Positions 1 to 64,000 of a stretch of 64,000 nucleotides of DNA are shown here, piece by piece. This DNA is from Candidatus Poribacteria bacterium (GTDB lineage: Bacteria > Poribacteria > WGA-4E > PCPOR2b), in the NCBI GenBank assembly GCA_965208675.1, contig OZ242351.1:4256001-4320000 (forward strand), given 5' to 3'. Positions within the stretch are counted from its first letter, which is position 1. Each line of letters opens with the position of its first letter. A program made the translations under genes and the position numbers. The notes beneath the pieces are model-generated. The model worked only from the letters and a program-made list of their open reading frames with translations, was not told the origin of the DNA and ran no database searches.

Positions 1-498
1 AATGCCGCCATAGTGTTGCATATACCGCGCCGGCCAATTGTTAACATGCGAACCGGGCAATACCTCGGTGGGGCCCAATTCAGGGGGTGTATCTTGCGGA
101 TAATAGAAGACCTGAAGATAGTTCACCTCCGGACCGCACTTTGAACCGCCATCCCGATGCCATCTCTGAGACGATGAAGGGCATTCTCCACGATGTTGGC
201 TCATAAGAATCGGCAAGCCAAAGTTCATCCCAAGCAATGACCGAACGGCGCCTGCCGCTTGGGTATTAAGAATTACATTCTCAACAAACCAGTCATCCCT
301 TAAAATTTCGGTTGGTTCATAATAGGTATTTGCGTCGAGGTACTTGATTGCCTTGCGATTTATCTCATCAGGCACGACCCCGTTTAACACGAGAAAGCCC
401 TTTGTACAAAACTCTAAAATTTGCCCGTCTGTCAGGGTTGGCTCGCAGTCGTAAGTTCTCTGCGGTATGCTGTACCGCTCCCGGTTTGTAAGTTCCAT
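1..498 (-). CDS. Phytanoyl-CoA dioxygenase (PhyH) family protein, 3' end outside the window
   Basis: Manual translation from ATG at 498 (RBS GAGG upstream): MELTNRERYS...FCTKGFLVLNGVVP...QRWHRDG...GPTEVLPGSH. HxD and (V/L)PGSH motifs of the PhyH family. Confidence 0.8.
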   Translation of the reverse strand, partial: MELTNRERYSIPQRTYDCEPTLTDGQILEFCTKGFLVLNGVVPDEINRKAIKYLDANTYYEPTEILRDDWFVENVILNTQAAGAVRSLLGMNFGLPILMSQHRGECPSSSQRWHRDGGSKCGPEVNYLQVFYYPQDTPPELGPTEVLPGSHVNNWPARYMQHYGGI

Positions 499-671
499 GG
501 TAATATCCTCGTAGGAAAATGTTTGAAGTTGAAATTCATTGTCTTCATTTCTTGAAAATGGACAAAAACATTGGTTAAGTATTGCGGTTACCTTTAAAAC
601 CCAAACAACCGCAGCCGAATTTCATTTCGGGGCCAGAAAATTAAGATATGAGGGTAATCTAGTTTTGTCAA

Positions 672-2612
672 TCACCTCCGAATCGGGTGCCAAAAGTGGG
701 AATAAGTGGGCACATCGAAAATAATGCCGATGACACTCCAAATTGTCATTGACACGAAATCACCCAAGATAACGCCGACAGCCACGGGGATGGTCCTCCG
801 ATAAGCGCGCAAACCGCCGTATTTCAGGACAATGGATTTTACCAGCCACCCAATGAGGAACGGCGTCCACAGATAGTTCATAGTATGGTCATTTGCCATA
901 AGATAGCCGACAGGGTGCAGCGACCACCATAGAAAACGCGAGCGCATAAAGGCAAGAAACAGTACGACAATGAAACCCTGTGCGACGGTTGCCATGACCG
1001 GGTAATTCACTCCGCTGGGATAGACCATCCAACGTTCTAGAGCGCCAAAGGTAATCCACCCGAGATAGGTTCTACCTTTTGCGGCTCCAAATTCGAATAG
1101 TGTATGAAGCGATGCCAATAACGCAGCGGCGATCGCAACGCCGACCGCCAAGATGATGGCGGCAAACAACTTCGTATTGTCAATTCCGGTGCGTTCGGCG
1201 ACTTTAAATGCTTCCATCTGGTGCGGCATAGGATTGTTCCTGTTTGCAAGGGAAAACCAGCGAAGCAGTGCCATCATTCCGAGATTCTTTGTTCCGAGTC
1301 TACGTGTGCCGAGTGAATAATACAGGAGATTGCTTGGCCCGATTTCTGGGTAGTAGTGTACCGGCGCACCCAACTCGGCGCGCAGCTTGGTAACGCAGAT
1401 GGAAACTGCGCCGTAGAGCGCGAAGAATAGAAAAGCTACCCAGAGAGACATTCCGCCCATATAACAGAACCAGATTAGGATGACTAAGCCGAACACGACG
1501 CCAAGGAAAGCCATCCGAAAGGGGATTGGTTCAGAGCTTTCATCCACCTGTGTCCCTCCTACAAAGACCTTTTTCAAAATCTGACTCAGCCGCTTTCGGC
1601 TTGCCCAGATTGCTAGCAAACAGATGGCGAGATAAGCGCCGCCGCTGGCTTGGTGATTGAAAGCCATACCAGCCGGTATCGTCCATCCCATTATGTACCT
1701 GACGACTAATTCAGCTTTCCAAACGAGAAAGAAAAACCAAGCGGACAGCGAAAGGTCTAACGGACTGAAATAGACTAAGCCAATCATAAACGGGTAGAAA
1801 GAGATACGCGTCATGCCCATCGCAGTCCACGGTTTGTCCCTAAACAGATGGCCGAAGTCGACGTACCAGATGGGAACGTGCGGTACTTGCGGGAAAAAGA
1901 AGTAGAGACCGTTGAAAAGTTGGAAACCCAGCACAATGGTGAAGCTGGTCCACATCGCGCGCCGCTTGAAGAATTGTGATGTATCCTGTGTCATCTCAAG
2001 CGGAATCTGAATAATCGGATATGTAAGCCTTTCAGCGTTAATCCACTGGCTTCTGAAAAATACGGTAATAACCGCAAGGGTTGAAACAAGAACGAAGGCA
2101 AAGAATCCCCAAGCGAGGACAGGAGTGATTACGGCGCGGATATGTTCGGCGGTGTATAAGGTAGATTCACCTGTATAATAGTCCTTAACTGCACCCTCAC
2201 TGTGAAGGATTAACCATTTGGGAAGATGTGAAATGAAGAGGTTTGCCCAGTCGTTTTCAGGGGTAGCATATGCTACCGGATGCCCGATGACATGAACGAG
2301 GGTTTCTATGAACTCTAACCCGCAAATCACTGCTCCAATCGCCATCATCACGTATATCACCATCAACTCGCCCTGGCTGAATGCGTGCCGAGGCAGGAAT
2401 CGCTGCAAGAAGACGTTGAGTATGATTAGAGCGATTAGCCAGATTACTGCGTTCAGAATTAGCGCGACAGTTGTGGTTTCCGGTGAATAGCGAACGATTT
2501 CCATGTTGTAAATCCAGAAAGCGTTCACGATGATGAGCACGACGCCAATCAGGGTTGCACGTAATGTTACATGGGAGGATTTTTCTGCGTTCGTGGTCAA
2601 ATTATTTTGCAT
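672..2612 (-). CDS. Multi-pass membrane protein, DUF6785/DUF6784-type putative transporter
   Basis: About 646 aa with many hydrophobic helices; motifs ERLTYPIIQIP, RAELGAP, MPHQMEAFK, WWSLHPVGY, LKYGG. Start moved to ATG 2612. Confidence 0.65.
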   Translation of the reverse strand: MQNNLTTNAEKSSHVTLRATLIGVVLIIVNAFWIYNMEIVRYSPETTTVALILNAVIWLIALIILNVFLQRFLPRHAFSQGELMVIYVMMAIGAVICGLEFIETLVHVIGHPVAYATPENDWANLFISHLPKWLILHSEGAVKDYYTGESTLYTAEHIRAVITPVLAWGFFAFVLVSTLAVITVFFRSQWINAERLTYPIIQIPLEMTQDTSQFFKRRAMWTSFTIVLGFQLFNGLYFFFPQVPHVPIWYVDFGHLFRDKPWTAMGMTRISFYPFMIGLVYFSPLDLSLSAWFFFLVWKAELVVRYIMGWTIPAGMAFNHQASGGAYLAICLLAIWASRKRLSQILKKVFVGGTQVDESSEPIPFRMAFLGVVFGLVILIWFCYMGGMSLWVAFLFFALYGAVSICVTKLRAELGAPVHYYPEIGPSNLLYYSLGTRRLGTKNLGMMALLRWFSLANRNNPMPHQMEAFKVAERTGIDNTKLFAAIILAVGVAIAAALLASLHTLFEFGAAKGRTYLGWITFGALERWMVYPSGVNYPVMATVAQGFIVVLFLAFMRSRFLWWSLHPVGYLMANDHTMNYLWTPFLIGWLVKSIVLKYGGLRAYRRTIPVAVGVILGDFVSMTIWSVIGIIFDVPTYSHFWHPIRR

Positions 2613-2795
2613 GATGCGAAAACCATAAAATTTGGAGTGGCTCGGACGCCGAAGCACGGCGATTTCAATTTAGGTTGGGGCATCAATAAATCCCTATACA
2701 ATTTTGGCGCTGCCACTTCTAAAGCCGAAACGACTATAGCAGATTTTCGTTTCGAGGCCGGAATATAAAGATACAATAATAATCCTGCCGTGTCA

Positions 2796-3263
2796 ATCAT
2801 CTGTGAATCGGGTGCCAAAAGTGGGAATAGGTGGGGATATCAAGAATAATGCCGATGACACTCCAAATTGTCATCGACACGTAATCACCCAGGATTACAC
2901 CAACCGCCGCTGGGATAGGCCAGCCAACCTTCCAGAGTGCCATAGAACACCCAACCGAGACTACTTCTACTCTCCCCGGCTGAATGCGTGTCGGGGCAGG
3001 AATCGTTGCAAGAAGACGTTGAGTATGATTAGAGCGATTAGCCGGATTGCCGCGTTCGGAATTAACGCGACTGTTGTGGGTTCCGGAGAATAGCGGACGA
3101 TTTCCATGTTGTAAATCCAGAGTGCGATCACGACGATGAGCGCAACGCCAATCAGCGTCGCACGTAATGTTACGTGCGAGGAATTTGTTGCGTTCGCGGT
3201 CAAATTTTTTCGCATAATGCGAATTTCCGAATATTCGTCGGATTGGCGCGGCTGGTGATGCAT
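2796..3263 (-). pseudogene. Internally deleted paralog of the 672-2612 membrane protein gene
   Basis: Three collinear fragments match the intact gene: N-terminus (about 2970-3215 vs 2370-2612), a middle piece (2905-2965 vs about 1012-1075; LGWVFYGTLEGWLAYPSG vs LGWITFGALERWMVYPSG) and the C-terminus (2796-2905 vs 672-782). Confidence 0.85.
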
Positions 3264-4184
3264 TTAACAGATGGCGACAGGATTTCCGAATGAGCCGGTT
3301 GCCCCTTTTATCGGTATCGGCGCGAAAAAGAACGCGAATTCATAGACATTACCGCTAATCATTTCAGTGGTGTTCAAGTTTTCAAGTAGGTATATACCAT
3401 TAACCGTTAAAAAAATCTGATGTACAGGACAAAAGGCGTCATGTTCTTTGGTTGGCAAGACCTCAATGCCCCAATTGTCGGATCCTACAAGCACTATCTG
3501 CTTTTCAACAAGGAAGTGGGCGGCAGAAACACCAAGTCCGGGTTCACCGCTCAGATAACCGTGTTCCGAATCGTTATCCCGCCAGCGTTTTCCCCAGCCG
3601 GTATGAATAAGGACCACGTCGCCGGGATGGATTTCCAGGTTTTGTTTCTGCAACGCACGAAGCAAGTCTTGACCGGTTATTTCGTATTCTTTTTCGAGCG
3701 CGGGCTTCCCTTTGAGGCACGGAATGTCGAGTAAGATTCCACGGGTGAAAAACACTCCCACTTGTTCGATGCCGAGTTTCGTTACCCCCTCGGAGGTGAA
3801 TAATTCTTGCCGGTCGAATCCGTTGTAGAATGAATCCCCAATTCCAACATGAACGAGAGCGTCCATGTGCGTTCCGACATGAATGTTAGCGATTTCCAGC
3901 TTTTCATGAAATCCTGTTGATTTGTTGATGCCTTGCGGGGGCGATGTTGGTGAGACCGGGATTTCCAACTCCCAAGACCACGGCATGCCCTTATCGTAAA
4001 TGCGGCCGAGCTGATAGATTTTACCCTCTTTGATTAAGCCGATGGATTCCAGTACTTTTTCCGATGTCATCATGTTGGCTGCGCCGCGCTCATCATCGCA
4101 GCCCCATTTTGATGAACCGCGTTCAGGTTCTTCTGGCGGTGAATACGAACGGCCGCTTGATTTTGAAAGCTCCTGATTTTTCAT
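3264..4184 (-). CDS. Cyclase family (kynurenine formamidase-like) metallohydrolase
   Basis: HVGTHMDALVH signature, GDVVLIHTGW, VGSDNWGIE, GATGSFGNPVA. Confidence 0.85.
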   Translation of the reverse strand: MKNQELSKSSGRSYSPPEEPERGSSKWGCDDERGAANMMTSEKVLESIGLIKEGKIYQLGRIYDKGMPWSWELEIPVSPTSPPQGINKSTGFHEKLEIANIHVGTHMDALVHVGIGDSFYNGFDRQELFTSEGVTKLGIEQVGVFFTRGILLDIPCLKGKPALEKEYEITGQDLLRALQKQNLEIHPGDVVLIHTGWGKRWRDNDSEHGYLSGEPGLGVSAAHFLVEKQIVLVGSDNWGIEVLPTKEHDAFCPVHQIFLTVNGIYLLENLNTTEMISGNVYEFAFFFAPIPIKGATGSFGNPVAIC

Positions 4185-4447
4185 TTCAATCTCCTTTAGG
4201 TTTAGAGTGTTTCAACTGTCTTACAGAGCGGAAAATGCTTCGCTTCAAGTACCCGTTGAATCGGTAGTAAATGTGTCACTCATTGTATTCGATATGGGGC
4301 ATTTGTTCAATTGATTTATACATCCCGAACGCTTGATTCACTACACATATTCCTTACGAACCTCTGTGTGCGCACCTGCGGTTTTTGGACATCGAAGAAT
4401 TGATGTGCATGGCACGGTGGGTAGTCCGAATCGGCGGGTTTTGCTGC

Positions 4448-4476
4448 TTGACATCCGCCGCGAAGTTATGTAGAAT
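4448..4476 (+). promoter_or_regulatory. sigma70-type promoter upstream of the TolB-like gene
   Basis: TTGACA-17 nt-TAGAAT. Confidence 0.6.
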
Positions 4477-4718
4477 AGTTTAACCTCCAACCATTCCCGA
4501 TTTAATCAGAAGGCAATACCGTTAAAATTTATGGAATCCGGAATTTGGGGGTAATAACGAAGTCGGTTTCGTTATGACGAGATACAACCATGACACGAAT
4601 CAAGAGGTGGGCAGCGCTGCACATGTTCATTCCAAGCGAATCACTGAGTTAAATGCGGCACCGAAAATGGTTCCCAAATGAACTGACGATTTAACGTACA
4701 AAAGTGAGGTGACAATCT

Positions 4719-5717
4719 ATGTTAATACGGATAACGCCTATGTTTGCTCTTTCGGTTGTCGGTTTAGTCCTAATTAGCGTCATGTTTGTAGCGGGCGTCG
4801 AAGCACAAGCGCCGGCCGATTCGACAATCGCGATTACGACGAACGGCGCGGATTCCAACATCTGGCTAATTGACGCGGATGGCGCGAATGAGCGAGGGCT
4901 TCTACATGCTGGCGGACAACAACCCGTTGGTTTGGTATGGTCTCCGGACGGCACGAAGTTAGCGTTCCATAACAAAATTGGAGATAACGTCGATATTTAC
5001 CTGGTGGGTGCGAATGGGAAGAATTTGAAGCGTCTCACCGATCATGAGGCGGAAGATAGCAATCCCGATTGGCATCCAAGTGGTCAAAAACTAGCGTTCC
5101 AATCCATGCGGGACGGGAATTTTGAAATCTATACAATGACAGCGGCGGGGCAAGTCATTGAGAATCTTACGAACGATCCCGGTAACGACATTACGCCTGC
5201 ATGGTCACCAGATGCACGAAAGATAGCCTTTTCCGGCAAGCGGGGCAAAACCTTGGGAGATGTCTTTGTGATGGATTCAGATGGCGCCAACCCTCAGAAT
5301 ATTACAAATAACCGCTCCAAGGATTTAGATCCCCAGTGGGCTCCAGATGGAAAACAATTCATCTTTACGACGGAACGGAATGGAGCTGGTGATATCTTCC
5401 TTATGGATATCAACGGGGAAAATCAGAGACAGATTAATTTTGAGCCGAATCCCGGGTTTGTTGGTATCGACGGGGCTCCCGTGTGGTCTCCGGACGGCGG
5501 GGAGGTAGCTTACGAAGTCTGTGGAGCCGGGGTTTGCAAGATTATTGTGATTGATCCTGATAAGCCCAAAAATCAGCTTATCCTACCGCAACCGGGTGGA
5601 TTCAATCGTTCTCCTGCTTGGTTTGATCCGGAATTTGTGGTGGAATTCTCTGTCTCCCCTGCTGGCAAACGTCCGATGACCTGGGGTTGGCTGAAGCAAG
5701 TGAGACATAAGCAGTAA
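4719..5717 (+). CDS. Secreted TolB-like beta-propeller (PD40 repeats) protein with conserved C-terminal motif
   Basis: Signal peptide; repeated (P)xWSPDG motifs; C-terminus SVSPAGKRPMTWGWLK. Confidence 0.85.
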   Translation: MLIRITPMFALSVVGLVLISVMFVAGVEAQAPADSTIAITTNGADSNIWLIDADGANERGLLHAGGQQPVGLVWSPDGTKLAFHNKIGDNVDIYLVGANGKNLKRLTDHEAEDSNPDWHPSGQKLAFQSMRDGNFEIYTMTAAGQVIENLTNDPGNDITPAWSPDARKIAFSGKRGKTLGDVFVMDSDGANPQNITNNRSKDLDPQWAPDGKQFIFTTERNGAGDIFLMDINGENQRQINFEPNPGFVGIDGAPVWSPDGGEVAYEVCGAGVCKIIVIDPDKPKNQLILPQPGGFNRSPAWFDPEFVVEFSVSPAGKRPMTWGWLKQVRHKQ

Positions 5718-5830
5718 ACTGGAATTATAAGATATGGCAAGGAGGGTATCTGGTTAATCGGCCAGATTTCAGATGTGGATGCTCGGCTTGGTTCGAGAAT
5801 TAGGACTCACTGGCTAGAAGTTGAGCATCC

Positions 5831-6023
5831 ATTAGACATCTTTCCAAAATAATTCCACCGCCCGATAGCCCCAGACGGGATATTCGATCGTCAAATCGAA
5901 GATAGTTTTTTCAGACAAATAGAAATCACTGTTACACATAAACATCTAGCCCCAGCGGGGCGGCAGGTGTAAAGCGGCTACCCTCACATTGGGCTAATTC
6001 GCTGTTGGGGCAACCCTTGTGGT
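5831..6023 (+). repeat. Repeat family R1 (MITE/REP-like), truncated copy
   Basis: Near-identical to 34111-34308 and similar to 9488-9739; begins ATTAGACATCTTTCC and ends in hairpin GGGCAACCCTTGTGGTTGCCC. Confidence 0.85.
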
Positions 6024-6220
6024 TGCCCTTAACGCTCTTTCCTACTCGCTTCCTCTAAAACGGCGCTGTGTCAACGCGAGTTGCACGGCGTTGAAGCCGC
6101 GGCTGCTCAATCATTGGCTGAAATGTCTGGATTCTCAAGGACACAACGGACGCTATCAGCCAGCACATTTCAGGTTCTTTCCCTCCATTGCAGCGGTCGC
6201 GAACAGTTGAAATCACACGA

Positions 6221-7084
6221 CTACATACCTTGGCTGGGGTATTTGTCGTGCTCAATCCGCAGATCGAAGTCGTCCTGCTCCTCCCACACCGGCATTCCGT
6301 GCGGCACCTGATACTTGAACTGTTCCTCATCAGAAGGGTAGGGTGCTTTGCCGCGTTCATTGAAGGCGCGTTGCAGTAGTTTGCATCGTTGTGCGATGAA
6401 TCCGCGGCGCCACCGGCGGTGTTTTTCATTCCATGCGATTGTGCGCTGATCGAAGTAAATTACACGGCGAAGCTGACGGCTAGTGTTGGACCGACTGCCG
6501 TGGAGCACCTTCGTATGGTGGAGAAGGATGTCACCGGGTCCCATTTCCGCAGGCACTGCATTTGGGAGATCGAATTTTTTGCGTCCTTGTTCAATCATCG
6601 CCGCGGCTTCTTCAACGCTCCACACATGGCTGCCCGGAACGACCCAGACACAACCGTTGTCGACGGTCGATGCGTCAGGGTAGATGTCCACGTTAAAAAT
6701 TCGCGGCGTTTTTGCAAAGTGCTGATCGTCACGATGCCACGGCACAGAAGAGCCGTTTTCCGGTAACTTGAACACCAGTGACTCGAAGCACGGAATAAAA
6801 TCAAACCCGACCATTCGATTCAGCAGATCGGCGATGAAAGGGTGGGCAAGTAGTCGAAGCGAAAAAGAGTTGGGGTGGGAATGAAGATACCGCAGATAAT
6901 AAGGAACACCTTCAGGTCCGCGAGAACACCAAGAACCCGCCGGTCCCCCCGCTAGGACCTCATCAATTAAACGTAAACTTTCCCTTTTGATCTCCCCAAG
7001 TTCGTCCGGTTGGATAATTGCGCGTAGTATGACGAAACCGTTCTCATCAAAGTATTGTATATCTTCGTCTGTTATCTTTTTCAT
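6221..7084 (-). CDS. Phytanoyl-CoA dioxygenase (PhyH) family protein
   Basis: FDENGFVIL, PWHRD, NGCVWVVPGSH, LHGSRSN motifs. Confidence 0.9.
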   Translation of the reverse strand: MKKITDEDIQYFDENGFVILRAIIQPDELGEIKRESLRLIDEVLAGGPAGSWCSRGPEGVPYYLRYLHSHPNSFSLRLLAHPFIADLLNRMVGFDFIPCFESLVFKLPENGSSVPWHRDDQHFAKTPRIFNVDIYPDASTVDNGCVWVVPGSHVWSVEEAAAMIEQGRKKFDLPNAVPAEMGPGDILLHHTKVLHGSRSNTSRQLRRVIYFDQRTIAWNEKHRRWRRGFIAQRCKLLQRAFNERGKAPYPSDEEQFKYQVPHGMPVWEEQDDFDLRIEHDKYPSQGM

Positions 7085-7336
7085 TTAGGTGCCGCTGTAC
7101 ATGTTTTTCGCCATTTAACTTGCTATTGCGTGAAATCATGATTAGTGATATGATAAAAACGATCGAAGACGGACTGGATTTAGACATTAAAATCCACGCC
7201 TAACTGCAATAAGCAGACTACATTATACAATTAGCACTTCAGAATTACAACGCGTGTTTTAACGCAGTTCGCATGCACGGCACGATTTTCAAGTGCGGAA
7301 CGGTGCCCAGAATCAGTTTCGGACGGTGTATTTCCT

Positions 7337-8110
7337 ATGCTTGACAAGAATATGGTTGCAAATCTTCCATCGCTTCCAGGGGTATATTTTTTCCTTTGTA
7401 AATCGGGGAACATCCTCTACATCGGCAAAGCGAAATCGTTACGTAAACGAGTCGGATCCTACCTGCATAACCGGCGGCATCACGCGAAAGTTAAACGGTT
7501 GGTGCGCCGCGCCGCGCAAATTGATTATGCGGTGTGTGAATCAGAAATGGAAGCCCTATTGCTTGAATCGCACCTAATAAAAGAACATCAACCGCCATAC
7601 AATACTACCCTGAAATTCAACCGTCCCTCCTGGTTTATTCGGATCAATCCCAACGATTGTTTCCCCAAAGTAGACCTTGTATTGAAAATTGCTCCAGATG
7701 GCGCGAGATATTGGGGGCCATTTTCTAGCCGCCGCTGGACGGAGGAAGCCATCAAAGTATTGCACAAGATTTTCCCGATTCGGTCGTGCGAGGATGAAAT
7801 TACGCCCCAACCTGCGTTTCGCCCTTGCTTTAGTTACCATGTAGGGCGTTGCGGGGCGCCATGCGCTGCGCGAGTCAGCCAGAATGCGTACCACGCCATG
7901 ATTGAAAATGCCAGTCGTTTACTGGATGGAGAACATCAGGAGGTCGTCAAAGAACTGACTGATCAACGTAATCAAGCCGTAGACGAATTGCTATTTGAAC
8001 GAGCGAGTGCCATCCAGAAACAAATCGAACGCGTCCAAAAAGTTTTCGTTTACCTGAACGTACATCGAAATTATGCCAACACTAAAATTAAGGAGTTTCA
8101 TGGCATATAG
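7337..8110 (+). CDS. Short UvrC-like (Cho-type) GIY-YIG endonuclease with Cys-rich and UVR domains
   Basis: LPSLPGVYFF...LYIGKAKSLRKRV, EALLLES, PPYN, four Cys, LLFERA; lacks the C-terminal RNase H-like and HhH domains. Confidence 0.85.
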   Translation: MLDKNMVANLPSLPGVYFFLCKSGNILYIGKAKSLRKRVGSYLHNRRHHAKVKRLVRRAAQIDYAVCESEMEALLLESHLIKEHQPPYNTTLKFNRPSWFIRINPNDCFPKVDLVLKIAPDGARYWGPFSSRRWTEEAIKVLHKIFPIRSCEDEITPQPAFRPCFSYHVGRCGAPCAARVSQNAYHAMIENASRLLDGEHQEVVKELTDQRNQAVDELLFERASAIQKQIERVQKVFVYLNVHRNYANTKIKEFHGI

Positions 8111-8133
8111 CAATTAGATACCGATTTACTGAT

Positions 8134-8338
8134 TAGGGCGTGTTGACATTTGGCATCCCGTAGGTTGAATTGAACGGTTAAACGGCAGCCCCTATCAAGT
8201 GCAAAGGAATCTTTTGTAACACAATCTGTTAGATTGTGATCCGAGCCCGCAAACTAACAGTTTGCGCTACTTATATCAGATTATCCAATGGTGACAACCT
8301 TTGCCGAATCAGTAGCCTCAAAATGTCAACAGAACCTA
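8134..8338 (+). mobile_element. MITE family M1, copy 1 (205 bp)
   Basis: Imperfect terminal inverted repeats TAGGGCGTGTTGACA / TGTCAACAGAACCTA; near-identical inverted copy at 12825-13029. Confidence 0.8.
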
Positions 8339-8427
8339 GTATTGTATCAATTCAATTCGCGGCAAGGGTGGGTTGGAATCAGGGAGTACCACTGATGCGC
8401 CGCGGAAATTTGTTTTAGGAGGAAATA

Positions 8428-9486
8428 ATGGCGCCGCTCTATTCCATATCGGTATGTGGCGGACTTGAAAAGATTGCGCTTGAAGAGATTCAAGCCCGAT
8501 TTCATCGCACAGGCGGTTTGAAGGTCGTTGAACGAAGGCCGAAACGCATACTCTTTCGCTACTCTGGTGATGCGGAGCAATTGTTATCGCTTCGTGCCGC
8601 CGAAAATGTTTTCCTAATAATCAGAGTTTTTAGGGATATGACGCGATCCCGCCGCTCCTTAACAACGCTGAAAAAATCGTTCAGAAGGTTTGATTTTCGT
8701 CCGTATCTTGAGATTTGCCGAAACGCCGGAGTTCGATTTCGAAATCGGATTACTTTTCGCGTAACAAGCCGGATGTCTACTCGCCATAATTTTCGGCGAA
8801 TTGATTTGCAGCGAGCTGTTGAGGAGGCGCTTGCAAGTTGCGGATGGTATCTGACTAATGAGAATCCCGCACTCGATGTATGGGTGGAAATTCACGGGGA
8901 CGAAGCGCACGTGGCTATAAGGATTTCTCCGATGCATATGGCGCAAAGAGATTATAAGCAAGCTCATATCCCCGCCTCTTTAAAACCAACGGTCGCTTAC
9001 GGTCTCGTCCGTCTCTCCAATCCACAGCGCGACGATGTGTTCTTGGACGCAATGTGCGGCGCCGGAACTATTTTAATTGAACGAGCCTATTCCGGCCGTT
9101 ATCGCTATCTACTTGGCGGTGATGTCTTGCCCGAAGCGATTCGCGCGGCGCAGCAAAACATCAGCCGGAAGCATCGCCCGCGTCAACTCTTCTTATGGGA
9201 TTCCCGATCCCTTCCACTGGCACAGTGGAGTGTCGATAAAATTGTATGTAACCTGCCTTTTGGCGAACAGCGCAACGATGCCGAAATAAAGAGTCTGTAT
9301 CGACTGTTCCTCAAGGAATGCGAGCGTGTCTTGAAACCGACCGGGCGGATGGTGCTCCTCACTACCCAGCAGTCAACACTTGAGTATCTGTTGAAGCAAC
9401 GTGAATCTGTGTTTAAAATTGGGCAGAAATTTCGGATTAACCTGCTTGGGTTAAAACCTTGGGTTAACTTATGTCTTCCATATTAA
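8428..9486 (+). CDS. THUMP-domain RNA methyltransferase (TrmN/RlmL-like N2-methylguanine MTase)
   Basis: THUMP-like N-terminal half; ASLKPTVAY, LDAMCGAGTILIE and CNLPFG motifs. Confidence 0.85.
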   Translation: MAPLYSISVCGGLEKIALEEIQARFHRTGGLKVVERRPKRILFRYSGDAEQLLSLRAAENVFLIIRVFRDMTRSRRSLTTLKKSFRRFDFRPYLEICRNAGVRFRNRITFRVTSRMSTRHNFRRIDLQRAVEEALASCGWYLTNENPALDVWVEIHGDEAHVAIRISPMHMAQRDYKQAHIPASLKPTVAYGLVRLSNPQRDDVFLDAMCGAGTILIERAYSGRYRYLLGGDVLPEAIRAAQQNISRKHRPRQLFLWDSRSLPLAQWSVDKIVCNLPFGEQRNDAEIKSLYRLFLKECERVLKPTGRMVLLTTQQSTLEYLLKQRESVFKIGQKFRINLLGLKPWVNLCLPY

Positions 9487-9487
9487 T

Positions 9488-9917
9488 ATTAGACATCTTT
9501 CCAAAATAATTCCGCCGCCCGATAGCCCCAGAGCGAATCTTCGTTTGTTAAATTGATGATAGTTTTTCAGATTAAAGAACTCATAATACGACATCAACAT
9601 CTAGCCCCGGAGGGGCGAAAGGTATATAGATATCGTAGCGACACATCACATTTAGCCCTAGCGGGGCGGCAGGTGTATAGCGTCTACCCTTCCATTGGGC
9701 TAATTCGTTGTAGGGTCAACCGTTGTGGTTGCCCTTAACACACCGCACTAGCAGTCATAAACCAAAGCCCCAGAGCGAATCTTCGATCGTCAAATCGAAG
9801 ATAGTGTTTTCAGGCGTGTTCAGAAAACACATTTGTCAACTCTCCAAAATAATTCCAGAGCCCGATATCGCTGCAGTTTTGTCAACCGTATTGAGTCGAT
9901 TAGGAAAGATGTCTAAT
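9488..9917 (+). mobile_element. Repeat family R1, full-length MITE-like copy (430 bp)
   Basis: Perfect 15-bp terminal inverted repeats ATTAGACATCTTTCC (9488) / GGAAAGATGTCTAAT (9903-9917); internal TAGCCCC..GGGGCG and GTAGGG..GCCC hairpin units. Confidence 0.8.
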
Positions 9918-9951
9918 AACGAGCGCTTGCGGTCAAAGTGAGAATCGCGCA

Positions 9952-12369
9952 ATGAAAGTCCAACGGGATCTTACGACGGTTTTCTATATTTTTTCGTCCG
10001 GAATATATCTAATCATTGGGGCGCGGAGTTTTGCTAGAGCGCCTGATACGCTTGAAACCAGCTTCTTTTACCTGCTTGGATTAGTAACATGGCTGCTTGC
10101 CACGCTTGTGTGGATGCAACAGACAGACAACCGTGCAGCGCGCATTTCCTATCTAATGAGTATCGGTTTCATGAGCATCTGCTCCATTGATGCTTCGTTC
10201 TCGATTGATGAACGGACGTTGAGCAGCCGAGTATTACCGATTTTCCAGTTTTTGTCGGCAACCATCTTACCTTGCCTTTTTCTTCACTGCTTCCTAATCT
10301 TTCCCGTAGAGAAGAGAATTATCCAACGCCGCGAATGGTTGTTAAAGTTGTTATATGCTCCGGGAATCGTATTGTTTTCTACAATGTCGTTCCTCTACTT
10401 GAGCGGCAATGACTATTCTCGCGAGTTTTTCCTCGTGCATTTTTTACAATTTCCATTGCTGGAATTTGCCATTAGCGGGTTTCTCTGTGCCTATTCAGTT
10501 ACGGGACAATTGCTCCTGTTACATTCAAGTTTTGCAGCGCATTCGTCCTCACAACGCCGTCAGGCACGATGGCTGCTGCTGGGGATAACCGCCGGAACAC
10601 TGCCGCAGGCGGTTTTGACGGCGATACCGAGGGTCTGGGATGTTTCTATCCCGTATGTTCACCTTTCAGCTTACGCGCTATGTTTCATCCCTATTTGCTA
10701 TGTTGTTGCCATTGTTCGTCATCGATTGATGAACATCGAGTTAATTATCAATCGCAGCGTGGTGTACGCCCTTGTTAGTGGATTTGCGTTGGGGATGTAT
10801 TTGCTAAGCATTCACGGATTAGCGAGGTTTTTCCACACAGAAGAACGCTCGTGGGCGGTGACGGCTGTATCAATATTTATCGCCGCTGTGCTTTTTGCGC
10901 CTGCCAAGACACGGATACAAAATTTGATTGATCGGGCGTTTAATCGAGAAGCTTACAATTACCGTCAAACACTATTGGCATTGAGCCAAACTCTTCACTC
11001 AATCCTCGACTTGGAAATCCTCGTTGATACCCTGCTTCGCCAAGTAACTGAAGCGATGCACATCAGTCGAGGTGTCGTGATGTATCGCGTTACGGCCGCC
11101 GATCCAACGTTTGTTACCGAGGCAACTGTTGGCATGGATTCCATCCAGGATAGAATACAAGTTAGGTTATCGCCATCGTTAGTAGACCTTTTGAATGAAG
11201 CCGATAAGCCGCTAGATTTTTCCAATCAACCGCTGGCTCCAAATAGCATTAAATTACTAGAGGCTGAGGCGCTTTCACAGGATGCGGAAGGTTTCAGTAA
11301 CTTTCTTCGATCGGCAATATGGATTCCCTTTGTGACGCGAACGAAGGAACAAGAAAACCTAGTCGGATTACTGGTGCTTGGACAGAAGCTGTCTGAGGAA
11401 CCGTATACACAGACCGATCTCGCACTACTCGGAACGCTTGCGCACCAAGGTGCTACGGCAATTGAAAATGCAACGCTTTACGCACAATTAAGTGCACGAA
11501 CGGAGGCAATGGAAAATGCGCGGCAGCAACTGATGGCGACTTATCTGGACACGTATGGCGGGACAATTCCGAAACCTTCAAGCGAGGTGAAATTCCAGCC
11601 TAATGAGGGGGACAGCGGTTTGGTCGCAGAATTCGACAATATTGCCGCCGCACTCAAGGATAGCCATGATAAACTAAAGCAGTTAGACGGCCTTAAATCT
11701 CAGTTCTTGGACAACGTGTCCCATGAGCTGCGAACACCGTTGACGCATATCAAAGGGTTCGTGGACAACCTGCTCGACGGCGTCGGCGGAGAACTTGCGG
11801 AGAGACAGAAGAGATACTTGTTTCGCGTGAAGGACAACTGCGACCGGCTTATTCGATTAATCAACAATCTTCTAGATCTTTCACGAACAGAATCCGGCAA
11901 AATTTCATTACAGCTTCAACAACGGTTGCTTTACCCAATCCTCGAAGAAACAGTTGCTGGAATTCAGCCTCTACTTGATAAAAAAGAGATTCACATTGAA
12001 TTGAACTGTGAGAAAACCCTTACCGCATTGGTAGACGCAGACAAGATTAGGCAGATTATGACAGATTTATTGGATAACGCCCACAAATATACTGAAAGGG
12101 GAGGGTATGTTAGAGTAGTGGTCACCGCTGTATCGAATCGGGAGGTACAGATTTGCGTCGAAGACAGCGGAATAGGTATTGCCGAAACAGACCTCGATTT
12201 CATTTTTGACCGCTTCCACCGCGTGGCTGGACCGAGAAGTAACAACACCAGCGGAATCGGCTTAGGGTTGCCCATTGTAAAAAATCTCGTTGAGTTACAC
12301 GGCGGGGATGTCAAGGTTGAAAGCGAATTGGGTAAGGGCAGCCGTTTTTATATTAAACTGAATCGCTAG
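9952..12369 (+). CDS. Membrane-bound sensor histidine kinase with GAF domain
   Basis: About 9 TM helices, GAF-like region (LAHQGATAIENA), H-box VSHELRTPL, N-box LLDNAHKYT, G-boxes DSGIGI and GIGLGL. Confidence 0.9.
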   Translation: MKVQRDLTTVFYIFSSGIYLIIGARSFARAPDTLETSFFYLLGLVTWLLATLVWMQQTDNRAARISYLMSIGFMSICSIDASFSIDERTLSSRVLPIFQFLSATILPCLFLHCFLIFPVEKRIIQRREWLLKLLYAPGIVLFSTMSFLYLSGNDYSREFFLVHFLQFPLLEFAISGFLCAYSVTGQLLLLHSSFAAHSSSQRRQARWLLLGITAGTLPQAVLTAIPRVWDVSIPYVHLSAYALCFIPICYVVAIVRHRLMNIELIINRSVVYALVSGFALGMYLLSIHGLARFFHTEERSWAVTAVSIFIAAVLFAPAKTRIQNLIDRAFNREAYNYRQTLLALSQTLHSILDLEILVDTLLRQVTEAMHISRGVVMYRVTAADPTFVTEATVGMDSIQDRIQVRLSPSLVDLLNEADKPLDFSNQPLAPNSIKLLEAEALSQDAEGFSNFLRSAIWIPFVTRTKEQENLVGLLVLGQKLSEEPYTQTDLALLGTLAHQGATAIENATLYAQLSARTEAMENARQQLMATYLDTYGGTIPKPSSEVKFQPNEGDSGLVAEFDNIAAALKDSHDKLKQLDGLKSQFLDNVSHELRTPLTHIKGFVDNLLDGVGGELAERQKRYLFRVKDNCDRLIRLINNLLDLSRTESGKISLQLQQRLLYPILEETVAGIQPLLDKKEIHIELNCEKTLTALVDADKIRQIMTDLLDNAHKYTERGGYVRVVVTAVSNREVQICVEDSGIGIAETDLDFIFDRFHRVAGPRSNNTSGIGLGLPIVKNLVELHGGDVKVESELGKGSRFYIKLNR

Positions 12370-12396
12370 ATTTTTGCTTAGAACGGTGGTAAAACC

Positions 12397-12738
12397 ATGA
12401 ATCTGTTCGTCTACGGCACTTTAAAAGATCGCGAGTTTATCCAGACGCTTCTAAATCGTCGCCTTGATGAGCCATCAAAAGCCATTTTTCCAGGGTTTAC
12501 AACTGTAATGTCAAAGTCGGGATATCCTGTCATGGTACCGGCTGAAGGATGTAGCGTTGACGGAATTGTCTGGCGTGATTTGACGGATAGGGATTTTGAA
12601 ATCATGGACAGGTATGAGGGGTGTAATACGCAAACACCAGTATATCAGCGTGAAAGGCGGAAGGCTATCGTTGAGGGACGAGAAGAGGAAATTTGGGCGT
12701 ATTTTGGGACGCCGGCGTTTTTAATTCAGATGCTTTAG
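12397..12738 (+). CDS. Gamma-glutamylcyclotransferase (AIG2-like) family protein
   Basis: LFVYGTL and MDRYEG motifs. Confidence 0.85.
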   Translation: MNLFVYGTLKDREFIQTLLNRRLDEPSKAIFPGFTTVMSKSGYPVMVPAEGCSVDGIVWRDLTDRDFEIMDRYEGCNTQTPVYQRERRKAIVEGREEEIWAYFGTPAFLIQML

Positions 12739-12824
12739 GAGGACGATTAACTAAACTCTTGAACTTGGTCCGTAATTGTGATTGAGGTGTACCATTTCAC
12801 GGTTTCATGAAGTTTCAGAAACAC

Positions 12825-13029
12825 TAGGTTCTGTTGACATTTTGAGGCTACTGATTCGGCAAACGTTGTCACCATTGGATAATCTGATATAAGTAGCGCA
12901 AACTGTTAGTTTGCGGGCTCGAATCACAATCTAACAGATTGTGTTACAAAAGATTCCTTGGTACTTGATAGCGACTGCCGTTTAACCGTTCATTTCAACC
13001 TACGGGATGCCAAATGTCAACATGCCCTA
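12825..13029 (-). mobile_element. MITE family M1, copy 2 (inverted relative to 8134-8338)
   Basis: Reverse complement of copy 1 with a few substitutions. Confidence 0.8.
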
Positions 13030-13036
13030 ATAACCA

Positions 13037-13072
13037 ATAAAAAAAGGCAGCTAGCTTTAGCTGCCTTTTTTT
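13037..13072. terminator. Bidirectional rho-independent terminator
   Basis: A-run, GGCAGCTA-gctt-TAGCTGCC stem-loop, T-run; lies between convergent genes. Confidence 0.8.
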
Positions 13073-13102
13073 ATGTTAGGGGTTGACGAAAATTGTCTGA
13101 TT

Positions 13103-14581
13103 CTACTCAACCATGCCGATCTTTGCGGCTTCTGGCGCCCGTGTCGGCAAATTCTGCTTAGCCAGCTGATCTTCCGGGATATAGTTGGAGTAATCAGAAA
13201 TTTTACCGTGGGTCAATGAGTAAACGACGACATTGGTCATAAACCGGTATACGCCGGGAGAATAGTGCACGGAACGTGTCGGCAGGCTTACCGCCTCCAT
13301 CGCGCACATGTAATCACGGCGAACCAGCAGCACCGAAAGTTTCTCGCCAACGGAGATGCCTTCAAGGAAATTACGTTTTGGTGCTTTTGTGCCAAACCAG
13401 AAGATATCGAACCCAACGGGCGGACCGCCCATCTCGTAGAAGTTGTTATAAACCTCGTGATCGTTGGGAATCCGCTCTATTTGATATTCTGGCATCACGT
13501 AGCGCATTTGGGCAAGGAATATGCGGACCATCGCCTGGCCAGCGGCGTTGACGCCGCAATCGTCAAAGACGAGGACGCCGCCCCTGTCGACAAGGTATCT
13601 CCGCAACCCAGCCGCTTCCGGCTCAGTAAATCTGCTGTTCAACGTCGCGCCAAAACCGCCCTTCTGAGCGAGTCCGTGCGACCGAACTACCGCGGGGTCA
13701 TGCCCAGTCATGAATGCCATTGGAGTCTTTTGCAAGTTGGCGTCCGTTAATTTCAGCGCGCCGCCTTCAACATTCATGTCCGCCTTAATTTTCGTCCGCT
13801 CATTCAGCCATTTGGTCAGCGCATTCAGCGATGACGCATCTGCCCACCAATCAGAAAGGGTGTGTCGGATCCGGGTAAAGCGGAAGACGCCTTGTATGTC
13901 GCGCCCTTTGCCAATGACTCGACCTCCTGGCTCACCTCTCGGCAGGGGCGGAACATCTACATTGCCGAGCGTGATGCTTTCTACTACATCCCCTAGCGCA
14001 TCACGTGCAGCACCAACCTGCTCAACCATCGTCAGACCCGGTGGACGTTCAAATGCAACCTTCACCTGAACTATCCCGCCGGCAATCCCGCGTCCAATAT
14101 TCGACGGGCCGGCGCTTGGTGCAGACGCAACAGGCCCGGAAAACGCCAATGCGCCCGGCGCATCTGATACCGGCAAATCGGCATGAGTCGTGATTTGCGG
14201 AACCGGCGCATTCGGGTTAACGACTTTGGGAACGTTAGGATTAATGGGTTGGTCTAATTTGACGACTTTATTCGAGAATTCGAGCACCGTTTGGGGCTCA
14301 ATAGTAGACGTACGAACGACTGCAGCGGTTGTGACTCTGGGTTGAACCTGAACTTGTTCAACGACAACGGTGTTATCCGTTGGAATAGTCGGTTTAATCT
14401 GTTTGATAACCGGTTTACGTACTTGGGGTTTTGGCGGCTCAGGCGGTTCAAGCACTTGTGCACCGACTAAGTCTTTGAATTGCGGGGTTTGTGTGACGAG
14501 ATAAACACCTAGAATCAGCACGGCGACGCCGTGAAGAATCAACGATGTCATCAAGGCACCTGATGTTTTCTTAGCACTCAT
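13103..14581 (-). CDS. DUF4159-domain membrane-anchored protein
   Basis: N-terminal TM (SLILHG), Pro/Val-rich linker, FMTGHD...LRRYLVDRGGVLVFDDCG...IPNDHEVY typical of DUF4159. Confidence 0.7.
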   Translation of the reverse strand: MSAKKTSGALMTSLILHGVAVLILGVYLVTQTPQFKDLVGAQVLEPPEPPKPQVRKPVIKQIKPTIPTDNTVVVEQVQVQPRVTTAAVVRTSTIEPQTVLEFSNKVVKLDQPINPNVPKVVNPNAPVPQITTHADLPVSDAPGALAFSGPVASAPSAGPSNIGRGIAGGIVQVKVAFERPPGLTMVEQVGAARDALGDVVESITLGNVDVPPLPRGEPGGRVIGKGRDIQGVFRFTRIRHTLSDWWADASSLNALTKWLNERTKIKADMNVEGGALKLTDANLQKTPMAFMTGHDPAVVRSHGLAQKGGFGATLNSRFTEPEAAGLRRYLVDRGGVLVFDDCGVNAAGQAMVRIFLAQMRYVMPEYQIERIPNDHEVYNNFYEMGGPPVGFDIFWFGTKAPKRNFLEGISVGEKLSVLLVRRDYMCAMEAVSLPTRSVHYSPGVYRFMTNVVVYSLTHGKISDYSNYIPEDQLAKQNLPTRAPEAAKIGMVE

Positions 14582-14802
14582 TTTAACCTCCAAATTAAGT
14601 TTATACTGTAAATGTGTTAACAGTTGGAATCGACTAAAACTAATTCTAACGACAAGGCACGTGAAGGTTTCACGACATTCGTAATTTCTTTAAAAATTCA
14701 TAGCGCCGCAATGTTTAATACCCAAACCTATCGAAAAACTCCACGGCGCAATTCTACAATCATCTACCATGTTACACGGAGTAATTCAATTTTATATAGA
14801 GA

Positions 14803-14817
14803 GCAATTTATATGCCA
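14803..14817 (-). promoter_or_regulatory. sigma54 (-24/-12) promoter for the DUF4159 gene
   Basis: Minus strand TGGCATATAAATTGC = GG-N10-GC consensus; palindromes at 15027-15046 and 15065-15090 lie upstream. Confidence 0.65.
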
Positions 14818-15277
14818 TAGTTCAATTATTCCGTAGATGATGATACTTAAACTTAAGCGCATGTCGAGATTTCGCGGCGAACATTAGAACCCGTTTTTTT
14901 GTCGGTTGTGCTTCACGACTATGTTTTGTTTGCGTGAATCCTAGTTTTCCTGCTGCCGAGGTGGCTGCAAAAAAATGTGTGAATTCATGGGACGAACTAT
15001 GGATGCTACAAGATATTATGAATTTCTTTGTGCAGATTTGCACAAAACGGTTCAATCTCATCATCAAATTGCACCAAATGGTGCAATTTGGGTTTAATAT
15101 AAGGGAATTAAATCGGATATGGTAGTCGAGTTACTACACTACAAACTACAAAAAAATTGCCAGATTACTTTTTCGAAACCAGACTCTGGTTTGCTGCGGT
15201 TGATGCGTCGGAATTATGGACATACCTAATCTGCACGGCTCGGGTGATTACTAAGGCGAGCGTTGTGAATGCCTATA

Positions 15278-17110
15278 CTAATGCGTCTCAGGTTCGCGTT
15301 GGCTCAGGTGTTTCCGGATGCTATTCGCTACGTTACGGGGAATTCCTTTGACAGCGAGCAATTCATCCAAACTGGCTTGGCGGACGTTTGCGACGGATCC
15401 AAAGTGCTGGAGTAATCTCTGTTTCCGTTTGGATCCGATGTTGGGAATTTCGTCAAGGATTGAGTGGTTGATTGCGCGGCTGCGAAGCTTGTGATGGTAG
15501 GAGATGGCAAAGCGGTGGGCTTCGTCACGTAGACGCTGAATAAGGTGAAGTGTTGGGTTGTCCCGCCGGAGGACAATTGCATCTTGGCGATCTGGCAGAA
15601 AAATATGCTCGAATCGCTTCGCAAGCCCGATAATTGGAAGATGAGCCAGCTCAAGAGAATTCAACGCCTCGCAAGCTGCGCTTAGCTGCCCTTTGCCGCC
15701 ATCAATTAAAATGAGGTCAGGGAATCGGTTTTCCTCAATTGCGCGGCGAAATCGGCGAGTGACCACCTCCTTCATCATTGCAAAGTCATTCTGTCCTTCA
15801 ACGGTGCGAATCTTGAAACGCCGGTACTCGGATTTCGCCGGTTCGCCATCTTCCATGACAACCATTGACCCCACAGCGAATCGATCTCCGAGATTGGAGA
15901 TGTCGAACGCGTCGATTCGTTGAGGCGGCCGGTTTAGGTTTAACAGCTCTTGTAGTTCAACTAGTGCTGGATTATCCCCAGCTTTGAGCACGACCAATTG
16001 GTCTTTTTGTTCAAGAATCAAGTTCGCGTTCTTCGACGCCATCTCCACTAACTGGCGTTTACGCCCTTTCTGGGGAATTTGCAGCGTCACACGACTTTCC
16101 CGTTTCTGGGAAAGCCAGTTTTGAATGGTTTCGAGCGTTTCGATTTCGCCCGGCAATACGACGGTTTTGGGGATGAAGGAAGCGTCCTGATAATATTGCT
16201 GCACAAAAGCCGTCAATGATTCACGCTTCGATTCGCTCTGAACGCCGGTCAGAAAGTAATGTTCGCGCTCGATTAGCTTTCCATCGCGTACCATCAGCAC
16301 CTGTACGCATGCCTCATCACCTTTGCAGGCGATGCCAATCACGTCCTCATCCTCGGCAGACGTATTGTCAATATGCTGTTTAACAATACCTTGGTTTACG
16401 GTTTCAATCTGGTCTCGGTACTTTGCCGCGCCTTCAAAGTCAAGATTGGAGGCAGCGTTCTGCATCTTCTCCGCAAGTTCTTGGATAATGTGTTGTGTAT
16501 TTCCACTAAGGAATCGGCGGACGTTGTTCACAATCTCGGCATAGTCATCAGTGCTGATGAGGTCGGCGCACGGTCCGGGACAGCGCTTGATATGATAATC
16601 TAGGCAAACACGATACGCATTGCCTGCTTCTTTCAAGTTCAAGCTACAGGTGCGTACAGGAAATGCCTTTGTGAGTTGCTTAACTGTAAGGCGCGTAGCA
16701 CGGGTATGCACGAAGGGACCGAAATACTTTGCGCCGTCATTTTCGATTTGGCGTGTGATGTAGAGGCCTGCATAAGGTTCTTTGACCGTTAGTTTCAAGT
16801 AGGGATACCGTTTGTCATCCTTGAGTTTCACATTGTAGCGAGGTTGGTGTTCCTTGATAAGGTTATTCTCCAAGATTAACGCTTCAACGTAGGTCTTGGT
16901 GAGGACAAAATCAACATCATGGACGTATCGCAGCATCGGCTCGGTCAGGGCATGCGGTGAGGCGCTGCTTTGAAAGTACGATCTTACGCGATGGTTTAGT
17001 GACGACGCCTTGCCGACGTATAGGATTTTCTCCTCGATGTCCTTCATCAGGTAGACACCGGAATTGGTAGGGAGATTTGCGAGTTTGTCTTTAAGTCGAC
17101 TATTTGTCAT
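15278..17110 (-). CDS. uvrC: Excinuclease ABC subunit C
   Basis: GIY-YIG N-terminus, FDISN, PDLILIDGGKGQL, RDEAHRFA, C-terminal HhH. Confidence 0.97.
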   Translation of the reverse strand: MTNSRLKDKLANLPTNSGVYLMKDIEEKILYVGKASSLNHRVRSYFQSSASPHALTEPMLRYVHDVDFVLTKTYVEALILENNLIKEHQPRYNVKLKDDKRYPYLKLTVKEPYAGLYITRQIENDGAKYFGPFVHTRATRLTVKQLTKAFPVRTCSLNLKEAGNAYRVCLDYHIKRCPGPCADLISTDDYAEIVNNVRRFLSGNTQHIIQELAEKMQNAASNLDFEGAAKYRDQIETVNQGIVKQHIDNTSAEDEDVIGIACKGDEACVQVLMVRDGKLIEREHYFLTGVQSESKRESLTAFVQQYYQDASFIPKTVVLPGEIETLETIQNWLSQKRESRVTLQIPQKGRKRQLVEMASKNANLILEQKDQLVVLKAGDNPALVELQELLNLNRPPQRIDAFDISNLGDRFAVGSMVVMEDGEPAKSEYRRFKIRTVEGQNDFAMMKEVVTRRFRRAIEENRFPDLILIDGGKGQLSAACEALNSLELAHLPIIGLAKRFEHIFLPDRQDAIVLRRDNPTLHLIQRLRDEAHRFAISYHHKLRSRAINHSILDEIPNIGSKRKQRLLQHFGSVANVRQASLDELLAVKGIPRNVANSIRKHLSQREPETH

Positions 17111-17450
17111 CGCTTTTTGGAACCGATTGGATTGAGTTCCAATCCAGTTTGCGCATTGTGCGTTTCAAAAGGGAATATTTCAGGTATCGGCAATTGAAAT
17201 GGATTAATCTGTTGCAACGAGGGCTAAACATCTTTGCATCTTGCCCCGGTCAAATCATCGCGTATCCGGAATGGTCATCGGCGCGCTGCTTATTCCATCT
17301 TATGATGCCACAAAACGCACAATTTATCAAGTTCATCAAGTTCTTTGATACCGATTTGTCAAATGGACAAGCAGTAAAATCCTTGGTAAAGCCGTTCGAA
17401 TATTGGCCTGCCTTAACAAAGAATCGGCAAAATGGGGAAGCCTTAAAATA

Positions 17451-17490
17451 AAAAAGGGGAGCGGGACACGAATTGTGTCTCACTCCCCTT
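17451..17490 (-). terminator. Terminator after groEL
   Basis: AAGGGGAG..GACAC/GTGTC..CTCCCCTT stem followed by a T-run on the minus strand. Confidence 0.65.
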
Positions 17491-17517
17491 ACTGTTTTGC
17501 GTGTGCACTATGCGAAT

Positions 17518-19462
<1,945 letters not shown>

Positions 19463-19545
19463 TAGGTGTTCTCCTCTCGTTAACATTTAAAATAGATGAT
19501 ACTTTATTGATGGATAAATGTAAATTTACCCATGCAGTTTATAAG

Positions 19546-19561
19546 GCAAGAAATGTGCCAA
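19546..19561 (-). promoter_or_regulatory. sigma54 (-24/-12) promoter for groESL
   Basis: Minus strand TTGGCACATTTCTTGC, a close match to TGGCAC-N5-TTGC, about 85 bp upstream of groS. Confidence 0.75.
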
Positions 19562-19807
19562 CCCGTTATAAAAGGATACTTGGGCTAGAGGGGACATTTT
19601 GACACGACAAATATCGAGACAAATTGTCGTTATTTCTCTTGATGTTGGGGCGAGTGTCATATTGTCACGGTTAGGCTGTTGGTATGGGGTATTGTCCACC
19701 AAAATTTGCCTGCAATGATGAGATTACGGGGGGCGCTGTCACAATGAAAGTCTGTAAATGCAGCGTCGTAACGACGTTTATCGGAAAGTCATGGCCATAC
19801 TTTTTCA

Positions 19808-19836
19808 TTGACAAATGTAGTCTAGCTTGGTAGAAT
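19808..19836 (+). promoter_or_regulatory. sigma70 promoter of the tRNA operon
   Basis: TTGACA-17 nt-TAGAAT, 13 nt before tRNA-Gly. Confidence 0.85.
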
Positions 19837-19849
19837 TAACCGTGATTAT

Positions 19850-19921
19850 GCGGGAGTAGCTCAGCGGTAGAGCTCTACCTTGCCAAGGTAGAGGTCGCGG
19901 GTTCAAGTCCCGTCTCCCGCT
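19850..19921 (+). tRNA. tRNA-Gly(GCC)
   Basis: Cloverleaf GCGGGAG...CTCCCGC-T; anticodon arm CTACC TT GCC AA GGTAG. Confidence 0.95.
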
Positions 19922-19926
19922 TTCAT

Positions 19927-20001
19927 GGCGGCGTAGCCAAGTGGTAAGGCGAGAGTCTGCAAAACTCTTATACGTCGGTTCGATTCCGACCGCCGCCTCC
20001 A
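19927..20001 (+). tRNA. tRNA-Cys(GCA)
   Basis: GGCGGCG...CGCCGCC-T-CCA; anticodon arm AGAGT CT GCA AA ACTCT. Confidence 0.95.
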
Positions 20002-20006
20002 ATTCT

Positions 20007-20080
20007 GGGCGGTTAGCTCAGTTGGTTAGAGTACTTGCTCGACACGCAAGGGGTCATAGGTTCAAATCCTATACCGCCCA
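20007..20080 (+). tRNA. tRNA-Val(GAC)
   Basis: GGGCGGT...ACCGCCC-A; anticodon arm CTTGC TC GAC AC GCAAG. Confidence 0.92.
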
Positions 20081-20105
20081 TTAACATAGTATCCATTTAT
20101 AATTC

Positions 20106-20129
20106 AAAGAGCCGAAAGGCTCTTTTTTT
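20106..20129 (+). terminator. Rho-independent terminator of the tRNA operon
   Basis: AAAGAGCC-GAAA-GGCTCTTT followed by a T-run. Confidence 0.85.
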
Positions 20130-20331
20130 GGCGGCCGCGCAACTCACTACACTTTAAATCCTGTTTAAACAATAGGTGAAATATCCATTCCTTGGCGATT
20201 GAGTCGCTAGAACCGTTGGAACTTCTGTCGCACGAGATTTTCTATCGCCTTCGCTCTGACTGTCCTTGTGTCACAACCATAAGTTCCGGTTCCAACCCAC
20301 ACACCAGGATGAGCGGCCAGTTTTAATTGCA

Positions 20332-23019
20332 CTATCCGCTGCGTCGTTTCCATATCGACACACTTTCAATCTTTACATCTGTTTCATATTTCGATCGAAT
20401 ATACGCGGTGACGAGCGGCACCCTATCTACAGTTTGGATTCCATCCGGAGCGTTACCCCATCCACTTCCCGTGGTGAAGATCACATACTTCGGCCTAGCC
20501 CGTTCAAGATCTGCAATCACCTCCTTCTGCAGCGGTTCAGGCGAAGCATAGACAACTAATGGGTACCGCGTTGGATTAGGCCTATCCGCAAGGAAGTAAT
20601 ATGCGGCCTGGTTTGATAGGTCAAAAATCGGTTCGGATGGTGCGGTGTTTTCCTGTATGTATGCGACAACCTTCTCAATCTCCTTTGCTTGGGCGCGAGG
20701 GGTAAGAATTCTCCCCGCACGTTCGATGTTAGGTTGAACGTACGCTTCATACGGCGGCGAGATAGATCCGAATCTCGGCAGACGTATCAATGTCCGTTCG
20801 GCGATTGCGAGCGGCTTGTACACATCGGCTTTAATATAGGAAAGCACTCCGGCAAGGATAACCAACAAAAATGCAAACCGGTGAGCACCTGTTCGGGAAC
20901 GATGCATACTGGGCGCAGCGATTTCTTTGGTATCGTCTTCTTGCGGTTCTAACCGGTGGGGTTTTGTTGTGTGCAAGAACCGCTCAATAAAATAGAAACA
21001 GATGAGCCACAAATATGCCAAACTGAACGTGATATGGTGCCAGTCCGAACGGCCCAAGGCAGTACGGAAACAGATAATGCCAGCCAACAGAATCAGCAGC
21101 AGCTTCCACTCCTTAATTTGTCCTCGGTTGGCTATGGCATGAAACAGAAGGTAGGTTAAGGTCATCAAGTAAATAAGAATTGGGAAATACCACATGAACG
21201 GGCGGCTCAAAATGAACTCCGAAAATGTAACGAGGGACGTCACTTTTGAAAGTTCGGGGGATATGGGAATGAATGGCGTTCCAAAAATTGGGATGTGATA
21301 GACAGTTTGTATCCATGACCCTTCAATTACGTCGTCAATTGCGCCGTGCGCGCCAAAATAGATGAGGAACGGGAGAAAACCGATTAACACGCCAAACTTG
21401 TACCTGAGCAGCGGAGACAGGTAAAATAACCGTCCCATTTTCAGGATTTTGTTTGAGGAAACGGTTTCAGGCAGCTCGCGCCGGACGGCAATAAAGCCGT
21501 AAAGAAACAGAAATAGGCTGGACGCCGCCCATGTGTATAAACCGATGTCCAGGCTGTTGAACACCGCCAGCGATGTACAGATTCCCGCCGCAATGAGAAA
21601 TGGTCTTCCAGACTTGACGCCTTTATTCAACCAACAACACAGCAGCGCCATTGCGAGAAAACCGAAGATTTGCCTGTCTGACGCTGGTAGGTAGGCACGC
21701 GTAACACCTGCGAACACTTCCGTCGCAATCGCAATAAAAATGAAAACCAAAGTGAAAAAATGGGCAGCGATTCGCCGCCGGAAAAATTGTAGTGCGAGCA
21801 GATAAAAAGCTACGTATCCCAGAGGATATACTAGGTGGTAAATTCTTCTATCAGCTTCAATCGTCTCCCCAAAAAGTTTCATCCCAAGCAACGATTTGTA
21901 AGCATTGTGAAAAAGCCCATGCAATATGCGTATGTCTCGATACGCAATTTCACCTCGAATCAGTTCGTTGACAACCCCTACGCGCTCTCCTTCGTGGAAC
22001 AGGTCAATGCCGCCCGTATGCCATGCATGATTGAGACGGACATTGCTATCATACATAAAGACATAGATGAGGCCTGAAATCATGATAACAGTCAACACGG
22101 AGACTGCAGCGTGCGGGTTAAAGGTGCTGGAAGAGGAGCGAAGTTGAAAAAATACGAGAATTTTCAAAATGACAATCGTGACAACGACAATTGTCGCCAA
22201 GATGGTTGCCGCGTTCTCGACTTCAAAGAGCACAGCGAGCAATAGAAGCAGGAAGGTCGGAAAGAAAGTCAGCGCATCCCGCCTGAGCACATCAGCGAAG
22301 CGGTAACCTGCCAATCCACTTAACAATGCGGAATAACCTATCCAGAGAATCCATGTGCCTATGACTGAAAACAGCAATAGATCCCAACATTGGAGCGGTG
22401 TAAGATCTTTTGGACTGCCGCGAATGAGTAGAAACACCGCCAAACACGCACCGCTTGCGATTGGAATACCGTGAAACCTCAAATTTCCTCTCGCCCAGAT
22501 CGCGAATCCGGCGCCATTTTCGGCAGGTTTTCTTTTGATGACTATCAGATTAAAAGCCAGAAGCACGCCTTGGGCAAATAGGCAAAGGAGGAAAGGTATT
22601 CCCACGGTTCCCAGATGTGTTTCGGGCAAATACCCTTTTTCCAGCGTTAGCAGCAAGAGAAGAAATGGGAAAGCGTGTTGTCTCAGAATTAGTTCTTGAG
22701 GCTGTTTCGTCCAGACCGAACAGAACGTAGAAACCAGAATCCAAAAGCCGCATGCTGATATCGTAAATAACGGTACGAAAACCGCCGCCGCGACGTAGTT
22801 CACAATCTCCTGACGCTTTGGATAATTGTGTACTGAAACCCAGCCGACAACCTCTGTCAATTCATCGACTCTCTTTTCCCCCAAAAAGTGCAGATGTTCT
22901 TTGAAGGCAAAACTGAGCGCCAAAGCGAAGATGAAACTGCACACGGCAACTATCGCCGTATACGGTTGGTTGCTCGGGTGCCGCGCACAGTGGAAGGTTT
23001 TACGGATGGCATCTCGCAT
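20332..23019 (-). CDS. Large polytopic membrane protein, possible GT-C-fold glycosyltransferase
   Basis: Many TM helices; DLFHEGE...YRDI..HG motif and C-terminal 'YYFLADRPNPTRY...PKYVI' domain seen in ArnT/PMT-like proteins. Confidence 0.5.
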   Translation of the reverse strand: MRDAIRKTFHCARHPSNQPYTAIVAVCSFIFALALSFAFKEHLHFLGEKRVDELTEVVGWVSVHNYPKRQEIVNYVAAAVFVPLFTISACGFWILVSTFCSVWTKQPQELILRQHAFPFLLLLLTLEKGYLPETHLGTVGIPFLLCLFAQGVLLAFNLIVIKRKPAENGAGFAIWARGNLRFHGIPIASGACLAVFLLIRGSPKDLTPLQCWDLLLFSVIGTWILWIGYSALLSGLAGYRFADVLRRDALTFFPTFLLLLLAVLFEVENAATILATIVVVTIVILKILVFFQLRSSSSTFNPHAAVSVLTVIMISGLIYVFMYDSNVRLNHAWHTGGIDLFHEGERVGVVNELIRGEIAYRDIRILHGLFHNAYKSLLGMKLFGETIEADRRIYHLVYPLGYVAFYLLALQFFRRRIAAHFFTLVFIFIAIATEVFAGVTRAYLPASDRQIFGFLAMALLCCWLNKGVKSGRPFLIAAGICTSLAVFNSLDIGLYTWAASSLFLFLYGFIAVRRELPETVSSNKILKMGRLFYLSPLLRYKFGVLIGFLPFLIYFGAHGAIDDVIEGSWIQTVYHIPIFGTPFIPISPELSKVTSLVTFSEFILSRPFMWYFPILIYLMTLTYLLFHAIANRGQIKEWKLLLILLAGIICFRTALGRSDWHHITFSLAYLWLICFYFIERFLHTTKPHRLEPQEDDTKEIAAPSMHRSRTGAHRFAFLLVILAGVLSYIKADVYKPLAIAERTLIRLPRFGSISPPYEAYVQPNIERAGRILTPRAQAKEIEKVVAYIQENTAPSEPIFDLSNQAAYYFLADRPNPTRYPLVVYASPEPLQKEVIADLERARPKYVIFTTGSGWGNAPDGIQTVDRVPLVTAYIRSKYETDVKIESVSIWKRRSG

Positions 23020-23167
23020 ATTAAGACTTTAGTTCATAGTGAATCACTGCGTTTTTTTTAATTACAGTTGCCTAGTTTTTCATTGGCGAGTTTTGCGCCG
23101 GACATCTTGGGCACACACGATTTGTGGGTGCGCGTCAATGAATAGAATGTGAGTTTTAACAACCTGC

Positions 23168-23950
23168 TCATTTCTCTTTCGCTTTGGCTTCGTCCCAAAT
23201 TTTGTCCAGCCCCGCCAAGTCGTAATCCACAAAAGATTTACCCCGCCTGTCAAGTTCGGCCTCGACGTGATGAAAGCGATTGACAAACTTGCGGTTAGAT
23301 TTCCGCAGCGCCTCTTCCGCCTCAACTCCAACGAAGCGGCACAGATTGACGATTGAAAACAGCAAATCTCCAATCTCCATTTCGACTGCTTCTTTATCCT
23401 CCGATGAAATACTCGCATTAACTTCTTGAATTTCTTCCTCCAGCTTTGGCAACACATCTGTAACCTGCTCCCAATCGAAACCGACGCGGGCGGCTTTTCG
23501 CTGAATGGTTTGCGCTCGCATTAGGCTTGGAAGGCGGTCAGGAATTCCGTCGAGAACGGAGTGGCGGTCTTCGTATCCTGCTTCGCTTCGTTTAATCTCC
23601 TCCCAGTTTTTTAGAACTTCATCCGTATTCCTGACAGTGGTGCCGCCAAAAACATGCGGATGCCGGCGGACCAGCTTATCCGTAATTGATTGGATAACCT
23701 CGTTGATGCTGAAAGCCCCGCTGTCCTTGGCTATTTGGGCATGCAGCATCACCTGCATGAGGAGGTCCCCGAGTTCTTCTGACAATTTGCATGAATCTTC
23801 GGCATCAATCGCTTCGATCACTTCATAAGTTTCCTCGATTAGGTCCGGTTTTAATGTTTCGTGAGTCTGGGCTTTGTCCCACGGACAACCGTTCTCGCTC
23901 CGCAACGCGGCAACCACCTGTACGAGCTTGTCAAACAGTTCTTTGTGCAT
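23168..23950 (-). CDS. mazG: Nucleoside triphosphate pyrophosphohydrolase MazG
   Basis: LRSENGCPWD..QTH, EETYE, EELGDLL, RRHPHVF, EIGDLLF (two MazG domains). RBS AGGAG supports the start at 23950. Confidence 0.95.
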   Translation of the reverse strand: MHKELFDKLVQVVAALRSENGCPWDKAQTHETLKPDLIEETYEVIEAIDAEDSCKLSEELGDLLMQVMLHAQIAKDSGAFSINEVIQSITDKLVRRHPHVFGGTTVRNTDEVLKNWEEIKRSEAGYEDRHSVLDGIPDRLPSLMRAQTIQRKAARVGFDWEQVTDVLPKLEEEIQEVNASISSEDKEAVEMEIGDLLFSIVNLCRFVGVEAEEALRKSNRKFVNRFHHVEAELDRRGKSFVDYDLAGLDKIWDEAKAKEK

Positions 23951-24513
23951 TATGTGTAGGAACTCTCCTGAATTAGGTGTAACCTTGATACCTAACTGCC
24001 GTACATTATTGAACGAAACATACATCCAATGCAACCTGCGGCAATTAGGTTCGATTCCAACTAGATTATCATTATATCCTTTGACGGATGTTTGTCAAGA
24101 TGGAAGTCAGACTAATCCATTCTCGCGGGATTCGGAGCATAACCGTACATTTTGAAAATGATTGACACACCAAATTAGGCGTGCTAGACTCTTGAAGGTA
24201 CTTGAACAGATTTGGTTAAGCGCCAACTCGATGAAGCCGCGTTCTTCGAGTCTGATTTGAGTAGGGAAGACATCACCAATATCTAGGAAAATGGTCTTAA
24301 ATAAGCCGCTTATTGAACAGTTCTTCGTTACGCTGGATTCAAAACATGGGGTGTACAGAAAAATGGTTGACGCACAAAAATAGAACATGGTAAAATATCA
24401 TAGCGCAACAGTGTTTGGGTAGTTTCCAAACAACCCGCCAATTTTTATTGATGGCCTTTTCAAAAACGGGACATGTATTTATTGTCCCCTAACATTAACA
24501 GGAGGTAATAAAA

Positions 24514-25308
24514 ATGAAAGTTTCAATAACGTTTTTATCTGTGATGTTCGGTCTCGTTGTGTTCGGATTGATGTTCACTGTGGATAGCGATGCCAAGATT
24601 GAATCCTCCGGTGCATGGCTTTTGGACGAAGAAAGCGGAGGTAAGATTGAAGACGCTTCCGGTAACGGCATTGACGGAGAAATTGAGGGCGACGCCAAGT
24701 TCCCTAAGGGTCAGTTCGGCAACGCGATGGAATTTAACGGCGAAAACACGCTCGTTCTCTTCGAAAATGAAGATCCGAACCACGCATTTGCCCTTCATCG
24801 TGAAAAGGATGTTACATTCATGTTTTGGGTGCAGCCTTTTGATGTCACCCATGACGGCATTTTCTGGACACGAGGCAATCCCAAGGGTGATGATGCAGAT
24901 AGATTTAACATCTATTCTGGTCCCGGTGAAACCTTCGGTTTCGATTACCGGGAAGCCGGCGGGAATATCCATGGCCTCATCCAAGGCATCGAGCTTCCCA
25001 ACAAAAAATGGACCCACCTTGCCGTAACGAGAGAAGGTAATACTTACAATCTTTTCCACAACGGCAAACAGGTCTCGCAGGCGAAAGATCCCAGTCCAAA
25101 ACTGCCTGAGACTGCAAGCTGGATGATGTCTGGAAGACCCGGTTTCATTTTTAACGGAATGTTGGATGAAGTTGCGTTTTTCGACGCCGTCCTGAGTAAA
25201 AACGACATTACCAACATCATGGATAATGGACTCGAAATAGCCGCACTTTCCGTCGAGCCTTCAGCCAAGCTCGCCACAGCGTGGGCGCGGATAAAAACCA
25301 GCCAATAA
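24514..25308 (+). CDS. Secreted LamG-like jellyroll protein (array gene 1)
   Basis: Signal peptide, AWLLDE..G, WTHLAVT, FNGMLDEV, C-terminus VEPSAKLATAWARIK. Confidence 0.85.
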   Translation: MKVSITFLSVMFGLVVFGLMFTVDSDAKIESSGAWLLDEESGGKIEDASGNGIDGEIEGDAKFPKGQFGNAMEFNGENTLVLFENEDPNHAFALHREKDVTFMFWVQPFDVTHDGIFWTRGNPKGDDADRFNIYSGPGETFGFDYREAGGNIHGLIQGIELPNKKWTHLAVTREGNTYNLFHNGKQVSQAKDPSPKLPETASWMMSGRPGFIFNGMLDEVAFFDAVLSKNDITNIMDNGLEIAALSVEPSAKLATAWARIKTSQ

Positions 25309-25385
25309 TTTCGATTTTGAGGTTTTGGGTAAAATTTGTTTCGCGCAAATTTCCCAAACCGAAATTTTAAGCAGTTGAAACCACA

Positions 25386-25423
25386 AGCGTGCTTCTAGTT
25401 ATTGAATTGCTAGAAGCACGCTT
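25386..25423. terminator. Intergenic hairpin (terminator or transcript stabiliser)
   Basis: AAGCGTGCTTCTAG...CTAGAAGCACGCTT 14-bp stem. Confidence 0.55.
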
Positions 25424-25509
25424 CAAACTCTCGCCTTGGGCTTTTCTTGTACGGCAGGTTTTTTACACACCTTAATGATATCCTCGGTTAGCCACGAAGG
25501 GTTTATCTA

Positions 25510-26286
25510 ATGGCTATGAGTAAGCGTGTTTTATTGGGAGTAAGCGTTCTCGCTCTCGGATTAATCGTTGGATCGCAGTGCGCCGCGAGGATTGATCCGA
25601 ACACTATAGTAGGGATTTGGCTGCTTGATGAAGGTGAGGCGGATGATGCGTCCGAAAATGAACGGCACGGCAGACTTACCGGCAAACCCAAAGTGGTCGA
25701 AGGGAAGTTTGGGACGGCGCTGGATTTTTCCGGGGAAGGCGAATCCGTCAAGATTGCAGACTTAGCCGAAATCCTGCCCACGAAAGTAGTGACAATTACA
25801 CTTTGGGTCAAAATTGGAGACCACGGTAAAAATCCGGATGTATTCAGCCTGAACCCGTGGGAGCCGGGCCGTATCGCGGTTGCCATTTGGGACAAGCAAA
25901 TATTCTGGCATTTTGGCGTTGGGGGGAAATGGATAGTTATCCGCTTCATTGACGAGGAATGGGTCGGCCAATGGAAGCATTGGACATTCATCAATAACGC
26001 TGAAGATAACTTCATGGCGGGATACATTGACGGTGAAAAAGCAGCGAGGATTGGGGGCATATCCGGCGTGTACGAACAACGCGGCGGCGACTTTCACATC
26101 GGCGGACGGCCAGAAGCCTCCTTTTCGGGCGCGATTGACGATTTCGGGATTTTTAATACGACTTTGTCCGAGGATGACATAAAAATGATAGTTGACAGGG
26201 GACTTGAGCGCGCAGCTCTATTTCAGGGTGTGAACAGCGCGGCTAAATTGGCTGCGATTTGGGGGGGACTTAAGGCGTCACAATAG
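25510..26286 (+). CDS. Secreted LamG-like jellyroll protein (array gene 2)
   Basis: IWLLDEG, GKFGTALDF, FSGAIDD, C-terminus VNSAAKLAAIWGGLK. Confidence 0.85.
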   Translation: MAMSKRVLLGVSVLALGLIVGSQCAARIDPNTIVGIWLLDEGEADDASENERHGRLTGKPKVVEGKFGTALDFSGEGESVKIADLAEILPTKVVTITLWVKIGDHGKNPDVFSLNPWEPGRIAVAIWDKQIFWHFGVGGKWIVIRFIDEEWVGQWKHWTFINNAEDNFMAGYIDGEKAARIGGISGVYEQRGGDFHIGGRPEASFSGAIDDFGIFNTTLSEDDIKMIVDRGLERAALFQGVNSAAKLAAIWGGLKASQ

Positions 26287-26305
26287 CACGCTAGGAAGGA
26301 TATCT

Positions 26306-27115
26306 ATGAGTGTGAAAGGAAAATTGCTGGCGGCATTTACAATTGCACTGTTAATAAATGCTTGTGTGTGGGTGTTTTCACCTGTTGCGGAAGCGATTAT
26401 CAAACTCGAATCGCTTGTGGTTGCGTTGCCGTTTGATGAGGGAAACGGTAACACAGCGGAGGATCTCTCGCCGCACGGGAATGATGGTCAACTCGTGGAG
26501 GGCGCCAAATGGGGAGACGGAAAGTTTGGGAAATGCCTCCGCGTAAAGGAGCCCGCCCGCGCCGAAGTTGAGAATAACGAAAGTTTCTGGTTACACGAAA
26601 AGGATTTCACCCTAGCCATTACGATTAATTTTTCGAAGGAACCCGGTACCACCGGTTTAATTGCGCACGATAACGGACTTGGCGCAGAGGCTTTTAAGGC
26701 TGTATGGGAATTATTGGGCGGAGTGTTTACGTTCCACATAAATAACGGTGGGAACAACGTCGCTTGGATTCGATCGGATTTTCTGGGTACACCCGAAATC
26801 AATCGATGGTATAGCGTGGTATTAGTTAAGAAAGGGATTACGTACACGCATTATCTTGACGGTGAAGTGTTCGGTGTGGTGGAGGAAAAGGAACCGATTC
26901 CCCGCGAAATCGATAATCCGCTGACGATTGGCATGGCGGAACACACTTTCTATTTCCCCGGCCTTATTGACGAAGTCGTTGTCGGGCACACGCCGTGGGT
27001 GCAGCAAGATGTGCAACGGTATTTTGAAAGAGGTATCCAAGGTGTGTTGGCGGTTGAGCCCAGTGATAAGCTGGCAAGCACATGGGGCGGCCTCAAATCG
27101 AACCGCAACTATTAG
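26306..27115 (+). CDS. Secreted LamG-like jellyroll protein (array gene 3)
   Basis: PFDEGNG, GKFG, FPGLIDEV, C-terminus VEPSDKLASTWGGLK. Confidence 0.85.
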   Translation: MSVKGKLLAAFTIALLINACVWVFSPVAEAIIKLESLVVALPFDEGNGNTAEDLSPHGNDGQLVEGAKWGDGKFGKCLRVKEPARAEVENNESFWLHEKDFTLAITINFSKEPGTTGLIAHDNGLGAEAFKAVWELLGGVFTFHINNGGNNVAWIRSDFLGTPEINRWYSVVLVKKGITYTHYLDGEVFGVVEEKEPIPREIDNPLTIGMAEHTFYFPGLIDEVVVGHTPWVQQDVQRYFERGIQGVLAVEPSDKLASTWGGLKSNRNY

Positions 27116-27353
27116 GGCGTGTTGACATAGCGAACCGCACAATTCTAATAGAGAACTGAAAGGGGGTGTTGCGGGGACGCGATCCATATACCCTAGGGTA
27201 ATGTGAAAACGACCTAGGGGATGTTCAAAGCGAAATGTGTCGCTGGATATAAATTTCCGGATTTTACGCCGGATTGCTGATGTTTTTAAATACAGGGGGG
27301 CGGTGCGTTGCACAGCTCCTCATTCAAAAATTTAAATGGAGGGACTCACTTTT

Positions 27354-28151
27354 ATGATTACTAGAATTGCAACATTAGGTTTAGCCTTTTTTATGGCATT
27401 TGGGCTGATGATTGTTGGTCAGAGCGATGCCGGGCTTGTTGGCGCATGGCTGTTCGATGAAGGTTCGGGCGATGTAGCCGGAGACGCTAGCGGCTACGGT
27501 AATGACGGTATGTTAATGAATGGCGCCGGTTGGACGGCTGGTGTAAGAGGGTCTGCAGTTTCATTTGTGGGCGGCGGCGATCCGCAATTCATCCTATTTA
27601 ACGCGGACGAAGATCCGGCAAAAGCCTTCATTCTGCATAGTGATTCAGATGTAAGCATGGTACTGTGGGTTCGTCCTACCGAAGGCGGGCACGGCTCATG
27701 GATGTGGTCTAGAGGCGATGACGCGGATGCCGGTCGATTTAATGTCCACAACGGACCTGGCGACATTTTCAACTTCGACTACAGGGAAGACGCGGACAAG
27801 AGCCCAGATCCGCCGCACGGCGGGGCAGCCGGGATCCCGACTCCAATAGGAGAGTGGACTCATGTTGCAATAACGCGAGTCGGAAATGAATACACGTTCT
27901 GGGGTAACGGCAATATGGTGGAAACCTGGGTGGATGAGAATCCGGTACTTCCAAGCGCCAACGGTTGGATAGTCGGGTCGCCGCGCGGATGCTGTCCGCT
28001 TAAAGCCGACATTGATGAACTTGGGTTCTTTAACATTGCGTTGTCCGGTGATCAGATTAGCGCCGTCATGGGCGGTGTTGAGGCACTTGGCGCGGTTGAA
28101 TCGTCAGGCAAACTCGCCACGACGTGGGCAGACATTAAGGATTTCGACTAA
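27354..28151 (+). CDS. Secreted LamG-like jellyroll protein (array gene 4)
   Basis: AWLFDEGSG, WTHVAIT, C-terminus VESSGKLATTWADIK; start MITR after RBS GGAGG. Confidence 0.85.
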   Translation: MITRIATLGLAFFMAFGLMIVGQSDAGLVGAWLFDEGSGDVAGDASGYGNDGMLMNGAGWTAGVRGSAVSFVGGGDPQFILFNADEDPAKAFILHSDSDVSMVLWVRPTEGGHGSWMWSRGDDADAGRFNVHNGPGDIFNFDYREDADKSPDPPHGGAAGIPTPIGEWTHVAITRVGNEYTFWGNGNMVETWVDENPVLPSANGWIVGSPRGCCPLKADIDELGFFNIALSGDQISAVMGGVEALGAVESSGKLATTWADIKDFD

Positions 28152-28515
28152 TTCCCGCGTCTAGTCCAATAATTTCCATTCCATTACCGGCTGGAAGTTC
28201 AATGTTTTGTCACGATGGTGTTTCGGAAACCTGACAGCTTAGCGGAAGTTAAGGTTTAAATTTGGAGATTTTCCGAGGTTTAAAGTCGTATGATTCAAGT
28301 TTTTCCGTAGCGTCTCGTTTGCGGAACATCATTGATTGAGCCTTAGGCAAAAATATCAATGACCTAGGGCGGTGTCATAGCGGATGCATTTCGCTGAAAT
28401 TTTGTGTCTGTTAACTATCAAAATAATAACGGGACGTGCGTTGCACAGTTGTAGCAATGTATTTGGATAGTGTGCAATTGCGTCCCAAATTTGTTTTATG
28501 GAGGAAATCAGTTTA

Positions 28516-29304
28516 ATGATTACCAGAATCGCAACATTAGGTTTAGCGTTTTTTATGGCGTTTGGGCTGATGATTGTTGGTCAGAGCGATGCCGGGCTTG
28601 TTGGCGCATGGCTGTTCGATGAAGGCTCGGGCGACGTTGCTAAAGGAATAGTTGGTAGTGATGGCATGTTAATGAATGGCGCCGGTTGGACCGATGGCGT
28701 AAGAGGGTCTGCAATCTCATTTCATGATCCAGATTCCCAACATGCTCTATTCAACGCCGACGAGGATCCGGCAGGCGCATTTATTCTGCACGGCGATTCA
28801 GATGCAACGCTTGTATTGTGGGTACGCTCTGTTGAACCTCTTAGACACGGCTCGTGGGTGTGGACACGAGGCGATGACGCGGACGCCGGTCGATTTAATA
28901 TTCACAACGGTGACGGTACCGTATTCAGCTTCGACTATAGAGAAGACGATGGTACGCACCACCCTACGGACTGGGGCGTATTTAATGTGACCCTTACCAT
29001 AGGCGAGTGGACTCACGTCGCATTGACACGAGTTGGAAATGAATACACGCTCTACGGAAACGGCGAACAAACGGCGACGTGGGTAGACGAAAATCCAATG
29101 CTTCCAACCGCCAACGGTTGGATACTCGGGTCACCGCGGGGGTGCTGTCCTCTGAACGGTGATGTTGACGAACTTGGATTCTTCGATATCGCGTTGACCC
29201 AAGATCAGATTAACATGGTAATGGGCGGCGTAGAAGCGCTTGGTGCGGTTGAATCGTCGGGCAAACTCGCCACGACATGGGCAAACATTAAAGGCCGCGA
29301 CTAA
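28516..29304 (+). CDS. Secreted LamG-like jellyroll protein (array gene 5), close paralog of gene 4
   Basis: First ~41 residues identical to gene 4; C-terminus VESSGKLATTWANIK. Confidence 0.85.
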   Translation: MITRIATLGLAFFMAFGLMIVGQSDAGLVGAWLFDEGSGDVAKGIVGSDGMLMNGAGWTDGVRGSAISFHDPDSQHALFNADEDPAGAFILHGDSDATLVLWVRSVEPLRHGSWVWTRGDDADAGRFNIHNGDGTVFSFDYREDDGTHHPTDWGVFNVTLTIGEWTHVALTRVGNEYTLYGNGEQTATWVDENPMLPTANGWILGSPRGCCPLNGDVDELGFFDIALTQDQINMVMGGVEALGAVESSGKLATTWANIKGRD

Positions 29305-29460
29305 ATCCCGCGTCATGTTCAATACATTCCATTCGACAGCCTTTTGAGGGGGCAACTGTGTTGCCGCAATAGAATGTTTCGGAAGGCTGATGACCTAATG
29401 GAATGAAACAACTTAATTACTTCTAATTCCAACTTTTATGGTTGGATGATTCATACTTAA

Positions 29461-29520
29461 ATGCGGCGTGGCGCGTTGAGTGAAAACGGATGCCATAACT
29501 CAATGCGCCACCCGTATTTT
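29461..29520 (+). terminator. Probable terminator after the LamG array
   Basis: GTGGCGCGTTGAGT...ACTCAATGCGCCAC stem followed by a T-rich tail. Confidence 0.5.
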
Positions 29521-29712
29521 CATGGATTTTCCCCCGACTCTGATTAAAATCCCTGCGCAACTCCCTGTCCTGCTTGAAAAATCGCGTACGCTCCCCTTCC
29601 GCTTTTCCACTCCATTTCTAATTCCCCAATCTGTGGTATTGAAAAATCAGATATGTTTCGCCGTGCGTAATTTTAGTCAGCGCAGACGAGAGGGTTGTAT
29701 CGGGTTAAACCG

Positions 29713-29741
29713 TTGACGCCTCAACGCTTGCATGCTATGAT
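29713..29741 (+). promoter_or_regulatory. sigma70 promoter
   Basis: TTGACG-17 nt-TATGAT with extended TGn. Confidence 0.6.
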
Positions 29742-29777
29742 AGCCTCTGCGATAGCTGCGAACCATCGGAGGAAAGA

Positions 29778-30116
29778 ATGGAATACACCCTCAATAGCTG
29801 CCAAGAACTTGTTGACAACTGGATTCAATCTGTTGGCGTGCGCTATTTTTCCGAGTTGACAAATACCGCAATTCTAATGGAAGAAGTTGGAGAGATAGCT
29901 CGGATTATGGCGCGCAAATACGGCGACCAGAGTTTTAAAGCGTCGGAAAAAGACATAGATCTGGGAGAGGAGATGGCGGACGTGCTTTTTGTGCTGATTT
30001 GCCTGGCAAATCAGACGGGAGTGAACCTCGAAGATGCGTTCAGGAAGACAATTGAGAAAAAGACCGAGCGAGATGGAAATCGGCATAAGAACAACCCGAA
30101 ACTGTTATTCGACTGA
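29778..30116 (+). CDS. Single-domain MazG-like nucleotide pyrophosphohydrolase (YpjD-like)
   Basis: GVRYFSELTNTAILMEEVGE...EEMADVLFVLICLANQTG. Confidence 0.9.
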   Translation: MEYTLNSCQELVDNWIQSVGVRYFSELTNTAILMEEVGEIARIMARKYGDQSFKASEKDIDLGEEMADVLFVLICLANQTGVNLEDAFRKTIEKKTERDGNRHKNNPKLLFD

Positions 30117-30232
30117 TATATGAGATACAGGCTGTTTCGTTGGCTCTTCGAGTCACACTGAATTAATCGGACGAAATCTAGTATAGAATAAAACCCACCG
30201 GTAATGTGGTACCTTGCGAACTCAACACCGCA

Positions 30233-31420
30233 ATGAAAATGAACCTTGACGAAATCCAGCGCATTCTCAAATCATACGAGATTGATGGTTGGCTGTTGTA
30301 TGACTTCCGCGGCAGCAACCCAATCGCGCAACGTGTCTCCGGCGTGGCAGAAAGCGCGATTACGCGGCGTTGGTTGTGCTATATTCCGTCAAGCGGCGAG
30401 CCGACTTGGCTGATTCACCGCATTGAACTGTCCCATTTTTCCCAAGTGTCCGGCAGGGTGAAAACCTACGTGAGTTGGCGTGAACTGCACGATGAGATCG
30501 CGGCAATACTCTTCGATTGCGGCAAAGTAGCGATGGAATATTCTCCTAACGCCGCGATTCCCTATGTCTCAAGGGTAGATGCGGGTACACTGGAATTGAT
30601 TCAATCCTGCGGCGTGGAAGTTGTATCTTCTGGCAATTTAGTCCAGCACGTTGAGGCGTGTTTGACACATGAACAGTTTGAGACGCATCGGGAAGCGGCG
30701 CGTCTGATATTGGAGGTGAAAGATCTCGCTTTTGCTTGGATTGGCGAACAAGTCAAAATGGGCAATGCCATCTCGGAATATGATGTTCAATGTCTAATAA
30801 TGGAACGCTTTGAAGCCATGCATCTAATTGTGGGGCATCCGCCGATCGTGGCGGTCAATTCAAACAGCAGCGCCCCGCACTATTTTCCAACCGCTGCCGA
30901 ACACCAGCCGATTGCGGCGGACGATTTTATCCTAATCGATCTGTGGGCAAAAATGGATGTGCCGAACGCGGTTTATGGGGACACGACTTGGGTTGGCTAT
31001 GCTGGAAAGCAGGTTCCGGACAAATACGTGAAGATATTTGAGATTGTTCGTGACGCCCGCGATCTAGCCGTCGCATTCATTTGCGGCATGACCACGGCGG
31101 GGAATCAGATTTGCGGATATGAAGTTGATGAGGTTGCACGGAATTATATTGCAGAGAAGGGATACGGCGAATTTTTTATCCACCGTGTGGGACACAACAT
31201 CGGGACAGAATTACACGGGAACGGCGTCAATATTGACAACTTCGAAACGCGGGATGAACGGCCCCTAGTCCCGGGTATCTGTTTTTCCATTGAACCGGGA
31301 ATTTACCTCCCCGAATTTGGGATTAGGAGCGAAATTGACGTTTTTTTAGCTCGTCCAGAGCAAGGCGGCGTAATAGTGACAACCGCCCCAGTTCAAAATG
31401 AGGTATTGTCACTGCTGTAA
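30233..31420 (+). CDS. M24 family aminopeptidase P-like peptidase
   Basis: DGWLLYDFRGSNP, LIDLWAK, YGDTT, HRVGHNIG, FSIEPGIY, RSEID. Confidence 0.9.
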   Translation: MKMNLDEIQRILKSYEIDGWLLYDFRGSNPIAQRVSGVAESAITRRWLCYIPSSGEPTWLIHRIELSHFSQVSGRVKTYVSWRELHDEIAAILFDCGKVAMEYSPNAAIPYVSRVDAGTLELIQSCGVEVVSSGNLVQHVEACLTHEQFETHREAARLILEVKDLAFAWIGEQVKMGNAISEYDVQCLIMERFEAMHLIVGHPPIVAVNSNSSAPHYFPTAAEHQPIAADDFILIDLWAKMDVPNAVYGDTTWVGYAGKQVPDKYVKIFEIVRDARDLAVAFICGMTTAGNQICGYEVDEVARNYIAEKGYGEFFIHRVGHNIGTELHGNGVNIDNFETRDERPLVPGICFSIEPGIYLPEFGIRSEIDVFLARPEQGGVIVTTAPVQNEVLSLL

Positions 31421-32111
31421 CTTTGTAATTGTGTCTTTTTAGATCGGCTAACACCCTGTTAAAATATGTCCGAGCGTTAATAATCCATTGCTTCGCGTCC
31501 CTGGGGTTCTGATTATCTCGTACAAGATTTGCCGCCCCGAGGCGGTAAACGAGATACCGTTTGTCATCGCGAGTATGTTGTTCAGGTACAAGCGTTCTAT
31601 CCGGTTCGGCGTCAACTGCACCGTCAATTTCAAGGACCCAGAAAAAATAATCCTCGTTATATCCGAGATAACCCATCTCCACATCGAGGCGGTTATCAGT
31701 TTCTGTGGGCAGAGATATTAGCGCAAAGTTTCGATTTAGAACCTGCGGATATATTGCGCTTAGAAATATCTGATCATAACCAGAGGGCTGCTTCGCGCGG
31801 TTGAGGAGTTCCAGCAATGTTTTTCGATCTTCCGTCTTGAGTTTCAGGCAGATTTGTGCAAAAACCTCATTACGCAAACTCATGACGCGCTGATCCAACG
31901 GAATTAAGTGCTTGGCGAGATCCTTAATTGCGCGGCGTTTCAAAGAAATATTCCAGAGCAGCCAACGTCCAATTTGATACCAAGTCTCCAGTTGAAGAAG
32001 ACGCCGCGGCGAGAGATTTTTGAGTTTCTGAAGAACTTGCCTGTGCCAATTTTCATGGAGTGCTAGATTTTGTTGATTCACAGCTTCACCTGATTCGTAG
32101 CCCCACAACAT
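31323..32111 (-). CDS. Hypothetical protein
   Basis: Long ORF directly downstream of the M28 gene; start uncertain; 3' end overlaps the convergent M24 gene by about 98 nt. Confidence 0.55.
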   Translation of the reverse strand: MLWGYESGEAVNQQNLALHENWHRQVLQKLKNLSPRRLLQLETWYQIGRWLLWNISLKRRAIKDLAKHLIPLDQRVMSLRNEVFAQICLKLKTEDRKTLLELLNRAKQPSGYDQIFLSAIYPQVLNRNFALISLPTETDNRLDVEMGYLGYNEDYFFWVLEIDGAVDAEPDRTLVPEQHTRDDKRYLVYRLGAANLVRDNQNPRDAKQWIINARTYFNRVLADLKRHNYKVTAVTIPHFELGRLSLLRRLALDELKKRQFRS

Positions 32112-32134
32112 TGCGCTATATGTTGAACGGTTCT

Positions 32135-33127
32135 TTACAACCCCCGATAGACAATATCTAACACTAAACGTCCGACGACTTCCAAGCTGTGAGGGCTGCA
32201 TTTATCCGGTGTATCTTCAATTGTATGCCAATAAGGGTAGCTGAAGTCGATAATATTTACAGTTGGAACGCCCGCCTCAATGAGTTGTAGATGATCATCC
32301 ATTACCGCCTCGCCTAACCGACGTTGAAACTCGGAGAGTCCGATTTCCTCGGCGCGTCTCCAAATTGCCTCTGTCAACTGGCGGTCCGCATTCCAAGAGT
32401 AGAGTTCCATGGGCAACTCTAAATCGCGGTCGCCAACCATGTCCAAGAGTATACCAAAATCCGCTGACCACCTTCCCATATTTTGTGCGAAATATCGAGA
32501 TCCAAGAAACATGTCCGAGACCGTTTTCCCATAATCTTCGCCGTCAAACAAAACGATGATGACTGGAGTCGCAGGTGGATTGGATTTTAATATGCGGGCA
32601 ACCTCAAGAAGAACAGCAACTCCCGATGCCCCGTCGTTAGCGCCAAGAATCGGTGTGTTACGGTTCGCCGGATTTGGATCCAAGTCCGCAAATGGACGCG
32701 TATCCCAATGAGCGGCGAGGAGCATTGTTCCGCCCCCGTTGCCTCCGAACCGGGCAAGAATGTTGTTCATTTTTATAGATTGGTTTTGTTGGCGGTACTC
32801 AAATGGCTGGAGCACAGCCTCTTCGGCAAATTTTTCAAGTTCAGCGAGGAGATAAGCCTGGGTTTTTTGGTGCGCGGCGGATCCGGGGAATCGCGCGCCA
32901 AACTCGCACTGCTTTTCCAGATATGCAAAGGCGCGTTTTCCACTGAACTCCTTTTCGTTAATTTGGCCTTCTGCTATACTGTTCGGCGAGGCTTCAGCGG
33001 AAGCTTCCAATCTTGAAATAGGTGTTAACTCCCACCGAATTACGCCGAGCAGGAGCAAACACAACACACTCCATAGCAACAGTTGCCTAAGTTGCTGAAC
33101 CAATGGAATCATAGGGTTTATCCTCAT
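32135..33127 (-). CDS. M28 family peptidase / glutaminyl cyclase-like protein
   Basis: AAHWDTRP, GANDGASGVAVLLE, FDGEDYG, LLDMVG, DDH, WHT..D. Confidence 0.9.
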   Translation of the reverse strand: MRINPMIPLVQQLRQLLLWSVLCLLLLGVIRWELTPISRLEASAEASPNSIAEGQINEKEFSGKRAFAYLEKQCEFGARFPGSAAHQKTQAYLLAELEKFAEEAVLQPFEYRQQNQSIKMNNILARFGGNGGGTMLLAAHWDTRPFADLDPNPANRNTPILGANDGASGVAVLLEVARILKSNPPATPVIIVLFDGEDYGKTVSDMFLGSRYFAQNMGRWSADFGILLDMVGDRDLELPMELYSWNADRQLTEAIWRRAEEIGLSEFQRRLGEAVMDDHLQLIEAGVPTVNIIDFSYPYWHTIEDTPDKCSPHSLEVVGRLVLDIVYRGL

Positions 33128-33723
33128 ATCTGTCGACGGCCTTCTAAGGCTCTGGCAAGTGTGACTTCGTCTATATACTCGAGGTCGCCGCCTGCAGGTA
33201 TTCCGTAGGCAATTCGAGTAATTGAGATACCTAGGTCTTCGAGAAGGTTTTTCAAATAAAGCGCAGTTGCTTGCCCTTGAGTCGTGTAATTCGTTGCCAC
33301 GATTACCTCTTTGATATCCTCATTTTGAATTCGCTTGAGTAGCGCATCAATTTTGATGTCTTTAGGCCCAACGCCATCCAAAGGCGAAAGAACGCCCATG
33401 AGGGTATGGTATAAGCCTTTGTACTCTTTTGTACGTTCAATCGCCAAGAGATCGTCAGGTTCCTCTATAACACAAATTACTTGGCGGTCGCGTTCGGCAT
33501 CTGTGCAAATGTAGCACGGGTTTCGATCCGTTATGTTGCCGCAAGCTGTACAATGGAATAGGCGGGTTTGGACATCAGTAATGGCGCGCGCCAACTTTGT
33601 TGTTTCCCCATCCGGCAATTTAGTCATGTAAAACGCCAGGCGTTGGGCGGTTTTCGGACCAATCGTAGGCAACTTCTGCAGTTCGTTAATTAATCTAGCC
33701 AGAGGTTCAGGGTAATGTAGCAT
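33124..33723 (-). CDS. recR: Recombination mediator RecR
   Basis: LPTIGPKTAQRLA, C4 zinc finger, Toprim domain, RIAYGIP.GGDLEY.DEVTL. Confidence 0.97.
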   Translation of the reverse strand: MLHYPEPLARLINELQKLPTIGPKTAQRLAFYMTKLPDGETTKLARAITDVQTRLFHCTACGNITDRNPCYICTDAERDRQVICVIEEPDDLLAIERTKEYKGLYHTLMGVLSPLDGVGPKDIKIDALLKRIQNEDIKEVIVATNYTTQGQATALYLKNLLEDLGISITRIAYGIPAGGDLEYIDEVTLARALEGRRQI

Positions 33724-33749
33724 ATTGGTATTGAATTTGTATTGTTCAT

Positions 33750-34058
33750 TTACATGAGTCCTGGAATTTTTAGCCCTCCAGTCAACTTTCCCATTTCCTG
33801 GTTCATTAGTTCTTGCGCTTCGTTTCGAGCTTCATTTGCGGCAGCGACAATCAGGTCTTCAAGGATTTCCACATCATCCGGGTCAACTACATCGGGTGAG
33901 ATTTTTATCGATACCAACTCCTGCTGGCCATTGACGACGGCTGTTACCATGCCGCCTCCGACCGTTGCCTCGACAGTACGATTGGCAAGTTCTTCTTGGA
34001 TTTCAAGCATGCGTTTTTGCAGTTGTTGCGCTTGTTTCATAAGATTATTCATCTTCAT
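33750..34058 (-). CDS. ybaB: YbaB/EbfC nucleoid-associated protein
   Basis: MKQAQQLQ, GGGMV, LEDLIVAA; canonical position between dnaX and recR. Confidence 0.95.
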   Translation of the reverse strand: MKMNNLMKQAQQLQKRMLEIQEELANRTVEATVGGGMVTAVVNGQQELVSIKISPDVVDPDDVEILEDLIVAAANEARNEAQELMNQEMGKLTGGLKIPGLM

Positions 34059-34110
34059 TTTGATTACCTTTCAATAATTTTGTTTACTTACCAACTTGCG
34101 CGAAGTCTAC

Positions 34111-34308
34111 AATAGACACCTTTCCAAAATAATTCCACCGCCCGATAGCCCCAGACGGGATCTTCGATCGTCAAATCGAAGATAGTTTTTTCAGACAAAT
34201 AGAATTCGCCGTTACACATCAACATCTAGCCCCAGCGGGGCGGCAGGTGTAAAACGGCTACCCTCACATTGGGCTAATACGCTGTAGGGGCAGGTCTTGT
34301 GCCTGCCC
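34111..34308 (+). repeat. Repeat family R1 copy inside the dnaX-ybaB intergenic region
   Basis: Near-identical to 5831-6023; ends GTAGGGGCAGGTCTTGTGCCTGCCC. Confidence 0.85.
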
Positions 34309-34343
34309 AAAAAACTTTCCTCTAACCTTATGCGCTCAAACGA

Positions 34344-36161
34344 CTATTTGGGTTCAATTTTAAGTATCCTTGCGTCAAAAAGATTGAGTGTCGGGGCTAA
34401 TTGTGAGTCTCGTTCAACTTCAGCATGAAACATAATTCCGGTTGGTTTCTGTGTGGTTTTCGAGGTCTCCATCGAATTCGTATCAGAGGGCCCGCCGGTA
34501 GCAACGAACTCGATTTGGACGGGATGTCCAATTAAACCCCTCAAATGTTTTACAACAAGAGTTTTATCATCCTCATTGATAATGGATTCGTTCGCCAAAG
34601 CGGAGTTACAAGCAATTTTCAGATTTGGAACGGTTTCGGGTGCAGGACCGTTGTTTTCTTGATAGGGTAGAAGCGTGGTCGCTTTAAGGAGCGAAAATAG
34701 CGCCATATTTTCGGCCCGCAATGATTGCAAAACCTGTCCCCAAACATTCTCAAGTTGCTTTGAATCGCCAAGCATAGCGTAGTCATGCGTGCGGCTGGAT
34801 TTGTCGTTTGTGTCAGGCTCAATCGTGTCATGGTGATACGTGGACTGTGGATCCAAATTCGAGTCTTCCCCCAAAGATAAGGGAGCAGACGGACGCTCGA
34901 ATTCAGACCTATTGGATTGGTCGCCAGTCAATTGGGGATCAATTTCACGCGGTGAAGGATTGGTTTGATTTTGGGAAGCGCTGTGCACGGCGATTTTGTC
35001 TTCAATCTCCGAAAGCCTGCCGGCAATCTCTGCGAGTTGAATACCCTCTTGAATGGAGCACATATCAATCACCGCAGATTCAAGGTGGACTTGAGCATAC
35101 CCGTGGCGCTTAATCTCGCTATGTGTTTTAGTCAAAATTTTAATTATCCGGGATAAGCGCTCAGTGGTAGTTTGGTCTGCTTGTTCCCGCATGCGATTGA
35201 GTTCCGATTTCGAACCTTGGATCAAATTGTCCAAATTTTTGTTAATAGCTAAAATTCTTATCTGTCTAAAGTGTGTAATGAGTTGGTGCAAGCATTGGAT
35301 TAAATCCACACCCTGCTTTGCTAGTCTGGTGAGGGTTTGAAGGGATTCAGATAATTTGCACTCCAGAACTGCTTGAACCAGCTCATGGATGAGGTGCGAC
35401 GATCCAAATCCCAAAATTTGGTTAATCTTCTCCGCCTCCAACGTATCGCCAACTGATGCAATAAGACGTTCCAACAGGTTTTCGGCGTCCCTGAGACAGC
35501 CTTCCGATTGTTCCGCAATCGAAGAAAGGCCTTCGTCGTCAATGCTAATATCTTCAGCGGTGCAAATGCTGCGCAGACGGTCGGAAATCTGTTCCAATTC
35601 CATGTAGCGAAAGTCGAAATCTTGGCAACGGGATATAATTGTCTTGGGAATTTTGTGGTGTTCCGTTGTTGCGAGAATGAAAATGACATGCGGGGGAGGT
35701 TCTTCAAGCGTTTTCAACAGGGCGTTGAATGCTTCCTGGGTAAGCATGTGTGCTTCGTCAATGATATAGATTTTGTAGAGATTGGAAGCCGGCGCTAATT
35801 TTACATTTTCTCGAAGTTCGCGGATTGGATCAATCCCTCGATTGGATGCGGCATCCATTTCGATTACATCGAACGATCTGTCTTGAGAGATTTCCACACA
35901 AAACTGGCATTCATTACAAGGTTCAGCAGTGGCTCCCTGTTGGGAATCAGTCTCTTTGCGGCGGTTGGGGCAATTCACAGCCTTTGCCAAAATGCGTGCA
36001 ACCGTCGTTTTGCCGGTGCCCCGCGGCCCCCAAAATAGATAGGCATGTCCAACCCTATCGGAGAGAATCTGGTTTTTCAGGGTCTGTATGACATGCGTTT
36101 GACCAACGACATCTTCAAATAACCGGGGGCGCCACTTCTGCGCTAGTACCTCATAGGACAT
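34344..36161 (-). CDS. dnaX: DNA polymerase III subunit gamma/tau
   Basis: MSYEVLAQKWRP, GPRGTGKTT, EMDAASNRG, IDEAHML, NALLKTLEEPP, SRC. Start set at 36161 because the longer ORF overlaps the SRP RNA. Confidence 0.97.
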   Translation of the reverse strand: MSYEVLAQKWRPRLFEDVVGQTHVIQTLKNQILSDRVGHAYLFWGPRGTGKTTVARILAKAVNCPNRRKETDSQQGATAEPCNECQFCVEISQDRSFDVIEMDAASNRGIDPIRELRENVKLAPASNLYKIYIIDEAHMLTQEAFNALLKTLEEPPPHVIFILATTEHHKIPKTIISRCQDFDFRYMELEQISDRLRSICTAEDISIDDEGLSSIAEQSEGCLRDAENLLERLIASVGDTLEAEKINQILGFGSSHLIHELVQAVLECKLSESLQTLTRLAKQGVDLIQCLHQLITHFRQIRILAINKNLDNLIQGSKSELNRMREQADQTTTERLSRIIKILTKTHSEIKRHGYAQVHLESAVIDMCSIQEGIQLAEIAGRLSEIEDKIAVHSASQNQTNPSPREIDPQLTGDQSNRSEFERPSAPLSLGEDSNLDPQSTYHHDTIEPDTNDKSSRTHDYAMLGDSKQLENVWGQVLQSLRAENMALFSLLKATTLLPYQENNGPAPETVPNLKIACNSALANESIINEDDKTLVVKHLRGLIGHPVQIEFVATGGPSDTNSMETSKTTQKPTGIMFHAEVERDSQLAPTLNLFDARILKIEPK

Positions 36162-36287
36162 GAATTCGCCCTTCAAATAATCGGGGTGGAGAAAACCTTC
36201 GAGAGAGACCTCAACGTACGGTATAGATTGCTCTGATTCGGCATCAAATCCGATGATAGAAGAAAGAGGAGAGAAGACGTGGAATAT

Positions 36288-36565
36288 CTTGGCTATGCAC
36301 CCGAGGTTTGACGCGCTCTCCCAAGCGTTACCCGAGCAGTTGGCTCCGATTAGGCTGTCCTGCGTCACACCTGAAGATTTATCTGCCGCTGCTTCTTTCC
36401 AGACCTGACGGGGTTTGATAAATTCAAGTTGCTCAGGACCTAATCTTCAACACCACTTACATGGGCCGGACCTCAAAAGAAACACGCCGCACCCTAGGAA
36501 TTCAGCCCTGCTATAGCGGATTGCAGATTCAGGGCACCGCTACCTCCCCGCATAGCATAGCCAAG
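36288..36565 (-). ncRNA. ffs: Large (Alu-domain) signal recognition particle RNA
   Basis: Minus strand: Alu domain GGGGAGGTAGCGGTGCCCTG..CTGCAATCCGCT..AGCAGG, helix 8 TCAGGTCTGGAAAGAAGCAGC, terminal pairing CTTGGCTATGC/GCATAGCCAAG; upstream of dnaX. Confidence 0.92.
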
Positions 36566-36960
36566 GTCTTAATGAGGACAAAATGGCGGCAAATACAATC
36601 AATAAAAGTTCTTGGTTTACTGCGCAGTTTCAATCTTCCACAGGCCTACCAAGATTCGTGCAGCTTAAAAACCTGTTTGAAAATTCATTCTATACCGCCC
36701 CAGAGGGCTTACTATTACCCACAAGTCCGCAAGGTCGGATAGTGTACGGGTTTTCTCCCCTCAATCCTGACGTAATCGTGCTGTGAATCCCCTGTGGGAA
36801 GGGCTTCCTAGCCCTGATTATCGGGACAGGGATGTCGCATCCTTTTCACGCCGTGTGAAGTATTCTGGGAATTCGGAAGTCCGCTTACACTTCGCTAGCA
36901 TGGCACTTTCGTTTCACGACGGCGGTGTGGTGATGATTCATATTGGCTGTACGGCTTCGT

Positions 36961-37206
36961 TCAAGATTGTGAAACGGTAGATTTATATCTCACCAAACGG
37001 AAAACGCCCTTCGACGGTTTGTAAACCTTTTCAGGGTATTTTTCGACAAGTTTCCACACGCAGCCGTTAACCGTTTTTGGATGAAAGGTTGGGTCTGATT
37101 CCTTAATTTTGGACAGAAGTTCTGACCAACGGAGCCCCTCCGGGTGGTTTTCAAGCAAATCAATTGCTATCGCGTTGATGCGTCCTGTAACTGTAGATTT
37201 GCCCAT
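36961..37206 (-). CDS. Small basic hypothetical protein, possible winged-helix fold
   Basis: 81 aa, LLENHPEGLRWSEL...VYKPSKGVFRL; helix-helix-helix-hairpin pattern. Confidence 0.6.
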   Translation of the reverse strand: MGKSTVTGRINAIAIDLLENHPEGLRWSELLSKIKESDPTFHPKTVNGCVWKLVEKYPEKVYKPSKGVFRLVRYKSTVSQS

Positions 37207-37310
37207 ATATTAAAACAGCAATCAAACTCCATTTATCCGGTGGGTACAAATAGCGACTCGCTTTTTCATCCCTTGCCTGCCTTCATAAAGCCAGCGAAAA
37301 CGATACATTT

Positions 37311-37466
37311 TAGGACTTACGCAGTTCAGTTTGTAGTAGCGCAATTTATTGCGCGTCCCGCAGGTTGTTCACTTCCTAGTACGCCGCCTGACACATTGTT
37401 TATTGTAAAAACGGGCAATAAATTGCCCTACTACGAACCTTTGGACGTTCAACTGTGTAAGTCCTA
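37311..37466. mobile_element. MITE family M2, copy 1
   Basis: Terminal inverted repeats TAGGACTTACGCAGTT / AACTGTGTAAGTCCTA; internal REP-like pair GTAGTAGCGCAATTTATTGCGCGT / ACGGGCAATAAATTGCCCTACTAC. Confidence 0.75.
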
Positions 37467-37579
37467 GCATTAAATTCAACGTACCCATGGCAAATGGCGG
37501 AGCAACCCAAATATTTCCACTCCACTTTATTATGCGGCGCTGCTCAAACTGTCCTTGCTAGAGGGAAAATTAATATGGA

Positions 37580-37702
37580 TAGAACTTACGCAATAAGTTC
37601 AAAAGTCCCCCTGATAAGGGGGATTTAGGGGGTTAAAAACACTGAAATAACGACTATTTAAGTCCAATATTTCCTTTTTCTGCTAAATTTGCGTAAGTCC
37701 TG
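37580..37702. mobile_element. MITE family M2, copy 2 with a different interior
   Basis: Ends TAGAACTTACGCAA / TTGCGTAAGTCCTG; interior CCCCCTGATAAGGGGGATTTAGGGGG. Confidence 0.7.
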
Positions 37703-37789
37703 ATGGAAATAATTGGGTTTGCCGCGCGAGTCGGGTACAAAGCGCGAATGCCGCGCCATTCGGCGCCGTCAACGCGCCAAATAATATTA

Positions 37790-37879
37790 GGCGGAGAGAG
37801 TGGGATTTGAACCCACGGTACGGTTTCCCGTACACATGATTTCCAGTCATGCCGATTCAGCCAGCTCTCGCATCTCTCC
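37790..37879 (-). tRNA. tRNA-Ser(GGA)
   Basis: GGAGAGA...TCTCTCC-G; arm CATGA CT GGA AA TCATG; long variable arm. Confidence 0.95.
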
Positions 37880-37945
37880 GGTAAGCTGATGCAAGCAGGG
37901 AAAATCAAACAGTCTGATTACCCAAAAAACATTGAAGGAAAGTAA

Positions 37946-38017
37946 TGGAGCAGACGGGATTTGAACCCGTGACCTCATCCGTGCGAGGGATGCGCTCTCC
38001 CTCTGAGCTACTGCCCC
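37946..38017 (-). tRNA. tRNA-Ala(CGC)
   Basis: GGGGCAG...CTGCTCC-A with G3:U70; arm CATCC CT CGC AC GGATG. Confidence 0.95.
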
Positions 38018-38021
38018 TTTA

Positions 38022-38111
38022 GGCGGAGAGAGTGGGATTTGAACCCACGGTACGGTTTCCCGCACAGCAGTTTTCGAGACTGCCCGATTCAGCCAGCTCT
38101 CGCATCTCTCC
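38022..38111 (-). tRNA. tRNA-Ser(CGA)
   Basis: Arm GCAGT CT CGA AA ACTGC; long variable arm. Confidence 0.95.
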
Positions 38112-38117
38112 GCAATT

Positions 38118-38579
38118 TCAATTCCGGCGATTCTGAAAAAATGATTTGAGAAGCCTGCTGCTCGCTTCTTCTAAGACACCGGATGTAACATCTACTTGGT
38201 GATTCAAACGTCTATGTTGTAACAAGTTGAACAGCGTCCCAGCCGCTCCCGATTTGGGATCGGGAGCGGCATAAACAAGGCGCGGTATGCGAGCCAAAAC
38301 AATTGCGCCCGCGCACATCGGACATGGCTCCAACGTCACGTACAGGGTGGTGTCAATTAACCGCCAATCGCCAATCTTCCGAGAAGCCTCTCGTATAGCG
38401 ATCAATTCGGCGTGGGCTGTTGGGTCGTTGGTCTGTTCTCGGAGATTGTGTGCGCGGGCAAGTTCCACGTCATTTCTGATAATGATCGCTCCGACGGGCA
38501 CTTCGCCGCGCGCAGCCCCTTGGCGCGCGGTCTCAAGCGCTTCACGCATCCAGAGCAGATCCGACATAAAACCCCGCAA
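38118..38579 (-). CDS. tadA: tRNA adenosine(34) deaminase
   Basis: GEVPVGA, DPTAHAE, LYVTLEPCPMCAGA, DPKSGA, LNH. Confidence 0.95.
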   Translation of the reverse strand: MRGFMSDLLWMREALETARQGAARGEVPVGAIIIRNDVELARAHNLREQTNDPTAHAELIAIREASRKIGDWRLIDTTLYVTLEPCPMCAGAIVLARIPRLVYAAPDPKSGAAGTLFNLLQHRRLNHQVDVTSGVLEEASSRLLKSFFQNRRN

Positions 38580-38655
38580 GCCAGATGGTAGCTTCTCGAT
38601 TCCGACAATTTGTGCCGTTCACGGAAAATCCCTACCTGCCGCGCAAAGAGAAATA

Positions 38656-38729
38656 AGCGCCTGAGAGGATTCGAACCCCCGACCTTCTGATCCGTAGTCA
38701 GATGCTCTGATCCACTGAGCTACAGGCGC
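38656..38729 (-). tRNA. tRNA-Arg(ACG)
   Basis: GCGCCTG...CAGGCGC; arm TCTGA CT ACG GA TCAGA. Confidence 0.95.
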
Positions 38730-38736
38730 ATAATCA

Positions 38737-38824
38737 TGGCGGAGAGGATGGGATTCGAACCCATGGTGGCTTGCGCCACAACTGCTTAGCAGGCAGCCCG
38801 ATTCAACCGCTCTCGCACCTCTCC
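38737..38824 (-). tRNA. tRNA-Ser(GCT)
   Basis: Arm GCTGC CT GCT AA GCAGT; encoded CCA. Confidence 0.95.
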
Positions 38825-38838
38825 AGAAGTATACTGAA

Positions 38839-38926
38839 TGGCGGTGGGAGTAGGATTTGAACCCACGGTGACTTTCGCCACAACGGTTTTCAAGACCGCC
38901 GCATTCGACCACTCTGCCATCCCACC
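38839..38926 (-). tRNA. tRNA-Ser(TGA)
   Basis: Arm GCGGT CT TGA AA ACCGT; encoded CCA. Confidence 0.95.
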
Positions 38927-38941
38927 TAAAAACGGTAGGTA

Positions 38942-38971
38942 ATTGTACCAAAATTAAACAGTCGTTGTCAA
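38942..38971 (-). promoter_or_regulatory. sigma70 promoter of the tRNA-tadA operon
   Basis: Minus strand TTGACA-18 nt-TACAAT with extended TGn, 15 nt before tRNA-Ser(TGA). Confidence 0.75.
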
Positions 38972-39174
38972 TGGAAAATCAGGCGGCGAATGCGCACTTT
39001 TTGCGTTCTTACGACCCGTAATTGCGATTCCGCGCCTACGCATTTTTGTTCCGCACGAACAGCCGAATTTTATTGCGGAATCGCACGAATTGCCTGTCTT
39101 ATCCATATTCTTAAGCCTCGACCTCTTTCATTTATGAGAGCGGCAATCGAAATTCCCCCCTACAAGAATCCGAC

Positions 39175-40110
39175 CCCTGTAGGAGCGATCGTCGAATGGC
39201 GGTACGTATTCGCTTTCCCGCTCAACCCAACCTATAACCTCCCCTAACCGCTCCTTAGTAAGGAGGGGAATGATTATTGGAAGGAGCCGACAGGGCGTTC
39301 TCACTGTAGGAGAGGCATCCCTGCCTCGACAATCGGGAGAAGGATTTCCCGCCCACACCGTGGCTTCGTGCGAATTTCTGGACTTGTGGGTAATAGTAAG
39401 CCTACTAAGGGGGGCGAGGGGGGGGTTAGGTTCTTGTAGGTTGGGTAGAGCGGATAATCCCATATCCGCATCAATGGTAAGTTCCCACTCTTAATAACCA
39501 TACGACACCATTGGCAAAATTGCTGTAGCGAAACCCAACGCTTTTGAAACCTCCCGACCACCAAAAGCTATAGTAGTCCTCCCCCTTACTAAGGGGGAGC
39601 TAGAGGGGGTCATACACGCTTCGTCAGGAATCGGAATTCCCTCCTGCCGACAACCTACTGTAGGACCAATCTCCAAATCGCGGCCTTTATGTGAAACCGC
39701 GTTTTTTCTTCAAAACTCGGTTTCTTAATCGCAGCAAAACCTGTATTTAGCCCCAGCGGGGCGGCCGGTATATAGAAAACACAGTAACCCCCACCCCAAA
39801 GCCCCAGCGGGGCGACAGGTGTATAGAATGCAACATCTTCGTAGATTGTGTGGATCCGACCACTAAATCGTCAGTTCTTGTAGGTTGGGTAGAGCGGATA
39901 ATCCCATATCCGCATCAATGGCAATTTCCCACTCTTAATAACCATACGACACTATTGGCAAAATTGCTGTAGCGAAACCCAACGCTTTTGAAACCTCCCG
40001 ACCACCAAAAGCTATAGTAGTCCTCCCCCTTACCAAGGAGGATCAACTGAGCGAACAGCGAAGGATTAACCGGCCGAATAGGGAGGGCGATAGTCCTCTC
40101 CTCTCCCGTG
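39175..40110. repeat. Nested REP/MITE-like repeat cluster
   Basis: About 160-bp direct repeat (39431-39590 and 39875-40033) starting TTCTTGTAGGTTGGGTAGAGCG; two GCCCCAGCGGGGCG units (about 39750 and 39801); 39305-39402 resembles the reverse complement of about 36706-36842. Confidence 0.8.
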
Positions 40111-40415
40111 TTCTCCGAAACTACCACCGGTCAACGATACACGTTCCAACTCCCAAAAAACGCCGGGTTAAGCTTCATCAGATTTAATCATGTACGCAAT
40201 CAAAGCAGCTACCGCTCGCCGCATACTCGCGTTCGTTCGTCAAAACCGATCTCCCAACCCACAAGTGCTCTGCCTATCGCTTGACTGCCACACCCCACAT
40301 CTGGTACATTACCAACAATTTCAGGATTTCCAACTCGACCAGATCGCCATGGGTTTTCCACCTTAAGACTTTTTCATCCTTATCCAAACGATGGGGGTAC
40401 GTTCAGGGGGGAGCG

Positions 40416-40642
40416 TTAGTCAAGAAGTCTTGATTTTGTGGTCGCGCATTCTATGCCAAGCGATTGTCTAATCCAATACGGGGAAAAGCAATCTACACCA
40501 TAATATTGCTAGGATTCTTGTAAGTATTCGCGGTAAAGGTTTTCAGGGAGAGATAACGGCACACCATATTCGTCTCGTATCTTAAAACTCTCCTTTGCTT
40601 CCTTTAGTAGTTGTCTTAGCTCCTGTTTATTTCCTCAATCAT
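40416..40642 (-). pseudogene. Degraded gene fragment, family uncertain
   Basis: Reading frame ELRQLLKEAKESFKIRDEYGVPLSLPENLYREYLQES*QYYGVDCF...TTKSRLLD* continues in a protein-like way through an in-frame TAG at 40509-40511. Confidence 0.35.
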
Positions 40643-41192
40643 GCCTTCTTTCCTTCAATGCGGTGCTTCCAAAACGCACGATAATGCAAAAAATTTAACC
40701 TATTCAACACGTGTTCTTCCAAGCAAGGGTTTTAAAATCGTGCGCGAGAGATTTGATGATCCCGTAAGATGAACACTGATCGTGCTTTTGTTAAGCAGTT
40801 AGATTATTTCTTTCCGTTTGCCCTAGGGAATCGTTGTTGTACGCATCTATCGGTAGTATGTGATCTCTGTACCGAGCCAGGAAGCGCTAGTCGTCTGGAG
40901 CACGCCGTGTGCATCAGTCATTACAATAGTCGGTCAGTTTGGAATCCGGCGTAATTACCGGGGATACCGGCGAAAATCCGGTCTTCAATAATGAGACCGA
41001 GGCGGAATGCAAGGCTTACAATGGGTTGGTCAAATACGCGATCTCTTCGCATCACACAGTCGGAATGAATGGGGAATGCCAGCCGGCGTTTATCAAGCAA
41101 AAAATCGCGGCCGGATTAATCAATATTCTTGAATCGCTTGCTACACAGTGTTGTGTAGTCGTATCGTGGACGGAAAGGATGCACACCGCAAT

Positions 41193-41867
41193 TCATTCCG
41201 GAAAAGGAATCTCCGGTTGATTACCGTTCAACAGATCTTTATAGTAACTAGACTGCTGTAAAATATTTGACTTAATCAAACTTTGGCGAGACAACGCGAC
41301 GTACAGCGCAGCTGAATACGCCTGACAGCTGAAGGATCGTTTCGGATTGAAAACAATGTCTGAAAACGCTTCGTACTCTTTTAGTTGCTCCGCGAGATTC
41401 GGATTCTGCTCTAGCGCCTGTAAGTATAGTAAATTGTAGAAGAAAGTCCTTGGCTCAGTCGGAAATTTCTTACCGTCAAAGTGATAACTGCGTAATTCGC
41501 CAGATGTTCGATGGCGTTCGTCGGTTTTTGCCTCTCGGCTTGACACATCGTACAAATCGATGTATGGTCCGCCTTTTTCAAAAACCTTGCTCCCTTGATA
41601 TGCGCATTCCACGCTCATCTCCTGCCCGCGTGGTGTTCGTAATTTTAGATTGAATGCACTCAATAATACTCCAAGTGTGGATTTCGACTTTCCTGAAATC
41701 TCCAAGATTGGCTCAATTCCCAACCTATTAGCGGCTTGGTGCAATGAATCAATAGATTTCTGTCGCTGTGATTTTGCAAAACCCGGAAACCATCTGAATT
41801 CTACGTCAATGGTTTGAACAAAAGAGACATCGCTTGAATCCGGTAAAAAAAGGGGGCGCTTTGCCAT
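41193..41867 (-). CDS. DarT1-associated NADAR-family antitoxin
   Basis: MAKRPLF, FRWFPGFAKSQRQKSI, LEISGKS..LG..LSAFNL, SVECAYQGSKVFEKGGP, AFSDIVFNP..SFSCQA; directly downstream of darT. Confidence 0.85.
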   Translation of the reverse strand: MAKRPLFLPDSSDVSFVQTIDVEFRWFPGFAKSQRQKSIDSLHQAANRLGIEPILEISGKSKSTLGVLLSAFNLKLRTPRGQEMSVECAYQGSKVFEKGGPYIDLYDVSSREAKTDERHRTSGELRSYHFDGKKFPTEPRTFFYNLLYLQALEQNPNLAEQLKEYEAFSDIVFNPKRSFSCQAYSAALYVALSRQSLIKSNILQQSSYYKDLLNGNQPEIPFPE

Positions 41868-41879
41868 TATTTACAACTC

Positions 41880-42650
41880 CTAAAGTGGTATGTCGTCTTC
41901 TGGAGGAATCTTTTCAGGAGAAGGCCCTTCCTTGCTTTCCGAAACAGCACGCGACCAGAACTCATGGTCGACTCTTGGGTAGAAGTATTCCATGTCGTAG
42001 CGACATTTTTGAGTGAAGTTGCCGACATTGCCGCATTCCCATTGTCGCATAGCAGGAAAATCGAAAAAAATTACCTCCTTAATATACCGTGATGATATTC
42101 GGTCAAACACTAAAATCTCCGCTTGAGGATTCGTGGGAAAATTTCGGGGGATTCCCAATGATTTGCAACGAATCTCTCTGGTGTCGTAGTCAGATTCATC
42201 GCCAAATAATGCCCGAAACTCTTTAGGGTGTTTTCGGTCTTCCAATGGAATTTGGCGTACCCTGTTAGAAGAAGCGTTTTCTTGGCAAAACGCACAATCC
42301 AATTCCCATAACAATTCGGCGTCAAGGATTAGAACAACCCATTGGGAATCATACACGTCATCAGTTGTCTTTTTCTGCTCCCTAATTGAGAAAAACATTC
42401 TGTAGTTTGGAAAACTTAGACTTAGGCAAATTCGGTCTTTGTGCCCGTCAATGCGATCAACATCATTTATTTGGCAACTGATTCCTTGGGTGTCCAGCCG
42501 TTCTCGACTCAGCAATCCTTCCCGGAGAATGCTACCGAGATTTTCGATTCGTGTGAAATGCGCAAGGGTTTGTATTCCCCGCTCGACGCAGAACTGTTTA
42601 ATTTGAGTTCTTCTATCGTCCCAAAGTTCTCGCTGTTTGAATTCGCTCAT
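41880..42650 (-). CDS. darT: DarT (DUF4433) DNA ADP-ribosyltransferase toxin
   Basis: LAHFTRIENLGSIL..GLLSR, ND..RIDG...ICLSLSFPN.RMF, catalytic PTNPQAEILV. Confidence 0.85.
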   Translation of the reverse strand: MSEFKQRELWDDRRTQIKQFCVERGIQTLAHFTRIENLGSILREGLLSRERLDTQGISCQINDVDRIDGHKDRICLSLSFPNYRMFFSIREQKKTTDDVYDSQWVVLILDAELLWELDCAFCQENASSNRVRQIPLEDRKHPKEFRALFGDESDYDTREIRCKSLGIPRNFPTNPQAEILVFDRISSRYIKEVIFFDFPAMRQWECGNVGNFTQKCRYDMEYFYPRVDHEFWSRAVSESKEGPSPEKIPPEDDIPL

Positions 42651-42876
42651 TTTGTCTGGTCAAGACCTCCTTACGATTGTTGGTCATGGTACTTACTGAG
42701 AGTTTAGCAAACGTACCGCGTCTATCTGTAGAGAATCAGCGTAAGTTGAACAATATCCCTCGAAGCCGTTTGTGGCTTTAGATGTGCCGCTTAGAAGCAT
42801 TGAATCCCCTTCGCATTGACAACGTAGATTCTCTACATATGTTGATAGACGTTCCCTTACGCTTGAGTTTAGTATT

Positions 42877-43420
42877 TCATTTTCGAGGCGTATTGACAGT
42901 GATTTGAATCCGAAGCCCGCGGGCAATGTGTTCTAAGCGTTCTTTTCGCTGTTTGGTGGGGCCGCCGCATTCCACATAATGTCCATCAATTAGTATCGGT
43001 TTTCTTACGGATTTTGGAAGGTCCCTGCGGTGTTTGACTATGTTAGGATCGTACGGTGCACAAGGCTCCCCGCCTAGCTTGCTAATAACCTGCCGGAATG
43101 TATCTGTTCCGTTATCGTGATGTATGTGTTCCGCATTCGCCATTCTGACATCAAGATTCGTTTGGGATTCATAGTATCCTTTCCTTCCGCTCTTTGGTTG
43201 CGGTGTGGATTTCAGTCGCGGTTTCGATGGGGTGCCTTTCAGCGTCCTTAGGAAATCCAAGACGTGTGAGTGCGGCGGTTTGTGCCCAGAATGCTTTTTC
43301 GGCTTTCGTCGCAACCACTTCCGCCAGAACTGCGGACATTTCGTCTGGTTCGTTAAGCAACAGTTTCCATTTGTCACGTAAACTATTCCTTCTGCTTTAC
43401 GCCTTCCTGAATGTCTAAAT
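42877..43420 (-). pseudogene. Frameshifted C-terminal remnant, resembling tails of restriction-endonuclease-like proteins
   Basis: Two overlapping frames (...KWKLLLNEPDE..VLAE.. and ..LDVRMANAEHIHHDNGTDTFRQVISKLG..ERLEHIARGLRIQITV); no intact start. Confidence 0.4.
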
Positions 43421-43874
43421 GTTCTCGCTAGAGAGGGTTATCTGCTGAAAAGGTGATTTTTACCGAGCCTTTTTCGGGATCACGGTGTATGGGAGTTTCT
43501 GACGGAGGTAAATGTGATATCATATTGCTGAAATTTATGGAGATTAGGGGACAGCACATGGATGGCGAATTAGTAATCAATATTCCTTCGGAATCAGAGT
43601 GGAGTCGCCGTGCTGTTAAGTTTTAATCGCTGGCGTCGCTATATCACCGATTTGCCGTGCTAAGACGTGACAAGGGCGGCTGCCGGGCATCTAGTGACCA
43701 AATTGAGAACCCTATAGAACTCCCAGTGGGTTTCGGATTGTACCATGATAGTGATTGGAAATCAAGAGTAAAGGGACATGGACGCTACATAGCTACCGGC
43801 AACTCAGGCGAACGTGATTGACAGCTTTCCAATCACACCCAAATCGTCTTCAAACAGCTGTCTGCCCAGTTTAT

Positions 43875-44220
43875 GTAGGTTGGGTAGATCGGATATGGTG
43901 ATACATACGTAGTATTTTGTAAGAAATACATACCTTGAGATTGTTTGGTAAATGTAACGGTGGAGCGAAACCCAACGTTTTTGAAACGTTCCGACCGCAG
44001 AACTGCGCACCCCAACACCAGAACGATTGTGACAGGAATATACGATGAGAATGTTTGAAATTCGGAGTGGCGTATTGTAATCGGAATTTGCTAGGGTTGC
44101 CGGAGGTTAAAAAGCGTTGGGTTTCGCTATGCGTAAATTGTCAGCCGTATCATCAGAGATTCGCAACGGTAACCTGCCACCTGAACCGTTTTGCAATTAT
44201 CCGCTCTACCCAACCTACAG
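43875..44220. repeat. Inverted pair of REP-like GTAGGTTGGGTAGA...AACCCAAC elements
   Basis: GTAGGTTGGGTAGA at about 43875 with CGAAACCCAACG at about 43966; mirrored CGTTGGGTTTCG at about 44115 and TCTACCCAACCTAC at about 44205. Confidence 0.7.
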
Positions 44221-44581
44221 AAACTTCTGCGACGGTCCCGACGCCCTACAAGGCGCAATCGAGTCGCCCACTACCCGTTTCCTCGTCGAACGGCTTCCGA
44301 ACGGAATGCCGGAAGAGGAAAAATCCGGCCAAATGATGAACATTGTAAGGAGCTATCCATCATGACTGAATTATCAATAATTGCTGAATTAACTAACCCG
44401 ATAAAGGCTTCAAAAATGAGCATTCTCAACTTATCTTTTCAAATGCTCAACCCCACAAACCCGCTCCCTGTCTAGCGTTGTGCCTATTTTTACTAATTTT
44501 CGCATATTCCAAATGCTCACAGAATGCTCAAATCAAAAATCCCAAATTTGCTTTTCCGTAATGGGCGCTGACACAACAATC

Positions 44582-44610
44582 TTGACGCCATTTATGGTGT
44601 CTGATATAAT
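44582..44610 (+). promoter_or_regulatory. Strong sigma70 promoter of the ParB-like operon
   Basis: TTGACG-17 nt-TATAAT with extended TGn. Confidence 0.7.
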
Positions 44611-44785
44611 CCAAAAATCGCCATTAGCACATGCGAACTTTGGGTTTCAATGTACGCCGGCATTGTTAAATGTCAGAAGTTCTATTGTCGTTGATGAAGA
44701 TACGATTTTTGCTGTCCAATTCAACCTACAATTCCAGCGCGTTGATTAACAGTATACGCCGACATAAACACAAAGGAGATTTACG

Positions 44786-45640
44786 ATGAGCGGAATCACG
44801 GAAATTCTTGTCAGTAAAATTGACCCAAAAAGTGAAGTCAACGTACGTCGCCTCGGTATTGAAGACAATGTAGAGCAAGTTAAATCCTCCATTCAAAAGC
44901 ATGGTTATTGGCGTGACCAGCCAATCGTAGTTCGACCGCACCCGGACCCCGCATCTGGATTCGAATTTCAGCACATTACTGGTCAATGTAGGTTAAAGGC
45001 GTGTTTAGAACTGGGAATGTTGGAAATCCCCGCTGTTGTCGAAGACATTAGTGATGAAGAAGCTATTCAGCGCTCCTGGGGAGAAAACGAGCATCGCGGA
45101 GAGTTATTAATGTCCGATAAAACTTACTGGGCAAATTATTTCTACAACCGCTATAGAGGCGATATGCATGAGACAAGAGAAGCTATTGAGCTTGCCGCAA
45201 AGTTTCTAAATGTGACCGTTGACACTGTGCGCGATTATTTAGGTTTGGCCCTCCTTCCGGAAGAAGTGATAAAAATGGCAGATTCAAAACTCATCACAAA
45301 AGATCAGGCGGAGGCTATTATGAAAAATACCCATGACCCTTCGTCATTTGACGAATCACAGCAAAAGATGATAGAACGTGCGAGCTGGCTTCAACAACAA
45401 CCATCCCGAGAAGGCAGAACATTTGCTGTAGAGGCATTGAACGAATTGACACACGACGCTGCTATCAAAGAATTAAATGGATATGTAATGGATAAATTCG
45501 AGGATATAAAACGAAAGGTGGACATTGTCATACCGACACAGTTGTATGATGATTTATTAAAATGGGGCGAGCGTCGAGGCGTGGAAGACAAATCTATCAT
45601 CATAAATCTCATGATTGCGGAGACTCTGCGAGATGGATAA
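44786..45640 (+). CDS. ParB/Srx N-terminal domain protein with HTH and a possible C-terminal ribbon-helix-helix
   Basis: NVRR, SIQKHG..QPIVVRP, ITGQCRLKAC..LG...IPAVV, ENEHR, HTH (AAKFLNVTVDTVRDYLGL..LPEEV); RBS AAGGAG. Confidence 0.85.
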   Translation: MSGITEILVSKIDPKSEVNVRRLGIEDNVEQVKSSIQKHGYWRDQPIVVRPHPDPASGFEFQHITGQCRLKACLELGMLEIPAVVEDISDEEAIQRSWGENEHRGELLMSDKTYWANYFYNRYRGDMHETREAIELAAKFLNVTVDTVRDYLGLALLPEEVIKMADSKLITKDQAEAIMKNTHDPSSFDESQQKMIERASWLQQQPSREGRTFAVEALNELTHDAAIKELNGYVMDKFEDIKRKVDIVIPTQLYDDLLKWGERRGVEDKSIIINLMIAETLRDG

Positions 45641-46250
45641 GGATACCGCGCGAGCGTATTTAACACATCCGAAGGGCCGGAAACCTTCGGAAATTGGTGA
45701 AGCTGTGGCAGTTTTACGTTCAGATTATCACTCCTATAAAGAAATGGCGCGCGATTACCCATTGAGCGAAAAAACCTTGTCGGGACGACATCGCATATTT
45801 CGACTTCCCAAGGGCATTCGATGGAAGATTGACGAAGGGGAAATTTCAATCACTAAAGGCGAGCAAATAATCCGACTTAACGAAGAAATGGACCAGTGGT
45901 TTTTAGCATTCGCTATTGTCGAAGAACGACTAGAGGAAGAAGTATGCATCAATGTCGTTACTCGCGTTCAGAAATACAATGATTCGATTAGGGATGCCCT
46001 TCGTGAAGCCGCGGGTGTGCAATGCGATAGCATTGTCCATTTGATGCTACCTCTAAATTTTGACGTCCGATTTGCAATGGCTCAGAAAGCATGGGATCGA
46101 AATACGGAATTACAGGACTTTTGCTATGACCAAATGCGTGAAGACCCCGACGCCGCCCTTCAAGAATTAAAGGACGCTTATCGCTCCCTACTATCAAAAT
46201 TTGACGAGGGCATGTCGCATTTACTTGACACTGGATCTGGCTCGGCTTAA
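45633..46250 (+). CDS. ParB-like HTH/central-domain protein lacking the N-terminal CTPase domain
   Basis: PSEIGEAV..L...SYKEMARDYPLSEKTLSGRHRIFRLPKGIRWKIDEGEISIT resembles the ParB HTH region; ATG overlaps the upstream stop by 8 nt. Confidence 0.6.
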   Translation: MDKDTARAYLTHPKGRKPSEIGEAVAVLRSDYHSYKEMARDYPLSEKTLSGRHRIFRLPKGIRWKIDEGEISITKGEQIIRLNEEMDQWFLAFAIVEERLEEEVCINVVTRVQKYNDSIRDALREAAGVQCDSIVHLMLPLNFDVRFAMAQKAWDRNTELQDFCYDQMREDPDAALQELKDAYRSLLSKFDEGMSHLLDTGSGSA

Positions 46251-46284
46251 CTATGCACTTGCCTAAATTTTTTAAGGTTGGGTA

Positions 46285-46690
46285 AAGATCAACTGAACGA
46301 AAAGATCAGATGAACCAGTGGCGAGCGCCAAAGCTTTTGTAGGTTGGGTTAAGCGGGCAAATAAGGGATGCAAAACTCGACGAATGGATACCGGAATTTG
46401 AATTTGTTTGGAATTTGAAAAATGTGTAGCGAACGCAACGGTCAACTGAATGAATAAATCAAGCGACTGCATGAGGAATGCTATAGCGACATTGCAATCT
46501 TAATTCCCCTCCTTACCAAGGAGGGGCTAGGGGAGGTTATGGAACAGGATCAACTGAGCGATTAGCGATGGCGATTGTCTTTTCCTCTCCCGTCTCCGGC
46601 TTCCCCGCGCATCGAATCTTGAACCGCTTCTTCCGCGCAACGTAAAATTGTACAGCATACGGTGAAATCCGCTCAACCCAACCTACAAGA
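46285..46690. repeat. REP-like repeat cluster at the right edge of the island
   Basis: GTAGGTTGGGT at about 46339, CCGCTCAACCCAACCTAC at about 46669, CCTTACCAAGGAGG and GGATCAACTGAGCGA shared with 40028-40055. Confidence 0.65.
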
Positions 46691-46734
46691 ACTGAAATCG
46701 CACGGTTTAGAACGTAGATACCAGGCAAAATTAA

Positions 46735-47340
46735 ATGCAAACACACATCATTACCCGTGACCACATCGTTTATAGTTTCGACCGAGAGCATAACCCGGTT
46801 CGAAAAATCGATCCAGGCGACAAAATCTGCTTTGAAACCTATGATGCGAGAACCGGTACGATTCGGGGCGAAGATAATCTTCTCGACCGCCCGCATCCGC
46901 TTGGCGCAAATCCCGCTACCGGACCTGTATTCGTGCGAGGTGCCGATCCGGGTGATACCCTCCGTGTTGAGATTCTAGAGGTCCAACTTGCATCGCAGGG
47001 TTTCATTGCGATAAAGGCGGGGTTGGGAAACTTGGGGCATCTCGCCGAAAAGTATGTGACTCGCCTCGTTCAGATCGAGGACGGCATCGTGCACTATGAC
47101 GACCGCATACGTTTTCCGGTTCGCCCGATGATTGGCGTCATTGGCACCGCGCCCAAACTTGCCGATGCCATCACTATTGCCTGCGAAGAAATGGCAAATC
47201 TTCTCCAGCAGAAACTCTCCGTTTCGTTCGACGACGCCTATCTGTTGATGAGCGCCATCGGCGACGTTCGGATAAGCCAATCCTGCCAGCCGAACCAATT
47301 CCCTTCCACAATTCGTGTCGTTTTTCCCAAAATCGGTTGA
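46735..47340 (+). pseudogene. Acetamidase/formamidase family gene with an in-frame internal deletion
   Basis: NPATGPVFVRGADPGDTL and PMIGVIGTAP join directly to the C-terminal LADAITIACEEM...DAYLLMSAIGDVRISQ; the GGNxD and GDxHA..GDGE region is absent. Confidence 0.7.
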
Positions 47341-47660
47341 CGCTTCCAAAAAATAATAGAACCTTTACGTCCTCGTATTGACTCCTTACGTCCGTAATGA
47401 ACGTTGACCTTGACGGCTGGTATATGGTATATTTTCACAATCTGAGCGGGATCGGATTTCCAATCGTGTAGAAGGCGTGATTAGCAGTGTAAAGAAATCG
47501 CGCCGGCAATCCGAGAATCTCATTCAACTATACATGCGTCAGGACAATCTCCTAAAGTCATCAGAATCAGAAGACAGATCGGAACGATGTATTGATGTAG
47601 CGGCAAAGAGCTCAATATTCCTTACCTGTCTCAATCAGAGACGTTAAACACCTATCGAAG

Positions 47661-47713
47661 AAAAGCCCATGTCTGAATCCGGGGCTGCCAGCCGGATTGG
47701 TCGTGGGCTTTTT
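47661..47713 (+). terminator. Terminator-like hairpin upstream of polX
   Basis: AAAAGCCCAT..AATCCGG..CCGGATT..GTGGGCTTTTT. Confidence 0.55.
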
Positions 47714-47892
47714 GAATATAATGTCCTATCCTAGGATGCACGTTTGATATCCTTCACAGAAAAACGATCTGCCTGCGTTTTTTACTTAATTGTATGGTTT
47801 CTGGGTTACTCCCTGAAGTCATGCAATTTTGCCGGCGCTACCACTAATTGCGCCAGCCTATACGTCGGTGGACCATTGGAAGGAATTACCAG

Positions 47893-49593
47893 ATGACAAA
47901 TGACGAAATTAGCGACGTTTTTAGGAACATCAGCAATCTCCTTCAGATTCAAGGTGAAGACTCCTTCCGCGCCAGGATTTATGAGAGGTCGGCGGAGTCT
48001 ATTGAGTCGCTCACCGTTGACCTGCATCAGTTAGTTGAACAAGGACAGGTTCGTTCGATACCTGGGATCGGCAAAGCAATTGAGCAGAAAATTATCGAAA
48101 TGCTAGAGACCGGGCGATGTCGATTTTATGAAAACTTAATTCAGGAGATGGGCTCGGAAGTGTTGGAATTGCTGCGCGTGCGGGGGGTTGGGGCGAAAAC
48201 AGCCAGCCGCTTCTATCACGAGTTAGGCGTGAAGAGTGCCAGCAATCTCCGGGAAGCAATTGATAGCGGTAAACTCAAAGAGATGGATCGGATGGGTGCC
48301 AAGACAATCGCCGCGATCGATCGGGGTTTGAAATATTTTGAATCACAAAGCCAAACGCGTGCGCTCTGGCAGGTTTTACCGATTGCGCATGCCGTTCTTG
48401 GTGCGTTAGAGCGCTGCGATGAAATCGGAAGAGCCGATTTCACCGGAGACCTCCGTAGGTGCGAAGAAGTGTTACAAAGCGTTGAACTGATGGCTGAATG
48501 CGAAAACCCGGTTGCGATTGCTGAAATCTTGTCAGCGATAAAAGGCGTTGAATCACCGGATATAGAGAATGGTGTTTTAATTACTGCATCTGTAGATGGC
48601 GGGTTTCCGCTGCGTATTCACTGTTTCCAGCCCGAGGCGTATGGGGAAGGATTGTTGTTGACCACAGGTACGGGTGAGCACATAGCTAAACTCAATCAGA
48701 TTGCTAAAACTCGACACCTGGATGAGATATGCACGCCGTCACCCGTCTGGTGCAACAATAAGACTGAAGCTGGCATCTATGATAAGCTTGGATTACCTTA
48801 CATCGTTCCTGAATTAAGGCGGAGTGCAGACGCGGTAGATTCCGCCTTGGCAGGTGAGTTGCCGACTCTAGTTGAGCTTGATGATTTGCGTTGCGATCTC
48901 CATGCCCACACCGACTGGAGTGATGGGCGGCATTCAATCAGGGAAATGATAGAAGCCGCCAAAGCGTTCGGACATGAATACATCGCCATTACCGATCACT
49001 CGGAATCCTCGCGGGTGGCAAACGGACTGACTCCTGAACGGCTGCTGGAACAGATTAAACACATCCGCGAAGCGAATGCGGCGATCGGCGGTATTGAAGT
49101 GTTAGCCGGTTCGGAGGTCGACATTCGCATAGATGGGAGCCTTGATTTTTCCGATGAGATTCTGGATCAGCTCGACATCGTTATCGCAAGTGTTCATTCT
49201 GGCTTTACGCTGAGCAAATCAGCGATGACGAAGCGCGTGGTACGCGCCATCGAGAATCCGTATGTCACAATTATCGGCCACCCAACAGGGCGGTTACTGG
49301 GTCAACGCCCTGGATACGCAATTGACCTTGATGAGGTAATCAGCGCTGCCGCGGCGAATAATGTCGTGTTAGAAATTAACGCATCTCCCAGCCGGTTGGA
49401 TTTGGAGCCGTGTGTTGCCCGACATGCGCGGAGAAACGGGGTTTTACTAGCGATTAACACGGATGCGCATTCGACCAAACAAATCGAACACATCGGGTTC
49501 GGCGTCAACGTTGCACGGCGGGGTTGGCTAGAAAAGAAAGATGTGATTAACACTTTTCCGTTGGCGTCATTGCAAAAGATTATTCCCCGATAG
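47893..49593 (+). CDS. polX: DNA polymerase X / PHP exonuclease (PolX), non-canonical polymerase site
   Basis: HhH motifs IPGIGKAI and VRGVGAKT, TG..EH, PHP motifs DLHAHTDWSDG, ITDHS, IIGHPTGR, NTDAH. Confidence 0.9.
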   Translation: MTNDEISDVFRNISNLLQIQGEDSFRARIYERSAESIESLTVDLHQLVEQGQVRSIPGIGKAIEQKIIEMLETGRCRFYENLIQEMGSEVLELLRVRGVGAKTASRFYHELGVKSASNLREAIDSGKLKEMDRMGAKTIAAIDRGLKYFESQSQTRALWQVLPIAHAVLGALERCDEIGRADFTGDLRRCEEVLQSVELMAECENPVAIAEILSAIKGVESPDIENGVLITASVDGGFPLRIHCFQPEAYGEGLLLTTGTGEHIAKLNQIAKTRHLDEICTPSPVWCNNKTEAGIYDKLGLPYIVPELRRSADAVDSALAGELPTLVELDDLRCDLHAHTDWSDGRHSIREMIEAAKAFGHEYIAITDHSESSRVANGLTPERLLEQIKHIREANAAIGGIEVLAGSEVDIRIDGSLDFSDEILDQLDIVIASVHSGFTLSKSAMTKRVVRAIENPYVTIIGHPTGRLLGQRPGYAIDLDEVISAAAANNVVLEINASPSRLDLEPCVARHARRNGVLLAINTDAHSTKQIEHIGFGVNVARRGWLEKKDVINTFPLASLQKIIPR

Positions 49594-49721
49594 AAGGGTC
49601 ATCCGGAAAACTCCTCCATTACTCCCCAGTTATACGCTCTTCGGGGCTTTTTCTTTGACATTCCCAGGCATACATGATAAATTTCCGTTGAATCCTACAC
49701 TAAATCGGATTCAAGAATACC

Positions 49722-51563
49722 ATGAAAATCCGTATTGAAAATCAAATCTTTGATATAGACGAAAACACATTTTCGGAATGGTTGGGGGCAAGGCGTATCC
49801 CCCCGGATGCGTCCATACTTGTCAACGATCAGTGGCTGGTGGTCGGCGAATTGGAAGGTTATCAGCAGTCAGGCGAGGCTGAAAATCAACCGGACACTAG
49901 GGGCGCGCAGGGCGAAGTGTCTGAAATGGATTCGCCCGCGGAGAAGGGATTTTTCGCCTCTCGGCGGAATCGTGCGACCGTTACGTTGGCCCTAATTGCT
50001 GTAAACACCATCGTTTTCCTGTTGTTAGATTGGGAGGGGATCAGAGGTTCAAGGAATGCATTGACCCTGATTCAGTTTGGCGCATATTCTCACCGCTTGG
50101 TTGTTTACGACGGTGAATATTGGCGTCTCATTACGCATACCTTTTTGCATGGCGGCAGCCTCCATCTTCTCCTAAACATGGGTGTGCTCTTCATAGTTGG
50201 CAGTTTGCTTGAAAGACTGTATGGCGGCTCGCGATTTTTAATTCTCTATCTGATTTCGGCGATTGGCGGCAGTCTCGCAACGTTGTATTTTGTCAGGGAT
50301 GCTCCCAGCGTGGGCGCTTCGGGCGCAATCTTTGGACTGATGGGTGCTCTTGTTGCGCTTGGGCTGCGGCATAAAGATCAATTGCCGCGCCGGCGAAATC
50401 AGGTCTTCGCCTTGGGACTTCTTCCGTTTATTGCATTCGATATTTTTCTGGGATTTGTCATTCCGCACATCAACAACGCTGCTCACATCGGGGGATTGGC
50501 GGTCGGATTCACGGCGGGCTTAATATTAACGCCCGGAATCAACACCAATCGTGAACGTAATCCCAAGGCGATTCAAGCACTTGCGTCCGGGTTGACAGGC
50601 ATGGTCCTCGCATGCAGCGCGTTAGCAATCTGGCACTTTTTTGCCGACTCTGAACAGACGATTGAGAGACGGATGAATACCGCTTTCCCACGGTTGACTG
50701 TAGAGAGCCTTCCCGATTATATCCGGCAATATGAGAAGGTGATTCGCCAAAAGCGTTACAATCCTGAAGAATACAAAGTTCTTGAAGGACTGTATTGGTG
50801 GGCGCATGAGAATTCGCCTGAAGATACTTCATGGACAAAAAAACTCATGCAATTCTACGAACAGTCGCTTCTTGCCGATCCCAATAAAACTGAGTGGAAT
50901 AGGAATCTGCGTGCATTTTATGCGAAGACAACTCTTGAAGACAATAATGAGATGGAGGAGCTTAAGGGTTATATCGAGTTGTGTGAAAAAGTTGCAGGGC
51001 GGCATGGATATCATTTAAGGCTTTATGAGAATCTAGAGTATTTCTACATGCGCGCTAGGCACTTAGTGCCTGAAGAAAAGTCTTCTACTTGGAATCGCAA
51101 GCTTGAAAAGCTGTATGACAAAGCCATCGGCAAAGATTCTGATAATGCTATGTGGAATAATAACCTAGCGTGGTTTTACGTTGAACGACAGGTGATGACG
51201 CAAAGCGCTGTTAAATTCGCGCGGCAAGCTGTTATGCAAGCCCCGAAAAACACCGTATTTCTGGATACCTTAGCCTGGGCATATTTGCGGAACTCGGAGC
51301 ACGATAGAGCGTTAAAGGCGTTCGAACAAGTTTTCTCAATCGCACCGGAAACCGAAGATGACCAGCACGCTCAGGAAAGTAGCTGGAAGGGTTTGACGGA
51401 ATTAGTTCAGTCAAAAATCCAGGCCGAAAAATCGCAAGAATTCAATCGGTTATTCCTAAATTTTTATAAACGTCTGTCTCGCCAACTTGAAGCTGAAACC
51501 GATGCTCAAGCAAAACTCGAAGCAGTATTCAATCTATTCCAAACTCATCAGATAGAAAGCTAA
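49722..51563 (+). CDS. Rhomboid intramembrane serine protease with N-terminal GYF-like and C-terminal TPR domains
   Basis: YWRLITHTFLHG..HLLLN, catalytic GASG and AHIGG; NNLAW..DTLAWAY TPR pattern. Confidence 0.88.
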   Translation: MKIRIENQIFDIDENTFSEWLGARRIPPDASILVNDQWLVVGELEGYQQSGEAENQPDTRGAQGEVSEMDSPAEKGFFASRRNRATVTLALIAVNTIVFLLLDWEGIRGSRNALTLIQFGAYSHRLVVYDGEYWRLITHTFLHGGSLHLLLNMGVLFIVGSLLERLYGGSRFLILYLISAIGGSLATLYFVRDAPSVGASGAIFGLMGALVALGLRHKDQLPRRRNQVFALGLLPFIAFDIFLGFVIPHINNAAHIGGLAVGFTAGLILTPGINTNRERNPKAIQALASGLTGMVLACSALAIWHFFADSEQTIERRMNTAFPRLTVESLPDYIRQYEKVIRQKRYNPEEYKVLEGLYWWAHENSPEDTSWTKKLMQFYEQSLLADPNKTEWNRNLRAFYAKTTLEDNNEMEELKGYIELCEKVAGRHGYHLRLYENLEYFYMRARHLVPEEKSSTWNRKLEKLYDKAIGKDSDNAMWNNNLAWFYVERQVMTQSAVKFARQAVMQAPKNTVFLDTLAWAYLRNSEHDRALKAFEQVFSIAPETEDDQHAQESSWKGLTELVQSKIQAEKSQEFNRLFLNFYKRLSRQLEAETDAQAKLEAVFNLFQTHQIES

Positions 51564-51623
51564 TAACACTGGAAACAGGAACGTGGTATAATCAATTTTT
51601 GTGTTTCGTCCGCGGGATTTAAG

Positions 51624-53951
51624 ATGGTGCAGAAAACGACACGAGCAATTTTCAGTGCGGTTTTAATTTTGCAACTCATTGTTGCGATTGCCCTTCCCCA
51701 GGCGTTCGCGCAAGCTAGCGAAGAGAAGCCGTTTTGGGAGAGATGGAGCACATTTGTCCTCCCGATTGCGTTGCTATTCTTATTTGCCACGATAAACTAC
51801 GCTTTTGACCTGTTCAGAAAAGACAAAATCTTAAAGAAGCTGCTGAAAAAGTACGTCGTTTTTGAGATGAATGACGGAAAGCGTTATCGTGGAACGATGC
51901 GTCTCGAACAAAACGGGATTGAAATCATATCCGAAGAATCGCGGCAGCGTGGACATGCACCGAGCTACATTTTCCGTGGTCCGGAGAGAGAGGGGATTGT
52001 CGCGTACATTCGCTATCTCGATTCGATGAACGGGCGGGAATTACTAGAGCGGGATTGGGATTTCGATCGTATTTACCACCCTCGCTTTGCAACACGCCTC
52101 CAGCGAAAAATCCGAAACCTCGGCGTCGCCCTTAGGTCCTCCATTAACAAAACAGTGGAGATGATTTGGGGACAGATTAAAAAAACCACAGCTTTCAAAC
52201 CCGTTACTCAAGCGCCGCAACAGGGAGGAGTGAGTGCAGAAGGCGACATCGAGGAGATACGAAAAGAACTGTGGGAATATGCAATGGAGGAGAGGTACGA
52301 ACGGCTCATCGAACGGCTCGTCGGGACGCGAGTCAAGGTGGAGACCGCTAAGAAAGATTATTACACGGCTGTGTTGAAAGAATATACCGACAAACATATC
52401 TACCTAATGGATGTCAAGTGTTCGGCCGTAGAGCCGCCGGCCAATGACGTAGGATATAAATTGGGTGGGGGCTACAAGGATGAATGGGATGTCACCTTGG
52501 ACATTAAAAATGGCAAGATTAATAAAAGAGACGAGCGCGGTCTTCGAACTAAGATTGAGGGCGACGACCTGGTTTTGGAAAATAATGCACCGTATGAAAT
52601 ACAGCTTTGGGGACTTAGATATGAAAAACCCGATTCTAAGGAATCGGATGCCCATGACTGGAAATGGGGGTATACCATTCCGCCGTTCAGCGTGCAGCGA
52701 ATCCATCTGCAGCCAAATCCGAAGCATCATAATGTAGGCCCGTTTCAACGAGTTGTGGTTCAGGAACCACGAACATACAGATACTTTCACGAACTCAAAC
52801 TCAAGTTCAGATCGTTTCGAGATGCGGATATTGTTTTTACGCGAGCATGTAAAATAATAGAAAGCGCGGAGAAATATGAGCGTGAGTCGCTTGACCTCGT
52901 TGGGTTGACAACCGCGCTGCTTGCATCCGAGAAGGTGGAGGATGTTGCGATTACGGATGAATCCGGCGAATCCATTCACGGCTTAAACGTCATTCACGGT
53001 TATATCACGAACATCAACGAAGATAGAATCGATGTCAAAGAAATCGATCAGTGTTACGACAGGCGGTGGTCCGTGGAGAGCGCGTTTGGGCGGTTTGATG
53101 ATAAGTTAAGGAAGGTGGGGCCTCCTCATGTAAAAATTTTACCGCCCTATCGCTCACGAATGGCAGCGCAGTCGCTGCTTGTAGAGGAATTGGGCGAGAG
53201 TAGAGGCAGGCGCGAAATCCTGTCCCCCTTTCTTTTTACGCCCGTTGCGTCTCGTAGGAAACGGTACACGAAGCCCGAGCTTCCCTTAAAAGTGATGGCA
53301 TTGACAGGTAACGTCACGCAAGCGGAATTCCCCGCTCTACAGCAGCTTGAGCATGTCAACAAACATCATATCATCTATGAACCGGTGACAGACCTACGTA
53401 CCGCCTACATGGCAAAAGCGCATATCCTTTGGATTGGACATGGGGAAATCTACAAAGAGGGATACCGTCTCAGTATTGATGCCGAACACCGAATCAAAAA
53501 TTTTGTCGGCAGAGGCGGCATTGCCATTGTATCCGGTCAGGATATAAGCAATATGCAGCGCCGTAGACAAAGCGTTGGTTGGGTACCGGAGCCGTTGATT
53601 GGTGTTGAATACGATGAAACGCAGGAATTTACGCCAACGCGCGCCGGCAAACGGGGGAAAATCTTCCACCATCCCTACAGGATTAAGTCCGGTGAGATAA
53701 AATTGGACGACATGTGGATAGACCAACTAAATAAATACACGTCCCTTGCTAAAGCGAATGGCGGCGATGAAGATGCTATACTCCTTCTACCGTTTCAGTC
53801 GGGAATGTACATTGTAACCAGCTTGAAAAACGAAACCGAAACGGACGTGCAAATCAATCAAGCCATGATGGCGAATCTGCTGCATTTCTCTGTGAGGTTT
53901 ATTGAGAAACAAAAACACTCTCACCTGTATTACGTGGCTCACGGCGCATGA
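51624..53951 (+). CDS. Hypothetical membrane-anchored multidomain protein
   Basis: 775-aa ORF with N-terminal hydrophobic helices, two Sm-like beta segments and a C-terminal GATase-like alpha/beta region (IKNFVGRGGIAIVSGQ). Confidence 0.6.
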   Translation: MVQKTTRAIFSAVLILQLIVAIALPQAFAQASEEKPFWERWSTFVLPIALLFLFATINYAFDLFRKDKILKKLLKKYVVFEMNDGKRYRGTMRLEQNGIEIISEESRQRGHAPSYIFRGPEREGIVAYIRYLDSMNGRELLERDWDFDRIYHPRFATRLQRKIRNLGVALRSSINKTVEMIWGQIKKTTAFKPVTQAPQQGGVSAEGDIEEIRKELWEYAMEERYERLIERLVGTRVKVETAKKDYYTAVLKEYTDKHIYLMDVKCSAVEPPANDVGYKLGGGYKDEWDVTLDIKNGKINKRDERGLRTKIEGDDLVLENNAPYEIQLWGLRYEKPDSKESDAHDWKWGYTIPPFSVQRIHLQPNPKHHNVGPFQRVVVQEPRTYRYFHELKLKFRSFRDADIVFTRACKIIESAEKYERESLDLVGLTTALLASEKVEDVAITDESGESIHGLNVIHGYITNINEDRIDVKEIDQCYDRRWSVESAFGRFDDKLRKVGPPHVKILPPYRSRMAAQSLLVEELGESRGRREILSPFLFTPVASRRKRYTKPELPLKVMALTGNVTQAEFPALQQLEHVNKHHIIYEPVTDLRTAYMAKAHILWIGHGEIYKEGYRLSIDAEHRIKNFVGRGGIAIVSGQDISNMQRRRQSVGWVPEPLIGVEYDETQEFTPTRAGKRGKIFHHPYRIKSGEIKLDDMWIDQLNKYTSLAKANGGDEDAILLLPFQSGMYIVTSLKNETETDVQINQAMMANLLHFSVRFIEKQKHSHLYYVAHGA

Positions 53952-53981
53952 ACTGCAATAAACTGGCGATTTCTCGATTTC

Positions 53982-56900
53982 CTACTGATACTGCTGTGCT
54001 TGCAATACCCTCAACAACCTCTCAAGCTCTTTAAATTCTTGAGCGGCTTCCGTGAGTTTTCCCTCTCCGGTTAACTTCAGGTACTGATCGAACTTTTCAT
54101 TGGCTAACCGAATCACGTCTGCCAAAGTCGGCAGTTCGCCTGCAGTCCCCTCCACGTTCTCCGCCGCGGGCTCAACACCGATACCGATACCGAAAATCTC
54201 CTGCAGCGCCTTATCGAATCTGTCAGCGTACGCAAACTGATCGCCAGCTTTTACAACGACCGTCTTTAATTGCGCGCGATTGCTGTCTTTGGGCTTGAGA
54301 TAGATGGGCTCGACATAAAATAGCGTATCTTCCACGGGTATTACAAGCAAATTGCCGCGAATTACCTGAGCGCCTTTTTCATCTGATTGCCTGAACCAAA
54401 CCTCGTTTGCGAGCGCATTTTCAATGTCTTCTTCGACCTGCCTAGGCCCGTCGACAGTTGCCTCCGTCGGCAGCCGATAGATGACCAACTGACCGTATGC
54501 CGCCCCGTCGCTGCGCGCGACAAGCCATGCGTTCATGAGCTTGACCCGTTTCGGCGGAGTAAAGGGCACCATGTTCACGAATTCCGGTTTCTTTTCGCCC
54601 GGCAATTTAAACGTCGCATAATACGGCACCATCCTTTGTTTTTCCGTATAGTATGTTTCGTCCGGAATGTTCCACCGGTCAGAACCGTGGAAAAATGTGT
54701 GCGCGTCCGCTACATGATAGTCGGTATACACTTCCGCTTGCGTGCGGGTGAGATAGTCCGGGTATCGAAGGTGGTTCTGCAAACCCGCCGGGATTAGATG
54801 TTTGGGTTGAAAAAGATTCGGGAAAGCGCTCTGATAAGCAGCCGTAATGGGCTCTTCATCCTTGGTTAGGTAAAAATTAACCTCCCCGCTATACGCATTG
54901 ACAATCGCAACGGCAGGGTTTCGAATGTAGTTAAAGCGGTCAAACGCGGGTTCAGAATAGAGCGGCGGATTTTCAACGAGCTTTGTCGTATCGACATAAA
55001 CTTTCGCGTTCGGGTAGTTCCGGCTGGTGACGTAGATGTCGACCATCCACCAGAGTTGTCCATCATCGCCGATGACGATATAGGGGTCCGGATCGAATTT
55101 CAGAAATGGAGCAATGTGTGAGAGGCGATCTGAAATCGTCGCGGCAGTGATAGGGTCATGCGTTCCAATTTTTCGCCAAAATAGCATTCTGCTTTCGGGC
55201 GTAAGGCTTTTGGATAACATTATACGCCAGAAGTCGAAACGCGTCGCAAAACAGAGCCGCCTGAACCAACCGCCAATTTCAACGCCGCTTTCTCCGCTGA
55301 ATCCCTCGCCTTCAGGATCTATCTCCTTCTGCTTGTAAATCTTTAGTTCACCCGCCTCCTTACTGGCGATATATCCCCGCTCATTATCTTTATCAATAAT
55401 TAGCCATTGTTTGCCTTCTTCCTTTATTGAAACAGCGACGTCCTCGGAAAGCGTAGTTTGTTGTGTTTCAAACCTTTGCCGCAGGTCGTTTGAGAGAACC
55501 CCATTGTCTAAGTCAACTTGGAACTTTATTTCGATGTGCGAACTCAATTCGATGCTAAATCGCAACCACTGCTCGCGTTTGAAATTAAACAGCGACCACG
55601 GCTCCTGTTCATAAATTCTCAGTTCCCCCTCCTCTTTGCTGACAACGTACTCCTGTTCATCAGCTTTATCCGTTATTAACCATTTGCGGCCTGTGGCTTT
55701 AATCGAAATCGTGACATTTTCAGACAGCGGCATTTCGCGCGCTTCAAACTCTTGTCTCAGGTCTTGTGAGAGACTGCCATTGTCTAGAGCCGTTAGTATT
55801 TCCGACTCAATTCCAAAAAGCAACTGTTTCTTTGTATTGACGATAATATAATCGTTAGTCAGTTCGCCAAAGTAGATTTGAGGTTTTGCCACGCGGAGTT
55901 GGCTGCCGATTTCCTCAGGGTAGTCCAAAGGAATTCCATGCACCCAGAAGTTAGGATCGCCGCCCTCAATTTTGAATTCATTTACCGGAACAACACAAAC
56001 GCCGTAGCCGTGGGTATAGACCATCTTCCGGCTATCCCAGTATTGGGCTTCGGGCAATTCTTTTGGATCAATATCGATTTCTCTAGCGGCAATCAATACC
56101 TGCCGATACTTCCCATTTATCCAATACCGATCGACATCTGTGTATGGGTGGAATTCGTAATACGGTTTAATGTTTTGTTTGTCTCTTAATACTTCGTAGA
56201 GGACACGCCGATCCCACAACTGGATGTTCTCTCTGATTTCAGGGTTGCGCTGAATCATCTCTACAGTTGCGGCGCCTTGGATGTGGCTGCTCTCTACAAT
56301 CCGTTCTAGCCGAAATGCCTGCCGAGTCGATTCAATATGGCTTTTTAGATAAGACACTTCCGCGGACGCTCGATTCGGGCGAACTTCCGTCCAATGAACA
56401 AAGATTGGGTAGACTTGAATCAACACCAGATAGCTCAAGCCCCAGATTGCTAGGGCGGAATACCACACGAGCCGTTTCCGCCAAAACATGTTAATCAGGA
56501 CAAGGACGCCAATCCCGGCGATGCAGACCATATAAATTTGAGTCGTGCCAATCAACGCCTCGTCAACGTAACCCATCCCGTCGACCCGGCCGAGTCCCCA
56601 AGGTGTTCGACGGGTGTATAGTACATTCCAGATACTAACCTGACTCCGGCATAACGAGACACCGAGTAACGCCAGCCAGAGGGTAGAAACGTGCACGGCA
56701 AACCGCCGTTCAACGCGGACGGTTGCCCTCACGTCCCGCCGGCGGTAGAAATGATACAAGATTGCCACAATCACTATCGTAACCCACAGCAAAATTTTTA
56801 GCCATAGGCTAACCCAGCGATAGACAGGAAAATTAAACAGATAAAAACCGAGTTCTTTTTGGAGCGCATTATGAGAGACAAAGGTGATTACATCAGTCAA

Positions 56901-57392
56901 TCCACGGTTTTCATAACGGATAAAATCATCCCAGAAAAACATCATGGGTATCGCCAGAATACAAGCAACCAAGACAATCGAGATTAGCATGGTCCAGTAG
57001 AATCGCCTTGTTTGGTCGCGAGGCCAACGTGTGCCGTCGCTCGCAATAGGACACAGTTTGTCTCCAATGAAGAGATTCAGCCCCAAAAACCCCACCGCTA
57101 CTAAGGCGAATTTGGCAAAGAGTCCCCATCGCGCTTGCAGAACGCCCCAAAAAATATTGGCATAACCGACGCTCACAAACCAGAGATGTTCTAGGTATAG
57201 GTATACCAGCGCCGGCCAAAGCAGCACGACCGTCAGCAACAATCCCGCTATCCACGTGCCGTAGGCTTTTATCAGCAATCCCGGATTCTGCGTACGCTTG
57301 GCTCGCCTGAACACAAATACACCTGCGGTTAGCGTGCTCAAGCCAATGACCAATCCAATCAAAATTTGGGCAATCGCAATGTCAGCATTCAT
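53982..57392 (-). CDS. UPF0182 family membrane protein with a duplicated inserted module
   Basis: LWFVSVGY, DVDRY, YTHGYG, IYFGE, IAPFLKFDPDPY, NYIRN, HLRYP, IRGNLLVIP, YVEPIYL. Confidence 0.9.
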   Translation of the reverse strand: MNADIAIAQILIGLVIGLSTLTAGVFVFRRAKRTQNPGLLIKAYGTWIAGLLLTVVLLWPALVYLYLEHLWFVSVGYANIFWGVLQARWGLFAKFALVAVGFLGLNLFIGDKLCPIASDGTRWPRDQTRRFYWTMLISIVLVACILAIPMMFFWDDFIRYENRGLTDVITFVSHNALQKELGFYLFNFPVYRWVSLWLKILLWVTIVIVAILYHFYRRRDVRATVRVERRFAVHVSTLWLALLGVSLCRSQVSIWNVLYTRRTPWGLGRVDGMGYVDEALIGTTQIYMVCIAGIGVLVLINMFWRKRLVWYSALAIWGLSYLVLIQVYPIFVHWTEVRPNRASAEVSYLKSHIESTRQAFRLERIVESSHIQGAATVEMIQRNPEIRENIQLWDRRVLYEVLRDKQNIKPYYEFHPYTDVDRYWINGKYRQVLIAAREIDIDPKELPEAQYWDSRKMVYTHGYGVCVVPVNEFKIEGGDPNFWVHGIPLDYPEEIGSQLRVAKPQIYFGELTNDYIIVNTKKQLLFGIESEILTALDNGSLSQDLRQEFEAREMPLSENVTISIKATGRKWLITDKADEQEYVVSKEEGELRIYEQEPWSLFNFKREQWLRFSIELSSHIEIKFQVDLDNGVLSNDLRQRFETQQTTLSEDVAVSIKEEGKQWLIIDKDNERGYIASKEAGELKIYKQKEIDPEGEGFSGESGVEIGGWFRRLCFATRFDFWRIMLSKSLTPESRMLFWRKIGTHDPITAATISDRLSHIAPFLKFDPDPYIVIGDDGQLWWMVDIYVTSRNYPNAKVYVDTTKLVENPPLYSEPAFDRFNYIRNPAVAIVNAYSGEVNFYLTKDEEPITAAYQSAFPNLFQPKHLIPAGLQNHLRYPDYLTRTQAEVYTDYHVADAHTFFHGSDRWNIPDETYYTEKQRMVPYYATFKLPGEKKPEFVNMVPFTPPKRVKLMNAWLVARSDGAAYGQLVIYRLPTEATVDGPRQVEEDIENALANEVWFRQSDEKGAQVIRGNLLVIPVEDTLFYVEPIYLKPKDSNRAQLKTVVVKAGDQFAYADRFDKALQEIFGIGIGVEPAAENVEGTAGELPTLADVIRLANEKFDQYLKLTGEGKLTEAAQEFKELERLLRVLQAQQYQ

Positions 57393-57510
57393 GGTATTTA
57401 AGATTTAAAATTGGGCATTACGCGATTACATCTCCACCCACCAAGCGGCAAAACAAAAACCGTGCGTGTCAATTAAGGTTTTGCTCTTTTTTCGTTTTGC
57501 CTGCCGGCTC

Positions 57511-58899
57511 TTAGACGTAACTCTTGAGTTTATACTGTAAAGAGCGCAGGCTGATTCCCAAGGACTGCGCAGTTAAGGTACGGTTGTTTCCCAATCTTTC
57601 AAGTGTTTTGAGGATTAACTCCTTCTCCATCTCCTTCATTGTCACGTTGACTGAAGGGAAATTCAGTGTATTGTGCGGCGTGCCTTCAACATTTGCGGGA
57701 GATTGAACTTCTTCGGGAAGATGTTTGGGGAGAATCACGTCGCCTTCGGCGAAAAGAACGGCTCTCAAAATGGAATATTCTAATTCCCGTACGTTGCCGG
57801 GCCAATGATACTTTGATAGACAATCCCTTGCTTTTTGACTGATTAACCGTATGGGTTGGTTGTGTGAAATGCTGTGTTTCTTTAGGAAGTATTCGGCTAA
57901 AACCATAATATCGTCACGGCGCTCCCTTAAAGGCGGCAGGTAAATCGGAATGACATTCAGCCGATAATAGAGATCTTGACGAAATGCCGCCTTTTCAACT
58001 GCCAGGCGTAAATCCTTATTGGTCGCGGCAATGATGCGGACATCAACGCTAATGACTTTTTCTCCGCCGAGACGCTCGATTTCGCCTTCTTGTATGGAAC
58101 GTAACAGCTTTGCTTGCAATGAAATGGGAGTATCTCCGACTTCGTCTAGAAAAAGCGTGCTCGCATGTGCACGTTCAAATTTTCCAATTTTTTGGTAAGT
58201 TGCGTCGGTAAATGCACCGCGCTCATGGCCAAAGAGCTCACTTTCGAGAAGATTCTCTGGGATTGCGGTACAGTTTACGACGACCATGTCTTTATCGGTG
58301 CGTGAACTATTTTCGTGAATTGCGTGCGCAACCAATTCTTTTCCAGTGCCACTCTCGCCTTGAATGAACACCGTAGAGTTTGTATCCGCAACCTTCTCAA
58401 TAATCTTCAATACTTCGATAATCTGGGGGCTTTCACCGAGAATTTCTTCGTAGCTGCCGATGAGCTCGTCTCTGACGCTGTGCTCCGTCGCGCGATGATG
58501 GTCCAAGGCTTGATTGACCTTTTGCTGTATGTGTTCCGGTAGGAAAGGTTTCTCTAAAAAATCGTGTGCGCCATGTTTGATGGCTTCTACGGCGCGTTGG
58601 ATTGTTCCATGAGCTGTCAACATAATTACGAGTAAACCCGGATACGCTTTACGAATCTGTTTGAGGGTTTCTGTGCCATTAATACCCGGCATTTGGATGT
58701 CCAACAACACGAGATCTGGCAGTTCCTTCTCAATTAACGCGAGGGCTTCATAACCATCTGAGGCGGTTGCGACAGCAAAGTTGTCCATCTCAAGTCGATC
58801 TTGTAAAATCATTATGGTGTCGGGTTCATCATCGACAATGAGAATTCGCTCTCGTGCTCTCACGCTAGAATCCACGTATATTGCGTCATTTTCAAACAA
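57511..58899 (-). CDS. sigma54-dependent response regulator (NtrC/AtoC family)
   Basis: Receiver domain (ILIVDDE, LLDIQMP), GESGTGKE, ESELFGHERGAFTDA, WPGNVREL, Fis-type HTH. Confidence 0.95.
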   Translation of the reverse strand: MFENDAIYVDSSVRARERILIVDDEPDTIMILQDRLEMDNFAVATASDGYEALALIEKELPDLVLLDIQMPGINGTETLKQIRKAYPGLLVIMLTAHGTIQRAVEAIKHGAHDFLEKPFLPEHIQQKVNQALDHHRATEHSVRDELIGSYEEILGESPQIIEVLKIIEKVADTNSTVFIQGESGTGKELVAHAIHENSSRTDKDMVVVNCTAIPENLLESELFGHERGAFTDATYQKIGKFERAHASTLFLDEVGDTPISLQAKLLRSIQEGEIERLGGEKVISVDVRIIAATNKDLRLAVEKAAFRQDLYYRLNVIPIYLPPLRERRDDIMVLAEYFLKKHSISHNQPIRLISQKARDCLSKYHWPGNVRELEYSILRAVLFAEGDVILPKHLPEEVQSPANVEGTPHNTLNFPSVNVTMKEMEKELILKTLERLGNNRTLTAQSLGISLRSLQYKLKSYV

Positions 58900-59077
58900 A
58901 GAACCAGCCTGCCATTCGTTAAAGAACCGATGTTAATTCTACCAGAAACGGCAAGGAGCATCAATATAAAGATTGGGTCACTAAAAGCGGCGCGTTAGTA
59001 TTTGCTTTTTGCTAGATTGCGGAGATTGGATTGTGCTATGATTAAACTGCGTTCAATTGACTATTGGAGTTAGCAAA

Positions 59078-60142
59078 ATGGAGCCTGATTGCCGTCTTCC
59101 CGACATCCGCAAAATCTTAATTATTCGCAACGATGGCATTGGGGATCTACTAAATTCTACGCCCGCAATCTCACTTTTGCGCCAAAATTATCCGGGTGCG
59201 GAAATTACCGTACTTGTCCAATCGACAACCGCCCCAATATTGATTGGCAATACTGATGTGGACCGTGTTTTGATATTAGATCGGCGGGGCGCCCATCGAC
59301 GGTTGATAAATCGGCTGAAGTTCTATCTCGGTTTGCGGCAAACAAAATACAATCTCGTTGTAGCAATGCGGACGGCGTCGTGGTCCAATTTTGTGGCGTT
59401 TCTATCAGGAGCAAAGTATCGGCTGGGACGACATCAGAAACGGTTCAAGAGCACGTTGACGCACGTATGGCGTGCACAATACCAGAAAGGACACGTCCAC
59501 GAAATCGATCGAAATTTCGACCTGGTTGGGCTAATTTGCAATGGTACGGGCGACCAGCGGCTTGTCCTGAATGTTCTGGATGAGGAGATTGCCTACGCGA
59601 AGAGGAAATTAGCAAGTTGGGGGGTCTCTACCAACGATTATTTGCTCGGTATCCACCCCGGCGCAAGTTCGTTCGATAAACGTTGGCCAGAAGAGAATTA
59701 TGCCGGGATTGCAGATGCGCTTGTACGCGAACGTGGGGCGAAGGTTTTGATTCTCCGAGGCCCTACGGAATCCGCATTGGCACGGAATATTCAAAATGCT
59801 ATGCAGGCCGATTCTATTACCTATGCTCCCCAATCAATTCGCGAGCTTGGTGCGCTGATCCGATGCTGTAATCTAGTTGTGTGTAATGACTCTGGTCCCA
59901 TGCATATTGCTGCGGCGCTGGATGTGCCGACTGTTGCGGTTTTTGGTCCCACGGATCACGTTGTTTGGAAGCCGCACTCCAAAAACGCGGCGGTTGTTAG
60001 GCGTGACATGCCGTGTTGGCCGTGCAGCGCGCATAAGTGCAAAATCGGATGGGAATGCACCAAGAAACTGCCTGTTGAAATGGTGTTGGAAATGGTCAGG
60101 GCACCCACCAAATCATTCCACGCTCCGCTGCGGAATCCTTGA
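59078..60142 (+). CDS. GT9 family (LPS heptosyltransferase-like) glycosyltransferase
   Basis: KILIIRNDGIGD, HPGAS..KRWP, NDSGPMHIAAA, FGPT. Confidence 0.9.
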   Translation: MEPDCRLPDIRKILIIRNDGIGDLLNSTPAISLLRQNYPGAEITVLVQSTTAPILIGNTDVDRVLILDRRGAHRRLINRLKFYLGLRQTKYNLVVAMRTASWSNFVAFLSGAKYRLGRHQKRFKSTLTHVWRAQYQKGHVHEIDRNFDLVGLICNGTGDQRLVLNVLDEEIAYAKRKLASWGVSTNDYLLGIHPGASSFDKRWPEENYAGIADALVRERGAKVLILRGPTESALARNIQNAMQADSITYAPQSIRELGALIRCCNLVVCNDSGPMHIAAALDVPTVAVFGPTDHVVWKPHSKNAAVVRRDMPCWPCSAHKCKIGWECTKKLPVEMVLEMVRAPTKSFHAPLRNP

Positions 60143-60150
60143 GGTAAACA

Positions 60151-61416
60151 GTGAGAATTGCATTGACGACCTGGGGTTCAATCGGCGATGTCCAGCCATT
60201 TTTGGCGCTGGCGCGGAAGCTGCGCAATGCTGGCAATGAAATTCGAGTTTGTACTTCAGAGATTTACCGTGATCGCTTTATCGTGCACTCGGTTGACTTC
60301 CACGCGGTTGGCGTTCCCTTCGACTTCTATCGTATGCACCGCGTAATGGATAAGGCCGTAAAAATTAAAGACCCGCTCAGGTCGGCAATCTTACTTGTAA
60401 AAGACGGTATCCTGTACAAAGCGGAAAAGTGGTACCAAGACTGTTTCGAAGCAATGACAGGGCAAGATTTAGCAATCTGCCATTCTGCCGATATCGGAGG
60501 CCAGGAAGCGGCGATTAAACGGAACTTGCCGTGGATTAGTGTCAGCTACTGCCCCGGATTTGTCAAGACGACCGAGAATGCGCCGCACCCAATGCCGAAT
60601 CTTGGGAAACCGTTCAATGCGCTGGCTTGGAAGTTAGTTGAATGGCTGATGCTAAAACAGATCGATCCACTATTCAATGAATTTATCACGTCGATAGGCG
60701 GAAAGCCGCGCCGGCTATTCGGTTTGGACGGTATGTATGCGCCAGAGCTGAATCTCATCGCTGCGTCGCCCCATATCAGCAACCCGCCTCGCGATTTTCC
60801 GATAAAGCATAAATTCACGGGGCCGTGGTTTTTTGATGAGCCGGATTATGAACTTCCTCCGGACCTGTTGAATTTTTTGGATCGAGGCTCGCCGCCCGTT
60901 ATAATTACCTTCGGTTCCATGGGCGGAACTAAAAGCGTCGAAACTACGAAGCTACTCGTAGAAGCCGTTCAGCGTGCCGGCGAACGCGCCATCATCCAAG
61001 CTGGGTGGGGAAACCTTGGACTCGATAAAGCACCGGAAACAATCCATTTTGTCGGATTTGTGCCGCACGCCGCGCTTTTTCACCGAGGGTGCTGTGTCAT
61101 TCATCATGGCGGGGCAGGCACCACAGCATCAGCCTGCCGAGCCGGCGTGCCTTCAATTATTGTTCCACATCTCGCCACGGATCAGTCCTATTGGGGATTA
61201 ACGTTGTACAATTTGGGGGTTGCCCCTAAACCGCTGCATCGTTATGACATGACCGCTAAGCGGTTGTCGAAACGAATTGAGGCGGTGAAGTCTTCAAATT
61301 TCATGGCGGACAGAGCTAAAACACTAGGAAGGAAAGTTGAGGCTGAAGACGGATTGAGGACTGCGGTAGGGTTGATTCAGGAATTTGCTGCAAATCGGAA
61401 TTTAGCCGTCCATTAG
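60151..61416 (+). CDS. GT1 family glycosyltransferase (sterol/glycolipid glucosyltransferase-like)
   Basis: GSIGDVQPFLAL, ITFGSM, VPHAALF, HHGGAGTT, DQSYWG. Confidence 0.88.
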   Translation: MRIALTTWGSIGDVQPFLALARKLRNAGNEIRVCTSEIYRDRFIVHSVDFHAVGVPFDFYRMHRVMDKAVKIKDPLRSAILLVKDGILYKAEKWYQDCFEAMTGQDLAICHSADIGGQEAAIKRNLPWISVSYCPGFVKTTENAPHPMPNLGKPFNALAWKLVEWLMLKQIDPLFNEFITSIGGKPRRLFGLDGMYAPELNLIAASPHISNPPRDFPIKHKFTGPWFFDEPDYELPPDLLNFLDRGSPPVIITFGSMGGTKSVETTKLLVEAVQRAGERAIIQAGWGNLGLDKAPETIHFVGFVPHAALFHRGCCVIHHGGAGTTASACRAGVPSIIVPHLATDQSYWGLTLYNLGVAPKPLHRYDMTAKRLSKRIEAVKSSNFMADRAKTLGRKVEAEDGLRTAVGLIQEFAANRNLAVH

Positions 61417-61521
61417 GGTAAGGTTTAAATTTTTCGTAGTAACAGAGTGAGAAGCAGCAGCATCTAACGGCTGCCTCTTGCGCTGTGTCGAGATGAGGCT
61501 CACCAAAGATTGGAGTCCTTC

Positions 61522-62511
61522 ATGGCCGGCACTCGAATTCAAAAGGTTTTGGTCTTTAGTTTCAGCTTTATCGGCGATGCGGTTCTATCAACGGCAGTAA
61601 TCCAGCCACTGCGCCAGCGCTTTCCCGATGCGCAGATTGCATTTCTTGTCGGTGTGCGTGCGGCAAATCTATTTTCGGGCGCCCCACAGATTGATCAGGT
61701 GTTTGTTTACGATAATCACGGCGTACATTCCGGCTGGCGTGGGAAAGTTCGTCTCATCGAAATGCTGCGCCGCGAGAAATTTGATTTAGTGATAGATCTT
61801 CGGGATAGCATCTGGTCGAGGTTCGTTGGCAAAAAGCGTTGGGGCATAAAACTGAGAGGTGCGGATATGCACGCTGTGACGCGCTATCTCGACATACTGC
61901 ATCGGCATGGAGTGGACACCGCTGGGGCGCAGCCAAAACTAGAATTCACCGATGTGGAGCTTTCGAAACGGGACAAGTTTCTGGAGGAATGCGGTGTTGA
62001 TCGTAGTCGTTTGCTGATTGGGGTTCATCCCGGCGGAAATTGGATTTACAAATTGTGGTCACCGAAGAATTATGCGCGGATGTCGGACACGCTGCATGAA
62101 AGATGGAACGCTCAGATTCTGTTGTTCGCGGGACCGGACGAACAGCCATTGCTATCGGATGTGGTTTCCACAATGAACTACCAGCCAATCGTCGTAAAAA
62201 CTCAAGATTTGCGCCGAGTTGCAGCTTTGATAGAAGCGTGCAACCTTTATGTCGGAAACGATACGGGGCCGATGCACATCGCCGCCGCTGTTGGGATTCG
62301 TGTTGCCGCCATTTTCGGATCAACAAATTACCGCCGCAGCGGACCTTATGGAAAGGAACATACAGTTGTGCAAAGCCGACTTAATCTGGGTTGTAATCCG
62401 TGCCACCCCGGTAAACACCCCGGTAGTTGCGGGAAAAATAGTTGTGAAGTCATTGAGGCTTTATCCGTTGAGCAGGTGCTCTGTGCTATCGAAACCTTAA
62501 GGGCGGCATAA
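61522..62511 (+). CDS. GT9 family (LPS heptosyltransferase-like) glycosyltransferase
   Basis: FIGDAVL, HPGG..KLWS, GNDTGPMHIAAA, C-terminal CNPC. Confidence 0.9.
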   Translation: MAGTRIQKVLVFSFSFIGDAVLSTAVIQPLRQRFPDAQIAFLVGVRAANLFSGAPQIDQVFVYDNHGVHSGWRGKVRLIEMLRREKFDLVIDLRDSIWSRFVGKKRWGIKLRGADMHAVTRYLDILHRHGVDTAGAQPKLEFTDVELSKRDKFLEECGVDRSRLLIGVHPGGNWIYKLWSPKNYARMSDTLHERWNAQILLFAGPDEQPLLSDVVSTMNYQPIVVKTQDLRRVAALIEACNLYVGNDTGPMHIAAAVGIRVAAIFGSTNYRRSGPYGKEHTVVQSRLNLGCNPCHPGKHPGSCGKNSCEVIEALSVEQVLCAIETLRAA

Positions 62512-62724
62512 ACCATCGAATGAACAGATGCAATGCAGCGCGAGAAATAACTTAAGCTCCCGGAATGGCTTCAGAGTCAATCTACATTGCCAAATTACGG
62601 AGGGTTGTAACTCAGAAACTCGCACCTTACAGATTATGCACGACGCATTACGAGGCATTTCCGAACGCCGCATTACATGGATACCGAAGATGACTTGCGG
62701 CAGATAACCATGAGGTGAAAAATT

Positions 62725-64000
62725 ATGGCATTTCCATCATACGGTGACACCCATCGTTCAACCGTAACCGGCACGCGCGGCATGATTGCGAGTGCGCACC
62801 CCCTCGCGAGTTTGGCGGGCGCGCGTATTCTGCTTCAGGGCGGCAACGCTTTTGATGCGGCGATCACTGTCGCATCGACGCTCAACGTTGTTGAGCCATA
62901 CATGTCTGGCATCGCGGGAAACGGGTACATGCTGCTCTATAGTGCCGAAGAGCAGACTATCCGAGTGCTCGACTACGTGGGCACAAGTCCGTACAATGCA
63001 TCGCGCGGCGCCTTTAGAACTCCGGAGGTTATGGATGTCGGCATACGGTCAGGGATGGTTCCCGGGGCATGCGGCGGTTGGATGGCGGCACTCGATCGAT
63101 ACGGCAGCATGAGCCGGGAAGAAATCTTTGCGCCGGCGATTGAACTCGCGGAAAATGGTTATGCAGTCACCGTCAAAAACGCCTATTTTATGGCGGAAGT
63201 AGCGCCGCGTTTATCGCCCACCGCCGAGAAGGTCATCATGGCGCGCGGACGGACGCCGTTGCCCGGTGAGCTTCTGGTACAGAAAGACCTCGCCCGAACC
63301 CTCCGAAAGGTCGTTGAGGGTGGGGCGGAAGTCTTTTATCGCGGCGAAATTGCCCAGCAGATTGCTCAATTTTGCCGCGAAAACGATGGGTTAATTACCG
63401 AGCAGGATTTAGCCGATTTTCGCGTCGAATGGCAGGAACCGATTTCGGCTTCCTACAAGGGATATGAGATATACTGCCCGCCGCCGCCGTGTTCAGGCTT
63501 CCAATATTTAGAAACACTCAATATTCTGGAGAACGACGAACTCAAAGATTTGGGGCACAACTCAACGGAATCTCTCCATCTGCTGATTGAAGCCATTCGG
63601 CTTGCGAGCGCGGACCGAGCGGAGTACGCCTGTGTGCCCGATTCGCCAATTACCGGACTGCTCTCCAAAGGTTATGCTGCCGCACTGCGGGAACGGATTG
63701 GCAGCCGGGCATCAGTAAGCGGCGGCGAGCGTTATACGAAAGAGAAATTACCCGGCGAGGTGATAGCAGGCGACCCCAGTGAATGGATGCGTGAATGCAC
63801 AACGCACTTCGATGTGGTTGACAGCTTGGGCAACGCGGTTGCGGTGACGCAGAGCATCGGACACCCCTTCGGCTCTGGAACGATTCTCGGCGAAACCGGG
63901 ATGTTCCTAAATAATTTCATCAACTGGTTCGATTTTCTGCCGGAGAGCCCTAATGTCATCGCGCCGCACAAAAGGATTGAGATGTGCATGTCCCCCTGCC
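62725..64000 (+). CDS. ggt: Gamma-glutamyltransferase, 3' end outside the window
   Basis: Manual translation from ATG 62725: GMIASAHPLASLAG..ILLQGGNAFDAA..LNVVEPYMSG, autocleavage CTTHFDVVD..GNAVAVTQS, GMFLNN. Confidence 0.9.
   Translation, partial: MAFPSYGDTHRSTVTGTRGMIASAHPLASLAGARILLQGGNAFDAAITVASTLNVVEPYMSGIAGNGYMLLYSAEEQTIRVLDYVGTSPYNASRGAFRTPEVMDVGIRSGMVPGACGGWMAALDRYGSMSREEIFAPAIELAENGYAVTVKNAYFMAEVAPRLSPTAEKVIMARGRTPLPGELLVQKDLARTLRKVVEGGAEVFYRGEIAQQIAQFCRENDGLITEQDLADFRVEWQEPISASYKGYEIYCPPPPCSGFQYLETLNILENDELKDLGHNSTESLHLLIEAIRLASADRAEYACVPDSPITGLLSKGYAAALRERIGSRASVSGGERYTKEKLPGEVIAGDPSEWMRECTTHFDVVDSLGNAVAVTQSIGHPFGSGTILGETGMFLNNFINWFDFLPESPNVIAPHKRIEMCMSPC

Follow-up and report, generated by a model that had tools for sequence, protein, structure and literature searches.

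A candidate mobile pair of ParB-like genes without adjacent ParA in a Candidatus Poribacteria genome

Introduction

ParB proteins are the founding members of the CTP-dependent molecular switches, and to our knowledge no role is assigned to orphan ParBs apart from Noc, KorB, VirB and PadC. In plasmid RK2, the ParB-family clamp KorB and the small dimeric DNA-binding partner KorA are encoded in the same operon and act in gene silencing; RK2 also has IncC, a homologue of ParA. KorA is not a ParB-HTH paralogue, and the C-terminal domain of KorB is SH3-like. In the partition system AspA-ParB-ParA of the Sulfolobus plasmid pNOB8, the centromere function is split between a site-specific adaptor and a ParB-fold protein. 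AspA is a winged-helix protein, and ParA belongs to the pNOB8 operon. According to the text of a survey, orphan ParBs are widespread and often located on mobile elements; they possess a TIGR00180-positive N-terminal domain and an HTH, lie away from parA and lack the ParA-binding motif, with Noc as the characterised example (bioRxiv 10.1101/2025.10.10.680097). Another article presents DndB as a ParB-superfamily protein associated with dndD-dndE (NAR 2024, PMC10853773).

Here we describe two ParB-like genes, gene 1 and gene 2, in the genome of a Candidatus Poribacteria bacterium (assembly GCA_965208675.1). The window, meaning the whole stretch of DNA analysed, comprises 64,000 nucleotides of contig OZ242351.1 (positions 4,256,001 to 4,320,000, forward strand), and coordinates below refer to it. 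Among the orphan ParBs, a class already known, we take the pair to be a new variant.

Genomic site of the pair

The pair and its surroundings in the window comprise the following features.

39203-46691, no strand: variable hotspot, lying between a tRNA cluster and the formamidase-like and PolX genes
41193-41867: NADAR partner of DarT
41880-42650: DarT, 2.1 kb from the pair
43867-44225, no strand: MITE-like repeat with inverted ends TTGTAGGTTGGGT, upstream flank, with a 13-mer present 201 times in the genome
44226-44550, no strand: second dispersed repeat, found at least 9 more times in the genome, containing four AATGCTCA words, not cassette-specific
44582-44610, forward: sigma-70-like promoter candidate TTGACG-17-TATAAT with TG, 11/12 matches, 175 nt upstream of gene 1
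44786-45640, forward: gene 1, orphan ParB-family protein of 284 aa (P0001)
45633-46250, forward: gene 2, ParB-HTH partner lacking the N-domain, 205 aa from the ATG at 45633 (P0002)
46331-46695, no strand: MITE-like repeat, downstream flank; synteny with relatives returns at 46692

The first-pass annotation of this DNA had described two translationally coupled genes with an 8-nt overlap, about 2 kb from DarT-NADAR, and both statements agree with the coordinates above; the overlap reads ATGGATAA. DarT-NADAR and the ParB pair are the hotspot cargo in this genome, and other genes are found there in same-genus genomes. In genome G021, the same hotspot harbours Nmad3, DUF4268 and 2OG-Fe(II) oxygenase genes. 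The description of the surroundings as a defence-type island holds for this tRNA-flanked hotspot, to which the defence-island setting is limited; the other loci have mainly housekeeping neighbours.

The pair had also been credited with a strong promoter of its own. The promoter-like site with 11/12 matches is present, but neither this candidate nor the DNA upstream of gene 1 is conserved in relatives, including a same-genus relative. Nine promoter-like sites were found in the region, a count that is unremarkable by itself because shuffles give 5.7 +/- 2.5. Among 40 upstream regions, no 7-10-mer was shared beyond what shuffles produce: the best 8-mer occurred in 5/40 regions, and the shuffle maximum was 4-5 in 19/20 shuffles and 7 in one. 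The best palindrome half-site near the cassettes was shared by 3/38 loci. Searches for shared words and for palindromes near the genes thus found no parS-like or operator site common to the cassettes; such sites may be degenerate or situated farther away. The four AATGCTCA words (44417-44530) were considered as an operator array, a reading that was dropped because they are part of the dispersed repeat of ~320 nt. Apparent excision joints (44129 to 46668) were rejected as repeat artefacts, since their sides are shorter than 30 nt and lie inside the MITE ends. No Rfam family was detected in 38900-47800 at E <= 0.1.

Domains and motifs of gene 1

Gene 1 is predicted to encode these domains and motifs, all on the forward strand.

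44786-45100: ParB/Srx N-terminal nucleotide-binding fold, residues 1-105 (Pfam ParB_N, VIA)
44981-44992: box II / P-motif GQCR, residues 66-69 (read from the sequence, family alignment)
45083-45097: box III ENEHR, residues 100-104 (read from the sequence, family alignment)
45101-45490: ParB HTH/central DNA-binding domain with helical linker, residues ~106-235 (PDB profile, Foldseek, hhalign)
45509-45637: predicted ribbon-helix-helix (RHH) tail, residues 242-284 (AF2 model, VIA-align)

The product of gene 1 matches Pfam ParB_N (PF02195) over residues 5-101 with 46.1 bits (cut-off 26.3) and TIGR00180 with 64.6 bits (cut-off 58.45). In a PDB profile search it matches ParB with E 1.8e-19, and the ParB/Noc alignment reaches residue ~199. 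The NCBIfam scan of gene 1 returned no DndB model and listed ParB/RepB/Noc models instead. The predicted N-domain aligns in VIA to PadC (Z 11.5, rmsd 2.3 over 96 aa) and to sulfiredoxin (Z 8.6). Another of the closest structural matches of the model is the N-domain of pNOB8 ParB (Z 11.3 over 209 aa, VIA). Foldseek matched the model to Noc, ParB and KorB, and the top TM-score match is a chain of the KorB-KorA co-crystal, 8qa9_A (TMq 0.49 / TMt 0.65). Profile, Foldseek and VIA comparisons all find the central HTH DNA-binding domain. No toxin-family match was obtained in domain and family profile searches. A weak DUF7119 match led, by text search, to a Haloferax HpaAB paper; this lead was dropped, as the paper never mentions DUF7119 and has no bearing.

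The order of elements given in the first-pass annotation, namely a ParB/Srx domain with GQCR in place of GxRR, a retained ENxxR and then an HTH, is confirmed by ParB_N, TIGR00180 and the alignment. In the 36-member alignment of the gene 1 family, the invariant positions include G66, Q67, R69, E100 and E102, while C68 and N101 reach >= 90% conservation. In the PDB profile alignment, GQCR stands opposite the GERR motif of Noc and Caulobacter ParB. Gene 1 retains the ParB family pattern GxxR with its terminal arginine, as well as box III, ENxxR, in the form ENEHR. The full GERR box II is absent; Gln stands in for Glu and Cys for the first Arg, both near-invariant in the family. By analogy with mutant data for canonical ParB, GQCR suggests an altered, probably slow, hydrolysis or another nucleotide preference.

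Gene 2, a ParB-HTH protein

Two regions were distinguished in gene 2, on the forward strand.

45633-46013: ParB/Noc-type DNA-binding domain, residues 1-127 (PDB profile, Foldseek, VIA)
46023-46235: predicted RHH-like unit with a long C-terminal helix, residues 131-201 (AF2 model, VIA)

As a single sequence, gene 2 scores 20.2 bits against HTH_ParB, below the cut-off of 22.6. The family profile matches Spo0J/Noc DNA-binding domains in PDB with E 8.9e-9. The AF2 model (pLDDT 91.7) aligns to the Noc DNA-binding domain with TM 0.78 and rmsd 2.9 A (Foldseek) and to Spo0J with Z 12.2 (VIA). Both proteins of the pair therefore match ParB/Noc structures, and gene 2 begins at a ParB-like HTH as had been read from the sequence. 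The HTH of gene 1 (residues 136-181) and that of gene 2 are related with an hhalign probability of 90% (E 1.4e-6). On these profile and model comparisons, gene 2 lacks the NTPase fold and is a genuine paralogue of the ParB-HTH kind. The giant proteins P0107 and P0110 also appeared among the gene 2 matches; these matches are spurious, because both are secreted repeat proteins.

RHH-like tails

In the AF2 model, the tail of gene 1 consists of an extended stretch followed by two helices. Residues 242-284 align in VIA-align to the RHH domains of NikR, PutA, HP0222, MazE, TacA and ParD2 (Z 4.5-6.1, rmsd 1.3-3 A, 39-48 residues), with NikR at Z 6.1 and rmsd 1.3 A over 43 aa and PutA at Z 5.4 and rmsd 1.7. 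Residues 131-205 of gene 2 align in VIA to the RHH units of KacA, MatP, MazE, ParD, TacA, RelB and PutA with Z 4.4-6.0, a size of score that is common for small helical units. At the sequence level, the matches to RHH proteins in PDB were weak (ORF56 E 0.6, ParG E 0.45), and the Pfam RHH models matched 0/30 gene 1 tails and 0/30 gene 2 tails. RHH tails on both proteins, as first annotated, are thus supported at the level of predicted structure (Z 4.4-6.1). The model of gene 1 places an RHH where a usual ParB has its C-terminal dimerisation domain. The annotation had further suggested a heterodimeric or partner-gated clamp. This idea is not supported: hhalign detected no homology between the tails of gene 1 and gene 2 (probability 0.3%). 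A co-fold of both full-length proteins, a single run without controls, gave a score of 0.00 and is uninformative either way.

Occurrence and transfer of the pair

A scan of species-representative genomes, queried with the gene 1 alignment, found gene 2 directly downstream of gene 1 in 39/40 loci; the single unpaired locus stops inside gene 1 at a contig end. The same arrangement was present in 20/20 other loci of a phylum sample. The hosts include Poribacteria, Chloroflexota, Pseudomonadota, Nitrospinota, Planctomycetota and others, and the pair is kept as a unit across these phyla. The two genes mostly overlap or lie a few bases apart, and no fusion was found among 49 gene 2 matches in 1.84 billion representatives. 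Gene 1 and gene 2 are the only gene clusters common to the loci. For both genes dN/dS was 0.07-0.39 in 8/8 pairs, and both are under purifying selection.

The distribution of the pair is patchy, with 20/151 Poribacteria genomes and 1/3 other genomes of the same genus possessing it. DNA similarity to the same-genus copy is limited to 44773-46228, and the two copies lie at different sites. In the tree, Chloroflexota clades are nested within Poribacteria copies; the Poribacteria label requires 4 changes, and a single change is allowed by 0% of the bootstrap trees. Stops, frame breaks or an insertion were present in 7/40 copies, and the same genome carries an isolated 3' fragment of gene 2 at another position. 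Contigs from three other sponge-metagenome runs harbour the cassette at ~98% identity. Gene 2, compared by tblastn with 72,556 plasmids and 50,697 phages, matched none of them, and a pattern scan of IMG/VR found no relative. The occurrence data and the tree indicate that the pair is inherited as one unit and moves horizontally between phyla as such, and it appears to circulate between unrelated sponge-associated bacteria.

ParA in the genome and at related loci

In agreement with the first-pass annotation, tblastn detected no ParA in 34001-56000. Three ParA-like proteins of the same genome, used as tblastn queries, matched in 1/58 stretches (L082). ParA is adjacent in 1/41 distinct loci, so homologues are not always accompanied by it, and the view of the pair as a self-contained, ParA-less module rather than an ordinary partition cassette is supported. 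In L082, a distant locus, gene 2 is followed after 46 nt by a co-directional ParA/Soj gene, so that a ParA-linked ancestry or use of the pair is possible. The 25 Pfam families most frequent in 135 neighbours comprise no ParA family, and the conserved neighbours include no rep or plasmid genes. The N-terminal ParA-binding peptide [LIFV]G[KR]G[LIFV], as defined in the survey text (bioRxiv 10.1101/2025.10.10.680097), is absent from P0001 and was found in 1/32 gene 1 family proteins, there only in a doubtful N-terminal ORF extension.

Gene 1 is the sole ParB_N protein of the 4.89-Mb genome, and the ParA-like genes of this genome have no ParB neighbour. ParB_N of any kind is present in 17/61 genomes of the order. 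Because of this and of the 20/151 genomes of the phylum that hold the pair, it cannot be the segregation machinery of the lineage.

Defence-related neighbours and Dnd-linked homologues

Most of the 135 neighbours of the pair elsewhere are housekeeping genes (nuo, atp, TPR). PDC-S03 models of PADLOC match 3-5 of these neighbours, and methyltransferase and type I S subunit models match one each; these are raw counts with no genomic background. In PADLOC-DB v2 (2023), gene 1 obtained only weak ParB-domain matches (MTase_II E 0.0034, PtuA E 0.025) and gene 2 no match.

In 4/4 Poribacteria loci examined, a distant homologous pair shares a block beside dndD-dndE with genes for an HxHxDH protein and an SNF2 helicase. 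Its ParB-like member is related to gene 1 with an hhalign probability of 97.4%, RHH tail included, and its HTH-only partner to gene 2 with 92.9%. DndE is present in 7/20 holders of the solitary pair versus 34/131 non-holders, and therefore no clear link between the pair and DndE is seen; the own genome has no DndE.

Alternative explanations

A degenerate or unconventional partition system, in which adaptor and spreading ParB form a centromere-binding complex served by a distal ParA, or a relic of an integrated plasmid, is highly unlikely. It would fit gene 1 passing the TIGR00180 cut-off as the only ParB_N protein of a genome with ParA-like genes that lack a ParB neighbour, the ParA/Soj gene of L082, and the pNOB8 ParB N-domain as a top structural match. 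Nonetheless, the patchy presence of the pair and of ParB_N, the missing ParA-binding peptide, the rarity of adjacent ParA, the lack of rep or plasmid genes among conserved neighbours and of parS-like repeats near the genes, and the empty searches of plasmids and phages with gene 2 and of IMG/VR by pattern all argue against it. The failure to find relatives in these searches likewise counts against two-gene anti-phage or anti-plasmid defence, in which clamp and partner would recognise or coat incoming DNA and silence it or block its replication. This reading is unlikely, and a defence or conflict role of the pair is possible, the Dnd-linked homologous pair being an indirect hint. Patchy distribution with cross-phylum transfer, the variable hotspot beside DarT1-NADAR with its G021 counterpart, the four Dnd-linked loci and the PADLOC matches among solitary-pair neighbours point towards defence. 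However, neither protein has more than a weak ParB-domain match in PADLOC or a recognisable effector domain (nuclease, NADase, pore), enrichment is not shown by mostly housekeeping neighbours without a background rate, and DndE neither clearly co-occurs with the pair nor is present in the own genome.

Dispersal of solitary cassettes among housekeeping genes would rather suit a toxin-antitoxin-like addiction, where free gene 1 would be harmful through DNA coating or nucleotide consumption and the RHH protein gene 2 would neutralise it and autoregulate the operon. The tight coupling of the genes is consistent with this, as are the broken copies together with the lone gene 2 fragment, although the former may be assembly errors of metagenome-assembled genomes. 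The predicted tail of gene 2 resembles the RHH-plus-helix of the KacA, MazE, ParD, TacA, RelB and FitA antitoxins, at Z scores (4.4-6.0) that are, however, frequent for small helical units. Addiction is quite unlikely, as gene 1 retains a complete DNA-binding ParB architecture without a toxin-family match and its binding to gene 2 is only hypothetical. A ParB-fold ATPase toxin is reported in a preprint (bioRxiv 10.64898/2026.05.05.722872), a further point for addiction.

Proposed function and its meaning

The best explanation, tentative yet plausible, is a self-contained, horizontally mobile two-gene operon that encodes a ParA-independent, nucleotide-gated ParB clamp and a partner that anchors it to DNA or regulates it. 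The pair travels between unrelated bacteria without ParA and is therefore probably a mobile DNA-binding switch, not a chromosome partition system. Each protein would dimerise via its own RHH unit. Gene 1 would act as a nucleotide-gated DNA clamp, and gene 2, incapable of closing an N-gate, as a sequence-specific anchor, loader or brake for gene 1, a logic like that of KorB with KorA or of pNOB8 ParB with AspA. DNA would thereby be coated or silenced locally, with no ParA-driven transport. That the pair is patchily spread over several phyla, decays now and then and resides in variable hotspots fits a cassette that is accessory, of conflict type or self-maintaining better than a housekeeping one.

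A broader and somewhat doubtful proposal is a hitherto undescribed two-protein ParB switch in which the nucleotide-gated GQCR clamp would be loaded, parked or released by its gate-less paralogue. Both would be tethered by RHH dimers and pass between sponge symbionts of various phyla as a stand-alone cassette for conflict, either defence or addiction, and the distant form would sense DNA within a Dnd-linked SNF2-MBL restriction module.

The family offers a compact test case, combining a putative clamp and a gate-less paralogue, a fixed change of the phosphate-binding motif, a predicted RHH in place of the usual C-terminal dimeriser and ParA-free transfer. Should the partner govern how the clamp is loaded or released, this would be a new mode of ParB-switch regulation; should the pair restrict incoming DNA or secure its own maintenance, a ParB-based mechanism would be added to defence or addiction systems. 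The pair also bears on how Poribacteria of the order cope without a recognisable ParB.

Comparison with known systems

Similar to the orphan ParBs, gene 1 possesses a TIGR00180-positive N-domain and an HTH, away from parA and without the ParA-binding motif. In contrast to them, it always comes with a ParB-HTH paralogue that lacks the N-domain, has a predicted RHH tail instead of the canonical C-terminal domain, and carries GQCR as box II. Such a pair is not described in the text of the orphan-ParB survey (bioRxiv 10.1101/2025.10.10.680097), whose supplements may list the family.

The Dnd-linked ParB proteins include, in four Poribacteria loci, a distant gene 1 homologue with an HTH-only partner beside dndD-dndE, whereas the pair of the window is solitary. 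The type Ib partition and RHH regulators (ParG, omega, NikR, the PutA N-domain and RHH antitoxins) are superposable on both predicted tails. Unlike these, the pair would have its RHH fused behind a ParB HTH, giving two DNA-binding modules per chain, with no family match at the sequence level.

With pNOB8, the pair shares the ParB-N structure that matches gene 1; ParA, however, adjoins the gene pair in a single locus. KorB-KorA resembles the proposed clamp and partner in joining a ParB-family protein and a small DNA-binding protein in one operon, and provides the best TM match of the gene 1 model. RK2 differs in its additional IncC, in a KorA that is no ParB-HTH paralogue and in the SH3-like C-terminal domain of KorB.

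Identity of the two genes

The cassette comprises two forward-strand genes that overlap by 8 nt at ATGGATAA, as described in the first-pass annotation:

44786-45640, + strand, gene 1, ORF of 284 aa
45633 (ATG)-46250, + strand, gene 2, ORF of 205 aa

The ParB/Srx domain attributed to gene 1 was detected above curated cut-offs by Pfam ParB_N (46.1 vs 26.3 bits) and NCBIfam TIGR00180 (64.6 vs 58.45 bits), and PHROG ParB-like families were also matched. The unusual arginine patch and the retained ENxxR box noted earlier correspond to box II, GQCR (residues 66-69), and box III, ENEHR (residues 100-104); in profile alignment, GQCR aligns with GERR of Caulobacter ParB and Noc. Among 36 aligned family members, G66, Q67, R69, E100 and E102 are invariant, and C68, C73 and N101 are conserved in at least 90%.

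The single sequence of gene 2 falls below the Pfam threshold for HTH_ParB (20.2 vs 22.6 bits), and its match to DUF7119 is likewise sub-threshold. A family profile of 26 relatives matches Spo0J and Noc in their DNA-binding domains (E 8.9e-9 and 1.7e-8), the HTH segments of the gene 1 and gene 2 families align with each other in hhalign (probability 90%, E 1.4e-6), and the AF2 model of gene 2 (pLDDT 91.7) superposes on the Noc DNA-binding domain with TM 0.78 and rmsd 2.9 A, and on Spo0J with Z 12.2. On these three lines of evidence, gene 2 is a ParB DNA-binding domain that begins where the N-domain would end. The PDB profile and AF2 checks bear out a ParB/Noc/Spo0J relation for both genes, including the ParB-like HTH start claimed for gene 2.

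C-terminal tails

Both proteins had been described as ending in a ribbon-helix-helix (RHH)-like segment. The AF2 model of gene 1 (pLDDT 91.7) closes with an extended segment and then two helices, and in a wide structural search its residues 242-284 align with many RHH domains, including NikR (Z 6.1, rmsd 1.3 A, 43 residues), H. pylori NikR (Z 5.6), PutA RHH (Z 5.4, rmsd 1.7 A), HP0222, MazE6/9, TacA, ParD2, CopA, AmrZ and TraM. Residues 131-205 of the gene 2 model align with RHH proteins bearing a C-terminal helix (KacA, MatP, MazE, ParD, TacA, RelB, FitA and PutA RHH; Z 4.4-6.0). These Z values (4.4-6.1 for both tails) are modest and come from predicted models. Sequence searches recovered an RHH family for 0/30 gene 1 tails and 0/30 gene 2 tails, the only PDB sequence matches were weak (ORF56, E 0.6; ParG, E 0.45), and hhalign detected no homology between the two tails. 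The strand-helix-helix reading is therefore supported structurally, not proven.

Conservation and distribution of the pair

The gene 1 family is tight (56 cluster representatives, 174-291 aa, 37-75% identity) and is followed by a gap, below which canonical ParBs appear at E about 1e-5. Relatives of gene 2 are few: a search of 1.84 billion representatives gave 49 at E <= 0.001, none of them fused to an N-domain. Close gene 1 homologues occur in 20 of 151 phylum genomes, own genome included. The pairing holds elsewhere: gene 2 lies directly downstream in 20/20 other loci (19 other phylum genomes) and, when one genome per species was scanned, in 39/40 loci, the exception being truncated by a contig end. 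By the titles of their records, these 40 loci belong to Poribacteria (18), Chloroflexota (10, mostly Dehalococcoidia), Candidatus Spongiihabitans and Candidatus Poriferihabitaceae (both Pseudomonadota), Nitrospina, Planctomycetota and Phycisphaerae, Bacteriovoracaceae, Candidatus Hatepunaea, Candidatus Tariuqbacter and four further MAGs. All-against-all ORF clustering found only gene 1 and gene 2 to be common to the loci, the next cluster being present in 4-5. The pair is a unit. Both genes show dN/dS of 0.07-0.39 in 8/8 pairs, and the cassette was also found at ~98% identity in contigs of three other sponge-metagenome runs.

Stops, frame breaks or insertions affect 7/40 copies, and either decay or assembly error may account for them. 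A ~1.27-kb segment with an opposite-strand 284-aa ORF, possibly an insertion sequence, interrupts gene 2 in one Poribacteria genome (L071:6858-8783); a related 112-aa ORF lies upstream of the pair at another locus (L048). The own genome holds a lone 3' gene 2 fragment (49% identity over residues 127-203) as a stand-alone 80-codon ORF in an ORF-poor stretch (G000:C1:3632260-3632490; L003:1483-1725). This is either what remains of a second cassette or an independent copy of the tail domain.

Genomic context and transfer

The gene 1 tree nests Chloroflexota clades within the Poribacteria copies, and the Poribacteria label requires four changes, with a single change allowed by 0% of bootstrap trees; this indicates transfer of the pair across phyla. 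Among three other same-genus genomes, one carries the pair, at another site, with DNA similarity confined to 44773-46228. In the three genomes compared, synteny is lost at about 39203 and regained at 46692, with differing cargo between the breaks. The site is thus a variable hotspot bearing conflict-type cargo:

39203-46691 (same-genus counterparts L086:1621-6840, L087:1493-4116, L088:3905-6575), variable hotspot downstream of a six-tRNA cluster and tadA
41193-42650, - strand, DarT1 (256 aa, Pfam DarT 3.2e-19) and NADAR antitoxin (224 aa, NADAR-DarT1 2.7e-85)
42877-43377, unassigned 166-aa ORF in the same hotspot
39207-40042, 43867-44225 and 46265-46695, MITE-like repeats of ~170-360 nt with inverted ends TTGTAGGTTGGGT(A/T)(G/A)AGCGG
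44226-44550, second dispersed repeat with four AATGCTCA words, at least 9 other copies at 70-83% identity
46735-47340, formamidase/acetamidase-family ORF, 201 aa, Pfam model positions 24-155 of 373

The own genome carries repeats, DarT1-NADAR with an intact DarT1, and the pair at this hotspot; G021 carries Nmad3, DUF4268 and 2OG-Fe(II) oxygenase genes, and G038 and G005 a metallophosphoesterase. The defence-type island proposed earlier holds for this hotspot with its DarT1-NADAR, but does not extend to other loci, where the 135 neighbours of the pair are chiefly housekeeping genes (nuo, atp, TPR). By raw count, Uma2 accounts for 4/135 and D12 methylase for 2/135, and a minority match PADLOC models. 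Relatives of the pair were not found in IMG/VR, nor was any relative of gene 2 in plasmid and phage collections.

MITE-like repeats bracket the pair (43867-44225 and 46331-46695), and the genome (4.89 Mb) contains 201 copies of their end 13-mer (96 + 105 by strand). They are regarded as fillers of non-essential DNA, not proven vehicles. Translation of these repeats yields the recurrent pseudo-ORFs 'KRWVSL' and 'YPLYPTY'. The second dispersed repeat lies directly upstream of the promoter-like site of the pair and contains a 37-codon ORF (44363-44476) with a strong Shine-Dalgarno sequence. Beyond the island, the formamidase/acetamidase ORF lacks ~275 nt at 47148-47155 relative to G021 and is possibly a gene fragment.

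Relation to partition systems

A partition function is unlikely, because a ParA neighbour was found by tblastn with three ParA-like proteins of the own genome in only 1/58 stretches (L082), the ParA-binding motif, as defined in the available text of bioRxiv 10.1101/2025.10.10.680097, is absent from gene 1 and present in 1/32 relatives, only those 20 of 151 phylum genomes hold the pair, and the cassettes share no nearby word or palindrome. The four AATGCTCA words, which resemble an upstream array, were rejected as such, being part of the dispersed repeat. The role other than partition proposed earlier agrees with this. Nonetheless, gene 1 is the sole ParB_N protein of the own genome (single contig, 96.4% complete), whose ParA-like genes, the best at C1:2743521-2744297, have no ParB neighbour. 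Pfam ParB_N proteins of any kind were found in only 17/61 genomes of the order, a set with many single-contig assemblies of 94-99% completeness, and a canonical parAB operon seems to be missing from this lineage; the pair may therefore be linked to a ParA encoded at a distance. One locus shows that a ParA link is present somewhere in the family:

L082:243-3056, pair, then ParA/Soj-family gene (288 aa), then 122-aa ORF

Here the ParA/Soj gene (PDB E 1e-10) begins 46 nt after gene 2, the only such case directly after the pair, in a chromosomal context (lpxC-fabZ fusion, ABC ATPase).

A distant pair linked to Dnd genes

Outside the solitary cassette, the order's ParB_N matches (G014, G124, G017, G043 and a second match in G034) are separated from DndE matches by 1.6-2.7 kb. 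In four Poribacteria genomes a block adjoins dndD-dndE (PADLOC DndD 748 bits, DndE 138.6 bits):

L089:2562-6565, L090:2248-6239, L091:2009-6045, L092:1991-5968, SNF2 helicase, ParB-like protein, ParB-HTH-only partner and HxHxDH protein

The ParB-like protein (277-299 aa) has a GQRR box II and an RHH-like tail, and aligns with the gene 1 family over 239 columns, tail included (hhalign 97.4%, E 8.9e-12). Its partner (236-239 aa) aligns with the gene 2 family over the ParB HTH domain (92.9%, E 3.6e-7). The third protein (339 aa) carries the HxHxDH motif, and a GHKL-like gene (533-534 aa) follows the block in two of the four genomes. PADLOC v2 gave no system-level match for the ParB-like, partner or HxHxDH proteins; the first matched MTase_II weakly at domain level (E 2.5e-06) and the other two matched no model. 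A reappraisal of Dnd systems (NAR 2024, PMC10853773) regards the ParB-superfamily protein DndB as a DndD-DndE partner, and the block was not found described in its available text. By profile comparison, the architecture of a full ParB with a gate-less partner recurs in a conflict-system setting, and the block may be a restriction or sensing module linked to Dnd. As to what the solitary pair does, this is a hint, not evidence; the pair shows no clear co-occurrence with DndE (7/20 holders vs 34/131 others), and the own genome has no DndE.

Proposed mode of action and comparison with known systems

From the observed domain architecture and genetic behaviour we infer the following steps. Since RHH units dimerise obligately, each protein probably forms a dimer joined at its tail, as the canonical ParB dimer is tethered by its C-domain. 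Nucleotide binding by gene 1 is plausible, because box II keeps its terminal Arg and ENxxR is retained. Glu-to-Ala variants of ParB from Caulobacter and Myxococcus are reported to bind CTP without hydrolysing it. For this reason, the invariant Gln for the Glu of GERR and Cys for its first Arg would suggest altered hydrolysis or specificity. The preprint bioRxiv 10.1101/2025.10.10.680097 cautions against reading specificity from sequence. Candidate outputs are silencing, defence or self-maintenance.

Orphan ParB proteins are already published as a class (same preprint, available text), and the pair falls within it. The paired family was not found in the available texts on ParB CTPases and RHH, Poribacteria ParB-like proteins, anti-phage clamps and orphan ParBs, whose supplements may list it. 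For gene 2, without N-gate capacity, the simplest role would be that of a site-specific anchor, loader or brake acting on gene 1, a logic comparable to that of KorA with KorB and of AspA with pNOB8 ParB.
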